Assembly: GCA_950097015.1 (NCBI GenBank)
Contig: CATNEN010000032.1
Span: forward strand, 1,116,001 to 1,180,000
Reading direction: 5' to 3'
DNA length: 64,000 nucleotides
Source: Macrostomum hystrix
Taxonomy: Eukaryota > Animalia > Platyhelminthes
Under the pieces are notes generated by a model. That model was not told where the DNA came from. It saw nothing but the letters and a program-made list of their open reading frames with translations, and made no database searches. Each line of letters starts with the position of its first letter. Within the stretch, counting starts at the first letter, position 1. This document shows, piece after piece, positions 1-64,000 of the stretch. Made by a program: the position numbers and the translations under genes.

Positions 1-1
1 C

Positions 2-1000
2 ATCCAGCGAGGTTATAGAGCACTCGCTAAGGAACAGTTGAGTGATGCTGGAGCCACCAATCAGGGCGTCATTACTAATGCTGCTTAAGCTGCGACTTCC
101 TCCTAGGTGCAGCAGGTTGAGGCTTGGAAAATTATCAGATGGGAGAAATCCTGAGGGTAGCTGGGACCAGCCAGTGGATTTCAGGATCAAGTTGACAAAC
201 TGGTTGGAGAAGGTGACCGCCTTCAAAGCTGCCGCAAAGTTCTCCACTGGCAAGCCGGGGTTGTCGCCCAGGTCCAAGTTGGTTAGACTTTTAGCCAGTG
301 ACGTCAGCGCCGCCGGCTCCACAGACTTCAAGCCGACAGCGTTCATCTTCAGAGACTTGAGGGAACCAGCTTGGCCGATGGCTGTGAGAGTTGAGTTGGT
401 GAGGCTGCTGAACTTATTCTTCGTGAGGATGAGGGATTGCAGGCTGGTGCAATTTGAATATGACGGCGGTGCCGCATGAGCTTCGCTCAGCTGGTTCTCG
501 TCGACGCCAAGGTGCGTGAGGCTGGAGCCGACATCGTTACACAGTTCTGGCCAATCAGTGAGCTTATTGCGGGTCAGGTACAGTAGTTTGAGACTTCTCA
601 GGCCAACAAGGTCACCGGCTCGGATGCTCTCGAGCTTGTTATCCACAATGTGCAGCTCCAATAGCTGCGAAAGATTAGCCAGTTTGCCGTCAATGCGCTT
701 GATGCTGTTCCTGTTCAGAATGAGGATCTGGGTGTCGGCCGGAATGCCGTCAGGGACGCTGGAGAAGCCAGCTTTTGAGCAGTCGACTTTCTTGAGCGAG
801 GTCTGGTGTTTCCGGATTGCATTACTGCAGTTGCAGTGTGCGGGACAATATTCAGCGCTGTCCGACGTGTCTTCTAAATCAGGATTGTCAAGGAACGCAG
901 TCGGGCCGATCAGCGCTAGGACTAGCAGGGCGCAGAAGACAATGACGGAAACTCCGGATAGCTTAGTGAGAGGTCTGCAGAGTATCAATGCGCAGGCCAT
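2..1000 (-). CDS. Extracellular leucine-rich-repeat protein (N-terminal hydrophobic leader, LRRNT cap, multiple LRRs); 3' part lies beyond the window edge
   Basis: Manual translation from ATG at 1000-998 is open to the window edge: MACALILCRPLTKLSGVSVIVFCALLVLALIG...EYCPAHCNCS...VDCSKAGFSSVPDGIPADTQILILNRNSI...LLELHIVDNKLESI...LKLLYLTRNKLTDW...LTHLGVDENQLS...LQSLILTKNKFSSL...LTNLDLGDNPGL. The repeated LxxLxLxxNxL pattern and Cys cap are clear. A likely 5' UTR intron has a GTAAGT donor at 1529 and a CAGCAG acceptor at about 1003-1008. Confidence 0.9.
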   Translation of the reverse strand, partial: MACALILCRPLTKLSGVSVIVFCALLVLALIGPTAFLDNPDLEDTSDSAEYCPAHCNCSNAIRKHQTSLKKVDCSKAGFSSVPDGIPADTQILILNRNSIKRIDGKLANLSQLLELHIVDNKLESIRAGDLVGLRSLKLLYLTRNKLTDWPELCNDVGSSLTHLGVDENQLSEAHAAPPSYSNCTSLQSLILTKNKFSSLTNSTLTAIGQAGSLKSLKMNAVGLKSVEPAALTSLAKSLTNLDLGDNPGLPVENFAAALKAVTFSNQFVNLILKSTGWSQLPSGFLPSDNFPSLNLLHLGGSRSLSSISNDALIGGSSITQLFLSECSITSLD

Positions 1001-1052
1001 ATCTGCTGTACAGGTACCGTATGAAAGGTTTGGGCAGTTAGATTTGTGAACT

Positions 1053-1407
1053 GCAGCTGGATCTGCAGCTAGAATCGCAGCTAGAATCGCAGCTAGAATC
1101 GCAGCTGGATCTGCAGCTAGAATCGCAGCTGGATCTGCAGCTGGATCCGCAGCTAGAATCGCAGCTGGATCTGCAGCTAGAATCGCAGCTGGATCTGCAG
1201 CTGGATCCGCAGCTAGAATCGCAGCTGGATCTGCAGCTGGATCCGCAGCTAGAATCGCAGCTGGATCTGCAGCTGGATCCGCAGCTAGAATCGCAGCTGG
1301 ATCTGCAGCTGGATCCGCAGCTAGAATCGCAGCTGGATCTGCAGCTGGATCCGCAGCTAGAATTGCAGCTGGATCTGCAGCTGGATCCGCAGCTAGAATC
1401 GCAGCTG
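1053..1407. repeat. 12-bp minisatellite (gcagctagaatc / gcagctggatct / gcagctggatcc), about 30 copies
   Basis: Tandem units visible directly; lies in the predicted 5' UTR intron of the LRR gene. Confidence 0.95.
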
Positions 1408-1942
1408 GGTCTATTTTTCTAAGGAATGACTTCAGTTAGAGTGTTCAATATTGTTTAACTGCTAAGAAAGATATTACATTTTTCTCGCGAGAATAAAATG
1501 CAATGAGTTACAATAGCCTCTGTACTTACCTATCTGTTGGTCTTGCAAAACAGTTGTCGCTTATATAAATTGTAATTTGAGATCAGTTAAAGCCGGCCGA
1601 GTTTCTACCCGGAGTTGGCACACAGATTTATTTTATGCCGAATCACTTGGCCAAAATTTCTTGGAAAATCAGCCCTGGCAGAGAGGCTACTTTTAGATCA
1701 ATGTACTCAACGAGAATGTGCAATTTATTTCCTGGAATACTAGATTGTTCAGCTGTTGTTTAGAAATTAATCGCGTCACAATTATAAATAGAATTTTCGT
1801 TTTACGAGGTAGCCATTTGTACATTCGGTCATTTATAGCTAGCATCTAGTATCTATTTGCTAGCTATAGAAGTTCATAAGTTTAGTTTAAGAGAAAAACC
1901 TATTAATAAAAACACAAGATTGATGCTAAAATACTGAGCTCT

Positions 1943-3052
1943 TGTAGTGTCAGCTTGTTTGCCCTTCTATCTCCCCGTGTTATTATTCAGTACTTATTTT
2001 TAGACACGTGCATTTTGCTAAGAGTTCACCCACGCCAAGCCGGGCCGGACCAGCTGGGGGAACGGACGCCCACCACCCCGCTAGCGCTACCCCTGGGCTA
2101 CGGTCCCGGCCAATCAGCGAGCGACCCGGCCTCACTACCTGTCTACCCTCGGCAAGAAGCGACCCCGGGGCTCAGAACGGCGGTCGCAAGTCTACCGTGA
2201 TTTGTCGCCTTGGCTCAAGCTACAGCCAGGCATCCACCTCGCCGATCGACCTAATTTGGGGTTAAAATGTCTCTATAAAAGGAAGCGTGTTTTTGCAGTG
2301 ACTTTTATCGTTCTCCGCAATTCGCCTCACACTGTGAGAAGCACGTGCAAACCAGTCCACTTGTTTTGTCTCTCCCCGCCCGACCACGCTCCGCTTGTTC
2401 AGTTAGGTAGCTTTCGGCGCTACGCGTCTTGAGAGTGCGCCGCTGACAAGGGTGGTCTAGATAGGCGCTTGTTGTCGAAGTCAGTACGTACTCTCTTCGG
2501 AGACTCCGCCGTCAGGCAGAAGGAGTGCCAACCGATAGGATCTGTCGGGGCAGCGCTGATAGCAGAGACAACCAGAGCCTCTCGGGAAGACTAGGGCGCG
2601 GATTAGGCCAGTTTAAGTAAAATTGTTATATCCAAATTGTTAGACCAGACTTGCTTCTCACTGTGAGCGCGCTATAATTTATTTCCGTGTGAACATCTAT
2701 TCTGTCAGTATAACTTTTAAGTCAAGTAAACGATATTCAAAGTAATTCCTATTCGTATCTGGAATCTTAGTCACAGCCGATTAACTCACTCCCAATCAAT
2801 TTATTCGAGTCTTCGCGTTCATGCTGTGTTATTCTTTTTCATTGGGAGTTTCGCCGGGCCGGCCGGAGGACGACACGCGGGTCTCATCGCTTATCTATTC
2901 CACTTCGCTCGCTACCGCAGTCTCTAACGCTATTTAATTCCAGATTCCCTGCTGCTATTGAAACGATTGGTAGGACACCGACCCCGGTGAATAGTGAATA
3001 GTCGCTAGCTTTAAATTCCTCACGCTCCAGCTAGGACATTCATTTTATTACA
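1943..3052. mobile_element. Candidate solo LTR (about 1.1 kb)
   Basis: Begins TGTA (1943) and ends TACA (3052); flanked by identical ctct at 1939-1942 and 3053-3056 (possible 4-bp TSD). GC-richer than its flanks, with no convincing ORF. A 4-bp match could be chance. Confidence 0.45.
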
Positions 3053-4250
3053 CTCTGCCATCTTATCCATGCACTTTTTGTATAATTTTCCCTTGCCTGT
3101 CCCTATTTCGCGGGTGTGAGCCTTTGACAAGCATTCCGCTACCCAATAACGCGCATGTGGGATGCATGTTTTTGTCCAAGAACGCGTGTTATTATCCATA
3201 GACAATGTTTTATCGACTTTATAAAAAAGCTGATTTCGTAACGATAAATAATTATGATAATAAAAAATTACTATCAAATCACGCAGATTCTTGTAGTTAA
3301 TCAACAGCGGAATAATTTTTCCTCTGGTTGTCATTCAGGCTCGTTGGAAAAAAAGAATTTTATTTACTACTCATTCCTTTGCTCTCTCTTCTCTTCTGAC
3401 GTGGACATGACACAGAAACCCTGGCTTGTCAGTTAAATTAGTTTATGGCTTAATTCACACCCTCTCTTTTCAGTTAAAATTGTCTATGGCCATTTACTCT
3501 CCACCACCGATAACTTCTGCCGAGACTGCGAGTTATATTGCCTTTCCAGACCATAGACTACTAGTCTGAAAGGAAACACTAGTCAATGCACTCATCTGCA
3601 TCCCAACTGCAGAATAATATACCATTATCCATTAAGTCCGAATAAATGCATTTTCTCTCATTGTTTTAACGTAGCCGCTCAAAATCGCTGCACTCTACTC
3701 ACAGTAAAGCAGTAAGGAAGCGAAACTATACTTATAAACGATTGCCAAAAATCATCAAGCGTTATAGTAATTGCGCAGTCAAGTGTGTATTAACGGCCAG
3801 TGAAAAATAGCAATTATCTTCTGCTAAAAATTCAACAGGATTAGAATATTAGATCTCATCTGTATCTTGATTATCTTCTTCAAAAAAGGCTGCCTGATTA
3901 AAGACAACATGTTTTCAGCCTAAGAACCCTTCTTTATCTGTTTAAGGTATAATTTGTGCATTTCGAGTATATTTTTAATCAAACAAAATGCTACTCGATA
4001 CAGAGCTCGTGACAATGAGCTCGTTTGCAAGATTTTCTTTTAAGAAAATAAGATTTAAGATTTAAGATAAGCCGAGCAATAACCAATCGACATCCTGTCA
4101 AACAGTATCCTGGCCCCAGGCCAGCCAATAGGATTGCGACAAAAACTCCGCTACAGATAAATGCTCCAATTTTGCTGCTAACGAGGACCAGCAACATAGT
4201 CAGGTGCTCACCGCAATCGCAGTAAATTATTTCTATAATCAAAGCAAGCC

Positions 4251-4627
4251 ATGCTTGAGCACAATTGTCTCACAGTCAATGCCACGGAGTACACTGACCT
4301 CCTGCACATCGAATCTCTGCGCCTGTCTATGGCAGCAGTCTGGGTGGCAGTTGGTGTGGTCATGTTCATTGGCAATTTGCTGGTCATTGGCTCCATCGCC
4401 TGCTACAGAGCCATGCGCACTGTCACCAACTGTTACATACTGAATCTGGCCATCACAGACCTGCTGGTGTCCGTGATTGTACTGCCCCTCAAAGGAGTCC
4501 AGCTGCTGGGTCCCTGCAGGCTGTCGGCCCAGCTCTTCAACTCTCTGGGCTGCGCCGTGGTGACCTTCTTCCTCATGCTGTTGGTGTTCACGAGCCTGCT
4601 CACGCTGGTGGTCATTTCCTTGGAGCG
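4251..4627 (+). CDS. Class A (rhodopsin-like) peptide-type GPCR, exon 1 of 3 (TM1-TM3)
   Basis: GNLLVI (TM1), LAITDLLV (TM2), SLER; donor CG|GTGAGT at 4628, phase 2. Confidence 0.92.
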
Positions 4628-4788
4628 GTGAGTTGACAAGTAGTCATATGCTTAATTGCAGTCCCTGAGATGCGTACAGGCAATCTATGCTGGCCCCAGC
4701 AATCCTTAGCTGGCAGAAATGCACTTTTTCCTAGGTTTTTGTCTGAAGTTGTTAAAATAGTTTTAAAACATTTAAGTCGAACTTCGTG

Positions 4789-4943
4789 AGGGCAATCCTC
4801 GGCGGGCAACCCTCGGCGGGCAACCATCAGTGGGCAACCCTCAGTGGGCAACCATCAGTGGGCACCACTCAGTGGGCAACCGTCCGTGGGCAACCTTCAG
4901 TGGGCAACCCTCAGTGGGCAACCCTCAGTGGGCAACCCTCGGC
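4789..4943. repeat. 14-bp minisatellite (tgggcaaccctcag), about 11 copies, GPCR intron 1
   Basis: Direct tandem units. Confidence 0.9.
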
Positions 4944-5270
4944 GGAGTGTTTTAATTTTAATAAACGCGGTGTATCTTTAATGACAAATGACTCATAATG
5001 AATGCCTTAATTTAAAAAGAAATAAAATTTAAACATTACTAACCGGTCGATGTCGTAGAAGTTTTATAAAAATGTCCCAAATAAGAGCGAAAATATAAGT
5101 TTTGTTAGTAAGTCAAAACGGCCCTAATAAGGGTCGCACAATATGTCAGATTAGTCAAACAAATCTGAAAGTCATTATACTTTTCTGTGACGTTTAGTAT
5201 ATTTATACTTTAATAATAATATGCAACCATGTCATCTCATCCTCCGTCTCCGTCTGTCTCCTCGGCGCAG

Positions 5271-5667
5271 CTTCATGGCGATTGTACACCCACTGCGCAG
5301 CCTGCTGTTCCAGTCTCGCAGCCGTACCTGCCTCTTCATCCTGCTCACCTGGTGCCTGCCGTGCGTGTTCTGCCTAGTGCAGGCCTTCCATCCGGCCGCG
5401 GTGCCATTCCACGGCGCCAGCCGCTACGGCAGCCTACAGAATCAGCACTGCCTGGACAGCTTCAGCCAGGCTGGCCGCACAGCCTACGTCCTGTCCTCCT
5501 TCGCCCTGCTGTTCCTCTGCCCGCTGGCTGTGGTCATTTTCACATCCGGCGCCATAATTCGGGCCCTGATGCGACCGGCGCCCGGCGAGGACACCGCTGG
5601 AGTCGGAGGAGGCGGCGGCGGAGTGGGAGGAATCGGCACACAGGCCAGGGAGGAGAACAAGCGAAAG
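5271..5667 (+). CDS. Class A GPCR, exon 2 of 3 (ERF motif completion, TM4-TM5, ICL3)
   Basis: Acceptor ...ctcggcgcag|C completes CGC, giving SLERFMAIVHPL; donor AAG|GTTGGG at 5668, phase 0. Confidence 0.9.
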
Positions 5668-6781
5668 GTTGGGATCTAAATGGGATTTTTTTCTATTTTA
5701 ACGCGGATAGATATGACCCCTGGCAGTGCAAGTCAGTGGCACAGCTGCAGCTATTGCGCGGCGCTGTGTACAGGCTGTGTACACTCCAGCTAATGCCAGT
5801 ATGCCATTTTACAGCTGTGTACAGCCCTGTGTACTCCCTAGCTTATTTTGGTACCCATTTAATAGCTGTATACAGCCCTGTATACACCCCAGCTAATGCT
5901 GGTACCAAATTAACAACTGTGTGAATTGAAGCACTGGGTTATTAAGTGTCTTGCTTAATGAAACATATTGCTTTAAGGCTTCATGCATGGGTTGAAGCAC
6001 AGAGCAATGATAATCTAAAAGCCAGCCTACTGTCCAGTGGGCCAGCCACTGTGAGCATACTCACAGTATTTGAATTGGAGGCCCTTGCATAAGCCAATAC
6101 GTTAAATCTGGGCCAAAGAAATCAACTGTTAATCTGCTGGGACAAATCCGCGAGTTATCGGGCCGGGCCGGGACCCGGGCATTAGCTGATGCGGCTGAGC
6201 CTTGTAAATCAAGGAAATTGCATTTGCGCACCCGGGTTCAGCAGGGGAGGGCTGGTAATGAAATGCATGACACCCAGCATTGTCAGTACAGAAATTCGCT
6301 CCAGCAGCCTCAATAGCCCGCCCTAATCCCTGGGAGATTGATCCTCAAAAACAGTTTCCCTGTTCAGTTAAAAGAACTAGATATAGATGCTGGCTTTCCT
6401 GGACTAGATTCATTCCATTACTCAAAAGCTTCCTTCCTGCCCGGACCGGACAGTCTTACTTTTTATTGCTCAGAACAGAGTCCTGCCTCCTGCGTGTCTC
6501 TGTGCGGGTCTGTTTAGACAAGGAAAAGTTGTCCAAGCGTTTGCCACCTGAGTTGGACACCGATGACTGCTGAGCAGCCCAGGACAAGTCGCTTATCCGA
6601 CTCTGACGAATGCGTTTCGTAGAAGAGAATGGCCTAACTTAGAGAATGATAATAGATTCTGGAAAATGGCTTATTCCACTAAAGGGTAGAGAAAATTGGA
6701 TTAGAAATGAGAGAATGAGATGAGAGAGACCTGCACTTAAAAGAATGCTAAAATCTTGTAGCTTCGACTGTCAATGAAAAC

Positions 6782-6782
<1 letters not shown>

Positions 6783-6873
<91 letters not shown>

Positions 6874-6898
6874 AAGTTAGTTAGTTAGTTAGTAAGTA

Positions 6899-6973
<75 letters not shown>

Positions 6974-7000
6974 AAGTTAGTTAGTTAGTTAGTTAGTTAG
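6783..7000. repeat. (TTAG)n microsatellite, left block
   Basis: About 54 ttag units with occasional taag. Confidence 0.98.
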
Positions 7001-7063
7001 ACGAATGTAAAGAAACCACGCACACAGAGTAGGAATCTCTCTTAATTGCAAGTTGAATCAGTC

Positions 7064-7102
7064 GACCAATATTTCGGCCCTTACTGGGCCTTCGTCAGGG
7101 TC
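7064..7102 (-). ncRNA. Minimal type I hammerhead ribozyme, copy 1
   Basis: Minus strand reads GACC-CUGACGA-A-GGCCC-AGUAA-GGGCC-GAA-AUAU-U^GGUC. Stem I GACC/GGUC, core CUGANGA, 5-bp stem II, GAAA, palindromic AUAU in place of stem III, AUU cleavage triplet (predicted cut between 7068 and 7067). Confidence 0.85.
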
Positions 7103-7344
7103 CGTTTATTTGAGAAGCGAAGAGAGCGAAGTTTGAGCGAGACTTTTATAGCGACAAATAAATGGTATTGAGAGTGGATAGGCTGAGCAGGCACGATGAA
7201 CAAGTGTACATGCAGCCAACTAAAAATGTGCCAGAGACTTAAAGGTCTTAGAGTCAAATTCAAAAATGAATGAAGCATCGCTAACATTCAACCAGGAATA
7301 GGGTGGGTAGCAAACGATAAAATTTTGCAGCGAACACACAAAGG

Positions 7345-8090
7345 TCACGGCTGACATGGGCAGTTCAAACAGGAACGAAGAGTTTTAACTGAATGAAAAG
7401 AATGACTGCAACTGGCAGGTTGGGGAAGTCTGAGCGCAGACCTTCCGCGTGCCGAGTCCCTGAAGCACAGGCAACTCGACCCTGCCGTCTGGGGCCCGAC
7501 GTTGTCACGACCGACGTTGGGCAGATGATGTAGGACACAATTGAAGGGCAGATCGACTGCTCCAGGCAGGTGGGGAAGTCTGAGCACAGACCTTCCGGGT
7601 GTCGAGCCCCTGAAGCACAGGCAACTCGACCCTGCAGTCTGCGATCCAAACTGGTCATGGCTGACATTGGACAGATGATGTAGGACACAATTGAAGGGCA
7701 GACCGACTGCTTCTGGCAGGTGGGGAAGTCTGAGCACAGACCTTCCGGGTGTCGAGCCCCTGAAGCACAGGCAACTCGACCCTGCAGTCTGCGATCCAAA
7801 CTGGTCATGGCTGACATTGGACAGATGATGTAGGACACAATTGAAGGGCAGGATGACTGCTTCTGGCAGGTGGGGAAGTCTGAGCACAGACCTTCCTGGT
7901 GTCGAGCCCCTGAAGCACAGGCAACTCGACCCTGCAGTCTGCGATCCAAACTGGTCATGGCTGACATTGGACAGATGTTGTAGAGCACAATAGAAGGACA
8001 GAATGACTGCTTCTGGCAGGTGGGGAAGTCTGAGCACAGACCTTCCGGGTGTCGAGCCCCTGAAGCACAGGCAACTCGACCCTGCTGTAG
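7345..8090. repeat. 150-bp tandem repeat, about 5 copies, inside the hammerhead element
   Basis: Matching motif ggcaggtggggaagtctgagcacaga recurs at about 7414, 7565, 7715, 7865 and 8015. Confidence 0.95.
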
Positions 8091-8156
8091 TGCTGATGCC
8101 GGTGGTGCAACTCGTACGAAATCGGTGCAGATGTTCTCGGCTCGAGTCAACGTCAT
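7365..8156 (-). CDS. Hypothetical 263-aa ORF of Cys-rich 50-aa repeats carried inside the hammerhead element
   Basis: ATG-initiated and open across the 150-bp array on the same strand as the ribozymes. A second frame (7345-8196) is also open, so openness may be a by-product of the repeat. Confidence 0.25.
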   Translation of the reverse strand: MTLTRAENICTDFVRVAPPASALQQGRVACASGARHPEGLCSDFPTCQKQSFCPSIVLYNICPMSAMTSLDRRLQGRVACASGARHQEGLCSDFPTCQKQSSCPSIVSYIICPMSAMTSLDRRLQGRVACASGARHPEGLCSDFPTCQKQSVCPSIVSYIICPMSAMTSLDRRLQGRVACASGARHPEGLCSDFPTCLEQSICPSIVSYIICPTSVVTTSGPRRQGRVACASGTRHAEGLRSDFPNLPVAVILFIQLKLFVPV

Positions 8157-8347
8157 TGGTGATTCGCAGGTCTCTTTCGTACTGACTTCGTCTCAATCAG
8201 AGCCAAGTGCGGCTTCTTAACGGCAATAAACAATTCAACAGAAAAAAAGAAGAGAAACCAAACACTGGTCCCGGGAGTAGATAGACGAATGTAAAGAAAC
8301 CACGCACACAGAGTAGGAATCTCTCTTAATTGCAAGTTGAATCAGTC

Positions 8348-8386
8348 GACCAATATTTCGGCCCTTACTGGGCCTTCGTCAGGGTC
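8348..8386 (-). ncRNA. Minimal type I hammerhead ribozyme, copy 2
   Basis: Identical to copy 1, 1284 bp away (predicted cut between 8352 and 8351). Confidence 0.85.
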
Positions 8387-8628
8387 CGTTTATTTGAGAA
8401 GCGAAGAGAGCGAAGTTTGAGCGAGACTTTTATAGCGACAAATAAATGGTATTGAGAGTGGATAGGCTGAGCAGGCACGATGAACAAGTGTACATGCAGC
8501 CAACTAAAAATGTACCAGAGACTTAAAGGTCTTAGAGTCAAATTCAAAAATGAATGAAGCATCGCTAACATTCAACCAGGAATGGGTGGGTATAGTAAAC
8601 GATAAAATTTTGCAGCGAACACACTTTC

Positions 8629-9321
<693 letters not shown>

Positions 9322-9632
9322 CAGAGGTTGTAGCCTAGTGGTTAGGGCGTCGGACTCACGACTTAAAGGTCGGGGTTCGATTCCCGACTCCACTGGAACA
9401 ATTTGCGTCCTTTAGCAAGACACTTAACTCTGCATTGCTTCAGTTCACCCAGCTGTTAAATGGGTACCAGCATCAGCTGGGATAATTGAAGGTGGGTGTG
9501 GCGTCTTCCAAGTCCGTGGACTGAACAGCTGTACGCAGCCTTCAGATGCGCCGCGCATTAGCTGCGGCTGTGCTGTCGGCTGCACATCTGACCCAATTGG
9601 GGCAGGTGTAATCAATTATTATTATTATTATT
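9322..9632 (+). mobile_element. tRNA-derived SINE with CORE-like central region and (ATT)n tail
   Basis: A box gtagcctagtgg, B box ggttcgattcc, then gtcctttagcaagacacttaac...cccagctgttaaatgggtacc (resembles the CORE-SINE domain) and an (att)n end; inserted in the (TTAG)n tract. Confidence 0.85.
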
Positions 9633-9992
9633 AGTTAGTTAGTTAGTTTGTTAGTTTGTTAGTTAGTTTTTTGTTTGTTTGTTACTAAGTTACAATCAGC
9701 AATCGGGTTACCCCGGCTGTGCTGGTGACGGAGTGCATTTGAGAGCAATTATGGGCGTGGCTCATGTATTGATCTGAGGGGTTGAAAGCAATCTTGTCGC
9801 TCTCTGGATTTTGAGTGACTGCGAATGCAAAATAAGTACCGTTTAAGCAGAATTCCGGCTCCGGGAACTGTATCAGTTATGGGTTAGGCTAGGAAACATG
9901 AACTCGCAAATCCATCGAATGAAACGTTTTTTTTCAACCACAGATGTTTTATATGCGATCTATAAAAAATTGAACTTTTAACACTCGGCCAG

Positions 9993-10436
9993 GTCGCCAA
10001 GATGATCATTGTGGTTGCCTGCCTCTACCTGGTTTCCTGGGCACCCTGGTACACCGTCAACCTGGCGGGCCTGTTCTACACGGACTTGTTCAACGAGAAC
10101 TTCACCTTCCTCATGGCCCTGTTGCACCTGGTCGGCTTTGTCAACTCCACTAGCAATCCCATTGTGTACTATTTCATGTCGCAGCGGTTCAGGAACTGCT
10201 ACCACCGCCTGCTGGCCGGCCTCTGTTGCCGCCGACTGCAGCCTCCGGTCAACCAGTCCGTTGGCGGTGGCGCCGTAGCTTCCGTGGCTTCCGGCAACGG
10301 AGCTCGACTCAGGCAGCAGCAGCAGCAGCAGCGACGGCAGCAGCAGACTCACGCTACGGAGTCGGTCGCAATGCAACCGTTGCTAAGCAGAGGGGCGGCA
10401 GCTGACGCGGGCGGGGGTGAACGTCGAGTCGAGTGA
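9993..10436 (+). CDS. Class A GPCR, exon 3 of 3 (TM6-TM7, C-tail); full protein about 405 aa
   Basis: Acceptor ggccag|GTC gives ENKRK-VAKMII; VSWAP (CWxP-like), SNPIVYYFMSQRFR (NPxxY plus helix 8), CC palmitoylation-like site, TGA at 10434-10436. Confidence 0.92.
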   Translation, partial: VAKMIIVVACLYLVSWAPWYTVNLAGLFYTDLFNENFTFLMALLHLVGFVNSTSNPIVYYFMSQRFRNCYHRLLAGLCCRRLQPPVNQSVGGGAVASVASGNGARLRQQQQQQRRQQQTHATESVAMQPLLSRGAAADAGGGERRVE

Positions 10437-10998
10437 GATTAAAACAAGCATGTTGCTATGGCAACGGTGCATTGGCCTCATAATTGCCATGAACTACTGT
10501 CAGACTTTAAAATCTGTAGCTTAAATGTCAATAATTTGTTTAATCCCGATTGCAATTCCACATTTTTCCTCATTTGTTTTTTATAGGAATCAATCATTTG
10601 AACTCTCTAAATTATATGCGCTCGTTACCTTATTGCTTAGTTTTTAGATATTACAATTTAAGTCTAGTTGAAATTCCCAAACTATAATAGTGTCCCTGAA
10701 TATTAACTAACTGTATTTATATCGACGTTACCAAACAGCTTGTTGATCTTCTTCATCGGCAAATAATTAAAATGCTTCAATGAGACACTGTAACAAAAAA
10801 ATACAAATTTCTACAAAAAATGCTGTCATCAAACCCGATTTGTACATTACATACTAATGTATGTATGCTTTGTTATTCTAACGACTTAAACCTCAAGCAC
10901 CAACAGTTAAATTGCGGCGAGCTAAACCATTTTTTCACAAAGATAAAAAACTGGCGATTAATTCTTTCATATCTCAGAGATGAGAAATGACCATTGAG

Positions 10999-11898
10999 GA
11001 TCTCGAATGACACTCAGTGGCCTTGAATGACACTCAGTGACCTCGAATGACACTCAGTGACCTCGAATGACACTCAGTGACCTCGAATGACACTCAGTGA
11101 CCTCGAATGACACTCAGTGACCTCGAATGACACTCAGTGACCTCGAATGACACTCAGTGACCTCGAATGACACTCAGTGACCTCGAATGACACTCAGTGA
11201 CCTCGAATGACACTCAGTGACCTCGAATGACACTCAGTGACCTCGAATGACACTCAGTGACCTCGAATGACACTCAGTGACCTCGAATGACACTCAGTGA
11301 CCTCGAATGACACTCAGTGACCTCGAATGACACTCAGTGACCTCGAATGACACTCAGTGACCTCGAATGACACTCAGTGACCTCGAATGACACTCAGTGA
11401 CCTCGAATGACACTCAGTGACCTCGAATGATACTCAGTGACCTCGAATGATACTCAGTGATCTCGAATGACACCCAGTGATCTCGAATGACACTCAGTGA
11501 TCTCGAATGACACTCAATGATCTCGAATGACACTCAGTGATCTCGAATGACACCCAGTGACCTCGAATGACACTCAGTGATCTCGAATGATACTCAGTGA
11601 TCTCGAATGACACCCAGTGATCTCGAATGACACTCAGTGATCTCGAATGATACTCAGTGATCTCGAATGACACTCAGTGATCTCGAATGACACCCAGTGA
11701 CCTCGAATGACACCCAGTGATCTCGAATGACACTCAGTGATCTCGAATGACACCCAGTGACCTCGAATGACACTCAGTGATCTCGAATGACACCCAGTGA
11801 CCTCGAATGATACTCAGTGATCTCGAATGACACCCAGTGATCTCGAATGACACCCAGTGATCTCGAATGACACTTAGTGATCTCGAATGACACTCAAT
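10999..11898. repeat. 20-bp minisatellite (gacctcgaatgacactcagt), about 45 copies
   Basis: Homogeneous 5' half, variant units in the 3' half. Confidence 0.97.
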
Positions 11899-12817
11899 AA
11901 TCTTGAAAGTCAATATACCGTCTGCCGGGTCGCATTTAATTTCAAGGCGGAGTAATAGCAGCTGGTGCCTCAGCTTGGCACAAGCTGGAGTCAGTGCAGC
12001 AGCAGCAGCAGCAGCAGCAGGTTTTGCTCTCTGTTGTCTGGTTATCTATGATCTCTCCCAATCGAATAAACAATTTACTGGCCAGCACACGCGGTAGGAA
12101 GTCGCATTCCGTACTCCACTGAACGTGTGCACCCGGATTCAACAAAATCAGGTCAGACCAGAGACCAGAAGCCGGCTGGAAAAATCCAGCCTCAACCAGA
12201 CAAAAAGTTTTTCTTGCCCAAAATCAAAGCTGGTTCTTTGCAGCCTGCCAGACGAAATTATATTAGCCATCTCTCTCTCGCTGTCGATAATTCAGTTTCT
12301 CTTGGTTGACTGCCTGGAGAATAAATGAGCCAATGGTCCCTTGGTCCATGATTAACTATGTCGTTGTGTTTGGGCCCCCTTTTTGTAAGAGTTCTGTTTG
12401 AGATTGGAGCAAAAAGTTAAATCATCTTTGATTTTTGCTTCGGGGAGTGCGGTATAGCACCTGCTAGTAGGAGGAAGAACGAGCGTAGGTGTATTTTGCT
12501 ATTCAGGTATTCATTATTTTAGTGAGCTTAACCGGTGGCCTTGATTTCATTCGTCTTTGAAATTCAAGTAACAAATTTTATAAGGGATACGAATCAAGAG
12601 ATTCTACTTCTCATATCTTCCGATTGCTTAAAATAAAAGTTCATTTACTATAGTGCATTAAGCCGAAAAGACTCAAGCGCCAAGAAAGATAAATTGTCAT
12701 TTTATTAAACCAAAAGTTTTAATTACGATGCGCTTTGATTATGAGCAACGATCTTAAAAAATTGACCTTTATGTTATAATAATTACTTAGTTCTGGGTAG
12801 ACGGGTTTAGACTCTCT

Positions 12818-13902
12818 AATCCACTTTACTGATAGAATGCAGGCGTCAGCCCTAGGCCCTAAATGTACATCCACAGCGGGGGTAGGCAGGAGTTAAGACC
12901 TTTTATATCCACTTTACTGATAGAAAGGCGTCAGCCCCAGGCCCTAAATGTACATCCACAGCGGGGGTAGGCAGGAGTTAAGACCTTTTATATCCACTTT
13001 ACTGATAGAAAGGCGTCAGCCCCAGGCCCTAAATGTACATCCACAGCGGGGGTAGGCAGGAGTTAAGACCTTTTATATCCACTTTACTGATAGAAAGGCG
13101 TCAGCCCCAGGCCCTAAATGTACATCCACAGCGGGGGTAGGCAGGAGTTAAGACCTTTTATATCCACTTTACTGATAGAATGCAGGCGTCAGCCCTAGGC
13201 CCTAAATGTACATCCACAGCGGGGGTAGGCAGGAGTTAAGACCTTTTATATCCACTTTACTGATAGAAAGGCGTCAGCCCCAGGCCCTAAATGTACATCC
13301 ACAGCGGGGGTAGGCAGGAGTTAAGACCTTTTATATCCACTTTACTGATAGAATGCAGGCGTCAGCCCTAGGCCCTAAATGTACATCCACAGCGGGGGTA
13401 GGCAGGAGTTAAGACCTTTTATATCCACTTTACTGATAGAAAGGCGTCAGCCCCAGGCCCTAAATGTACATCCACAGCGGGGGTAGGCAGGAGTTAAGAC
13501 CTTTTATATCCACTTTACTGATAGAAAGGCGTCAGCCCCAGGCCCTAAATGTACATCCACAGCGGGGGTAGGCAGGAGTTAAGACCTTTTATATCCACTT
13601 TACTGATAGAAAGGCGTCAGCCCCAGGCCCTAAATGTACATCCACAGCGGGGGTAGGCAGGAGTTAAGACCTTTTATATCCACTTTACTGATAGAAAGGC
13701 GTCAGCCCCAGGCCCTAAATGTACATCCACAGCGGGGGTAGGCAGGAGTTAAGACCTTTTATATCCACTTTACTGATAGAAAGGCGTCAGCCCCAGGCCC
13801 TAAATGTACATCCACAGCGGGGGTAGGCAGGAGTTAAGACCTTTTATATCCACTTTACTGATAGAAAGGCGTCAGCCCCAGGCCGTAAATGTACATCCAC
13901 AG
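12818..13902. repeat. 85/88-bp tandem repeat, about 12-13 copies
   Basis: Unit atccactttactgatagaaaggcgtcagccccaggccctaaatgtacatccacagcgggggtaggcaggagttaagaccttttat; the 88-bp variant carries an extra tgc. Confidence 0.96.
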
Positions 13903-14992
13903 GGGGAAGGAGTGAAGCCTCGCTGTGTACATTATAGATAGGAAAGCGCTATCCGGCCCCCTGGCATTATTATTGATTTTATTAAGCATGAATAATGTAC
14001 ATTTAAGTCGCTACTCGTACTGTTTTATACTCAATGGGTGGATCGGAAACCGTAAGTCAGTCTACTAGGTCTAGTCTAGGCGCCAACGTCATGGGGCCGC
14101 TGATCTCGCAAATGAATGGATCAGCACAATCCAGTCTCAAGGTGGATTCTTCTTGCAATTAATCAGTTAAGAAATTCCGGGACAATATCCATTTAAAACT
14201 AATCGCGGCAATAAATTATTATCAAATATCTAGGCCCATCCAGTTCGCATCAATCACCTGAGCAGGCAATCTCCGACTCGCAGTGCAGCATTACTGAATT
14301 AGAAATTCAACTCAACCAGCTGGCCCTGAAGTTTCACATGGCGTGTCAGAAAAGTAAAGTTGAAAGCAGAACAAACTATAGAAGAAGAGGATAAGCTATG
14401 AGTTTCTCTGGGCATTGTCAAACAGTAAGTTTATAGTAGCTCTTCTACTGAAGCCGGGCAGAGCGAGGAGTGGAAATGGGGTCGGGAAACATGACAAACT
14501 AGGGGATAATACCACAGTGGGCTTGGATGGGGAAGTGGACAATCTGGCCTGGCCGCAACGTGATGCTGGCCTCGCCAACTACACAACCGCGGGCTCCCCC
14601 ACTCAGCTGCTGCGGCCTCTTATTGGTAAAGAAACTGAGAGATCTACTTTTCTCATCGTTTTTGCCTCGCCATGGCGGCTGTGGATCTATTCAAGCCTAT
14701 GGATTCGCTCTGAAAATATTCTGTCTGACCAGTCATCAGCTTTAGAGGACATATTAGGCAACTGTTGCTTTTGAACTTGTTCTGTCAAAAAGCAGTCAGC
14801 TGACTGCTGTGTGTATTGTCAGCTGAAGCAGATGCCCTTTCAATTCTTACAGACCGGGTATGTTAAGGATTCTTACACGAGGATACAGAATGTGAAAATT
14901 CGAGCATACACTTTGCATAGGATAACTAATAAAAACTGCCTCACAATTCATAAGGCTAGTGAAGTGCATGCGCTTTTACGAGTACTGAAATT

Positions 14993-15125
14993 GAGATGAG
15001 AGATGACACCCAGCCTAGTTGGGCCAGACGTACTCAATGCCACTCAATAACACAAATTGCATGGCCTTCTTGGCTGAGATTCGAACTCCGGACCTTTCAG
15101 TCACAATTCCGAAGCTCTTTTCAAG
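14993..15125 (-). mobile_element. Short tRNA-like SINE remnant
   Basis: Minus strand gagcttcggaattgtgactgaaaggtccggagttcgaatctcagcc (B box GTTCGAATC) ending in a tcatctc tail; A box incomplete. Confidence 0.4.
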
Positions 15126-16170
15126 CTACAAGTAACTAATGTACTCAAGCATGTCTGCTTGTAAACAAGTACGTTTGGTGGTACTCAAGTACGTTTGCTT
15201 GTACCTAAGAACGTTTGATGGTACTCAAGTACATTTGCAGGTTCTCTAGTGCATTTGCTGGTAATGAGGTACGTCTGCTGGTTCTCAAGTACGTATTCTG
15301 GAAATCGCGGGCAGTATAGTGCAAGTACCGAGTGAAAAAAAGTGATCACCCATTGTTTCGTTATAAATGAAAGGATCGCGGCAGGAAATCCTGTAAGGAG
15401 CCGCTGCGAGAGAAGAGTTGGCCTCACTGTCAGACAATGCCATTTCGGCTTAACAAGAGAATGCATGCTCTGAAATCGAAGGCACTATCGAAGGCACACC
15501 GCCTGCCTCTAAATTTGTTTCATTCAAAGCGACTCGGAACTTTCCTGTTTCCTTCCGCTTCGAACTTTTCTCTTCTGCACAGGAAGCTGGAGGAAAAGGC
15601 GCTGCCTTTAAGCCTGCTTTTGTTGGCTTTCTGGGTTGTACTGCTTTGCCGCATTCATAGCTGTGTTTATAAAATGATTTAATTCGCTCGCCTCCTATTG
15701 AAAGTAGAAATGTGAGTATTTTTCGCATTCGCATCAAGTAGGGTATCCTTGCCGCGGGTACGGAGGACTATGCGCATCGTCTGGAAATATTCAGGCGGAA
15801 AAAGTAAAAATCTTCCTAATTATCTGAGATTCAATGTCCGCTGCTAATTTTCAAAGCCGAAGTCTAAAACGCATCCGGTTAATAAATAATTCAAAGCCAA
15901 GCCTGCCCAGCAGTCACGCGATACCCGAGGAGCCTGTCAGAATCCAATCAATACCCACGGATTCGCAGTCCAATGACGCGTAAATCACTTTTTTCAAATA
16001 TAATTCTACTTCAAATTAGTCTGGCTCGTTTATTGATTAAAATCTATCTTGTATCTCTGTTGTAACAGAATGTCGCTTTTTTCTGGCCGTTCGGTTTGTT
16101 CAGATACAATTCGCATTCATGAGCAGCTGGAATGACCTCATTGTCTCTAACTCAGGACTACAAGTATTTT

Positions 16171-16888
16171 ATCTCCCCTGAATCTTTCCCTCAGTCTCCC
16201 ATCTCCACCCTGAATCTTTCCCTCAGTCTCCCATCTCCCCTGAATCTTTCCCTCAGTCTCCCATCTCCACCCTGAATCTTTCCCTCAGTCTCCCATCTCC
16301 ACCCTGAATCTTTCCCTCAGTCTCCCATCTCCCCTGAATCTTTCCCTCAGTCTCCCATCTCCACCCTGAATCCTTCCCTCAGTCTCCCATCTCCACCCTG
16401 AATCTTTCCCTCAGTCTCCCATCTCCACCCTGAATCTTTCCCTCAGTCTCCCATCTCCCCTGAATCTTTCCCTCAGTCTCCCATCTCCTGAATCTTTCCC
16501 TCAGTCTCCCATCTCCACCCTGAATCTTTCCCTCAGTCTCCCATCTCCACCCTGAATCTTTCCCTCAGTCTCTCATCTCCCCTGAATCATTCCCTCAGTC
16601 TCCCATCTCCCCTGAATCTTTCCCTCAGTCTCCCATCTCCCCTGAATCTTTCCCTCAGTCTCCCATCTCCACCCTGAATCATTCCCTCAGTCTCCCATCT
16701 CCCTGAATCATTCCCTCAGTCTCCCATCTCCCCTGAATCTTTCCCTCAGTCTCCCATCTCCCCTGAATCTTTCCCTCAGTCTCCCATCTCCCTGAATCTT
16801 TCCCTCAGTCTCCCATCTCCACCCTGAATCATTCCCTCAGTCTCCCATCTCCTGAATCATTCCCTCAGTCTCCCATCTTCCTGAATCT
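16171..16888. repeat. 29-32-bp pyrimidine-rich minisatellite (cctgaatctttccctcagtctcccatctccac)
   Basis: Direct tandem units. Confidence 0.95.
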
Positions 16889-17324
16889 CCCTTTAGTTTG
16901 ACTGTATTGAATGCTATATGGCAGATGGTTCTGTAAAAAGAGGGCTATTATCACTTAGATTACCAAGCGATTAACAGCGAGACTGAACAATGGATTGTCT
17001 TGGAAGATAATCGTTGGAAAAACTGACACCTCTATTAGTAACGGCATTCGCTAGTGAAGGCTCTGAGAATCTTCTTAATTTCGCTGTTGCTTGAGTGGCT
17101 GGGCACTGAGCGACAACCTCATTGGCTGGCGGGGGCGGACAGCTCAGACCCTGAAACTCAAGCCCACTGGATCCCATCCACAAGCTCGGGCCCAACCCCC
17201 GCCGTCCATTAGCGGCATAAGAGCCCCAAACTAGCACCGACTCACACTGGAGTCTGAAACCCATTTATCAATTTCTCGAACGGGCTGAAAGCGCCGGTTT
17301 TTGCCTGAACTCCGTTGAAGCACA

Positions 17325-17646
17325 ATGAGCCACAGCAAGACCAACAATTCATTCACTGGGTCTGATAGCATTCAGTGTCAAGTGTCAAGAGGCTGTCAGC
17401 AGCTGCTGTTGTTGCTGTCAGGCGCAGCTGCAGATTCCCCCAGTTGGGGTCAGGCACTATCGTCGAATTCTTCGAGTGCCTCGCCACGCTCTGCTGCCGC
17501 CGCCGCCGCTGCCACTGCCGTTACAGCGGCTGTTGAAGAAAATCTGCGCTTCTACCAGCAGGCAGCCGCTGCCGCAGCCGCCGCCGCCACCGCCGCCGCC
17601 GCAGCAGCCTGGTGGCAGCGACTGGACTTAGCTGGAGGCGCGGCTG
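17325..17646 (+). CDS. scrt: Scratch (Snail superfamily) transcription factor, first identified coding exon (Ala-rich)
   Basis: ORF from ATG 17325; donor GCTG|GTGAGT at 17647, phase 1, in frame with the zinc-finger exon. The start codon is uncertain. Confidence 0.7.
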
Positions 17647-17930
17647 GTGAGTTGACGAGGAAACTTTTCTGGCCAGAAGTAATAGTAACATTTGATGCTG
17701 TATTTAGTACTAGACTATTGCTTACTAATGTAGAGTGCAATATGTTTCAAAAACCAGTTGATGTTAACTAATTTCGAGCAATGTTCGCTTTGCTTGAAAA
17801 TGATTATGCCATTTTGGAGCTTGAAATGGGACTTTATAATGCCGATGCGTTCGGTTTAAACGAATGTTGTGGAACTTCTGAGGGACATTCTGCTTTCTAG
17901 AAGGAAATGAGCTTTCTAGGAAACTGCTGT

Positions 17931-18123
17931 GACTAGAGAGTTTTCTAGGAAACTGCTGTGATCAGTGCGGTTTCTAGGAAACTTCTGTGATCAGTGAGTT
18001 TTCTAGGAAAATTCTGTGACTAGAGAGTTTTCTAGGAAACTTCTGTGATCAGTGCGGTTTCTAGGAACCTTCTGTGATCAGTGCGGTTTCTAGGAAACTT
18101 CTGTGATCGGTGAGTTTTCTAGA
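17931..18123. repeat. 29-bp minisatellite (tttctaggaaacttctgtgatcagtgcgg), scratch intron 1
   Basis: About 6-7 tandem units. Confidence 0.88.
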
Positions 18124-18941
18124 AAACAGCGTGACCATTTTAATTTCCAGTACTACGAGCTTTCTTCGAAACCTCTAAAATCTGCTTAATTGAGCTTTCC
18201 AGGAAACTGCATAGCGATAAATCTACCTTTAGAGAAACCAATCAATGCGAGAGTCATGTTTGAGTCGCAAAAGCTCAAATTCACTCACTTTGACAATTTT
18301 TTTAAGTCGCAAAGCATTTTACTCGGTGGCTTCTTTTTAAAAAACTGGCCAGGACCATAATAGAATTACTTGAGCAGTTCAGTGATGCGTAAATGTTTGT
18401 TTTTAGACAAATGTAATAGAGCACAGATGCCACATTGCGTGTAAGACAGATCCTGAGCATGTTGCTGAGTCTTTGATTGAGCGGACGTCAGATTTTTGTT
18501 TACATTTTTTTGTTTTATTATGTTTCTAACACAAATTTCACAGATCGGTGCTTTTAAAACTGAACAAGTTTTGTCTGAGTATTTTATCGACACGAGCCTG
18601 CAGGCTTTCAAAGGGACCTCGAGTGTTCTGAGACAGAAGGTGACAGCCTAGCAACCAGTAGAAAAATGTATTTGACAACTGCTTTGTATTTAAATTCGTA
18701 ATTTAACAACAAAATAATCAATACCATTTCACCGTAAAAATCCAGTCATCATCTAGTAATTAAAATTTGGCGCTTAGGAATTGCTTAAGTATAATTAAAA
18801 AAAACTGAATTCTAAACAGGTAAAATCTAACATTTGTAACGATATTTACAAAAGTAACGCTTTATCAATTCCGCTAACACATAAAAAAGCATTAAAGCTA
18901 AAATGCCGATTTTTACGATTCTCTCCATTTCTTTTCAGCAG

Positions 18942-19445
18942 GTTCTTACCCAGTCACCAACGAGAGACTCTGGCCTGTACAGCATTCTCTGCCGCAGCCG
19001 CAGCAGCCGCAGTCGCTCGAATCGGCGTCGCCGCGGTCTTCGAGCTCGCCGAAGACGCACGAAGCCAGCGTCACGGTCAGCTACACCATCGACGCATTTC
19101 TGGCTAGCGATGGTCGAGCTCGCCGCGGTCCAAAGCGACGGCCCGTCAAGACCGCCGCCTCCGCTGACAGCCACCTGCTGCAGCAGGACGCCGTCGGCCG
19201 CTTCGCCTGCCAGGACTGCGGCAAGGACTACGCCACCTCCAGCAACCTCAGCCGACATCGGCAGACTCATCGCAGCCTGGACGACCAGTCAGCTCGAAGA
19301 TGCCAGCACTGCGGCAAGGCGTACGTCTCCATGCCAGCCCTGGCCATGCACCTCATGACCCACAGCCTGAAGCACTGCTGCCACATCTGCGGCAAGTGCT
19401 TCAGCCGGCCCTGGCTGCTCAGTGGACACCTCAGGGCGCACACAG
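18942..19445 (+). CDS. scrt: Scratch, exon 2: Scratch domain and C2H2 fingers 1-3
   Basis: SYTIDAFLASDGRARR (Scratch domain); FACQDCGKDYATSSNLSRHRQTHRSLD...CQHCGKAYVSMPALAMHLMTH...CHICGKCFSRPWLLSGHLRAHTG, matching the Scratch finger signatures. Tandem CAGCAG acceptor (18938/18941); donor at 19446. Confidence 0.95.
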
Positions 19446-19467
19446 GTGAGACTGCGGGGAGACTAGG

Positions 19468-19628
19468 GTGGACTGGCATGGACTGGGATGGACTGGCATG
19501 GACTGGCATGGACTGGCATGGACTGGGATGGACTGGGATGGACTGGGATGGACTGAGATGGACTGGGATGGACTGGGATGGACTGGGGTGGACTGGGATG
19601 GACAAGGATGGACTGGGATGGACTGGGA
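19468..19628. repeat. 10-bp repeat (ggactgggat/ggactggcat), scratch intron 2
   Basis: Direct tandem units. Confidence 0.93.
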
Positions 19629-19716
19629 GTCTGTGACTGGGACAGATTTCAAGCAATCTTTTGTATTCCTCTCGTCAAAGCAGCAAATCACACTAACCCT
19701 TCGCGACCTCCTGCAG

Positions 19717-19922
19717 GCGAGAAGCCGTTTGGCTGCGCCCACTGCGGTCGCGCATTCGCCGACCGGTCTAACCTGCGTGCCCACATGCAGACCCACACCG
19801 GCGAGAGGCAGCACCGGTGTCCCAGGTGCCATCGAGGCTTTGCGCTGCGCGCCTACCTCAGCAAGCACCTGGAGTCTACGGCCTGCAGCTCACAGCAGCG
19901 CCTGGTGGACGACACTGACTGA
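19717..19922 (+). CDS. scrt: Scratch, exon 3: C2H2 fingers 4-5, stop; full protein about 343 aa
   Basis: ctgcag|GC GAG AAG gives TGEKPFGCAHCGRAFADRSNLRAHMQTH...CPRCHRGFALRAYLSKHLESTAC; TGA at 19920-19922. Confidence 0.95.
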
Positions 19923-19929
19923 GCTCCAC

Positions 19930-20357
19930 TTCTGTCACCCTCTGTCACTCTCTGTTACCCTCTGTCACCCTCTGTCACTCTCTGTCACTCTCTGTCACCC
20001 TCTGTCACCCTCTGTCACCCTCTGTCACTCTCTGTTACCCTCTGTCACCCTCTGTCACTCTCTGTCACTCTCTGTCACCCTCTGTCACCCTCTGTCACCC
20101 TCTGTCACCCTCTGTCACTCTCTGTCACTCTCTGTCACCCTCTGTCACCCTCTGTCACTCTCTGTCACTCTCTGTCACCCTCTGTCACCCTCTGTCACCC
20201 ACTGTCACCCTCTGTCACCCTCTGTCACCCTCTGTCACTCTCTGTCACTCTCTGTCACCCTCTGTCACCCTCTGTCACCCTCTGTCACTCTCTGTCACTC
20301 TCTGTCACCCTCTGTCACCCTCTGTCACCCACTGTCACCCTCTGTCACCCTCTGCCA
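19930..20357. repeat. 10-bp repeat (tctgtcaccc/tctgtcactc) directly after the scratch stop codon
   Basis: About 42 units; probably lies in the 3' UTR. Confidence 0.95.
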
Positions 20358-21764
20358 CCTTCTGTTGCTACTACATGCGTACCTATCAATTTCGTTTGTA
20401 GCCAATATTTTACTGTCTGAATTATGTACTTGTACTTATTATTTTTGTTCCCTTTAAGCATGGTCACAGTTTATGTATTCTCTAATCCGTGTCTTTTGTA
20501 CAGAAATTTTCCTGTAATTTCCCTGTTATTCAATTCGTTCTTAGTCTAACTTTTTGGTGCAATGCGATGTAACTAGTGCTTGAAATTTTGTCATTTTTTA
20601 CTTGTTTTCGTTGTTATCGAAATAAGAAGTAAAACAAATTGGTTGCTTATCGTAAAATAAAAAATCACGAAAGTGTCGTGAGATATAAAGTTCGTGTCTT
20701 CTTTGTCAATCAGTCAAGAACAAAGACTAGAAGGCTGGTCACCGACACACTTCTCCAATAGTTGCTATGCCGTGCGCCACTTGTCATTGAGTCTAGATAT
20801 TCAAGTTAAAAAAATTCTCTGACTTTAACAAGAATCAAGATTGACCAATGCTTAACACTGGTCATAGCCAACCCGCATATGATTATGGAATATCATGCGA
20901 GAGATCAGATCTGAAATTTGAGTCTTTGATTGGCATAGAGCATATACTCGTAGTCGGCTCGCGGCAGTTTACAAGCTAAGTACGAGCTGTAAAGCTAGTA
21001 GAGATCATGGAGCCCCACATAGCCCTGTTCGAGCCTGGAGCAGTATAAAAAAATAATAATAATTGATCATACCAAAGTGGGCCACATGAGCACAGCCGCA
21101 GCAGTCCATGGACATGGTAAGTTTCTCTGAATCCTCTTCAAGCTAGGTTTGCATGTGGGATAAATAGAAAGAAAACTTTCTATGAATAGACTTGATGCTC
21201 AAAACAATCTGATATTTAAGAGAAAAAGTTGTTTTAAAGTCTCTGTTTTATACAATCTGTGTTTCTGAGTTGGAAAACATAAGTGAGCATATTGAAGTAT
21301 TTGACATTGCAAACAATCTGGCTCGAATTTACAACTAGCGCCAGTGAATTATGAGCTCAGTGGGACTGACACGACTGCAGATCATAAACGCGGCACTTTA
21401 TGCTCGCTAACAAGACCCAACGAACGACATGTGTTGAAATGCATAAAAAATTAGAAAAGCCACGGAAGAAAATCTGTAGATTTTCTGTAGAATGGAGGCA
21501 AACAGATGAGCTCTTAAAGATTTGCTTCTGCAGTCGGAACAGATGTGGCTCCGAAGTTACTTGGGCTCGTGTCATCTGGGAATAAATATCTGTCAGCGAG
21601 TAAGAAGTCGTAAATGAGTTAAACAGTCCTTACGCACGGAAGCCTGAAATAAAACATATATAAGTATAAAATATTAACATCTCAGACCAGGTACTCAGAG
21701 TTGTGACACGCGGCTAAAGCTGTAAAAACATTTTCATAGTTTTGAAACTCACACAAAGAGAATC

Positions 21765-22568
21765 GGAGACATGGGGAGAGATGAGACAGGAGAGATGAGA
21801 CATGGGGAGAGATGAGACAGGAGAGATGAGACATGGGGAGAGATGAGACAGGAGAGATGAGACATGGGGAGAGATGAGACAGGAGAGATGAGACATGGGG
21901 AGAGATGAGACTCGGGGAGATGAGACATAGGGAGATGAGACACGGGGAGATGAGACACGGGGAGATGAGACATGAGGAGATGAGACACGGGGAGATGAGA
22001 CACGGGGAGATGAGACATGAGGAGATGAGACACGGGGAGATGAGACATGAGGAGATGAGACACGGGGAGATGAGACATGGGGAGATGAGACACGGGGAGA
22101 TGAGACATGGGGAGATGAGACACGGGGAGATGAGACACGGTAGAGATGAGACTGGGGAGACGTGAGATATAGGAGAGATGTGTCGGGGAGAGATGAGACT
22201 TGGCAGAGATGAGACTTGGCAGAGATGAGACTTGGCAGAGATGAGACTTGGCAGAGATGAGACTTGGCAGAGATGAGACTTGGCAGAGATGAGACTTGGC
22301 AGAGATGAGACTTGGCAGAGATGAGACTTGGCAGAGATGAGACTTGGCAGAGATGAGACTTGGCAGAGATGAGACTTGGCAGAGATGAGACTTGGCAGAG
22401 ATGAGACTTGGCAGAGATGAGACTTGGCAGAGATGAGACTTGGCAGAGATGAGACTTGGCAGAGATGAGACTTGGCAGAGATGAGACTTGGCAGAGATGA
22501 GACTTGGCAGAGATGAGACTTGGCAGAGATGAGACTTGGCAGAGATGAGACTTGGCAGAGATGAGACA
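21765..22568. repeat. Compound purine-rich minisatellite with a GAGATGAGAC core (31-, 15- and 16-bp units)
   Basis: ggggagagatgagacaggagagatgagacat, then ggggagatgagacac, then agagatgagacttggc. Confidence 0.95.
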
Positions 22569-23490
22569 GAGATGAGGGCCTGGGGCCCTAAAGCCGATTC
22601 CCTCCAGCCCAATGCCCATTAACGGGGCCACCATCCGAGGCCGCGTGGCAAACTTCGCATGGCAACCAGACGGTTTAAGGAGGCTCTGCTCGGCTGTAAT
22701 TTCTGCAGCCATGCCCAGTCTGACATTTATCTGAAGATCTGCAAATGCTGCGGCAGGGGGCCCGGACGTGAGCAGTGAGCTCAACCCTCCGGGGGACAGT
22801 CGCACCCCCGGGGGTAAATTGGGAGGCACAGAATTGGGATAGGTGTCAGTTTTTGTGGGGATCGGGAAGCCAAGAACAGTCATCCAATTCCCTCCTCCCT
22901 TATAAACCCCCAGCCAGGCAGTTCTGTTGCCATGCTGTTGCTACTAGGGTCGGCCAGAAAGCAGGAAACTGCTAAACCCGTTGCTCAGTCCAGCCCTAGT
23001 CCCCAATGGTCCGCATTTCCACCCCACCCGCGAGTCCGCAGACACCTGTCGAGTTTTAAGACTCAAACAGTTGCAACACCACGGATAGGCGGCAAAAAAG
23101 CTTGAGCTAGCATTTTTTAGTTGCCGAGGTGATCGAAATTGACGGATTTGGCGGCTTTGCGAGGCCTCCCCGCCTTGAGGGGTGGGTGGATCTCAGCATC
23201 ACGACCCTGTGCAAGACTCCAAGTTGAAATCCCACGGAAATGGATGACGTCCCCGTGGACAAATGAATCAAACATGTGGCCTGACCAACTGCTCAGCCCC
23301 CAAACCCCGCGCTCAGCAACCAAACAAACACGAGGCAAATCTGTCATCGGCCTCAATCCCAGGCAAGCAATGGAATAAGTGTTAACGCGTCACTGATCCC
23401 GTGCTGTCAACACACCGAGTGGGTGTGAGATCAATGTGAATGAAAAAAATAAAGATTTAGGCATCAGAGAAGGAAAACATTCTTCCATTT

Positions 23491-26160
23491 TCACCTGACT
23501 GTGTTCTCCCTCAATTCTCCCCACTCACCTGACTGTGTTCTCCCTCAATTCTCCCCACTAACCTGACTGTGTTCTACCCCAATTCTCACTCACCTGACTG
23601 TGTTCTCCCTCAATTCTCCCCCTCACCTGACTGTGTTCTCCCTCAATTCTCCCCACTAACCTGACTGTGTTCTCCCTCAATTCTCCCCACTCACCTGACT
23701 GTGTCCTACCCCAATTCTCACTCACCTGACTGTGTTCTCCCTCAATTCTCCCCACTAACCTGACTGTGTTCCACCCCAATTCTCACTCACCTGACTGTGT
23801 TCTCCCTCAATTCTCCCCACTAACCTGACTGTGTTCTCCCTCAATTCTCCCCACTAACCTGACTGTGTTCTACCCCAATTCTCCCCACTCACCTGACTGT
23901 GTCCTACCCCAATTCTCACTCACCTGACTGTGTTCTCCCTCAATTCTCCCCACTCACCTGACTGTGTTCTCCCTCAATTCTCCCCACTAACCTGACTGTG
24001 TTCTACCCCAATTCTCCCCACTCACCTGACTGTGTCCTACCCCAATTCTCACTCACCTGACTGTGTTCTCCCTCAATTCTCCCCACTAACCTGACTGTGT
24101 TCCACCCCAATTCTCACTCACCTGACTGTGTTCTCCGTCAATTCTCCCTACTCACCTGACTGTGTTCTCCCTCAATTCTCCCCACTCACCTGACTGTGTT
24201 CCACCCCAATTCTCACTCACCTGACTGTGTTCTCCCTCAATTCTCCCTACTCACCTGACTGTGTTCTACCCCAATTCTCACTCACCTGACTGTGTTCTCC
24301 CTCAATCCCCACTCACCTGACTGTGTTCTCCCTCAATCCCCACTCACCTGACTGTGTTCTCCCTGAATTCTCCCCACTAACCTGACTGTGTTCTACCCCA
24401 ATTCTCACTCACCTGACTGTGTCCTACCCCAATTCTCACTCACCTGTGTTCTCCCTCAATTCTCCCCACTAACCTGACTGTGTTCTACCCCAATTCTCAC
24501 TCACCTGACTGTGTTCCACCCCAATTCTCACTCACCTGACTGTGTTCTCCCTCAATTCTCCCTACTCACCTGACTGTGTTTCTACCCCAATTCTCACTCA
24601 CCTGACTGTGTTCTCCCTCAATCCCCACTCACCTGACTGTGTTCTCCCTCAATCCCCACTCACCTGACTGTGTTCTCCCTGAATTCTCCCCACTAACCTG
24701 ACTGTGTTCTACCCCAATTCTCACTCACCTGACTGTGTCCTACCCCAATTCTCACTCACCTGTGTTCTCCCTCAATTCTCCCCACTAACCTGACTGTGTT
24801 CTACCCCAATTCTCACTCACCTGACTGTGTTCCACCCCAATTCTCACTCACCTGACTGTGTTCTCCCTCAATTCTCCCCACTCACCTGACTGTGTTCTCC
24901 CTCAATTCTCCCCACTCACCTGACTGTGTCCTACCCCAATTCTCACTCACCTGACTGTGTTCTCCCTCAATTCTCCCCACTCACCTGACTGTGTTCTCCC
25001 TCCATTCTCCCCACTCACCTGACTGTGTCCTACCCCAATTCTCACTCACCTGACTGTGTTCTCCCTCAATTCTCCCCACTAACCTGACTGTGTTCCACCC
25101 CAATTCTCACTCACCTGACTGTGTTCTCCCTCAATTCTCCCTACTCACCTGACTGTGTTCTCCCTCAATTCTCCCCACTCACCTGACTGTGTTCTACCCC
25201 AATTCTCACTCACCTGACTGTGTTCTCCCTCAATTCTCCCTACTCACCTGACTGTGTTCTACCCCAATTCTCACTCACCTGACTGTGTTCTCCCTCAATC
25301 CCCACTCACCTGACTGTGTTCTCCCTCAATCCCCACTCACCTGACTGTGTTCTCCCTGAATTCTCCCCACTAACCTGACTGTGTTCTACCCCAATTCTCA
25401 CTCACCTGACTGTGTCCTACCCCAATTCTCACTCACCTGTGTTCTCCCTCAATTCTCCCCACTAACCTGACTGTGTTCTACCCCAATTCTCACTCACCTG
25501 ACTGTGTTCCACCCCAATTCTCACTCACCTGACTGTGTTCTCCCTCAATCCCCACTCACCTGACTGTGTTCTCCCTGAATTCTCCCCACTAACCTGACTG
25601 TGTTCTACCCCAATTCTCACTCACCTGACTGTGTTCTCACTCAATTCTCCCCACTCACCTGACTGTGTTCTACCCCAATTCTCACTCACCTGACTGTGTT
25701 CTCCCTCAATTCTCCCCACTCACCTGACTGTGTTCTCCCTCAATCCCCACTCACCTGACTGTGTTCTCCCTCAATTCTCCCCACTCACCTGACTGTGTTC
25801 TCCCTCAATCCCCACTCACCTGACTGTGTTCTCCCTCAATCCCCACTCACCTGACTGTGTTCTCCCTCAATCCCCACTCACCTGACTGTGTTCTCCCTCA
25901 ATTCTCCCCACTCACCTGACTGTGTTCTCCCTCAATCCCCACTCACCTGACTGTGTTCTCCCTCAATCCCCACTCACCTGACTGTGTTCTCCCTCAATTC
26001 TCCCCACTCACCTAACTGTGTTCTCCCTCAATTCTCCCCACTCACCTGACTGTGTTTTCACTGAATTCTCCTAATCACCTCTCTGTATTCTCCCTAATTC
26101 TCCCGCCTAAAATGACTGTACTTCCTCAATTCTCCCTTCAATTCTCTCCTCACCTGACTG
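23491..26160. repeat. 30-33-bp pyrimidine-rich minisatellite (cacctgactgtgttctccctcaattctccccact), about 2.7 kb
   Basis: Direct tandem units with several recurring variants. Confidence 0.97.
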
Positions 26161-26637
26161 TATCTCATCATTTATCCCGAGTTTTATTCTAGAGCAATTT
26201 AAAGCCAGACAAAAGAACTCAATAATAAATAATGTGTCCGCATTTCTACTTTGAGTAGGATTTAGCAGCCATATATGATTAATACAGATATTTATTGCAC
26301 AGGTTTCGATAAAAAAAATAAAAATTATTTACTTATCATTCTGAGTTTCCACTTTTGAAGCAGTGAGCAAAGCGACAACACTATGGTAGCATCAGCAGCT
26401 ACAGCCAAATATGTGGGGCATTTTCCATAGAAGTAATGCATTATTGTTAAAAAAGTAAGCACATCATGCCAGGGCTTATGTTAACAAAGGCTTGACAAAG
26501 CTAGAAGTTAATTGTATGCGAGTTTGCTTAAAGCACAAAAGCGTTTCGTATTTTAGTGATTTGAAGTAGATTATAATTCTTGTAAAAATGGTCAAACAGT
26601 TCAGTACTGGAATTACTGTAAAGTGGGGTGGGTGTTG

Positions 26638-27030
26638 AGGGCTCGTGGGATTGACTGGAATCGAGTGTACATTGGGGTGGGTGAGGAGGGCTCGTGGGAT
26701 GACTGGAATCGAGTGTACATTGGGGTGGGTGAGGAGGGCTCGTGGGATGACTGGAATCGAGTGTACATTGGGGTGGGTGAGGAGGGCTCGTGGGATGACT
26801 GGAATCGAGTGTACATTGGGGTGGGTGAGGAGGGCTCGTGGGATTGACTGCAATCGAGTGTACATTGGGGTGGGTGAGGAGGGCTCGTGGGATTGACTGC
26901 AATCGAGTGTAAATTGGGGTCGGTGAGGAGGGCTCGTGGGATGACTGGAATCGAGTGTAATTTGGGGTGGGTGAGAAGGGCTCGGGGATGACTTGAATCG
27001 AGTGTACATTGGGGTGGGTGAGGAGGGCTC
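26638..27030. repeat. 48-bp minisatellite (gggctcgtgggatgactggaatcgagtgtacattggggtgggtgagga), about 8 copies
   Basis: Direct tandem units. Confidence 0.94.
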
Positions 27031-27989
27031 AGGAAAGACCAACTGTCCCCGCAGGAACAAGATCGGGTGTAAAGATTGATAAGCCTTAGGACCCGTAAGC
27101 CAGACTACACGCAATGTTAATACGATTAAACAAAAGTTGATGCACACCACATGCAATGAAAAAAATTAATTAACAAAAATATATAATATGCAGCTATTTG
27201 TTGATCGTGACATGTAGTAACGTATTGAATGCACTTTAGTAGAAAGTGTAGGCGACAACAACAAAGAAAGGATAAGCACAACACACACACGTACAAAGAT
27301 CAGTAGATCATTTAAATTTGACATGCAGCGCAAAATTAAATAGCAAACTACAGATAAATGTCCATTTAAACCAGTGACCTACTTTTTTCTGACCAAAATT
27401 ACTAGAAGCAGAAAGCGAAAAAATAAAAAAGGAAAACGTAAAAAACTTTCTACAAAAATAGCTAGCTTTCGCGTGAGGCACTACTTAAAAGCGAGCAAAA
27501 ATTGTATTGAGTAGCGAGATAAGCAAAACTCAAATTAAAAAAAGTTAATCATTATGGATCGTTAATTATTTTTTTCAAAGAACTTCTGTATTTACGATTA
27601 ATGTTATAAAAAATGAAAAAATAAAATAGAAATGAACAATCATATCCCATCTAGAAAACCGAGGGACAGTTTATTGCACTGCAATCGGGTAAGGGGCACA
27701 AAGCCATTAATATTGAGAAGATTAGCTTAGCTGTAATATAATTCAGTGAACAAACTGCGTTTTGCGATAGACACTACTAACCAGTCCGCATGATAGTAGC
27801 ATTGCGGACATTTCGCGAGGTTAAAAACTGCAATTCAACATTTCTGACAACTGACAGGGTGGTATAGAAAAATATTTAAGTGTAAAATCATGAACATTAA
27901 AATACGAGATTCATTCTTTCGCGTACAGTTTTTTTTCTGGACAGCTGGAGTAACTATGACTTCACGGCCTCGTCATCTAATTAGTCAAT

Positions 27990-28481
27990 CTAATTTATGA
28001 CATAATCCTCGCCAACAACCCGCTCCGGCAGAGTGGCTACTGGCGGCAGCGGAGCCAGCGCGGGCTCAGCCAGGCTGTGCGTGATGTCGAACAGTGATTG
28101 GTCATCGGTGGCCAGCTGGCTCTCAAAGAAGCCGGACTCCGGCGGCGGGCAGGTCGAGGTGAAATTCTCCTCCGTCACTAGGGGCGCCGGTCGGTGGCTT
28201 TTGTAGCCGCCGCGGCCGCCGCTGACAGCGCTTGAGCTGTCGTCTCGCGTTGTTGACAAAAACGGCTGCGAATCATCGTCACAATAGCCACTGCCTCCGC
28301 CGCCACCGCCGCCGGCGCAGCCGACGCCGCTGCCGCCAGCCGCGGAGTTCTTGCACATCGGAGACAGTTCGGAAACGCCGGTGGTGTTGCTGTTGTTGTT
28401 CCGGCGTCGAAGGCTCAGGCGGCGGAGCAGGTTGATGAAGGATGGGATGCTGCCACCGCTGCCGCTGCCGCTGTTGGAACT
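27990..28481 (-). CDS. Adhesion GPCR, last exon (intracellular C-tail)
   Basis: Pyrimidine-rich acceptor tgtctccttgaacctgacactcgcttcatccag|AGT is phase 0 and joins ...PGGNNK to SSNSGSGSGGSIPSF...; TAG at 27992-27990. An alternative acceptor at 28560 is possible. Confidence 0.7.
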   Translation of the reverse strand, partial: SSNSGSGSGGSIPSFINLLRRLSLRRRNNNSNTTGVSELSPMCKNSAAGGSGVGCAGGGGGGGSGYCDDDSQPFLSTTRDDSSSAVSGGRGGYKSHRPAPLVTEENFTSTCPPPESGFFESQLATDDQSLFDITHSLAEPALAPLPPVATLPERVVGEDYVIN

Positions 28482-28721
28482 CTGGATGAAGCGAGTGTCA
28501 GGTTCAAGGAGACATCTCCGCTGCTGCATTTGCTGCATTGCGTCGTTAACAGTTTTTTCCTGCTCTGACACTAGCTTTCACACCTCCATCGAATCTTCAC
28601 ACCCCAACTCTTTCTAATCTTTACACCTCTATATAACCTTCCCACCTCTTTCTTTTTAGTTATCTTTCTTATACTTACTTTTACTAACTTAACTATATTA
28701 CTAATATTTTAACTTACTTCT

Positions 28722-30832
28722 AATCTTTAAACCTCTTTCTAATCTTTAAACCTCTTTCTAATCTTTAAACCTCTTTCTAATCTTTAAACCTCTTTCTAAT
28801 CTTTAAACCTCTTTCTAATCTTTAAACCTCTTTCTAATCTATAAACCTCTTTCTAATCTTTAAACCTCTTTCTAATCTTTAAACCTCTTTCTAATCTTTA
28901 AACCTCTTTCTAATCTTTAAACCTCTTTCTAATCTTTAAACCTCTTTCTAATCTTTAAACCTCTTTCTAATCTTTAAACCTCTTTCTAATCTTAACGCCA
29001 CTAATTAACCCTTCCCACATCTTTCTAATCTTAACGCCACTAATTAACCCTTCAAACCTCTTTCTAATCTTAACGCCATTAATCAACCCTTCACACCTCT
29101 TTCTAATCCTAACGCCACTAATTAACCCTTCACATCTTTTTCTAATCTTAACGCCACTAATTAACCCTTCCCACATCTTTCTAATCTTAACGCCACTAAT
29201 TAACCCTTCAAACCTCTTTCTAATCTTAACGCCATTAATCAACCCTTCACACCTCTTTCTAATCCTAACGCCACTAATTAACCCTTCACATCTTTTTCTA
29301 ATCTTAACGCCACAAATTAACCCTTCACATCTCTTTCTAATCTTAACGCCACTAATTAACCCTTCAAACCTCTTTCTAATCTTAACGGCACTAATTAACC
29401 CTTCACACCTCTTTCTAATCTTTAAACCTCTTTCTAATCTTTAAACCTCTTTCTAATCTTTAAACCTCTTTCTAATCTTAACGCCACTAATTAACCCTTC
29501 CCACATCTTTCTAATCTTAACGCCACTAATTAACCCTTCACACATCTTTCTAATCTTAACGCCACTAATTAACCCTTTAAACCTCTTTCTAATCTTAACG
29601 CCACTAATTAACCCTTCACACCTCTTTCTAATCCTAACGCCACTAATTAACCCTTCACACCTCTTTCTAATCTTAACGCCACTAATTAACCCTTCAAACC
29701 TCTCTCTAATCTTAATGCCACTAATTAACCCTTCACACATCTTTCTAATCTTAACGCCACTAATTAACCCTTCACATTTCTCTTTCTAATCTTAACGCCA
29801 CTAATTAACCCTTCACATCTCTTTCTAATCTTAACGCCACTAATTAACCCTTCACACCTCTTTCTAATCCTAACGCCATTAATTAACCCTTCAAACCTCT
29901 TTCTAATCCTAACGCCACTAATTAACCCTTCAAACCTCTTTCTAATCTTAACGCCACTAATTAACCCTTCACACCTCTTTCTAATCCTAACGCCATTAAT
30001 CAACCCTTCACACCTCTTTCTAATCTTAACGCCACTAATTAACCCTTCACACCTCTTTCTAATCTTAACGCCACTAATTAACCCTTCACACCTCTTTCTA
30101 ATCTTAACGCCACTAATTAACCCTTTAAACCTCTCTCTAATCTTAATGCCACTAATTAACCCTTCACACATCTTTCTAATCTTAACGCCATTAATTAACC
30201 CTTCAAACCTCTTTCTAATCCTAACGCCATTAATCAACCCTTCACACCTCTTTCTAATCTTAACGCCACTAATTAACCCTTCACACCTCTTTCTAATCTT
30301 AACGCCACTAATTAACCCTTCACACCTCTTTCTAATCTTAACGCCACTAATTAACCCTTTAAACCTCTCTCTAATCTTAATGCCACTAATTAACCCTTCA
30401 CACATCTTTCTAATCTTAACGCCACTAATTAACCCTTCACATTTCTCTTCCTAATCTTAACGCCACTAATTAACCCTTCACACCTCTTTCTAATCCTAAC
30501 GCCATTAATTAACCCTTCAAACCTCTCTCTAATCTTAATGCCACTAATTAACCCTTTACACATCTTTCTAATCTTAACGCCACTAATTAACCCTTCACAT
30601 CTCTTTCTAATCTTAACGCCACTAATTAACCCTTCACACCTCTTTCTAATCCTAACGCCATTAATTAACCCTTCAAACCTCTTTCTAATCCTAACGCCAC
30701 TAATTAACCCTTCAAACCTCTTTCTAATCTTAACGCCACTAATTAACCCTTCACACCTCTTTCTAATCCTAACGCCACTAATTAACCCTTCACACCTCTT
30801 TCTAATCTTAACGCCACTAATTAACCCTTCAC
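28722..30832. repeat. Compound array of 19-bp (aaacctctttctaatcttt) and 39-bp (ctctttctaatcttaacgccactaattaacccttcacac) units filling an aGPCR intron
   Basis: 19-mer blocks at about 28722-28985 and 29410-29475; 39-mer elsewhere. Confidence 0.96.
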
Positions 30833-30848
30833 ACCCTCAGCCCCTCAC

Positions 30849-31508
30849 CTTATTGTTTCCACCCGGAGTGACCTTGGCCTTCCTGCCCGCAGCCGCGGCA
30901 TTCTTCGACTGGCTGGAGCCGCCGGTGCCGCTCATCCTGGCGTGCCTCCTGTTCTGCAGCCAGGCCCTGAGGCACTGCGGAGTGCAGCGGCTCTGCATCA
31001 GGCACTTCTCCCAGCCGTCGCGGATGCGATCGTGGGCGAAGATTTGCGTGAAGAAGATGAAGCAGCCCTGCAGGCCGTTCAGCAGCGTGAAGGCATAGTG
31101 GACAGCCACAAACAGGTGGGTGTGGGCAAAGTAGAACACCAGCCCTAACAGCCAGGTTAGGCCCAGCAGGCCAGCCAGGGTCACTGACAATTTCACCTGG
31201 CGGCGCAGGTAAGGCAGCAGGTCGGGATTCGGACACCTCACAGCGTCGCGCTGAGTAAGTTTGACCAGGACTATAATGAATACGAACAGATTGGCCAAGC
31301 ACACCAGCAGCATGGGAGCCAAGAATGCGTAGTTTGTGCCGAGTTCCTCAGACAGCCAGCACGCCTTCGGCTGCGGCACCGCCGGTGAGTCGGAGTCCAA
31401 GCTGGGCGACTCAAGCTGAATCAGCTGCTGATGACGCAGGCCGGCCGTGATGGCAACGATGATGGCCGGAGCCAGGTAGCTAAGCAGGCAGTAGTGCTGG
31501 AATTTCAC
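30849..31508 (-). CDS. Adhesion GPCR exon, TM4-TM7
   Basis: YLAPAIIVAIT, CWLSEELG..YAFLAPMLLVCLANL, LLGLTWLLG, LLNGLQGCFIF (7TM_2 signatures). Acceptor ccgcag|GTG at 31508; donor AAG|GTGAGG at 30848. Confidence 0.93.
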
Positions 31509-31544
31509 CTGCGGAGATGGCAGTAGTGGGCTGGGATTTGCCAC

Positions 31545-32480
31545 TCTACTTTTCTGATCTGGCACTCTACCTTTATGATCTGTCACTCTACCTTAGTTAT
31601 CTGTCACTCTACCTTTAAGATCTGTCACTCTACCTTTATGATCTGTCACTCTACCTTTATGATCTGTCACTCTACCTTTATGATCTGTCACTCTACCTTT
31701 ATGATCTGTCACTCTACCTTAGTTATCTGTCACTCTACCTTTATGATCTGTCACTCTACCTTTATGATCTGTCACTCTACCTTAGTTATCTGTCACTCTA
31801 CCTTTATGATCTGTCACTCTACCTTTATGATCTGTCACTCTACCTTTATGATCTGTCACTCTACCTTACTTATCTGTCACTCTACCATTCTGAAATGCCA
31901 CTCTACCTTTCTGATCTGTCTGTAACTCTACCTTTATGATCTGCCACTCTACCTTTACTCTCACTCTCACTGCCCAATCTGTCACTCTCACTGCCCAATC
32001 TGTCACTCTCACTGCCTAATCTGTCACTCTCACTGCCCAATCTGCCACTCTCACTGCCCAATCTGTCACTCTCACTGCCCAATCTGTCACTCTCACTGCC
32101 CAATCTGTCACTCTCACTGCCCAATCTGTCACTCACACTGCCCAATCTGTCACTCGCACTGCCCAATCTGTCACTCTCACTGCCTAATCTGTCACTCTCA
32201 CTGCCCAATCTGTCACTCTCACTGCCCAATCTGTCACTCTCACTGCCCAATCTGTCACTCTCACTGCCCAATCTGTCACTCTCACTGCCCAATCTGTCAC
32301 TCTCACTGCCCAATCTGTCACTCTCACTGCCCAATCTGTCACTCGCACTGCCCAATCTGTCACTCTCACTGCCTAATCTGTCACTCTCACTGCCCAATCT
32401 GTCACTCTCACTGCCCAATCTGTCACTCGCACTGCCCAATCTGTCACTCTCACTGCCTAATCTGTCACTCTCACTGCCCA
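31545..32480. repeat. Two adjacent 21-bp minisatellites (tctgtcactctacctttatga; tctgtcactctcactgcccaa) filling an aGPCR intron
   Basis: Switch between unit types at about 31955; both share the tctgtcactct core. Confidence 0.96.
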
Positions 32481-32495
32481 ATCAATCTGTGATAC

Positions 32496-33337
32496 CTTGC
32501 CGAAGGCGGAGTCGACGCCGGGCAGCACAATGATGAGGCTCTTGGCGTACATGATGCCCTCGCAGAGCAGCCAGAAGAACACGCACAGCAGGGCGTACAG
32601 GGTGAGGCCGGAGAGTATCTGGCAGCCCAGGTGGCCCAGAGCTGTCGGGGGATTAAATCCTAGCAGGTACAAAGCGTGCGCAACCAGTAGAGCGAAGCAT
32701 AGGCTGTGATGCACCCGGTGGAGAGTGACCACAGATTTGTCAGCCAGGGGACCGCGAAGCTTGATGGCCAAGTAGGTGATGTTGGTGACCAGCAGGCAGG
32801 CGATGGAGGCGCCAAGGCAAATGTAGGTCAGCACTCGCAGGGCCGTGGAGTGCAGGCGCCACAGGCGGTGGGTCTCGGGTCCTAGCCAGGTGGTGCCGGG
32901 CAGTACAACCGCGGCGAAGCTGGTGAGGTGCTCGCAGCTGCAAGCTGTCTGACTGGCGTCTGACAGTTCGGCCACCGGACGGCAGCCGCGCTCGGAGAGT
33001 GAGGCGTCGGCCTCGAGGAAGACGCAGCGACGCTGGGAGGCGCCAATCTGAGCATCGGCGAGGTGGGGCAGCAGGAGGAGGACGCGAACCGGTGAGGTGA
33101 GGCGGGCCCCGCTGTCCGCGGAGTACAGAGTGGCCTGAACAATCTGCGACGCCACGGGTCGGCCGGCGTTGCCTAGGCGACGAATCAAGCCAGGCAGGTT
33201 GACAACGCAGGTTACCATGGAGACAGGCGGAGAAGCGAACGCGTTGGCGGGCGCCGAGTCGATTAGATTGACTTTGACGGCTGCAGAGTTGGAGTGCATT
33301 GTTGCTGAGCCGGACTTCACGCGGCGGACGGACATGG
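32496..33337 (-). CDS. Adhesion GPCR exon: GAIN subdomain B, GPS motif, TM1-TM3
   Basis: RCVFLEADASLSERGC...TACSCEHLTSFAAVVLP (GPS with HL/T), then LTYICLGASIACLL and FFWLLCEG. Acceptor gcgcag|CC (phase 1); donor AAG|GTATCA. Confidence 0.93.
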
Positions 33338-33392
33338 CTGCGCGGAGGAGAGGGTGTGGGCGGCGATCGATAACCAGGCTGAAGTGTACACT

Positions 33393-33728
33393 GGGGAATG
33401 GGTGGCAGAGCGGTTAACACGTCTGCCTCTCGCACCAAGGTCCCAAGTTCGATTTCACGGCAAGGCCTCAATAATTTGGGGCGCAGCCGCGGAGAGAAGG
33501 CTTGGGGGCTTGTCGTGCAATTTACGCCCTTGAAGGCCAACCTCCAAGGAACAGTGAGAGTGTGCACTGCCTGACGATGAGAAAGTCAGGACAGATGTAC
33601 ACACCTGTGTGAGCGCATGCCTGCGTACAGTACAGTCAGCGAAATGGGCAGAATTGCATCCTTGCTGGGTCTGGTGTCACCAAATGATTTTCCATTGCCT
33701 GCAGCCCTCCTGCAATTATTATTATTAT
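33393..33728 (+). mobile_element. tRNA-derived SINE (second family), apparently full length, (ATT)n tail
   Basis: A box gtggcagagcgg, B box agttcgatttc, body homologous to 57663-58147, ends tgcaattattattattat. Confidence 0.85.
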
Positions 33729-34724
33729 GGGGCTCAATGTACATTAAAGCGTTGTCCTGAATGTACATTAAATATTGGAGTGGATGTACATTAAATAATT
33801 GACCTGAATGTACATTTAATATTGGAGTGGATGTACATAAAAAGTAGAAAGATCACGCTATTTCCCTCCTCTGGCTAAAGACAAGGAATTTCAAATACCC
33901 ACTGCCTACTTCATGAAAGTCGATCATTACGGATCAGTCGAATGCTCCGCCCTGTACGATGAAGACTAACGGAAAATGTTCTGTGTTCGTGTTCTGCATT
34001 TTAAAGGCGATCGGTTGAATATTTTGGGAAATACAGTGAAAATGGGGTTTTTTAAAATACCCCCAGTGTTCTTGCTTCTCTTGTTAAGGAATGGCGCTGA
34101 AAGTGCATTGAGGAATTGGGTCTATATTAGAAACTGAACTAGTAAAAACAATTGCTTTTTAAATTTACATCGGTAAAAATATACTACTAATATACAACTT
34201 ATATTATCTAGCAGTAATATAAACGCGCATTTAATAGATTTTTTTGTAGAACTCAAAACTGTCAGAAAAGCCAGAGCATAAGGGTTAATATGATTCAAAT
34301 ATATGTTAATACTGATCGCAAGCGCTGGCATGTTCGTTTTAAATTTCCGAAATTCGTAAAAGCCAAAAAGTGACTCTCCGCGCACAGATTTAGAATAAAC
34401 ACAGAAGACAAGTTGCAGACAAGATGCAAGTTGCAGAAATTCAAGAAAAGTCTGCAAGATCTGCGTAACATTTGACGAAAATATTTATTGCTTCGGGAAA
34501 AAGCCTTCGCCTGTTTTTATTGCTGTTTAATTTATCATTAGCAATACTTGGGGTTTCTAAAAGAAAATTACGACACAATGTACATTAATGTCCACATATA
34601 CCAATGAACATCAACTTTATCTTTATTTCTACATAGTGCACATAGTCAATAATGTACATCTTAAACAATGGAAATCAACAAAATGCACACTCCAACATAA
34701 TTTGCATTCCTACCAAGTTAGTTA

Positions 34725-34912
34725 TCGAATGTACATGGCGATCGAATGTACATGGCTATCGAATGTACATGGCTATCGAATGTACATGGCTATCGAATGT
34801 ACATGGCTATCGAATGTACATAGCTATCGAATGTACATGGCTATCGAATGTACATGGCTATCGAATGTACATAGCTATTGAATGTTTATGCCTATCGAAT
34901 GTACATAGCTAT
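34725..34912. repeat. 17-bp minisatellite (tatcgaatgtacatggc)
   Basis: About 11 units next to an aGPCR splice donor. Confidence 0.92.
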
Positions 34913-34955
34913 CTAATGCACATTACTAACGAATATACATGAACTCAATACTCAC

Positions 34956-35355
34956 CAATGGCTCGCGAGCCGATGTCAACCTCGGGTACGGCGAACTGCA
35001 GTCCTCGGCCCAAGCTGTCCAGCGCTCGCATCACCGCTCCGGCCGCTTTTGCGAGTCTCCGTTCGTCGCCCTCGCCGTCTTTGCCAGCTTCGTCTTTGCT
35101 TTCGCCTTCGCCGTCTGGCAAATTGGCCGACCAGACCTCTTTGGTGGCGAATGCGGTCACTCCGTCGAGCAGAACCGAGACGGTCTGGCGAAGCTCGCCG
35201 GCCGGAGTCGCCGTGATGTTGTCGCACGCGGAGGCGGCCTCCAGCTCCAGCAAGTCGGCGAAGCGCGAAGCCTCGGTGGCGTTCTTGAATTCGCTGGCGT
35301 TAGCGAAACGGCTGAGCACCTGCGCGATCACTGACGAGTTCCGTGTCTCAGCCAG
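34956..35355 (-). CDS. Adhesion GPCR exon: helical GAIN subdomain A-like region
   Basis: ORF LAETRNSSVIAQVLSRFANASEF...AVMRALDSLGRGLQFAVPEVDIGSRAI. Acceptor cccattgcag|CTG (phase 0); donor ATTG|GTGAGT (phase 1) fits the next exon. Confidence 0.85.
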
Positions 35356-35474
35356 CTGCAATGGGGGTTTCCATTGTGCTTTGATTACTAGCAATCAAAA
35401 ACAAGGTCTGGTCAGTTTGTATTTAAAGGACATATACTTTTTAGATAACAAGTTAGCCAAACTACGAGCGTATA

Positions 35475-35820
35475 CTAGCCAGTCAGAGTGTACATCAGTG
35501 CTTGCCAGAATGTACATCGATACAAGCCAGAATGTACATCAGTGCTAGCCAGACTGTATATTCATGCTTTGACTTACTTGACTTAGCGGCAGGGAGCCTC
35601 CATGACGGACGCAGCGAGAATATATATGCTATCCAGTCATCCAGTCAATCATGCTAGCCAGAATGTACATCCATGCTAGCCAGAATTTACATCCATGCTA
35701 GCCAGAATGTACATCCATGCTAGCCAGAATGTACATCCATGCTAGCCAGAATGTACATCCATGCTAGCCAGAATGTACATCCATGCTAGCCAGAATGTAC
35801 ATCCATGCTAGCCAGAATGT
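35475..35820. repeat. 22-bp minisatellite (gctagccagaatgtacatccat), two blocks
   Basis: Degenerate units at 35475-35560, clean units at 35651-35820. Confidence 0.88.
35578..35628 (-). CDS. Possible 51-nt aGPCR exon (HIYSRCVRHGGSLPLSQ)
   Basis: Strong donor CAA|GTAAGT and phase 0/0 compatibility, but a weak acceptor. Confidence 0.35.
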
Positions 35821-37129
35821 AACACCCGTAACTAAATTAGACAGAGAGTAAAAAACTAAAATAAGCTAGAAGAAGGGTGCAATCAAACTTGAAGAGAAGA
35901 AACACTCGAAGAAATTGAAGACAAGCTAGTTTATTTCAAAGAATTCAAGAAGAAAGCTGTACACAATCTTAAAATGGAAGCAGCTTTCCTATTTAAGATG
36001 CACACAAGCGAGCCATTAACATCTGGAACAACAACGCCCTAAAAATTCCTCTCGCCAAAGAAATTGCGTCAAAACGACAAAGGGCTGGCCGAATATAGAT
36101 CACAGACCACCTCTGGGCAGGGCGAATGCACCGCGGGCAGTTTTACATTCGCCTCAATTTGCACCAACAGTACAGTAAGTCATTCCCATCCTGGCCCAAC
36201 CTTACCGACAAATTAATTACATTTCCTAACTAGATCCCATCCTTCAACCCGATGGGAAAATAATCCCCTCCAGCTACAACCGGCAACAAGCTTCCGCACT
36301 AATGGCCATAAAACTTATCCCACTTCACTCACCTGACACGCTGAAAACGAGGTCAATGTGGGTGAGTGTGGCATAAAAATTCCACAGAAATTTCTTCCCA
36401 ATAGAGCAGCCAAGAATTCTTCCTTTCTTTGTTAAACTCCTGCCCAACTAATAGCAGGTGGGGATGCAAAAGATCTGGGAACAGGTTCCCTTTACAGGCC
36501 GGGGAAAACTGATATTCCATAGACAGACAGGGGAGGCGGGATGGCCAAGTGTTAGTTACCAGCATATAAATCCGAAAGTTTATAATAAAAGCACGAAATT
36601 TTAGAATTAAAACCCGAAAGTTTATAATTGAAACTCGAAAGATTACTGTTTAAAATACAAAAGTTTATAATACTTCAATATTTGCAGTTTTATCTGCAGG
36701 TTAAAGCAGGTCAAATGTAACTTATCGCTTGTCTCTGCCTACGGGACTACCTAACTTATCAAGGCAATAAAGGGATGGGACAGCTTGTAACATAATATAA
36801 TCAACTGATTTAACATTAACTAAACCCAGCTTGCTGATATACAAAGGGACCAAAATAAATATAAGTCCCTTTACTGCTAAACACGAACCTAGTAGAAAGT
36901 GGAAACTTAACCACCGGGGCACCAAAAACCCCAAATCCTTTTTGGCTTTTTATGTTTTTTATACATCGGACACACTGCAAATGCATTATCGGTTGTGTTA
37001 GTGATTTCTCGTTTAGGCCACAATATCTACTGTGGAGAGAATAGCTGAAGAAATAGATAGACTGACAATCACAAACATACTCACAATATCTGAAACAATG
37101 ACTATGTCTGATAGACTTAAAACATATGA

Positions 37130-37922
37130 AAAAAGTGACAACATCTGACTGACTGACCATATTTGACAGAATGATAATGTCTGACAATCTGCAAAAGTGA
37201 CAAACTGACAAAGTGACAATCTGACAAAGTGACAATCTGCAAAAGTGACAAACTGCAAAAGTGACAATCTGACAAAGTGACAATCTGACAAAGTGACAAT
37301 CTGACAAAGTGACAATCTGACAAAGTGACAATCTACAAAGGTGACAATCTGCAAAAGTGACAATCTGCAAAAGTGACAATCTGACAAAGTGACAATCTGA
37401 CAAAGTGACAACATCTGACTGACTGACCATATTTGACAGAATGATAATGTCTGACAATCTGCAAAAGTGACAAACTGACAAAGTGACAATCTGACAAAGT
37501 GACAATCTACAAAAGTGACAATCTGCAAAAGTGACAATCTGCAAAAGTGACAATCTGCAAAAGTGACAATCTGACAAAGTGACAATCTGACAAAGTGACA
37601 ACATCTGACTGACTGACCATATTTGACAGAATGATAATGTCTGACAATCTGCAAAAGTGACAAACTGACAAAGTGACAATCTGCAAAAGTGACAATCTGC
37701 AAAAGTGACAATCTGCAAAAGTGACAAACTGACAAAGTGACAATCTGCAAAAGTGACAATCTGCAAAAGTGACAATCTGCAAATGTGACAATCTGCAAAT
37801 GTGACAATCTGACAAAGTGACAATCTGACAAAGTGACAATCTGACAAAGTGACAATCTGACAAAGTGACAATCTGACAAAGTGACAATCTGACAAAGTGA
37901 CAATCTGACAAAGTGACAATCT
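37130..37922. repeat. 16-bp minisatellite (ctgacaaagtgacaat) with a thrice-repeated ~60-bp interruption
   Basis: Block acatctgactgactgaccatatttgacagaatgataatgtctgacaat at about 37141, 37411 and 37601. Confidence 0.95.
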
Positions 37923-38489
37923 GAGTAATGGATGTACAATGTATGGAAAGTAATGAAAAAATTACTTCTGAAAATTATTAAAATGAATGTGTGAATTACC
38001 CAAACTCAAATCGTGAAGTCATGTGCTTGGTGCCATAAATTCCCAGGTGAGTTATTATTTAACCCTGTTACTTATCAAATTCGCTTCACCTAGCAGCTTC
38101 CTGCGCAGGTGCAGTATCCGGTAGTTGCTACGCAGCTAAAATACTTAAAACTGAATTCCATCTGAATGAGCTGCAACAATATCGTCAATGGTCTATATTG
38201 AGCTAGCCCGTGTCAAAAGCTTATCGCTGTGCTCAGAAGGAATCTCCACCCGCATACAGAAATGCTATTCCTTGAAAAAGTACTTATTTGACTTGTTTAC
38301 ACGGCGATAATAACAACTCACAATGGCTACGCAGGAAGCTTAACTCCATCCCAGTTCCGGATGGTCGCCTCAAATCAAAATTTATGAGATCTTTTAAGTT
38401 CAATATCACACTGATTTCTCACTACAATGAACAATGTTCCTGTACGTTCCTGCCCTGGTCTATCTACCAATGCTGTCTCCACTTCCCTC

Positions 38490-39200
38490 CTACCCTCTGC
38501 CATTGTCGCTCTACCCCTCTGCCATTGTCGCTCTACCCCTCTGCCATTGTCGCTCTACCCCTCTGCCATTGTCGCTCTACCCCTCTGCCATTGTCGCTCT
38601 ACCCCTCTGCCATTGTCGCTCTACCCCTCTGCCATTGTCGCTCTACCCCTCTGCCATTGTCGCTCTACCCCTCTGCCACTGTCTCTCTACCCCTCTGCCA
38701 TTGTCGCTCTACCCCTCTGCCATTGTCTCTCTAACCCTCTGCCATTGTCTCTCTACCCCTCTGCCATTGTCGCTCTACCCCTCTGCCACTGTCTCTCTAC
38801 CCCTCTGCCATTGTCTCTCTAACCCTCTGCCATTGTCTCTCTACCCCTCTGCCATTGTCGCTCTACCCCTCTGCCATTGTCACTCTACCCCTCTGCCACT
38901 GTCTCTCTACCCCTCTGCCATTGTCTCTCTAACCCTCTGCCATTGTCTCTCTACCCCTCTGCCATTGTCGCTCTACCCCTCTGCCATTGTCACTCTACCC
39001 CTCTGCCACTGTCTCTCTACCCCTCTGCCATTGTCTCTCTACCCCTCTGCCATTGTCTCTCTACCCCTCTGCCACTGTCTCTCTACCCCTCTGCCATTGT
39101 CTCTCTACCCCTCTGCCACTGTCTCTCTACCCCTCTGCCATTGTCTCTCTACCCCTCTGCCATTGTCTCTCTACCCCTCTGCCATTGTCTCTCTACCACT
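38490..39200. repeat. 22-bp minisatellite (cattgtcgctctacccctctgc), about 32 copies
   Basis: Direct tandem units. Confidence 0.96.
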
Positions 39201-40164
39201 TCTCTACTTCTCCTCCATCTCTTCTCTACCGCTCCACCCATCTCTCTACGCCTCCACCCGTCTTTATACCCCATCCACCCGTCTTTCTACCCCTCCACCC
39301 GTCCTTCTATCCCTCCACCCGTCTCTCTACCGCTCCTCCCGTCTCTCTACCTCTCCGCGTTGTCTATCTACCCTCGAATTATTGATTCCCTCACTTGAAT
39401 CTCTCAATGAATTTCTATCCTTAACAGTTTGATCTTCGGACTAATATATGACTCTATCTACTCTAGCCAGCCTTCTAATATTGCCTCACTTTCATTTATT
39501 ATATTATATGCACAAAATAAAATATCACCATATTTCCCGAATCAGCTGGTTATAAGCAAGCCAGATTACAGAAAAAGTCAACTGCCAACCATCTATAATT
39601 TCTAGCTCTAGCAATTTCCAACTATTGGCAATTGCGCATGCAAAAAAAACAGGCCCACATTTGCTACAGCAGCAGCAGCAGCTGGCTCGAGCTGTCAGGC
39701 GGGCACTTAAGAAAAATAGAGAGAATAGAGAAACGAAACGACATGCGAGGCGTCGTGGCAGATAGCTATATATGGCTTGTGGCTGCAATCTGCTGTGTAA
39801 GGTAGGCCAAAATTTACACACCAACCACTCATCCACTGCGCAAAGTATCTTTACAGGCTTGATTTTCTCTGCAACAGACAATACGCACCAGACCGCATGG
39901 AACAAGTATAAATATTAAATTTCTACATAATTGCACTCCAAGCTGAGATGCTGGGCCAATTAAACTAGCAGGGCACTTGTAACTAATGATTTAACTGCCT
40001 ATATTCTACCTCAGGATACCGCTTGCAACTAATATAATTAGTCGGCCAAATCCACGAGTGGGTAACCTTACACTCAACACACTGAGGGCCAAGGAGACAA
40101 TCCGAATGAAATATCAGGAACGATTGACCCGACAGAGGGGAATGGGGGAACGGGAAGGCTGAGG

Positions 40165-42606
40165 CAGGAGAGATGAGACAGGAGAGATGAGACAGGAGAG
40201 ATGAGACAGGAGAGATGAGACAGGAGAGATTAGACGGGAGAGATGAGACGGGAGAGATGAGACGGGAGAGATGAGACAGGAGAGATGAGACGGGAGAGAT
40301 GAGACGGGAGAGATTAGACGGGAGAGATGAGACGGGAGAGATGAGACAGGAGAGATGAGACGGGAGAGATGAGACGGGAGAAATGAGAGATGAGAGATTA
40401 GACGGGAGAGATGAGACGGGAGAGATTAGACAGGAGAGATGAGACGGGAGAGATGAGACGGGAGAGATGAGACGGGAGAGATTAGACAGGAGAGATTAGA
40501 CAGGAGAGATGAGACAGGAGAGATTGGACGGGAGAGATGAGACGGGAGAGATGAGACAGGAGAGATGAGACGGGAGAGATGAGACGGGAGAGATGAGACG
40601 GGAGAGATGAGACGGGAGAGATGAGACGGAGAAAATGAGACGGGAGAGGTGACAGATAAGAGAGGAGAGATGAGACAGGAGAGATTAGACAGGAGAGATG
40701 AGAGATGAGAGACGAGAGATGAGACGGGAGAGATGAGACGGGAGAGATGAGACGGGAGAGATGAGACGGGAGAGATGAGACGGAGAAAATGAGACGGGAG
40801 AGATGACAGATAAGAGAGGAGAGATGAGACAGGAGAGATTAGACGGGAGAGATGAGACGGGAGAGATGAGACGGGAGAGATGAGAGGGAAAAAATGAGAC
40901 GGGAGAGATTAGACAGGAGAGATGAGAGATGAGACAGGAGAGATGAGACAGGAGAAATGAGACGGGAGAGATTAGACAGGAGAGATGAGACGGGAGAGAT
41001 GAGACGGGAGAGATTAGACAGGAGAGATGACAGATAAGAGAGGAGAGATGAGACGGGAGAGATGAGACAGGAGAGATGAGAGATGAGAGACGAGAGATGA
41101 GACGGGAGAGATGAGACGGGAGAGATGAGACGGGAGAGATGAGACGCGAGAGATGAGACGGAGAAAATGAGACGGGAGAGATGACAGATAAGAGAGGAGA
41201 GATGAGACAGGAGAGATTAGACGGGAGAGATGAGACGGGAGAGATGAGACAGGAGAGATGAGACGGGAGAGATGAGACGGGAAAAATGAGACGGGAGAGA
41301 TGACAGATAAGAGAGGAGAGATGAGACAGGAGAGATTAGACGGGAGAGATGAGACGGGAGAGATGAGACGGGAGAGATGAGACAGGAGAGATGAGAGATG
41401 AGAGACGAGAGATGAGACAGGAGAGATTAGACAGGAGAGATGAGACAGGAGAGATTGGACGGGAGAGGTGAGACGGGAGAGATGAGACAGGAGAGATGAG
41501 ACGGGAGAGATGAGACGGGAGAGATGAGACGGGAGAGATGAGACGGGAGAGATGAGACGGAGAAAATGAGACGGGAGAGGTGACAGATAAGAGAGGAGAG
41601 ATGAGACAGGAGAGATTAGACAGGAGAGATGAGAGATGAGAGACGAGAGATGAGACGGGAGAGATGAGACGGGAGAGATGAGACGGGAGAGATGAGACGG
41701 GAGAGATGAGACGGAGAAAATGAGACGGGAGAGATGACAGATAAGAGAGGAGAGATGAGACAGGAGAGATTAGACGGGAGAGATGAGACGGGAGAGATGA
41801 GACGGGAGAGATGAGAGGGAAAAAATGAGACGGGAGAGATTAGACAGGAGAGATGAGAGATGAGACAGGAGAGATGAGACAGGAGAAATGAGACGGGAGA
41901 GATTAGACAGGAGAGATGAGACGGGAGAGATGAGACGGGAGAGATTAGACAGGAGAGATGACAGATAAGAGAGGAGAGATGAGACGGGAGAGATGAGACA
42001 GGAGAGATGAGAGATGAGAGACGAGAGATGAGACGGGAGAGATGAGACGGGAGAGATGAGACGGGAGAGATGAGACGGGAGAGATGAGACGGAGAAAATG
42101 AGACGGGAGAGATGACAGATAAGAGAGGAGAGATGAGACAGGAGAGATTAGACGGGAGAGATGAGACGGGAGAGATGAGACAGGAGAGATGAGACGGGAG
42201 AGATGAGACGGGAAAAATGAGACGGGAGAGATGACAGATAAGAGAGGAGAGATGAGACAGGAGAGATTAGACGGGAGAGATGAGACGGGAGAGATGAGAC
42301 GGGAGAGATGAGACAGGAGAGATGAGAGATGAGAGACGAGAGATGAGACAGGAGAGATGAGACAGGAGAGATGAGACAGGAGAAATGAGACGGGAGAGAT
42401 TAGACAGGAGAGATGAGACGGGAGAGATGAGACGGGAGAGATTAGACAGGAGAGATGACAGATAAGAGAGGAGAGATGAGACGGGAGAGATTAGACAGGA
42501 GAGATGAGACAGGAGAGATGAGACGGGAAAAATGAGACGGGAGAGATTAGACAGGAGAGATGAGACAGGAGAGATGAGACAGGGGAGATGAGACAGGAGA
42601 GATGAG
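40165..42606. repeat. 14-bp purine-rich minisatellite (gagagatgagacgg), about 2.4 kb, with a 931-bp internal duplication
   Basis: Rare variants recur at offset 931 (agattggac 40521/41452; aggtgacag 40647/41578; tgagagggaa 40881/41812). Confidence 0.96.
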
Positions 42607-43375
42607 AAAGGGGAGAGCTAAAACACGAGAATGTTTATAAAGTAGAGAAGGGAGACTTTAAGATGTCAGGGCTTCGTCTGGTTTAAGAGATTTGAAGGCT
42701 GGCGTTTTCGAAGCGGAGGTTTTTATTAATGTATAACATTTACAAATTGTGTGACTAGCGTGACTAACACTTAGAAATGCCTACGAAGAAAGTTTGACCC
42801 AACTGAGGGAAAAGCGAGTGCAAATAAATAATATGAGCGCACGCCTACACAGACAAAAAACTTCATTTTGGAACTTTATGACTAGTTTACTCATCTCAAA
42901 GCTGAGCCATGGCAATTAAAAAAACTAATTTGCAGCATGATCTAGCTTTTTAAACCTAATAGCTTAAATTAATAAGAACATTAGACAAAGCTAGACATGC
43001 GTAATTTCTTGGGCAATGGAACAAGATCTTTTAGGGGGTTCAAATGAGGGAGGTCAAAGAGAGCAAAAATATTTCCCTACGGTTACGGTATAAAAGCGGG
43101 CAATAATGTTAAAATGCTTCAAAATGATTTTAATAAATCAATGAAACCGTACACACTACAGAATGTGCCATGTAATTTCTTCGATACAGCACGACAAACC
43201 TTCCCTCTAAATTTAGGAACAGTGTACATAGTGATTCAATAAAGCTTAGACTAACCACGCTTCTAAAAATAGAATCAATGTACATTGTTAATTAATAGAA
43301 CTAGACTAGCCTCGCTTCTAAAAATAGAACCAATGTACATAGATTCCGATTAGTCATCCGACCCACCCCACTCAC

Positions 43376-43575
43376 CGCTTTGCGCAAACCAGCCTCGGTG
43401 TCAGGCAATTTCACGCAGTCGCCGAACTCTCGCTGATAGACATTCTGCGTTATTGAAGCCAGGCTTTGACAAGCGTCGCCTGACACGGCCACGTATTCGC
43501 AGCTTCCACCGTGGCCAGATTGGTTAGCAACAAAGACATAGCCGGCTGGGCAGCTGGTCGGGTCTTTGTTTGGCT
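43376..43575 (-). CDS. Cys-containing extracellular exon (EPNKDPTSCPAGYVFV...GSCEYVAVSGDAC...GDCVKLP...), probably aGPCR ectodomain
   Basis: Acceptor ggatttcag|AG (phase 1) and donor GCG|GTGAGT (phase 0); open frame; phase matches the upstream Ser/Thr exon. Confidence 0.7.
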
Positions 43576-44151
43576 CTGAAATCCGTTGGCGATTCCATTA
43601 TTTTTATCATGAGTTGAAAATTGAATCGATTGACAATTTCATTGAAAAAAAAACTATTGAAAACGCATTCAAATGCAGTATTGAGCTACTAGGATTGAGC
43701 CGATTCTCAAACATGTCTCGGCTGCAAGCCTGCAAAGCCTATTTATTAAAATAACGTCTCATGACTAGCAGATAGAATCGCATTGGAACATGCCCAGCAT
43801 ACATTTCCTGTTGCAGATACACTCGACTAATCTACTTCTAGCCCTCGGGAATGGGTCGCCCCGGCAACAAAGAATCATTGGACTGAACCTAATTTGTACC
43901 TTAGTGACGGGAGGACAGCTATCATACAGCATCGGTGCGGTATTGCAGGCAGAATTCGCTATATATTGCCTGATGGAGCGGCAGTTTACCGATTACCGAA
44001 AATGTATACTTGCGAGCGGTTTCAATTCTGCGCAGAACTGTTTATTATCTATTTATATTTTTGTATATTTTTGACCCGACACTACAGATATTTTTATAAA
44101 GCAATAGTCTTTAAATTAGCCGAACGATGCAAATTTTCTATAACTTTAGAA

Positions 44152-44305
44152 AATCTGTGTAAATCTGTGTAAATCTGTGTAAATCTGTGTAAATCTGTGT
44201 AAATCTGTGTAAATCTGTGTAAATCTGTGTAAATCTGTGTAAATCTGTGTAAATCTGTGTAAATCTGTGTAAATCTGTGTAAATCTGTGTAAATCTGTGT
44301 AAATC
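44152..44305. repeat. 10-bp repeat (aaatctgtgt), about 15 copies
   Basis: Direct tandem units. Confidence 0.96.
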
Positions 44306-44329
44306 TTGAACGATGCTCATCATGTAGGC

Positions 44330-45116
44330 CAGGGGTCGGCAAACTCCGGCCCGCGGGCCAGATGCGGCCCTCGAAGCTACCCAAATCCGGCCCGTTGCCC
44401 CTTCTGACATCTACAGTGTCCTGTTTCATCTCTCTCGTGTCTAATCTCTCCCGTGTCTCATCGCTCTCGTATCTAATCTCTTCCCTGTCTTATCTCTCCC
44501 ATGTCTAATCTCTCCCGTGTCTAATCTCTCCCGTGTCTCATCGCTCTCGTATCTAATCTCTCCCGTGTCTAGTCTCTCCCGTGTTTCATCGCTCTCGTAT
44601 CTAATCTCTTCCCTGTCTTATCTCTCCCGTGTCTAATCTCTCCCGTGTCTAATCTCTCCCGTGTCTAATCTCTCCCGTGTCTAATCTCTCCCGTGTCTAA
44701 TCTCTCCCGTGTCTAATCTCTCCCGTGTCTAATCTCTCCCGTGTCTCATCTCTCCCGTGTCTCATCGCTCTCGTATCTAATCTCTCCCGTGTCTAGTCTC
44801 TCCCGTGTCTCATCGCTCTCGTATCTAATCTCTCCCGTGTCTAATCTCTCCCGTGTCTAATCTCTCCCGTGTCTAATTTCTCCCGTGTCTAATCTCTTTC
44901 GTGTCTAGTCTCTTCCCTGTCTAATCTCTCCGGTGTCCCATCTTTCCTGTGTCTCATCTCTCCCGTGTCTAATCTCTCCCGTGTCTAATCTCTCCCGTGT
45001 CTCATCTCTCCCCTATCTCATATTTATAGGGGAGAGATGAGACACGGGACACACGCCCGCTGTCGTCTTTTAGGCTCTCTCTTTGGCCCGCCAGCAAATA
45101 AGTTTGCCAACCCCTG
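44330..45116. mobile_element. hAT-superfamily (Charlie-like) MITE, copy 1, with internal 16-bp minisatellite
   Basis: TIRs caggggtcggcaaact ... agtttgccaacccctg; perfect 8-bp TSD atgtaggc (44322-44329 and 45117-45124); internal (ctaatctctcccgtgt)n. Confidence 0.93.
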
Positions 45117-46612
45117 ATGTAGGCTCATGTAAAGTATGTAAAATAGTGTTTTTTGGCCTCGTTTAAGAAAGAGCCCTTATGGGGGTACCTTTTATTCAAT
45201 GATAGGTAGTCTATGAAATTGTTACGAGAAAAGTTTAGATAGGACTAGGTTCCACAGCAGCACATAAACTGTTTTCCGATAGACTGAGGTTAGAACCCAC
45301 GACCCTCGCTAAGTTTAATCGTTAATGATTACACATACGAGCTACAAGTAATTAAAGCATAAAAAGTCTGATCAGATTAATCTTACAGCAACATGGAGAG
45401 CGCACTAAATCAACCCAGACTTTATAACTTCACCAAATATAGGCACAGTGACTCATTATGTGCAGAGGAATTCCTATAATTTCGCATGGATAGCTAAAAA
45501 TAGCAGAGATAAAGCAGAGCGAGAGTTGCGAAACGAGATCCTAGAAGAGGATCATCACACAGTCGCTCTCTCCACAGTTGCCGGGCCTAAGTACACTTGC
45601 TAACTGTACTTGCTGGCAAGAACTAGTCAAGCCAAGCCGAATAATCCCCAAATAAGATGGACTCAACAAGTGAGGTACGAAAGTAGGCCCTCTACTGGAA
45701 AGTAGCGGCTCCCTGTGACTCACTCGCTTATTTGTCACCCTCAGTAAAAGTACATTGCAGAAATTCAGCCAGCTTCAAGGGTAAGGGATGTACAGAGGAC
45801 AGAGGAGGAACGAGACGAAGTGAAATATCTGAGCATATTCAGAAGCCAGCAGGCATATAACGTTACATTGCAATGCAACTTTACGTTACTTTACCAACTA
45901 ATTGGCATCAACAAAAAATACATTGCATCGGCTTTCTTCCTCTCAACCCTGTCAGTAGCTTTCTATTAGATACTTATAGCTATACTGTAACAAGCGGTCT
46001 CTGCACTAGGCGCAAATACTTTTCAATTCACTGTAATCTGTTAACCCTGCATCACAGCTCTAGCTACATGAATTTCTTAAATGTGAATACAAATCACACT
46101 TTATTTAAGGATAAATTCTATTCCAATGCTAAAAAACATTCGCATCACAAAAAACTGCGCGATAAATCGATAGATAGCTCGTACTGCAGCAGTTCTGGGG
46201 TGGCCGCAGTTTGGGGAGAGAAATTTGAGCGGAAGCTGAACGACAGCCCAGACAATTAGTGCATTCACATGGCCCGCCCTACCAACTCTATAACACAATT
46301 CTGCACATCGAAACACTGGCAAACTCTGCGCAGCCTAATTGGATGATCAGGAAACTAAATCCAAGATTGACAGAATCTGCCGCACAATACCTGCCCTTAA
46401 CAAATAAGGGCATAACTGTGACTAGACAGACTTGCACTTTTTGCATTCCTTCGTCGTATTTATCAACGGTAGCTAAGCCAAATATTAATTAAGCACTTCA
46501 AAATTTAAAAAAACAGCACGGCGCATCGATTGGTAAATTAAAATATAAATCAGGCAATATTGAATGGCGTTCCATTTTACATTCAAGCAGTCGGGATGGC
46601 GGCTGACATTAC

Positions 46613-46981
46613 CTAACGGTGTAGTTACAAATCGAGTAGTACTTGTGACTGCGTTGGAAATTTCGTGACCTATACTATTGCTGCTGCTGAAGTCACTACT
46701 GCTGCTGGTGCTGTAACTGCTGCTGCTGCTGCTGCTGTCACTGCTGCTGCTGCTGCTGTTGCCATCACTGTTGCTGCTGCTGGTGCTGTCACTGCTGGTG
46801 CTGTCACTGCTGGTGCTGCTGCTGCTGGTGCTGTCACTGCTGCTGCTGCTGCTATCACTGTTGCTGCTGCTGGTGGTGGTGCTGCTGCTGCTGTCATCAA
46901 CCATATTTCTAGTGATGCTGACAACAAATGTACTAGCAATCGAAGTGCTAGTTAATGGAGGATCCGTAGTTGCCAGGGACG
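46613..46981 (-). CDS. Ser/Thr-rich mucin-like stalk exon, probably aGPCR ectodomain
   Basis: Acceptor cgcattag|CG and donor TTAG|GTAATG, both phase 1; encodes SLATTDPPLTSTSIAST...DSSSSTTTSSSNSDSSSS...VTSTTRFVTTPL. Confidence 0.6.
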
Positions 46982-47127
46982 CTAATGCGAATTGGATTTG
47001 CGTCAGCACATTTTTAGAGGCTCTCTTTAACTTCAGCAATACACATATAAGACTCCAACTCAGACAAAAAAAAGTTTGTCCAACAAAAATAAGCAGACGA
47101 AATCAAATAGAGCAATAGAAAACTCAC

Positions 47128-47184
47128 TTGTTGCTGTTGTGGCTCTTGCCGTGGTGGTCGTTGTCAGCACAGTTGGAGCGGCCT
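47128..47184 (-). CDS. 57-nt Thr-rich exon (AAPTVLTTTTTARATTAT)
   Basis: Acceptor tatttatttag|AG and donor CAA|GTGAGT, phase 1/1. Confidence 0.65.
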
Positions 47185-47217
47185 CTAAATAAATAAAATA
47201 AATACGAATAATAAATC

Positions 47218-47848
47218 GTTGCAGTTTCTTAGGAGAATTATGAACATCTCTGTGTGTTCAGAGTTGCAGTTTCTTAGGAGAATTATGGACATCTCTGTGT
47301 GTTCAGAGGTGCAGTTTCTTAGGAGAATTATGGACATCTCTGTGTGTTCAGAGGTTCAGTTTCTTAGGAGAATTATGGACATCTCTGTGTTCAGAGTTGC
47401 AGTTTCTTAGGAGAATTATGGACATCTCTGTGTGTTCAGAGGTGCAGTTTCTTAGGAGAATTATGGACATCTCTGTGTGTTCAGAGGTGCAGTTTCTTAG
47501 GAGAATTATGGACATCTCTGTGTGTTCAGAGTTGCAGTTTCTTAGGAGAATTATGGACATCTCTGTGTGTTCAGAGTTGCAGTTTCTTAGGAGAATTATG
47601 GACATCTCTGTGTGTTCAGAGGTGCAGTTTCTTAGGAGAATTATGGACATCTCTGTGTGTTCAGAGTTGCAGTTTCTTAGGAGAATTATGGACATCTCTG
47701 TGTGTTCAGAGTTGCAGTTTCTTAGGAGAATTATGGACATCTCTGTGTGTTCAGAGGTGCAGTTTCTTAGGAGAATTATGGACATCTCTGTGTTCAGAGT
47801 TGCAGTTTCTTAGGAGAATTATGGACATCTCTGTGTGTTCAGAGTTGC
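47218..47848. repeat. 45-bp minisatellite (gtgtgttcagagttgcagtttcttaggagaattatggacatctct), about 14 copies, intronic
   Basis: Direct tandem units; occasional 43-bp units break any reading frame. Confidence 0.95.
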
Positions 47849-47905
47849 GTCTGTGAGTAAGACTACTTGCTGGACTCAGCAGACAGACTAGGAAAGAAGT
47901 TTCAC

Positions 47906-48434
47906 CTTCACAGCAAAACTCACTTCTGGATAGCACAATGTTAAGGCGATAGCCATGCTTGCTGTCCTTCAAGCTTTGGCACTCATCAGGATGGCCGGTC
48001 AGATTACTAAAAGACAATAACTCTTGAGCCAGAATACTGAGACTTCCCAGGTCACAATGACCTCTGACTCGGCGATTAATCTCATCTTTGATTGAGTTGA
48101 TCAGTGATACATAGCGACTCGTAATTGCTTCATTTGAAAAAGTACCATTCAATACCAGACAGGGTACACCAGGTCTGCAACTCGGATTACTCGGATTTTG
48201 CAGCTGGTATTCGATTCGATTTACTAATAACTCATCTTCCACCATTTCTGGACAAGGAATTAGAGCAGGGCGTTTATCAGTTTTTAGGCACAAAGCCAAG
48301 CTACAGGAGCTGCCTGGCTCTTGACATGGATTGACAGCCGATGTTGACTCAGCTTGAACTGTGATGGTAGCCACCAGAATAACTAATAAGATCCATGTAA
48401 TATGTTGAAACCTTTTAATAATAGCTTTGTTCAT
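47906..48434 (-). CDS. Signal-peptide exon with a Cys-rich extracellular domain; probable first coding exon of the adhesion GPCR
   Basis: MNKAIIKRFQHITWILLVILVATITVQA-ESTSAVNPCQEPGSSCSLALCLK...CRPGVPCLVLNGTF...HCDL...ECQSL...EFCCE; donor GAAG|GTGAAA (phase 1). Linkage to the 7TM exons is inferred from strand and splice phases. Confidence 0.7.
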
Positions 48435-49795
48435 TTTGAAGAACACTGAAAATAGGGAAAACAAAGGGTGAATGTTGTTATGCTTTATAATTTTATCATT
48501 GATAAAATATTACTAAATTTCAATGGATATGCAACAAACAACATACTATAATAAGTTTTCTAACATATCTTATATATATTTTTTAAACACATGTTTCTTT
48601 GTAACAAAAATAAAAAAAGGACTGAAATTATTAACTTATAGGGAAAAGTAACTTCATATTATGTTAGTATTACTGTTAATATTGCTATTATTTAGGGCAG
48701 CATAGTTTGAAACATCTCGAATATCTAGTAAAAATCTGCGAAATCGATTTTTAAAAGCTAAGAGCCAGAGCCAAGGGAATATAATTCTATATTTTTCATA
48801 GCTAGTTAGAATGTAAATAACATTTAAAATGAGTGATCATATTATACTGACCTAGCGATTTTAATAAAAGCAACACAGTAGATAGAAATGTTTTGATTAA
48901 ATATATTAACTTTTTTTATTACTGAAACAAAGATACTGTCACTGTTTTATTCTTTAGTTAATTTCAGAAAAACAGCAAACAAAATTACCCAGAATAAAAA
49001 GTACCCACTTAGCTAATAAATAGTTGTCTATTGTAATAAATACTAAATAAACAAAGCTACAACAAGTTAAAAACCGAAGAATAGCAAGAAAACTACAAAA
49101 CGGGTCAAATAGCATATGCCCTTTTATATAGTCTGGAGCATATTATTTATAAATATAAAGTATATATAATAATGAATCATAGAGCTTGTGTGACAGCAAT
49201 GAGAATAAGTTATAAGAGAATAGCAGCAATTTGCTAGTAGTAAACCGTTCACAATAAAAAGTGGCAGACTGCTCTATTGGCGAAAATTCAATTACGAAAC
49301 TTTGACTCTCCTTTGCATTCGGCAAACAAGTCTATCTATGATCTATTAGCAACTAGTGTGTATTTCTGAGTTCTAGGAAAATGTCAATTTTAAAAATAGG
49401 ACCTTATGTTGTAAGCATAAAAACAAATGCATTTGAATGCATTTGACGGTTGTACATTAACCCAAAGTTGCTAAAAAGGACTTTAGAAACATTTGCTAAT
49501 AAAAGGAAGAAACATCCTTCTGTAGAGAGCAGCACGATAATTTGTTCTGTGCGAAACACAGTGCTGTACGTGGCGTAAAGAGAACGGGCCGCGCATCTTC
49601 GATCTGGGGGCGCCACATAGGTTCGTCAGCCGATTATGCGGGGCGCCATAATGGGGGCCAAAAACCCTTGCCCCCCTGGCTACGCCTTTGGTGCTGACAA
49701 CAGGTTAACACTATAAGGGCAATTCAGAGCGACTAATATTGACTCTTATTTGTTTGTGAACTTTTAATATACTTTCTATAGGTATGCGCTCTTAG

Positions 49796-51467
49796 TGTAG
49801 TGCGCTGCGTATATTATATGCATTTGTTTACCATTAGCAGGTTTCTGACTGTACAGGCTACGTACACCTGACTACCAGGTGCAAGTGAGCGGGCTGAGGT
49901 GGGTGTCGCACAGCCCGGAATTATATAAATTTAAGCCAAATCAGGGCTAAATTCTAAACGCTGATTTCACACAGCCAAATTTCAACCTAGTATTGATCTA
50001 GTATTACATTGCGTCGCAAGTATAACATAACAGAGCCGGAATCTTTGAGTTAATTTGGACCTGCACATGCAGCCGGCACACACTATAGCAGAGATAAACG
50101 GCAGCAGACTGTCTGTATTGATCATGATGGACAGCGGAGCAGCTCGCAATGTGATCAACCCCGGCCAGAGCCACGTTCGAGAGTTTACGACAAATTTACG
50201 ATCAGACAGGCTGTTCGCATATGGATCGGACCGACCGATCCAACTATAGTGGGCCAGGCGGCAAAGGCTATCAATCAAGGCAGCAGGTACAGCTCTAGAT
50301 CTCAGAAGCTGAGCGGGGGTTGACAGTCTCCTCAGCGCTGGCGCGCCCCCCGAATGCCTAGCGAGGGATCCGTACCAACGCACACACACACAAAGTCCTG
50401 ATTTGTTCCTCAACTGAGTCCGGCTGCTTCCTGGCGAGCTATGGCGTCAAGCACCACCTCATTATGCCCTAACTACCTGGCTGCCAACGGCATGAAAAAG
50501 GAACGGCTGAACCGCTCCATTCAACAAAGTTGTGGGTGCGGCCATCGAAGAGCGGAGAGACTGGAAAGCCGCACGACAACTGGCTTCTAAACCTACCGAA
50601 ATGGTCACCGGGCGCATGCCAGCCGAGCTACTTATGGGCCGGCAGCCAAGCCACGTCATCCTGGCCGCGTGGCCCTCTCCCAGAGAGTCTGCTTCAACGA
50701 ACATCAGGTGTGAGAGACAGACACCATGAAATGCCAAGGCCGTGTTGAAAGCAACGAGCAGCAGGTACTCTAGATCTCAGATGCTGAGCGGGGGTTGACA
50801 GTTTCCTTGCAGTCTCCTCCATCACAAGCCGGCGACCACGACGGCACGAAATCCATGCAGGTCCGCCCAGCTCCATCCGCCCAGCTCTACTGCCGAGCAG
50901 GGCGCACCGTCGGATGTCTAGCTCTGCGCCCCAACCCACGAGCTGCCAGAGACCGTGTGGTGTAGTACAAGGATTAAGAACCCAGTGCAGAGACGTAAAT
51001 TCACGCTGACTAAACGTTTTTTATTGTCGATGTGCAATAATTTGTGCGTCAATATTTTATTTCCTTTCCTTTTAGCGATAAGTTTCTTTCGTTCTTTTGG
51101 CAGTATTTGAAATAAATTCAAATAAAGCTTTATAATTTTTTTTAAATTTATTTCCTTTCGATGCATTCGATGTTGAGATGTGTGCCCTGCTTATAATGCC
51201 CTTCTTTACCATTAGCTCGTATGATGTACGCTAGGCTATATCGTATACCTTACTAACAAGGTGCAATTGTACGTGAGCGGACTGAGGTGGGTGTGTCGCC
51301 TTGAATATATAGATTTACGCCCAATTAGGGCCAAATTTAAGTTGCAGCAGTATAAGTTTAAGGATAATTTGAAATAAACTCGCTTTCGTTTTATCATAGC
51401 TTCGAGTAAATATCGAGCAGTATATAATTTTTCTGGATGTTGCAGTCTCCTATAACTCCACAAGGGG
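49796..51467 (+). mobile_element. Decayed, internally deleted Ty3/Gypsy LTR retrotransposon
   Basis: Aspartic protease motif IMMDSGAARNVI (about 50120-50155). Frameshifted integrase remnants FLASYGVKHHL...ANG...RLNRSI...TGRMPAELLMGRQP (about 50425-50660). Diverged LTR-like repeats at about 49796-50008 (tgtag...ttaca) and 51180-51467 share tttaccattagc and gtgagcgg.ctgaggtgggtgt. Confidence 0.7.
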
Positions 51468-51931
51468 TCGCAAGTGGTAAAGTTCACATCTAATGGAGAT
51501 CACTTGAAGCACGAGAGGAACTAAAGTGTCCCTTGTTCCAAACGAGTACTACTAAAAATAGCATATAAATTTAGTAGTCATTTTTGTATCTCCTTTATGA
51601 GTTGTTTGTTCCAGATCCTGCTTAAGAAATATAATGTTCGATTTGAAAGTAAATAAACAAATATTCGCGTACTGCTACATTTTATTGACAAGAAAAAATC
51701 TAACTGCCAAGTTTTTAACAAACGTTGGTTTTCTTGTATTCAAATTTTTCATATTTTTTGTAAGCGAAAACGAAAATTTGAAAATTTTATGGTACAAACT
51801 AATATGTGTAATGTGCTGATGATGGTAATTGCGATAAAACTCACTGTGTTCGTTTTTTATACTACTCTGTTCAAAAAGCAGCACATTCTGTGGTAAATCA
51901 GTGTTTGAAATTCTACAAACGTAGGTATACT

Positions 51932-51980
51932 ATGATTATTTCTAGAGAAGAAGCACTCAGAATTTTGTGTGTATCACCTG
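51932..51980 (+). CDS. J-domain/TPR/RRM protein, exon 1 of 8 (MIISREEALRILCVSP)
   Basis: J-domain helix I-like sequence; donor CCTG|GTGAGT, phase 1, matches exon 2. Confidence 0.7.
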
Positions 51981-52520
51981 GTGAGTACTTTGTATTAGTG
52001 TTACCGTATGTTTATTATGTTTACATTTGTGGCTTTTACTTTAACCTATAAATATCCTAAATAAGTAGTCCTGTTTATTTTTCAATTACCTAGCTACTTA
52101 TATCTATAATTACTAAATTTGTTTTGTCTTTGCTATAATTCAATAGACAATGTGGAACCAAAGAATTAGAACTCAAATTAGTCTCCAGTGAGATTTTTGA
52201 AAGTGAAAATGTGTAATATATATTTATATCTTGTCAAGGAAGATTATGCAATTAAAAAAAATTAGTAGGCCTATGTGTTTAACTGTTAATTTGTTTTTTT
52301 AATTTTGGCCCTTAGAAATCTAGTAGATTTAAATTGAAAGATGCTAGTAAAATTAACAGTCGATTCTTTAGGACAGCCCAATAATTATATGCAATTTAGT
52401 TTAGGATATGGAAATTTTCTCATGGAACTAAATTTTCATAGACAGAGTTTTACCTTAAGATACATTTTTATCTTTAGCAATATATAAATGTGTTTATCAA
52501 TAGACTGTCTTCATCTATAG

Positions 52521-53460
52521 CAGGGGTGGGCAAACTTATTTGCTGGCGGGCCAAAGAGAGAGCCTAAAAGACGACAGCGGGCCGCATTGACTGTATAAAT
52601 ATGAGATAGGGGAGAGATGAGACACGGGAGAGATGAGACACAGGAAAGATGGGACACGAGAGAGATGAGACACGGGAGAGATTAGACACGGGAGAGATTA
52701 GACACGGGAGAGATGAGACAGGACACTGTAGATGTCAGAAGGGGCAACAGGCCGGATTTGGGAGGAAAGATGGGACACGAGAGAGATGAGACACGGGAGA
52801 GATTAGACACGGGAGAGATTAGACACGGGAGAGATTAGACACGGGAGAGATTAGACACGGGAGAGATTAGACAGGGAAGAGATTAGACACGGGAGAGATT
52901 AGACAGGGAAGAGATTAGACACGGGAGAGATTAAACACGGGAGAGATTAGACACGGGAGAAATTAGACACGGGAGAGACTAGACACGGGAGAGATTAGAC
53001 ACGGGAGAGATTAGACACGGGAGAGACTAGACACGGGAGAGATTAGATACGAGAGCGATGAGACACGGGAGAGATTAGACACGGGAGAAATTAGACACGG
53101 GAGAGACTAGACATGGGAGAGATTAGATACGAGAGCGATGAGACACGGGAGAGATTAGACACGGGAGAAATTAGACACGGGAGAGATTAGACACGGGAGA
53201 GATAAGACAGGGAAGAGATTAGATACGAGAGCGATGAGACACGGGAGAGATTAGACACGGGAGAAATTAGACACGGGAGAGATTAGACACGGGAGAGATA
53301 AGACAGGGAAGAGATTAGATACGAGAGCGATGAGACACGGGAGATATTAGACACGAGAGAGATGAAACAGGACACTGTAGATGTCAGAAGGGGCAACGGG
53401 CCGGATTTGGGAGCTTCGAGGGCCGCATCTGGCCCGCGGGCCGGAGTTTGCCCACCCCTG
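52521..53460. mobile_element. hAT-superfamily MITE, copy 2 (opposite orientation to copy 1), with expanded internal minisatellite
   Basis: TIRs caggggtgggcaaact ... agtttgcccacccctg; perfect 8-bp TSD atctatag (52513-52520 and 53461-53468); arms homologous to 44330-45116. Confidence 0.93.
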
Positions 53461-53765
53461 ATCTATAGCTATCTTATTGACATGTTCTATATTTTTGTAG
53501 AATTTAGTAATATGTTTATGATCTATAACACAAAAATTATTAATAATTCCTGAAATTAATTTTTGCTACTTTAGTTAAAGATTTTCTAAAAACTTTTTTG
53601 TTTGTTTTATTTTTCTTCTACTTGTCTAATGCCTATAGTTTGTAAAAAACATTGAAGAGTAAATGGCCTGATACAACAGTTGTGCTGTTATTTTTTAAGT
53701 TTCAAAGTAAAGATAATCATGTAATTAATTATTTAATATATATGAACAATCAAAATTCCTTTCAG

Positions 53766-53863
53766 ATGCCACAGAAGGGCAGATTAAGGCTTCATATAGA
53801 AAGCTTGCTCTACAGTTCCATCCAGATAAATGCTCCCCAAATGAGAGGGAGGCTGCAACTAAG
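53766..53863 (+). CDS. J-domain/TPR/RRM protein, exon 2: J-domain helix II and HPD motif
   Basis: DATEGQIKASYRKLALQFHPDKCSPNEREAATK; canonical AG/GT sites. Confidence 0.9.
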
Positions 53864-53955
53864 GTTTGTGTATATGTGCCAATGTTTTGTTTTATTCTAT
53901 TTAGCCATTGTATTTTTGTTCTGATTGCTTCATGCACTGAAATGGACTTTTTTAG

Positions 53956-54085
53956 AAATTTCAAGAGATTTCTCTTGCCTACAAGAAGCTAACAAGCACA
54001 GATGATGAAGTGGATCGTTTGATGTATCAGTTCCAGAATCCAGATTTTATATGGATTTTAATTAATGCCATGACTAGAATGGACT
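53956..54085 (+). CDS. J-domain/TPR/RRM protein, exon 3: J-domain helix III/IV
   Basis: KFQEISLAYKKLTS...; tttttag acceptor, T|GTAAGT donor. Confidence 0.88.
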
Positions 54086-54274
54086 GTAAGTTCTCAGATT
54101 TTTATTTGCTTCAGTTAATATTTATGTAAACTGAGTCATGTCTTATTTTAATTACTTTATTTTAGTGATCATATCTTATAATATTGAATAATATATTATC
54201 AACATATTATTTTATCACCATGAATTTTGAAGGTAATAAATTATGTTTCAAAATCGCCTCACTTTGAATTTCAG

Positions 54275-54325
54275 TTCCCGTATTCTATTCAGATGGTACA
54301 GATGATGATGGAGAATTTTCAGATG
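54275..54325 (+). CDS. J-domain/TPR/RRM protein, exon 4 (acidic, 51 nt)
   Basis: FPVFYSDGTDDDGEFSD; phase 1/1; alternative in-frame acceptor at 54293. Confidence 0.7.
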
Positions 54326-54665
54326 GTAAGCCATTATTTCTGTTGGACCCTCTCCCAGAATTTTTAAATCTAATCATTGCGCCTAACACATTAGAATCAT
54401 GTATACAGAGAACTATATCAAGGAAATGGTCAAAAAGGATTAATGATTCCCAAGTTCAATCCAATAACCTTAATCCTCCCTTTGTTTCCGCTGATGGAGT
54501 TTATTTTGTTTTTAGTCTTTAGTGGCTACAGTTAGAAACAAGTGAAGGTATGGGCTAAATATATTAAAAAATTCTTATAAAAGTGCATTTCAAAGCTGTG
54601 AGAACTTGAAACTAGAATCACGGATCCATGGTTTATCAAGCATCATACATTTTACCATTATTCAG

Positions 54666-54814
54666 ATGACTCTGATTACGACAACGATGACGATCGATGG
54701 TGTCACAACTGCGGCTTCTCTGCGTACTACTTTAACAGGAGTTGTCCAAGATGCGGCTGTCAACGAAGACGTGAGGCATCCCCTGAATTGCGATGGAACT
54801 CTCTGCCGCCCGAG
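54666..54814 (+). CDS. J-domain/TPR/RRM protein, exon 5: C4 zinc ribbon (RanBP2-like spacing)
   Basis: RWCHNCGFSAYYFNRSCPRCG = C-x2-C-x10-C-x2-C; phase 1 to phase 0. Confidence 0.8.
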
Positions 54815-54877
54815 GTGAATTTGAACTTCTTATCTTTAATATTTTCGTATTGTTTGAAAACGTCCTGGGCAACTCAT

Positions 54878-56148
54878 GATCAGTTAGGAAAGGGAGCTAA
54901 CCAATGATCAGGTAGGAAAGGGAACTAACCAATGATCAGGTAGGAAAGGGAGCTAACCAATGATCAGGTAGGAAAGGGAGCTAACCAATGATCAGGTAGG
55001 AAAGGGAGCTAACCAATGATCAGGTAGGAAAGGGAGCTAACCAATGATCAGGTAGGATAGGGAGCTAACCAATGATCAGGTAGGAAAGGGAGCTAACCAA
55101 TGATCAGGTAGGAAAGGGAGCTAACCAATGATCAGGTAGGATAGGGAGCTAACCAATGATCAGGTAGGAAAGGGAGCTAACCAATGATCAGGTAGGAAAG
55201 GGAGCTAACCAATGATCAGGTAGGATAGGGAGCTAACCAATGATCAGGTAGGAAAGGGAATTAACCAATGATCAGGTAAAATAGAGAACTAACCAATGAT
55301 CAGGTAGGAAAGGGAACTAACCAATGATCAGGTAGGATAGGGAGCTAACCAATGATCAGTTAGGAAAGGGAGCTAACCAATGATCAGGTAGGATAGGGTG
55401 CTAACCAATGATCAGGTAGGAAAGGGAACTAACCAATGATCAGGTAGGATAGGGAGCTAACCAATGATCAGGTAGGATAGGGAGCTAACCAATGATCAGG
55501 TAGGAAAGGGAACTAACCAATGATCAGGTAAAATAGAGAACTAACCAATGATCAGGTAAAATAGAGAACTAACCAATGATCAGGTAAAACAGAGAACTAA
55601 CCAATGATCAGGTAGGATAGGGAACTAACCAATGATCAGGTAAAATAGAGAACTAACCAATGATCAGGTAGGATAGGGAACTAACCAATGATCAGGTAAA
55701 ACAGAGAACTAACCAATGATCAGGTAGGATAGGGAACTAACCAATGATCAGGTAAAACAGAGAACTAACCAATGATCAGGTAGGATAGGGAACTAACCAA
55801 TGATCAGGTAAAATAGAGAACTAACCAATGATCAGGTAGGATAGGGAACTAACCAATGATCAGGTAAAATAGAGAACTAACCAATGATCAGGTAGGATAG
55901 GGAACTAACCAATGATCAGGTAAAACAGAGAACTAACCAATGATCAGGTAAAACAGAGAACTAACCAATGATCAGGTAAAATAGAGAACTAACCAATGAT
56001 CAGGTAGGATAGGGAACTAACCAATGATCAGGTAAAACAGAGAACTAACCAATGATCAGGTAGGATAGGGAACTAACCAATGATCAGGTAAAATAGAGAA
56101 CTAACCAATGATCAGGTAAGAAAAGGAACCAATGATCAGGTAGAAAAT
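54878..56148. repeat. 28-bp minisatellite (ggtaggaaagggagctaaccaatgatca), about 45 copies, intronic
   Basis: In the 3' half two unit variants largely alternate. Confidence 0.97.
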
Positions 56149-56177
56149 AGAACAAACAAAAGACTACCCCCTTCTAG

Positions 56178-56537
56178 GAGGTAGAGAAGCGCGCCAAGGA
56201 GCTCGTTGAGGCCGAAGAGCGGGAGAAGCAGCGCGTCATGCGGAAGCAAGAGAAAAGGCGCAAAAAGCGACAGCGCAAGGGCAAGAAAAAGCAGGAGCAG
56301 CATCAGGCGACCGGTGACGCGGCTGCTAAGAAGACGGTCAGGCAGGAGGTAAAGAAATCGGAGGCTGCGACAGTTCAGAAGGAGCAGGTGCAAGTTGACT
56401 CTATGAAAGCTCAGGTGGCCAAAGCTGAGGCTGCTGTTGCTGCTGCTGCTGCTTCTTCTGCTTCTTCTGCGGAAGATGATGACAACATATCGAAGGATTC
56501 TAACGATGAAAGTGACTCAATTGCCGTTATAGAAGAG
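56178..56537 (+). CDS. J-domain/TPR/RRM protein, exon 6: charged coiled coil / basic NLS-like stretch (TTC31-like)
   Basis: EVEKRAKELVEAEEREKQRVMRKQEKRRKKRQRKGKKK; phase 0/0. Confidence 0.85.
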
Positions 56538-56623
56538 GTGAGAAGAAATAAAGGAAGAAAGGATCGTTTACCTGTACAGGGTCCATTTACCTGATTGACT
56601 TAGCACTTTTCCTTCACCTTTAG

Positions 56624-57601
56624 GAGGATTTCGATGAGAACTGCGCATTTGTGTCTAGACACGTATCTAGGCAGCAGCAGCCGCATCAGCGTCAGACTTA
56701 CCTGCCAGTGCAACGTCAACAGGCCTCTCCTCAGCAGGTACAGTCACCACCACCTCGCCAGCAACAGCAGCAGCAGCAGACACCGCCGCGCCCAAAGCCT
56801 CACCAGAATCCGCCGGCCCCTCATCAGCTAATGTCGTTGCATATTTCGCCTAAGTCGCAAATGCCAACGCACCACTGGCATGAGCAAGAGCAGCAGCAGC
56901 AGCCGGTTATCCCAGTTGATCCAGTTATGGAGGCCAGACGGCTCGCCAAGGAAGGCAATCGTTTGATGTCGCCGCCGTTAAATGATTTTGCATCGGCTGC
57001 TAACGAATTCAGCTCCGCCATCAGGCTAGACCCCACAGACTGTCGCTACTACGGCAGTCGGGCCGTGTGCCGCTACCAGCTTGGCGAGCTTGAGCAGTGC
57101 GCTGCTGACGCTGAGAAGTCTGTCCAGCTCAGTCCGCAGTACGCCAAAGGTTTCTACACCAGAGGCCTGGCCCAGGCCGGCCTGGGTATGTACGCCGAGG
57201 CGGCCGCCAGCTTCGCCTGGGTGTCCGCGCTGGACCCGGACGGCTGCGGCGATGCCAGAGAGCGAATGCGCGAAGCCCAGGTTGCATGCCTAGTTGAGGG
57301 CCTTGGCTTCGATCGGGGCCTATGCAATCGAGTCCTGGATCTGGCCAATGGCGATATTGAAGCGGCGGCCAACAGGCTCCTAGCTGGGTGCTCCACCGCC
57401 GCTGGCTCCTCGTACACTGACAGCGCAGCCCCCAGATCCTTCTCTAATAGCGTGCTGCGCCTGCAGAATCAGCAGCAGCAGCAGCAGCAGGATCTAGCTG
57501 GCAAGCCAGTGACCCAGGCTAGCAACAGCAAGCATGCCAAGCAGAATGCTAGCATCTATCATAAGAGTCCACCAAAACAAAAGGAGCAGCAGCAGACGAA
57601 G
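56624..57601 (+). CDS. J-domain/TPR/RRM protein, exon 7: Q/P-rich region, three TPR motifs, UBA-like helix bundle
   Basis: ARRLAKEGNRLM...AANEFSSAIRLDPTDCRYYGSRAVCRYQLGELEQCAADAEKSVQLSPQYAKGFYTRGLAQAGLGMYAEAAASF (TPR); LVEGLGFDRGLCNRVLDLANGDIEAAANRLL (UBA-like). Confidence 0.92.
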
Positions 57602-57662
57602 GTGAGTAATTTAATCCATTCCGAGCAAAGTTAGAAGTGACTTTGCAAAGTTAGAATTTCAC

Positions 57663-58147
57663 GTGTAGTGAAATTTACGGCCTTGAGGGCCAACCTCGAA
57701 AGCACAGTGAGAGTGCACACTGCCTGATGATGAGAAAGTCAGGGCAGATGTACACAGGAGTATGAGCGTGTGCCTGCGTACGGTATCTGTGTGCGTGTGC
57801 TCTGGAGTCAGCAGAATGGGCAGAATTGGCGCTGGCTGCGGGTCTAGTGTCACCAGATGATGAGCGATTGCCCGTAGCCCTCGGGTCTAGTGTCACCAGA
57901 TGATGAGCGATTGCCCGTAGCCCTCGGGTCTAGTGTCACCAGATGATGAGCGATTGCCCGTAGCCCTCGGGTCTAGTGTCACCAGATGATGAGCGATTGC
58001 CCGTAGCCCTCGGGTCTAGTGTCACCAGATGATGAGCCATTGCCCGTAGCCCTCGGGTCTAGTGTCACCAGATGATGAGCGATTGCCCGTAGCCCTCGGG
58101 TCTAGTGTCACCAGATGATGAGCGATTGCCCGTAGCCCTCTTGCAAT
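57663..58147 (+). mobile_element. 5'-truncated copy of the 33393-33728 SINE whose 3' 43 bp are tandemly amplified about 7 times (57840-58140)
   Basis: Body aligns with 33516-33715; unit gggtctagtgtcaccagatgatgagcgattgcccgtagccctc is homologous to the single-copy SINE end. Confidence 0.88.
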
Positions 58148-58189
58148 GAAATATTTCATTTTCGAATTTATCCCACTGAAAACTGACAG

Positions 58190-58435
58190 CGCCTGCCGGA
58201 AAATCCTCAAAACTGTCGCTCGCTGTGGGTTGGCAGCGTCAAAGCCGACGTTACCGAGGTGCATCTGCGCGAAGCCTTTAGCGCCTTCGGCCGGGTGCTG
58301 TCAGTCAAGCTGTGCAGTCGGAATTGCTACGCTTTTGTTAACATGGACACGCCGCAGGCTGCCACGGCTGCTAGAGCTGGCCTGAACGGACAGGTTCTTG
58401 GCTCGCATAGGATTGTTGTTCGGTATCAGACCTGA
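58190..58435 (+). CDS. J-domain/TPR/RRM protein, exon 8: RRM domain and stop; full protein about 686 aa
   Basis: SLWVGSV (RNP2)...LREAFSAFGRVLSVKL...CYAFVNM (RNP1)...LNGQVLGSHRIVVRY; TGA at 58433-58435. A GT at the CG|GTATCA just before the stop could allow a further exon. Confidence 0.88.
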   Translation, partial: RLPENPQNCRSLWVGSVKADVTEVHLREAFSAFGRVLSVKLCSRNCYAFVNMDTPQAATAARAGLNGQVLGSHRIVVRYQT

Positions 58436-58734
58436 TTCATATTTGTGAGTGTGACTTCTCAAGTAGGATTGGAACAAATTATTGTGTTCTTTTTTTAAAG
58501 TTTCTTTACTGCTCATGTTTTTCGGTGCATCAGGTTCGATTTGGAATAATGTTTTAATCAAAGTATTAGGCAGAAAGAGAAGGGGTGTACTTTGCTGGTC
58601 TCACGCAAATTTGTTGTGATTACTTTTTTTATTATGTATATAATTACGGTAGGTAATGTTTTTTAATTTAGGTCAGACATTTTATCTACCCAACAGTGAT
58701 TTTGGTTATAGCGTTATATAGCGTTAATATAGAT

Positions 58735-61700
58735 TAGGGTTCTAGTTCAAATTAGGTTAGGGTTCTAGTTCAATTTAGGTTATTTTTCTAGTTCGATTTA
58801 GGTAGGTTTCTAGTTCAATTTAGGTTATGTTTCTAGTTCAATTTAGGTTATTTTTCTAGTTCGATTTAGGTTATGTTTCTAGTTCAATTTAGGTTATTTT
58901 TCTAGTTCGATTTAGGTTATGTTTCTAGTTCAATTTAGGTTAGGTTTCTAGTTCAATTTAGGTTATTTTTCTAGTTCGATTTAGGTTATGTTTCTAGTTC
59001 AATTTAGGTTAGGTTTCTAGTTCAATTTAGGTTATTTTTCTAGTTCGATTTAGGTTATGTTTCTAGTTCAATTTAGGTTAGGTTTCTAGTTCAATTTAGG
59101 TTAGGTTTCTAGTTCAATTTAGGTTATTTTTCTAGTTCGATTTAGGTTATGTTTCTAGTTCAATTTAGGTTAGGTTTCTAGTTCAATTTAGGTTAGGTTT
59201 CTAGTTCAATTTAGGTTATTTTTCTAGTTCGATTTAGGTTATGTTTCTAGTTCAATTTAGGTTAGGTTTCTAGTTCGATTTAGGTTATGTTTCTAGTTCA
59301 ATTTAGGTTATTTTTCTAGTTCAATTTAGGTTAGGTTTCTAGTTCAATTTAGGTTATGTTTCTAGTTCAATTTAGGTTATTTTTCTAGTTCAATTTAGGT
59401 TATGTTTCTAGTTCAATTTAGGTTAGGTTTCTAGTTCAATTTAGGTTATGTTTCTAGTTCAATTTAGGTTAGGTTTCTAGTTCAATTTAGGTTAGGTTTC
59501 TAGTTCAATTTAGGTTAGGTTTCTAGTTCAATTTAGGTTAGGTTTCTAGTTCGATTTAGGTTATGTTTCTAGTTCAATTTAGGTTAGGTTTCTAGTTCAA
59601 TTTAGGTTATTTTTCTAGTTCAATTTAGGTTAGGTTTCTAGTTCAATTTAGGTTATGTTTCTAGTTCAATTTAGGTTATGTTTCTAGTTCAATTTAGGTT
59701 AGGTTTCTAGTTCAATTTAGGTTAGGTTTCTAGTTCAATTTAGGTTAGGTTTCTAGTTCAATTTAGGTTAGGTTTCTATTTCAATTTAGGTAGGTTTCTA
59801 GTTCAATTTAGGTTAGGTTTCTAGTTCAATTTAGGTTAGGTTTCTAGTTCAATTTAGGTTAGGTTTCTAGTTCAATTTAGGTTAGGTTTCTAGTTCAATT
59901 TAGGTTAGGTTTCTAGTTCAATTTAGGTTAGGTTTCTAGTTCAATTTAGGTTAGGTTTCTAGTTCAATTTAGGTTGTGTTTCTAGTTCAATTTAGGTTAG
60001 GTTTCTAGTTCGATTTAGGTTAGGTTTCTAGTTCAATTTAGGTTAGGTTTCTAGTTCAATTTAGGTTAGGTTTCTAGTTCAATTTAGGTTAGGTTTCTAG
60101 TTCAATTTAGGTTAGGTTTCTAGTTCAATTTAGGTTAGGTTTCTAGTTCAATTTAGGTTATGTTTCTAGTTCAATTTAGGTTAGGTTTCTAGTTCGATTT
60201 AGGTTATGTTTCTAGTTCAATTTAGGTTAGGTTTCTAGTTCAATTTAGGTTAGGTTTCTAGTTCAATTTAGGTTAGGTTTCTAGTTCAATTTAGGTTAGG
60301 TTTCTAGTTCAATTTAGGTTAGGTTTCTAGTTCAATTTAGGTTAGGTTTCTAGTTCAATTTAGGTTAGGTTTCTAGTTCAATTTAGGTTAGGTTTCTAGT
60401 TCAATTTAGGTTATGTTTCTAGTTCAATTTAGGTTATGTTTCTAGTTCAATTTAGGTTAGGTTTCTAGTTCAATTTAGGTTAGGTTTCTAGTTCGATTTA
60501 GGTTAGGTTTCTAGTTCGATTTAGGTTATGTTTCTAGTTCAATTTAGGTTAGGTTTCTAGTTCAATTTAGGTTATGTTTCTAGTTCAATTTAGGTTATGT
60601 TTCTAGTTCAATTTAGGTTATGTTTCTAGTTCAATTTAGGTTATGTTTCTAGTTCAATTTAGGTTATGTTTCTAGTTCAATTTAGGTTATGTTTCTAGTT
60701 CAATTTAGGTTAGGTTTCTAGTTCAATTTAGGTTAGGTTTCTAGTTCAATTTAGGTTATTTTTCTAGTTCGATTTAGGTTATGTTTCTAGTTCAATTTAG
60801 GTTAGGTTTCTAGTTCAATTTAGGTTAGGTTTCTAGTTCAATTTAGGTTATTTTTCTAGTTCAATTTAGGTTAGGTTTCTAGTTCGATTTAGGTTATGTT
60901 TCTAGTTCAATTTAGGTTAGGTTTCTAGTTCAATTTAGGTTAGGTTTCTAGTTCGATTTAGGTTATGTTTCTAGTTCAATTTAGGTTATTTTTCTAGTTC
61001 AATTTAGGTTAGGTTTCTAGTTCAATTTAGGTTATGTTTCTAGTTCAATTTAGGTTATTTTTCTAGTTCAATTTAGGTTATGTTTCTAGTTCAATTTAGG
61101 TTAGGTTTCTAGTTCAATTTAGGTTATGTTTCTAGTTCAATTTAGGTTAGGTTTCTAGTTCAATTTAGGTTAGGTTTCTAGTTCAATTTAGGTTAGGTTT
61201 CTAGTTCAATTTAGGTTAGGTTTCTAGTTCGATTTAGGTTATGTTTCTAGTTCAATTTAGGTTAGGTTTCTAGTTCAATTTAGGTTATTTTTCTAGTTCA
61301 ATTTAGGTTAGGTTTCTAGTTCAATTTAGGTTATGTTTCTAGTTCAATTTAGGTTATGTTTCTAGTTCAATTTAGGTTAGGTTTCTAGTTCAATTTAGGT
61401 TAGGTTTCTAGTTCAATTTAGGTTAGGTTTCTAGTTCAATTTAGGTTATGTTTCTAGTTCAATTTAGGTTATGTTTCTAGTTCAATTTAGGTTAGGTTTC
61501 TAGTTCAATTTAGGTTAGGTTTCTAGTTCGATTTAGGTTATGTTTCTAGTTCAATTTAGGTTAGGTTTCTAGTTCAATTTAGGTTATTTTTCTAGTTCAA
61601 TTTAGGTTAGGTTTCTAGTTCAATTTAGGTTATGTTTCTAGTTCAATTTAGGTTATGTTTCTAGTTCAATTTAGGTTAGGTTTCTAGTTCAATTTAGGTT

Positions 61701-62000
61701 AGGTTTCTAGTTCAATTTAGGTTAGGTTTCTAGTTCAATTTAGGTTATGTTTCTAGTTCAATTTAGGTTATGTTTCTAGTTCAATTTAGGTAGGTTTCTA
61801 GTTCATTTTAGGTAGGTTTCTAGTTCAATTTAGGTTAGGTTTCTAGTTCAATTTAGGTTATGTTTCTAGTTCAATTTAGGTTAGGTTTCTAGTTCAATTT
61901 AGGTAGGTTTCTAGTTCAATTTAGGTTAGGTTTCTAGTTCAATTTAGGTAGGTTTCTAGTTCAATTTAGGTTAGGTTTCTAGTTCAATTTAGGTTAGGTT
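58735..62000. repeat. 23-bp satellite (ttaggttaggtttctagttcaat), about 140 copies, 3.25 kb
   Basis: Direct tandem units; strongly G/T-biased strand. Confidence 0.98.
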
Positions 62001-62719
62001 TTTTGTTTAATTTGGATTAGGTAAAGTTTAGGTAAGTGGCTACCATTTTGACAGTCTATTGAATGGAGGCTGTTTATGGGTTATATTTCCTACATCTATA
62101 TCTTGTAATGTCTTTCTAAAATAGTTTCTATGTTTGCACTTGATGTCAGAAGTTCAACGCTCACTGTTGAGCTTCGCCATTGTTTTGTATTGTTTTATTT
62201 GAGTTTGCTGTTTGAGTAAATCAGGCTGTCGAATTTTGTGTGCCATCGCAATGTGTGCTAACACATAATTGTTATGAATTATTGTAAGTCGCTTTTAAAA
62301 AGCGTATCTATCATTTCCTATGCATACTTCCCAGTGAGAGCGAATCGCATTGCATTATTACAGAAAAATTTACTAATCACCTTATACTTTCAAATAAAAA
62401 AGAATTAAACACGTATTTTGTCGTGTTTTTTCCCTCAAAAACTAGATTTCTTATTTTTTACCTATTCTGCATCTGTTTTTCCGTACCTCCTGTGCGCCGT
62501 ATTTCAGTCTGACCGGATTGGTTGTTTAAACAAAACTATAAATAATATCGCTTTCTTATTTTCTTTCTTCGATCTGCGCCTAGCGTTTGATCACGCGTGT
62601 ATTCTAACTACCGTTTCCTGTGCCATATTCTATCCCCTCTACTATTGCGTAATTATTATATGCGTCTTGTGTAATCTGAAGCTTTCCGATTGGCTACTAT
62701 CATAGTGTTCAGTATTGCG

Positions 62720-63466
62720 ACCCTACAAACCCTGTGTTACCAACCCTACGAACCCTGTATTACCAACCCTACGAACCCTGTATTACCAACCCTACGAACC
62801 CTGTATTACCAACCCTACGAACCCTGTATTACCAACCCTACGAACCCTGTATTACCAACCCTACGAACCCTGTGTTACCAACCCTACAAACCCTGTATTA
62901 CCAACCCTACGAACCCTATATTACCAACCCTACAAACCCTGTATTACCAACCCTACGAACCCTGTATTGCCAACCCTATACGAACCCTGTATTACCAACC
63001 CTACGAACCCTGTGTTACTAACCCTACAAACCCTGTATTACCAACCCTACGAACCCTGTGTTACCAACCCTACAAACCCTGTATTACCAACCCTACAAAC
63101 CCTGTGTTACCAACCCTGTACAAACCCTGTATTACCAACCCTACGAACCCTGTGTTACCAACCCTGTACAAACCCTGTATTACCAACCCTACGAACCCTG
63201 TGTTACCAACCCTACAAACCCTGTGTTACCAACCCTACGAACCCTGTGTTACCAACCCTACAAACCCTGTGTTACCAACCCTGTACAAACCCTGTATTAC
63301 CAACCCTACGAACCCTGTGTTACCAACCCTACAAACCCTGTATTACCAACCCTACAAACCCTGTGTTACCAACCCTACGAACCCTGTGTTACCAACCCTA
63401 CAAACCCTGTATTACCAAACCCTGTACAAACCCTGTATTACCAACCCTGTACAAACCCTGTATTAC
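62720..63466. repeat. About 23-bp minisatellite (accaaccctacgaaccctgtatt)
   Basis: Direct tandem units, each with two AACCCT hexamers. Confidence 0.96.
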
Positions 63467-64000
63467 CTATTCCTCTATTCACTACACAATTAGTACATTC
63501 GGTCCCGCTGTTTATGGCCTAACTTTACCAGATCGCTTTCAATTTACTGTTTTTGTATACCAACCCTGGTCATCAAAAGATTGGAGTCCGTCTCAGACTC
63601 GATGCGGTAGTTAAGTGTAGTAACAATAAACAACAGATTTTATTATTTTCAATTATTCGGTGATTCACCTGCTGCTGAATATTATTACATCATTTTCTCG
63701 GTTCGAACTCGGTTTCTGCTTTTATCTGTCATCTTCAAGAATTATAGAAACAAAATAAAAGTCTAATTATAAAAAACATGCTCTCTATTCAGTTTTGTTA
63801 TTCCGGATCGGAAACGAATTTATTCTCCTGGTATTTCTTTCACTAGCTCTGAAATCACGCTTTGATAAAAATTGAAATCATACGAAGACTGTTTGGACAT
63901 TTCGCGTACAAACTTACAACATTTAGACAACGAACCAATGCAAAAAGTTTAGCAATCTAACGTCTCAATGTAATAATTCTTGGACTCTGGCTCGCTGTTG

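Follow-up and report, generated by a model that had tools for sequence, protein, structure and literature searches.

The analysed stretch of DNA (the window) comprises 64,000 nucleotides of a Macrostomum hystrix contig. It contains an apparent retroelement of about 1.27 units, 5′ pseudo-LTR included, which lies inside one (TTAG)n array (6782-7000 and 8629-9321, TRF) and whose putative RNA sense is the minus strand. This element and its copies elsewhere in the genome are referred to as family A; families B and C are two coding Penelope-like element (PLE) families of the same genome. The features are given below by coordinates and strand; a slash in a sequence or coordinate pair marks a cut or a junction.

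6782-7000, no strand: (TTAG)n target microsatellite, left part (TRF, period 4, 54.8 copies).
6998-7000, no strand: last TAG of the left microsatellite, which could be target or element tail.
7001-7339, minus (RNA sense): 3′ pseudo-LTR, forming the untranslated 3′ end of the full unit (direct repeat).
7001-7029, minus: conserved 3′-terminal motif (GUGCGUGG ... UUCGU), common to coding PLE families B and C (alignment).
7064-7102, minus: hammerhead 1, PLE-type minimal type I, predicted cut 7068/7067.
7345-8196: ORF of 283 aa, in another frame than the next one.
7365-8156, minus: ORF of 263 aa running through the repeats, judged to be a by-product of stop-free repeats.
7404-8085, minus: 150-nt tandem repeats, 4.5 copies (TRF).
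8086-8284, minus: 5′ region of the unit (alignment with families B and C).
8284-8263, minus: conserved 5′ terminus (CUAUCUA CUCCCGGGACCAGUG; alignment with families B and C).
Within 8086-8284, minus: second conserved island (CCGCACUUGGC), further into the 5′ region than the terminus.
8285-8624, minus: 5′ pseudo-LTR, a partial upstream copy corresponding to the final ~340 nt of the preceding unit.
8348-8386, minus: hammerhead 2, identical to hammerhead 1, predicted cut 8352/8351.
8625-8629, no strand: TTTCG, an extra five bases at the 5′ junction, part of neither element nor microsatellite.
8629-9321, no strand: (GTTA)n target microsatellite, right part (TRF, period 4, 173 copies).

The direct repeats (6998-7339 and 8282-8624), described in the first-pass annotation as near identical, are 99% identical, and their starts lie 1284 bp apart. 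Between them there is a single substitution, G/A at 7230, besides one small complex indel cluster spanning 7300-7311. Element-specific sequence (ACGAATG) begins at 7001 and 8285; the TAG that precedes it is ambiguous between repeat and microsatellite. The reported absence of an encoded RT or endonuclease agrees with the Pfam results: the ORFs of the element have no significant match, and the one weak sub-threshold match is to an unrelated family.

Each repeat carries on the minus strand (7102-7064 and 8386-8348) the sequence GACC CUGACGA A GGCCC AGUAA GGGCC GAA AUAU U/GGUC. The catalytic core (CUGANGA ... GAA ... UH) is in order and helices I and II pair, as claimed at first reading; the predicted cleavage sites are also those given there (7068/7067 and 8352/8351). 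Folded alone, the hammerhead forms both of the drawn helices, I and II (-16.6 kcal/mol, z = -2.3). Helix III is replaced by a palindromic AUAU. Minimal hammerheads are known from metazoan PLE pseudo-LTRs (Cervera and de la Peña 2014, PMC4209133), where helix III is of 1-2 bp with a palindromic loop that permits dimers; cleavage of such dimers is reviewed in PMC6765202. The family A motif has every hallmark listed for them in PMC4209133, among which are an extra base between A9 and G10.1, a G10.1-C11.1 pair and a 4-bp helix I. The extra A and the AUAU are normal for a PLE hammerhead and no oddities. Two differences from published motifs were found: helix II is of 5 bp, versus 6-8 bp in those of Schistosoma and Drosophila virilis (PMC4209133), and the carrier has no RT or endonuclease ORF, unlike metazoan PLEs with hammerheads.

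The hammerhead is conserved across families. Neither the A that follows CUGANGA nor the G-C closing pair varies among A, B, C and C′. Over six variants of A, B and C, 98.5% of the hammerhead pairs are paired, versus at most 48.5% in slid controls. Compensatory double changes affect three pairs: G-C/U-A in helix I, C-G/A-U in helix II and AUAU/AAUU in the palindrome, which is AUAU in families A and C and AAUU in B and remains self-complementary despite the double change. A core mutating freely beside conserved flanks had been named beforehand as the pattern that would speak against a ribozyme; the reverse was found, with flanks that diverge and a core that is conserved and shows compensatory changes. 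Across the 220-Mb genome, a pattern search gave 15 and 14 matches, versus 0 and 1 in a backwards-read control. Matches to the motif are confined genome-wide to family A copies; the same holds for a looser pattern. The Infernal/Rfam search suggested in the first-pass annotation gave no hammerhead, whether over the whole window at gathering thresholds or over 6950-8680 at E<=10. The motif lacks a helix III hairpin that could be aligned. Only chance matches were listed in these scans (AniS, TeloSII_ncR30, PART1_3, DUF805b).

Family A includes about 19 genomic copies, all of them in (GATA)n or (GTTA)n-type microsatellites; other copies with a conserved hammerhead core, whose existence had been proposed as a test, are thus present. 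A single 3′ end (TAG/ACGAATG) is found in 16 copies, and unusual 3′ ends in three (unit positions 67, 96 and 1003). The 5′ truncations are varied: over all ~19 copies, 5′ ends are at unit positions 57, 69, 70 and about 116 (three copies); 202, 238, 251, 329, 468, 820, 886 and 904; and 1172, 1267, 1316, 1317 and 1627. A fixed 3′ end with varied 5′ truncation reads as the signature of target-primed reverse transcription. The partial copies found upstream differ in length (33 nt or 343 nt). Two copies (L017 and L018) start at G1.1 or one base short of it, G1.1 being the base that immediately follows the predicted hammerhead cut; this is a post hoc observation, with a rough chance probability of about 0.002-0.004. 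A search of the family B copies found none that starts at its own cleavage site. The oldest family A copy (L008/L036) has a mutated hammerhead core.

A search for partners encoding RT and GIY-YIG and sharing the repeat had been suggested. Families B and C are candidate partners: both have a YIDD RT motif, a CX4CxxC linker and a GIY-YIG endonuclease, and they share termini, hammerhead and targets with family A. In one family B copy (L004) the order is YIDDIF, CX4CxxC, GIY-YIG core, 3′ UTR hammerhead and CGT/CTAT; another (L073) is a 5′-truncated copy between (GATA)n tracts. In family C, L007:2001-2894 matches GIY-YIG at E = 2e-4, and the nearest Atlas clusters of this endonuclease are eukaryotic (GIY-YIG + HTH_animal). 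The family C endonuclease matches lie within open frames of 865, 775 and 712 aa, which suggests that intact candidate helpers exist. Full-length family C candidates are found near C37:3204500-3209200, C1:5552107 and C38:4604667, and a third relative at C5:4532796. A genome search with the Pfam GIY-YIG model found only two cellular-looking frames of ~310 aa, PLE endonucleases scoring under its cut-off; a search with RVT_1 gave about 2000 candidates, whose top families were of no help in locating a PLE.

The targets are shared. Family A, and family B at the ends that were read (L004, L072 and L073), adjoin (GATA)n or (CTAT)n; one B copy and one A copy are 14 bp apart in a single array in L004. 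The family C copy of L007 adjoins the same array type, its own end not being read. The 5′ terminus, repeat core, hammerhead and 3′ terminus of A are common to B and C, with only about 70-85% identity in these islands; the remainder is unalignable. Families B and C have the same junction between units as A, CGU-CUAUCUA-CUCCC. In A and B the unit joint contains 1.75 units of the target microsatellite.

Family A is thus probably what the first-pass annotation had proposed, a non-autonomous element of Penelope type: more precisely, an internally deleted derivative of a Penelope-like retrotransposon whose RNA sense is the minus strand, as indicated by the common 3′ end, the varied 5′ truncations and the coding relatives that share its termini, hammerhead and targets. 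It is scarcely conceivable that the repeats result instead from local DNA duplication or microsatellite-mediated recombination and that the hammerhead-like motif is a chance match. The locus does lie in a long, recombination-prone microsatellite and the motif has no Rfam match; these points are outweighed by about 19 dispersed copies with retro-type truncation, by the 14-15 matches versus 0-1 in the control over 220 Mb, by covariation across families and by the presence of the same unit joint in coding PLEs. Two other classes of element were considered and rejected: a plant-type LTR retrozyme, because the hammerhead is of type I and the relatives are PLEs, and telomere-attaching PLEs without endonuclease, because the element is flanked by internal tetranucleotide microsatellites and has relatives with an endonuclease.

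The internal repeats were first described as a large repeat/ORF cargo. Each 150-nt repeat has a 67-nt core with two hairpins on the sense strand and covarying pairs (RNAalifold). The family A repeats are homologous to 1.5 repeats within the N-terminal ORF region of family B, with 71-85% identity between the repeat core and family B (L071/L072; blastn). A 1-nt indel relative to family B shifts the reading frame inside the core. The 263-aa ORF of the window has no significant BLASTP match to the 450-aa ORF of family B (E = 0.22), and the idea of an ORF cargo was dropped for this reason. The cargo is neither foreign insert nor gene but part of the 5′ region of the parent PLE itself, in expanded form: the repeats recur in coding PLE families and the ORFs do not correspond to genes. 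For annotation, the element should be treated as an ordinary transposable element, and its ORFs should not be called genes.

The kind of element is already known; coding relatives and sister copies are available in the same genome. Insertion bias of PLEs towards microsatellites and non-autonomous PLEs forming pseudo-LTRs have been published (Craig et al. 2021, PMC8557442). Like the MRC1-type elements of Chlamys in Chlamydomonas (PMC8557442), family A has no RT or endonuclease, has pseudo-LTRs and head-to-tail insertions and is biased towards microsatellites. Likeness to autonomous families, which in these elements lies mainly at the 3′ end, extends in family A to the 5′ terminus and to an internal RNA module. 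Chlamys belongs to the PLEs with an N-terminal endonuclease, comes from green algae and mostly has no canonical hammerheads (PMC8557442); the relatives found here are animal and have a C-terminal endonuclease, a CX4CxxC linker and hammerheads. By domain order and linker (RT, C-x4-C-x2-C, C-terminal GIY-YIG), families B and C resemble Neptune and Nematis, which PMC8557442, citing Arkhipova 2006, gives as the clades with a CX2-5CxxC linker; this linker has been proposed to mediate the microsatellite bias of Neptune. The target arrays found here have tetranucleotide units, (GATA)n or (GTTA)n, versus (TA)n or (CA)n in Naiad and Chlamys clades (PMC8557442).

Animal non-LTR retrozymes (PMC7229834; Li et al. 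2026, doi 10.64898/2026.07.22.740005) are also non-coding retroelements with type I hammerheads, and have been proposed to derive from PLE pseudo-LTRs and to be mobilised by PLEs (Cervera and de la Peña 2020, PMC7229834; Li et al. 2026 preprint). As in these elements, a hammerhead-to-hammerhead unit could be released and circularised. Retrozymes have units of 150-450 bp, multi-copy tandem arrays, canonical hammerheads and abundant circular RNAs (PMC7229834); unlike them, family A has a unit of 1284 nt and a minimal PLE-type hammerhead, is dispersed and usually 5′-truncated, and clearly exceeds one unit only in the window copy, of ~1.27 units.

The following cycle is proposed. A transcript reading past the unit end would gain a tail of CUAU or CUAA type. 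A related coding PLE (B or C) would supply in trans the RT-endonuclease, which would nick after TAG in a microsatellite, (GATA)n or (GTTA)n; the RT would prime on that tail and copy family A RNA from the fixed 3′ end. Frequent early stops would give the 5′ truncations. If copying sometimes continues, either on a second template or round a joined one, the result would be a partial tandem with pseudo-LTRs. Two hammerheads 1284 nt apart in one transcript would pair via the palindromic AUAU into an active dimeric ribozyme and cut the RNA at 8352/8351 and 7068/7067, yielding a 1284-nt monomer that may be circularised. When two copies of the hammerhead were cofolded (ViennaRNA), a GUCGAC-palindrome duplex beside the cut site was favoured over the helix III dimer. 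Cleavage may take place in vivo and may serve a purpose there.

A retrozyme-like variant of the cycle is conceivable, with a modest chance of being correct: a host ligase would circularise the 1284-nt RNA, the circle and not the linear read-through RNA would be the template, and the RT would prime at the CUAUCU joint and run round the circle, giving copies of more than one unit directly. One study has two public runs with a contig that connects 8056-8584 to 7302-7584 ("goes back 1283"). Its internal-LTR-internal order is found nowhere in this assembly, and the LTR in it shows the 3′-repeat variant, as expected for a ligated monomer; the two runs are, however, of unrecorded library type, and the same contig would be given by at least two tandem units in the strain or by a de Bruijn graph path through the repeat. 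The 1.75 microsatellite units at the joint of A and B, the upstream partial copies of varying length and the circular RNA intermediates published for animal retrozymes (PMC7229834) also favour a circle. The linear read-through RNA with its microsatellite tail accounts equally well for the fixed 3′ end, and in its size, the arrangement of its copies and its type of ribozyme the element departs from the animal retrozymes that have been described.

According to the alignments, family A has lost the RT and GIY-YIG regions and kept four segments also conserved in its coding relatives: the 5′ terminus, the two-hairpin 67-nt module (4.5 copies), the 3′-UTR hammerhead and the 3′-terminal motif. The hammerhead might be a passenger from the 3′ UTR of the parent PLE that plays no part in propagation, any cleavage being incidental. 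This reading is considered unlikely. Naiad and most Chlamys clades thrive without hammerheads, and the idea that hammerheads merely parasitise PLEs has been raised by the authors of that work (PMC8557442); PLE hammerheads also cleave poorly in vitro (PMC4209133), and the mutated core of the oldest copy is as for dead copies. Nevertheless, the 3′ UTRs of A, B and C have diverged apart from a few conserved islands, one of which is the hammerhead; its helices and its helix III palindrome are maintained by compensatory changes, it outlasted the deletion that created family A, and the two copies mentioned above start at the cut site.

A fuller scheme, quite improbable as a whole, would assign a function to each retained part: the two-hairpin 67-nt module would be a protein-recruitment or packaging signal, the 1284-nt RNA would be released by the hammerheads and circularised, and the CUAUCU joint would be the primer-binding site for nicked (GATA)n DNA. 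If it is true, pseudo-LTRs would result from rolling round the circle, so that the pseudo-LTRs of PLEs, their microsatellite targeting and the function of their hammerheads would come under one mechanism, and the element would be a minimal map of the cis needs of a Penelope-like RT.

The role of PLE hammerheads, the origin of pseudo-LTRs and the microsatellite bias are open questions in the field (PMC8557442, PMC6765202). Copies that start at the cut site are genomic hints of ribozyme cutting in vivo. Assays of cleavage, circularisation and retrotransposition would have in this element a defined substrate of 1.6 kb, and the same genome supplies candidate helper PLEs for them. For the PLEs as a group, family A represents a compact natural deletion experiment, in which four RNA segments remain without the RT and endonuclease coding regions.

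The window's element (6998-8624) has its RNA sense on the minus strand and is enclosed by a (TTAG)n array. Its direct repeats (pseudo-LTRs), 1284 bp apart from start to start, are alike except for one substitution and a single small cluster of indels. The features are the following.

6782-7000: (TTAG)n array, first part.
6998-7339: direct repeat; hammerhead on the minus strand, predicted cut between 7068 and 7067.
7059-7067 and 8343-8351, minus strand: GUCGAC palindrome, 1 base past each predicted cut.
7404-8085: 4.5 tandem 150-bp repeats, between the direct repeats.
Beside the 150-bp repeats, between the direct repeats: unique sequence, about 200 bp.
8282-8624: direct repeat; hammerhead on the minus strand, predicted cut between 8352 and 8351.
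8629-9321: (TTAG)n array, second part.
32457-33335, minus strand: separate ORF with GPS and 7tm_2 (secretin-family) domains; from these domains, an adhesion-type GPCR exon, as fits an animal genome.

The minus strand of both long repeats reads GACC CUGACGA A GGCCC AGUAA GGGCC GAA AUAU U/GGUC (slash, predicted cut), with all core bases in order, a helix I of 4 bp and a helix II of 5 bp; together with the 1284-bp spacing, this confirms the two hammerhead-bearing direct repeats described in the first-pass annotation. No significant Pfam match was obtained for the element's ORFs, in agreement with the claim that it encodes neither reverse transcriptase (RT) nor endonuclease.

A hammerhead pattern gave 14-15 matches in the 220-Mb genome, all confined to family A (the non-autonomous copies that include the window's), versus 0-1 in a backwards-read control. 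The Rfam check proposed in the annotation gave no hammerhead match, even at E<=10 in 1.7 kb around the element; those models probably miss the motif because it lacks a hairpin at helix III. Metazoan hammerheads of Penelope-like elements (PLEs) are characterised by an extra base between A9 and G10.1, a G10.1-C11.1 pair and a short helix I, and by a palindromic 15.2-16.2 plus loop 3, implying that the active ribozyme consists of two paired copies (Cervera and de la Pena, PMC4209133). All four listed hallmarks are found in the window motif; the extra A and the AUAU are thus a signature of the PLE hammerhead family.

Six distinct variants were aligned, from family A, from the coding relatives B and C, and from a fourth copy (locus L071, minus strand, CUGA at 5801); this small set samples three to four lineages of independent origin. 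On a hammerhead structure that scores the helix III palindrome as two pairs, 98.5% of cells are paired (slid-partner control, <=48.5%). Compensatory double changes are present in helix I (outermost pair, G-C to U-A), in helix II (fifth pair, C-G to A-U) and at the centre of the palindrome (UA to AU); wobbles replace two other pairs. The annotation had named a core free to mutate between conserved flanks as evidence against its reading; the opposite was found, as the helices covary within a UTR that is not alignable between families. The core is mutated in one old copy (L008/L036, 92-95% identical), as expected of a dead copy. In cofolding of two hammerhead copies, a 14-bp duplex through GUCGAC was preferred over the helix III dimer; this palindrome is absent from family B.

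The repeat was used as genome query, as the annotation had proposed, and the whole unit was then compared by BLAST with the fetched loci. About 19 family A copies were found, 16 of which share the low-coordinate end TAG/ACGAATG. The other ends lie at unit positions 57, 69, 70, about 116 (three copies), 202, 238, 251, 329, 468, 820, 886, 904, 1172, 1267, 1316, 1317 and 1627; this list includes three copies with unusual 3' ends. One fixed end and scattered other ends point to a minus-strand RNA whose copying starts at a constant 3' end and often breaks off early, a pattern that indicates target-primed reverse transcription. The copies lie in (GATA)n arrays, or in (GTTA)n for the window and L019, usually with the junction WTAG, then element. 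The L013 copy (G000:C39:17678675) lies in a 21-bp minisatellite containing GATAGAC (units like GATTAGCTAAGAAGATAGACG), still after TAG. Two truncated copies were read in L011/L014. A long upstream partial copy is found only in the window; L010 and L021 hold just 33 nt of one, both beginning 33 nt into the upstream repeat.

The unusual 3' ends of L010 (G000:C38:7245325-7246273), L012 (C32:203119) and L021 (C12:3103344-3103657) are at unit positions 67, 96 and 1003. Position 67 is 2-4 nt beyond the cleavage site; the L021 joint is at CAUUCU, similar to the usual terminal CAUUCGU. Three independent copies, L015, L016 and L014 (G000:C39:13192090, C10:3291121, C34:3335253), begin at a common 5' position, immediately upstream of the hammerhead and about 116-120 nt away from the 3' end, which suggests either a short master copy of about 120 nt or a favoured AGAG/ATAG microhomology joint.

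Two copies begin at, or within one base of, the predicted cut. L017 reads ...GTCGACC, then ATAG repeats, its first transcribed base being G1.1, just after the cut; L018 is 1 base shorter. Their flanks differ, so the insertions are independent. The probability of two ends within a 3-nt window by chance is about 0.002-0.004, a post hoc estimate based on local 5'-end density (eight other ends in the first 350 nt). Had an RT stalled on the folded ribozyme, synthesis should have ended before GGUC was copied rather than after it. These starts are hints of hammerhead cleavage in vivo. No family B copy starting at its own cleavage site was found among the few truncated in that range.

RT- and GIY-YIG-encoding relatives, anticipated by the annotation, are families B and C, which share termini, hammerhead and targets with family A. 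Weak matches of the 150-bp repeats elsewhere in the genome led to family B (L071, L072), which has the family A layout on the same strand: a unit joint (CGT-CTATCTT-CTCCCAGGACCAGTG), an ORF starting MPNNQRSW (450 aa open in L072) that contains 1.5 copies of the 150-bp repeat, then, at the 3' unit end, a related hammerhead and a terminus against (GATA)n. The region ahead of the 3' UTR was read from L073 and L004: a YIDDIF RT motif (L004) and, in both, a linker of the form C-x4-C-x2-C and a GIY-YIG core that contains cysteines (Pfam E = 0.003, below cut-off). Family C, adjoining a family A copy in L007, also has a hammerhead, a unit joint and an ORF start (MPSNNRTW). Its endonuclease matches Pfam GIY-YIG at E = 2e-4, and the nearest Atlas clusters are eukaryotic, GIY-YIG plus HTH_animal. 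Open frames of 865, 775 and 712 aa around the family C endonuclease matches imply that intact helper PLEs probably exist in the genome. The linker motif matches the one described for the clades Neptune and Nematis, in which a role in microsatellite bias was proposed for it (Craig et al., PMC8557442).

L004:1-1841 (G000:C33:3374675-3376515) is a degenerate family B copy (YIDDIF ... GIY-YIG ... hammerhead ... CGT) followed by only 14 bp of (CTAT)n and then by a family A copy that is 5'-truncated and has the same orientation; the pair could reflect two separate insertions into the array or a single composite one that involved a template switch. A third relative (G000:C5:4532796-4534204) shows 73% identity with the 5' region of family B along the full 1450 nt, has endonuclease matches nearby (C5:4532214, C5:4538075) and may represent a further full-length PLE family. 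In L072, the point where the family B copy breaks off directly adjoins a Ty3/gypsy-type polyprotein ORF that looks intact (L072:1422-5831, minus strand; 1469 aa, with protease, RT, RNase H and integrase).

Alignments show only four islands common to A and B/C: 5' terminus, repeat core, hammerhead and 3' terminus (GUGCGUGG ... UUCGU in all three). Family A is therefore best interpreted as descending, through internal deletion, from a PLE that is a relative of B and C. The repeat/ORF "cargo" of the annotation is, on this comparison, no extra load: it is the parent's own 5' region, its repeat core common to family B, with the repeat grown from 1.5 to 4.5 copies.

A 67-nt core of the 150-nt repeat (window 7404-8085; L071:7218-7433; L072:6966-7181) is the best-conserved nucleotide segment between the families: 85% identity for A versus B and 91-92% for B versus loci adjoining family C endonuclease matches, compared with 62-65% for the B and C endonuclease proteins. 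It lies in the N-terminal ORF region of family B. A 1-nt indel within the core places A and B in different reading frames and BLASTP of the window ORF against the family B ORF was not significant, so the core is conserved as RNA or DNA, not protein. Twelve units from A and B fold on the sense strand as two hairpins (consensus -25.35 kcal/mol; antisense, -19.0 kcal/mol). One pair covaries as GC/CG/AU, another as AU/UA, and several wobbles pair on the sense strand only. Its retention and multiplication in a non-coding derivative suggest a cis role.

The proposed mechanism starts from what the analysis gives directly: anatomy, retro-type copy spectrum, shared microsatellite targets, RT-endonuclease PLE homology and hammerhead covariation. 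A read-through or tandem transcript would carry a CUAU-type tail; a PLE endonuclease would nick (GATA)n or (GTTA)n after TAG, and the nicked end would pair with the tail and prime cDNA at the fixed 3' end. Short homologies of the AGAG/TAG type would often mark where the 5' joints form, and may account for the repeated use of ends near 116 and of those at 1316-1317. A pseudo-LTR would arise when synthesis carried on to a second template or a joined one; the two hammerheads would serve to trim or free the RNA.

The main rival is that the hammerhead-released RNA is a circle serving as cDNA template. No sequencing run recorded as RNA was found to contain the element. Two public runs of one study, not on record as RNA, contain a contig of about 800 nt in which 8056-8584 is followed by 7302-7584 (internal sequence, one whole repeat, internal sequence again), an order absent from the assembly; there, the internal-to-repeat joint is found only in the window, L010 and L021. 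The contig's repeat has the G variant at 8514 and the 3' part of the 6998-7339 copy, as expected after both hammerhead cuts and ligation; a strain carrying two complete units in tandem, or a graph path across the repeat, would yield an identical contig. The contig is consistent with an intermediate that is circular or tandem, but shows nothing beyond that.

Hammerheads within PLE pseudo-LTRs (PMC4209133), PLE microsatellite bias and non-autonomous PLEs making pseudo-LTRs (Chlamys MRC1; PMC8557442), and animal retrozymes as PLE-derived non-autonomous elements (PMC7229834) have already been published; the window element adds a family to a kind already described. Family A differs from animal retrozymes in size, arrangement and ribozyme type, but may act like one. 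Its value is that of a clean, small substrate with candidate helpers in the same genome.
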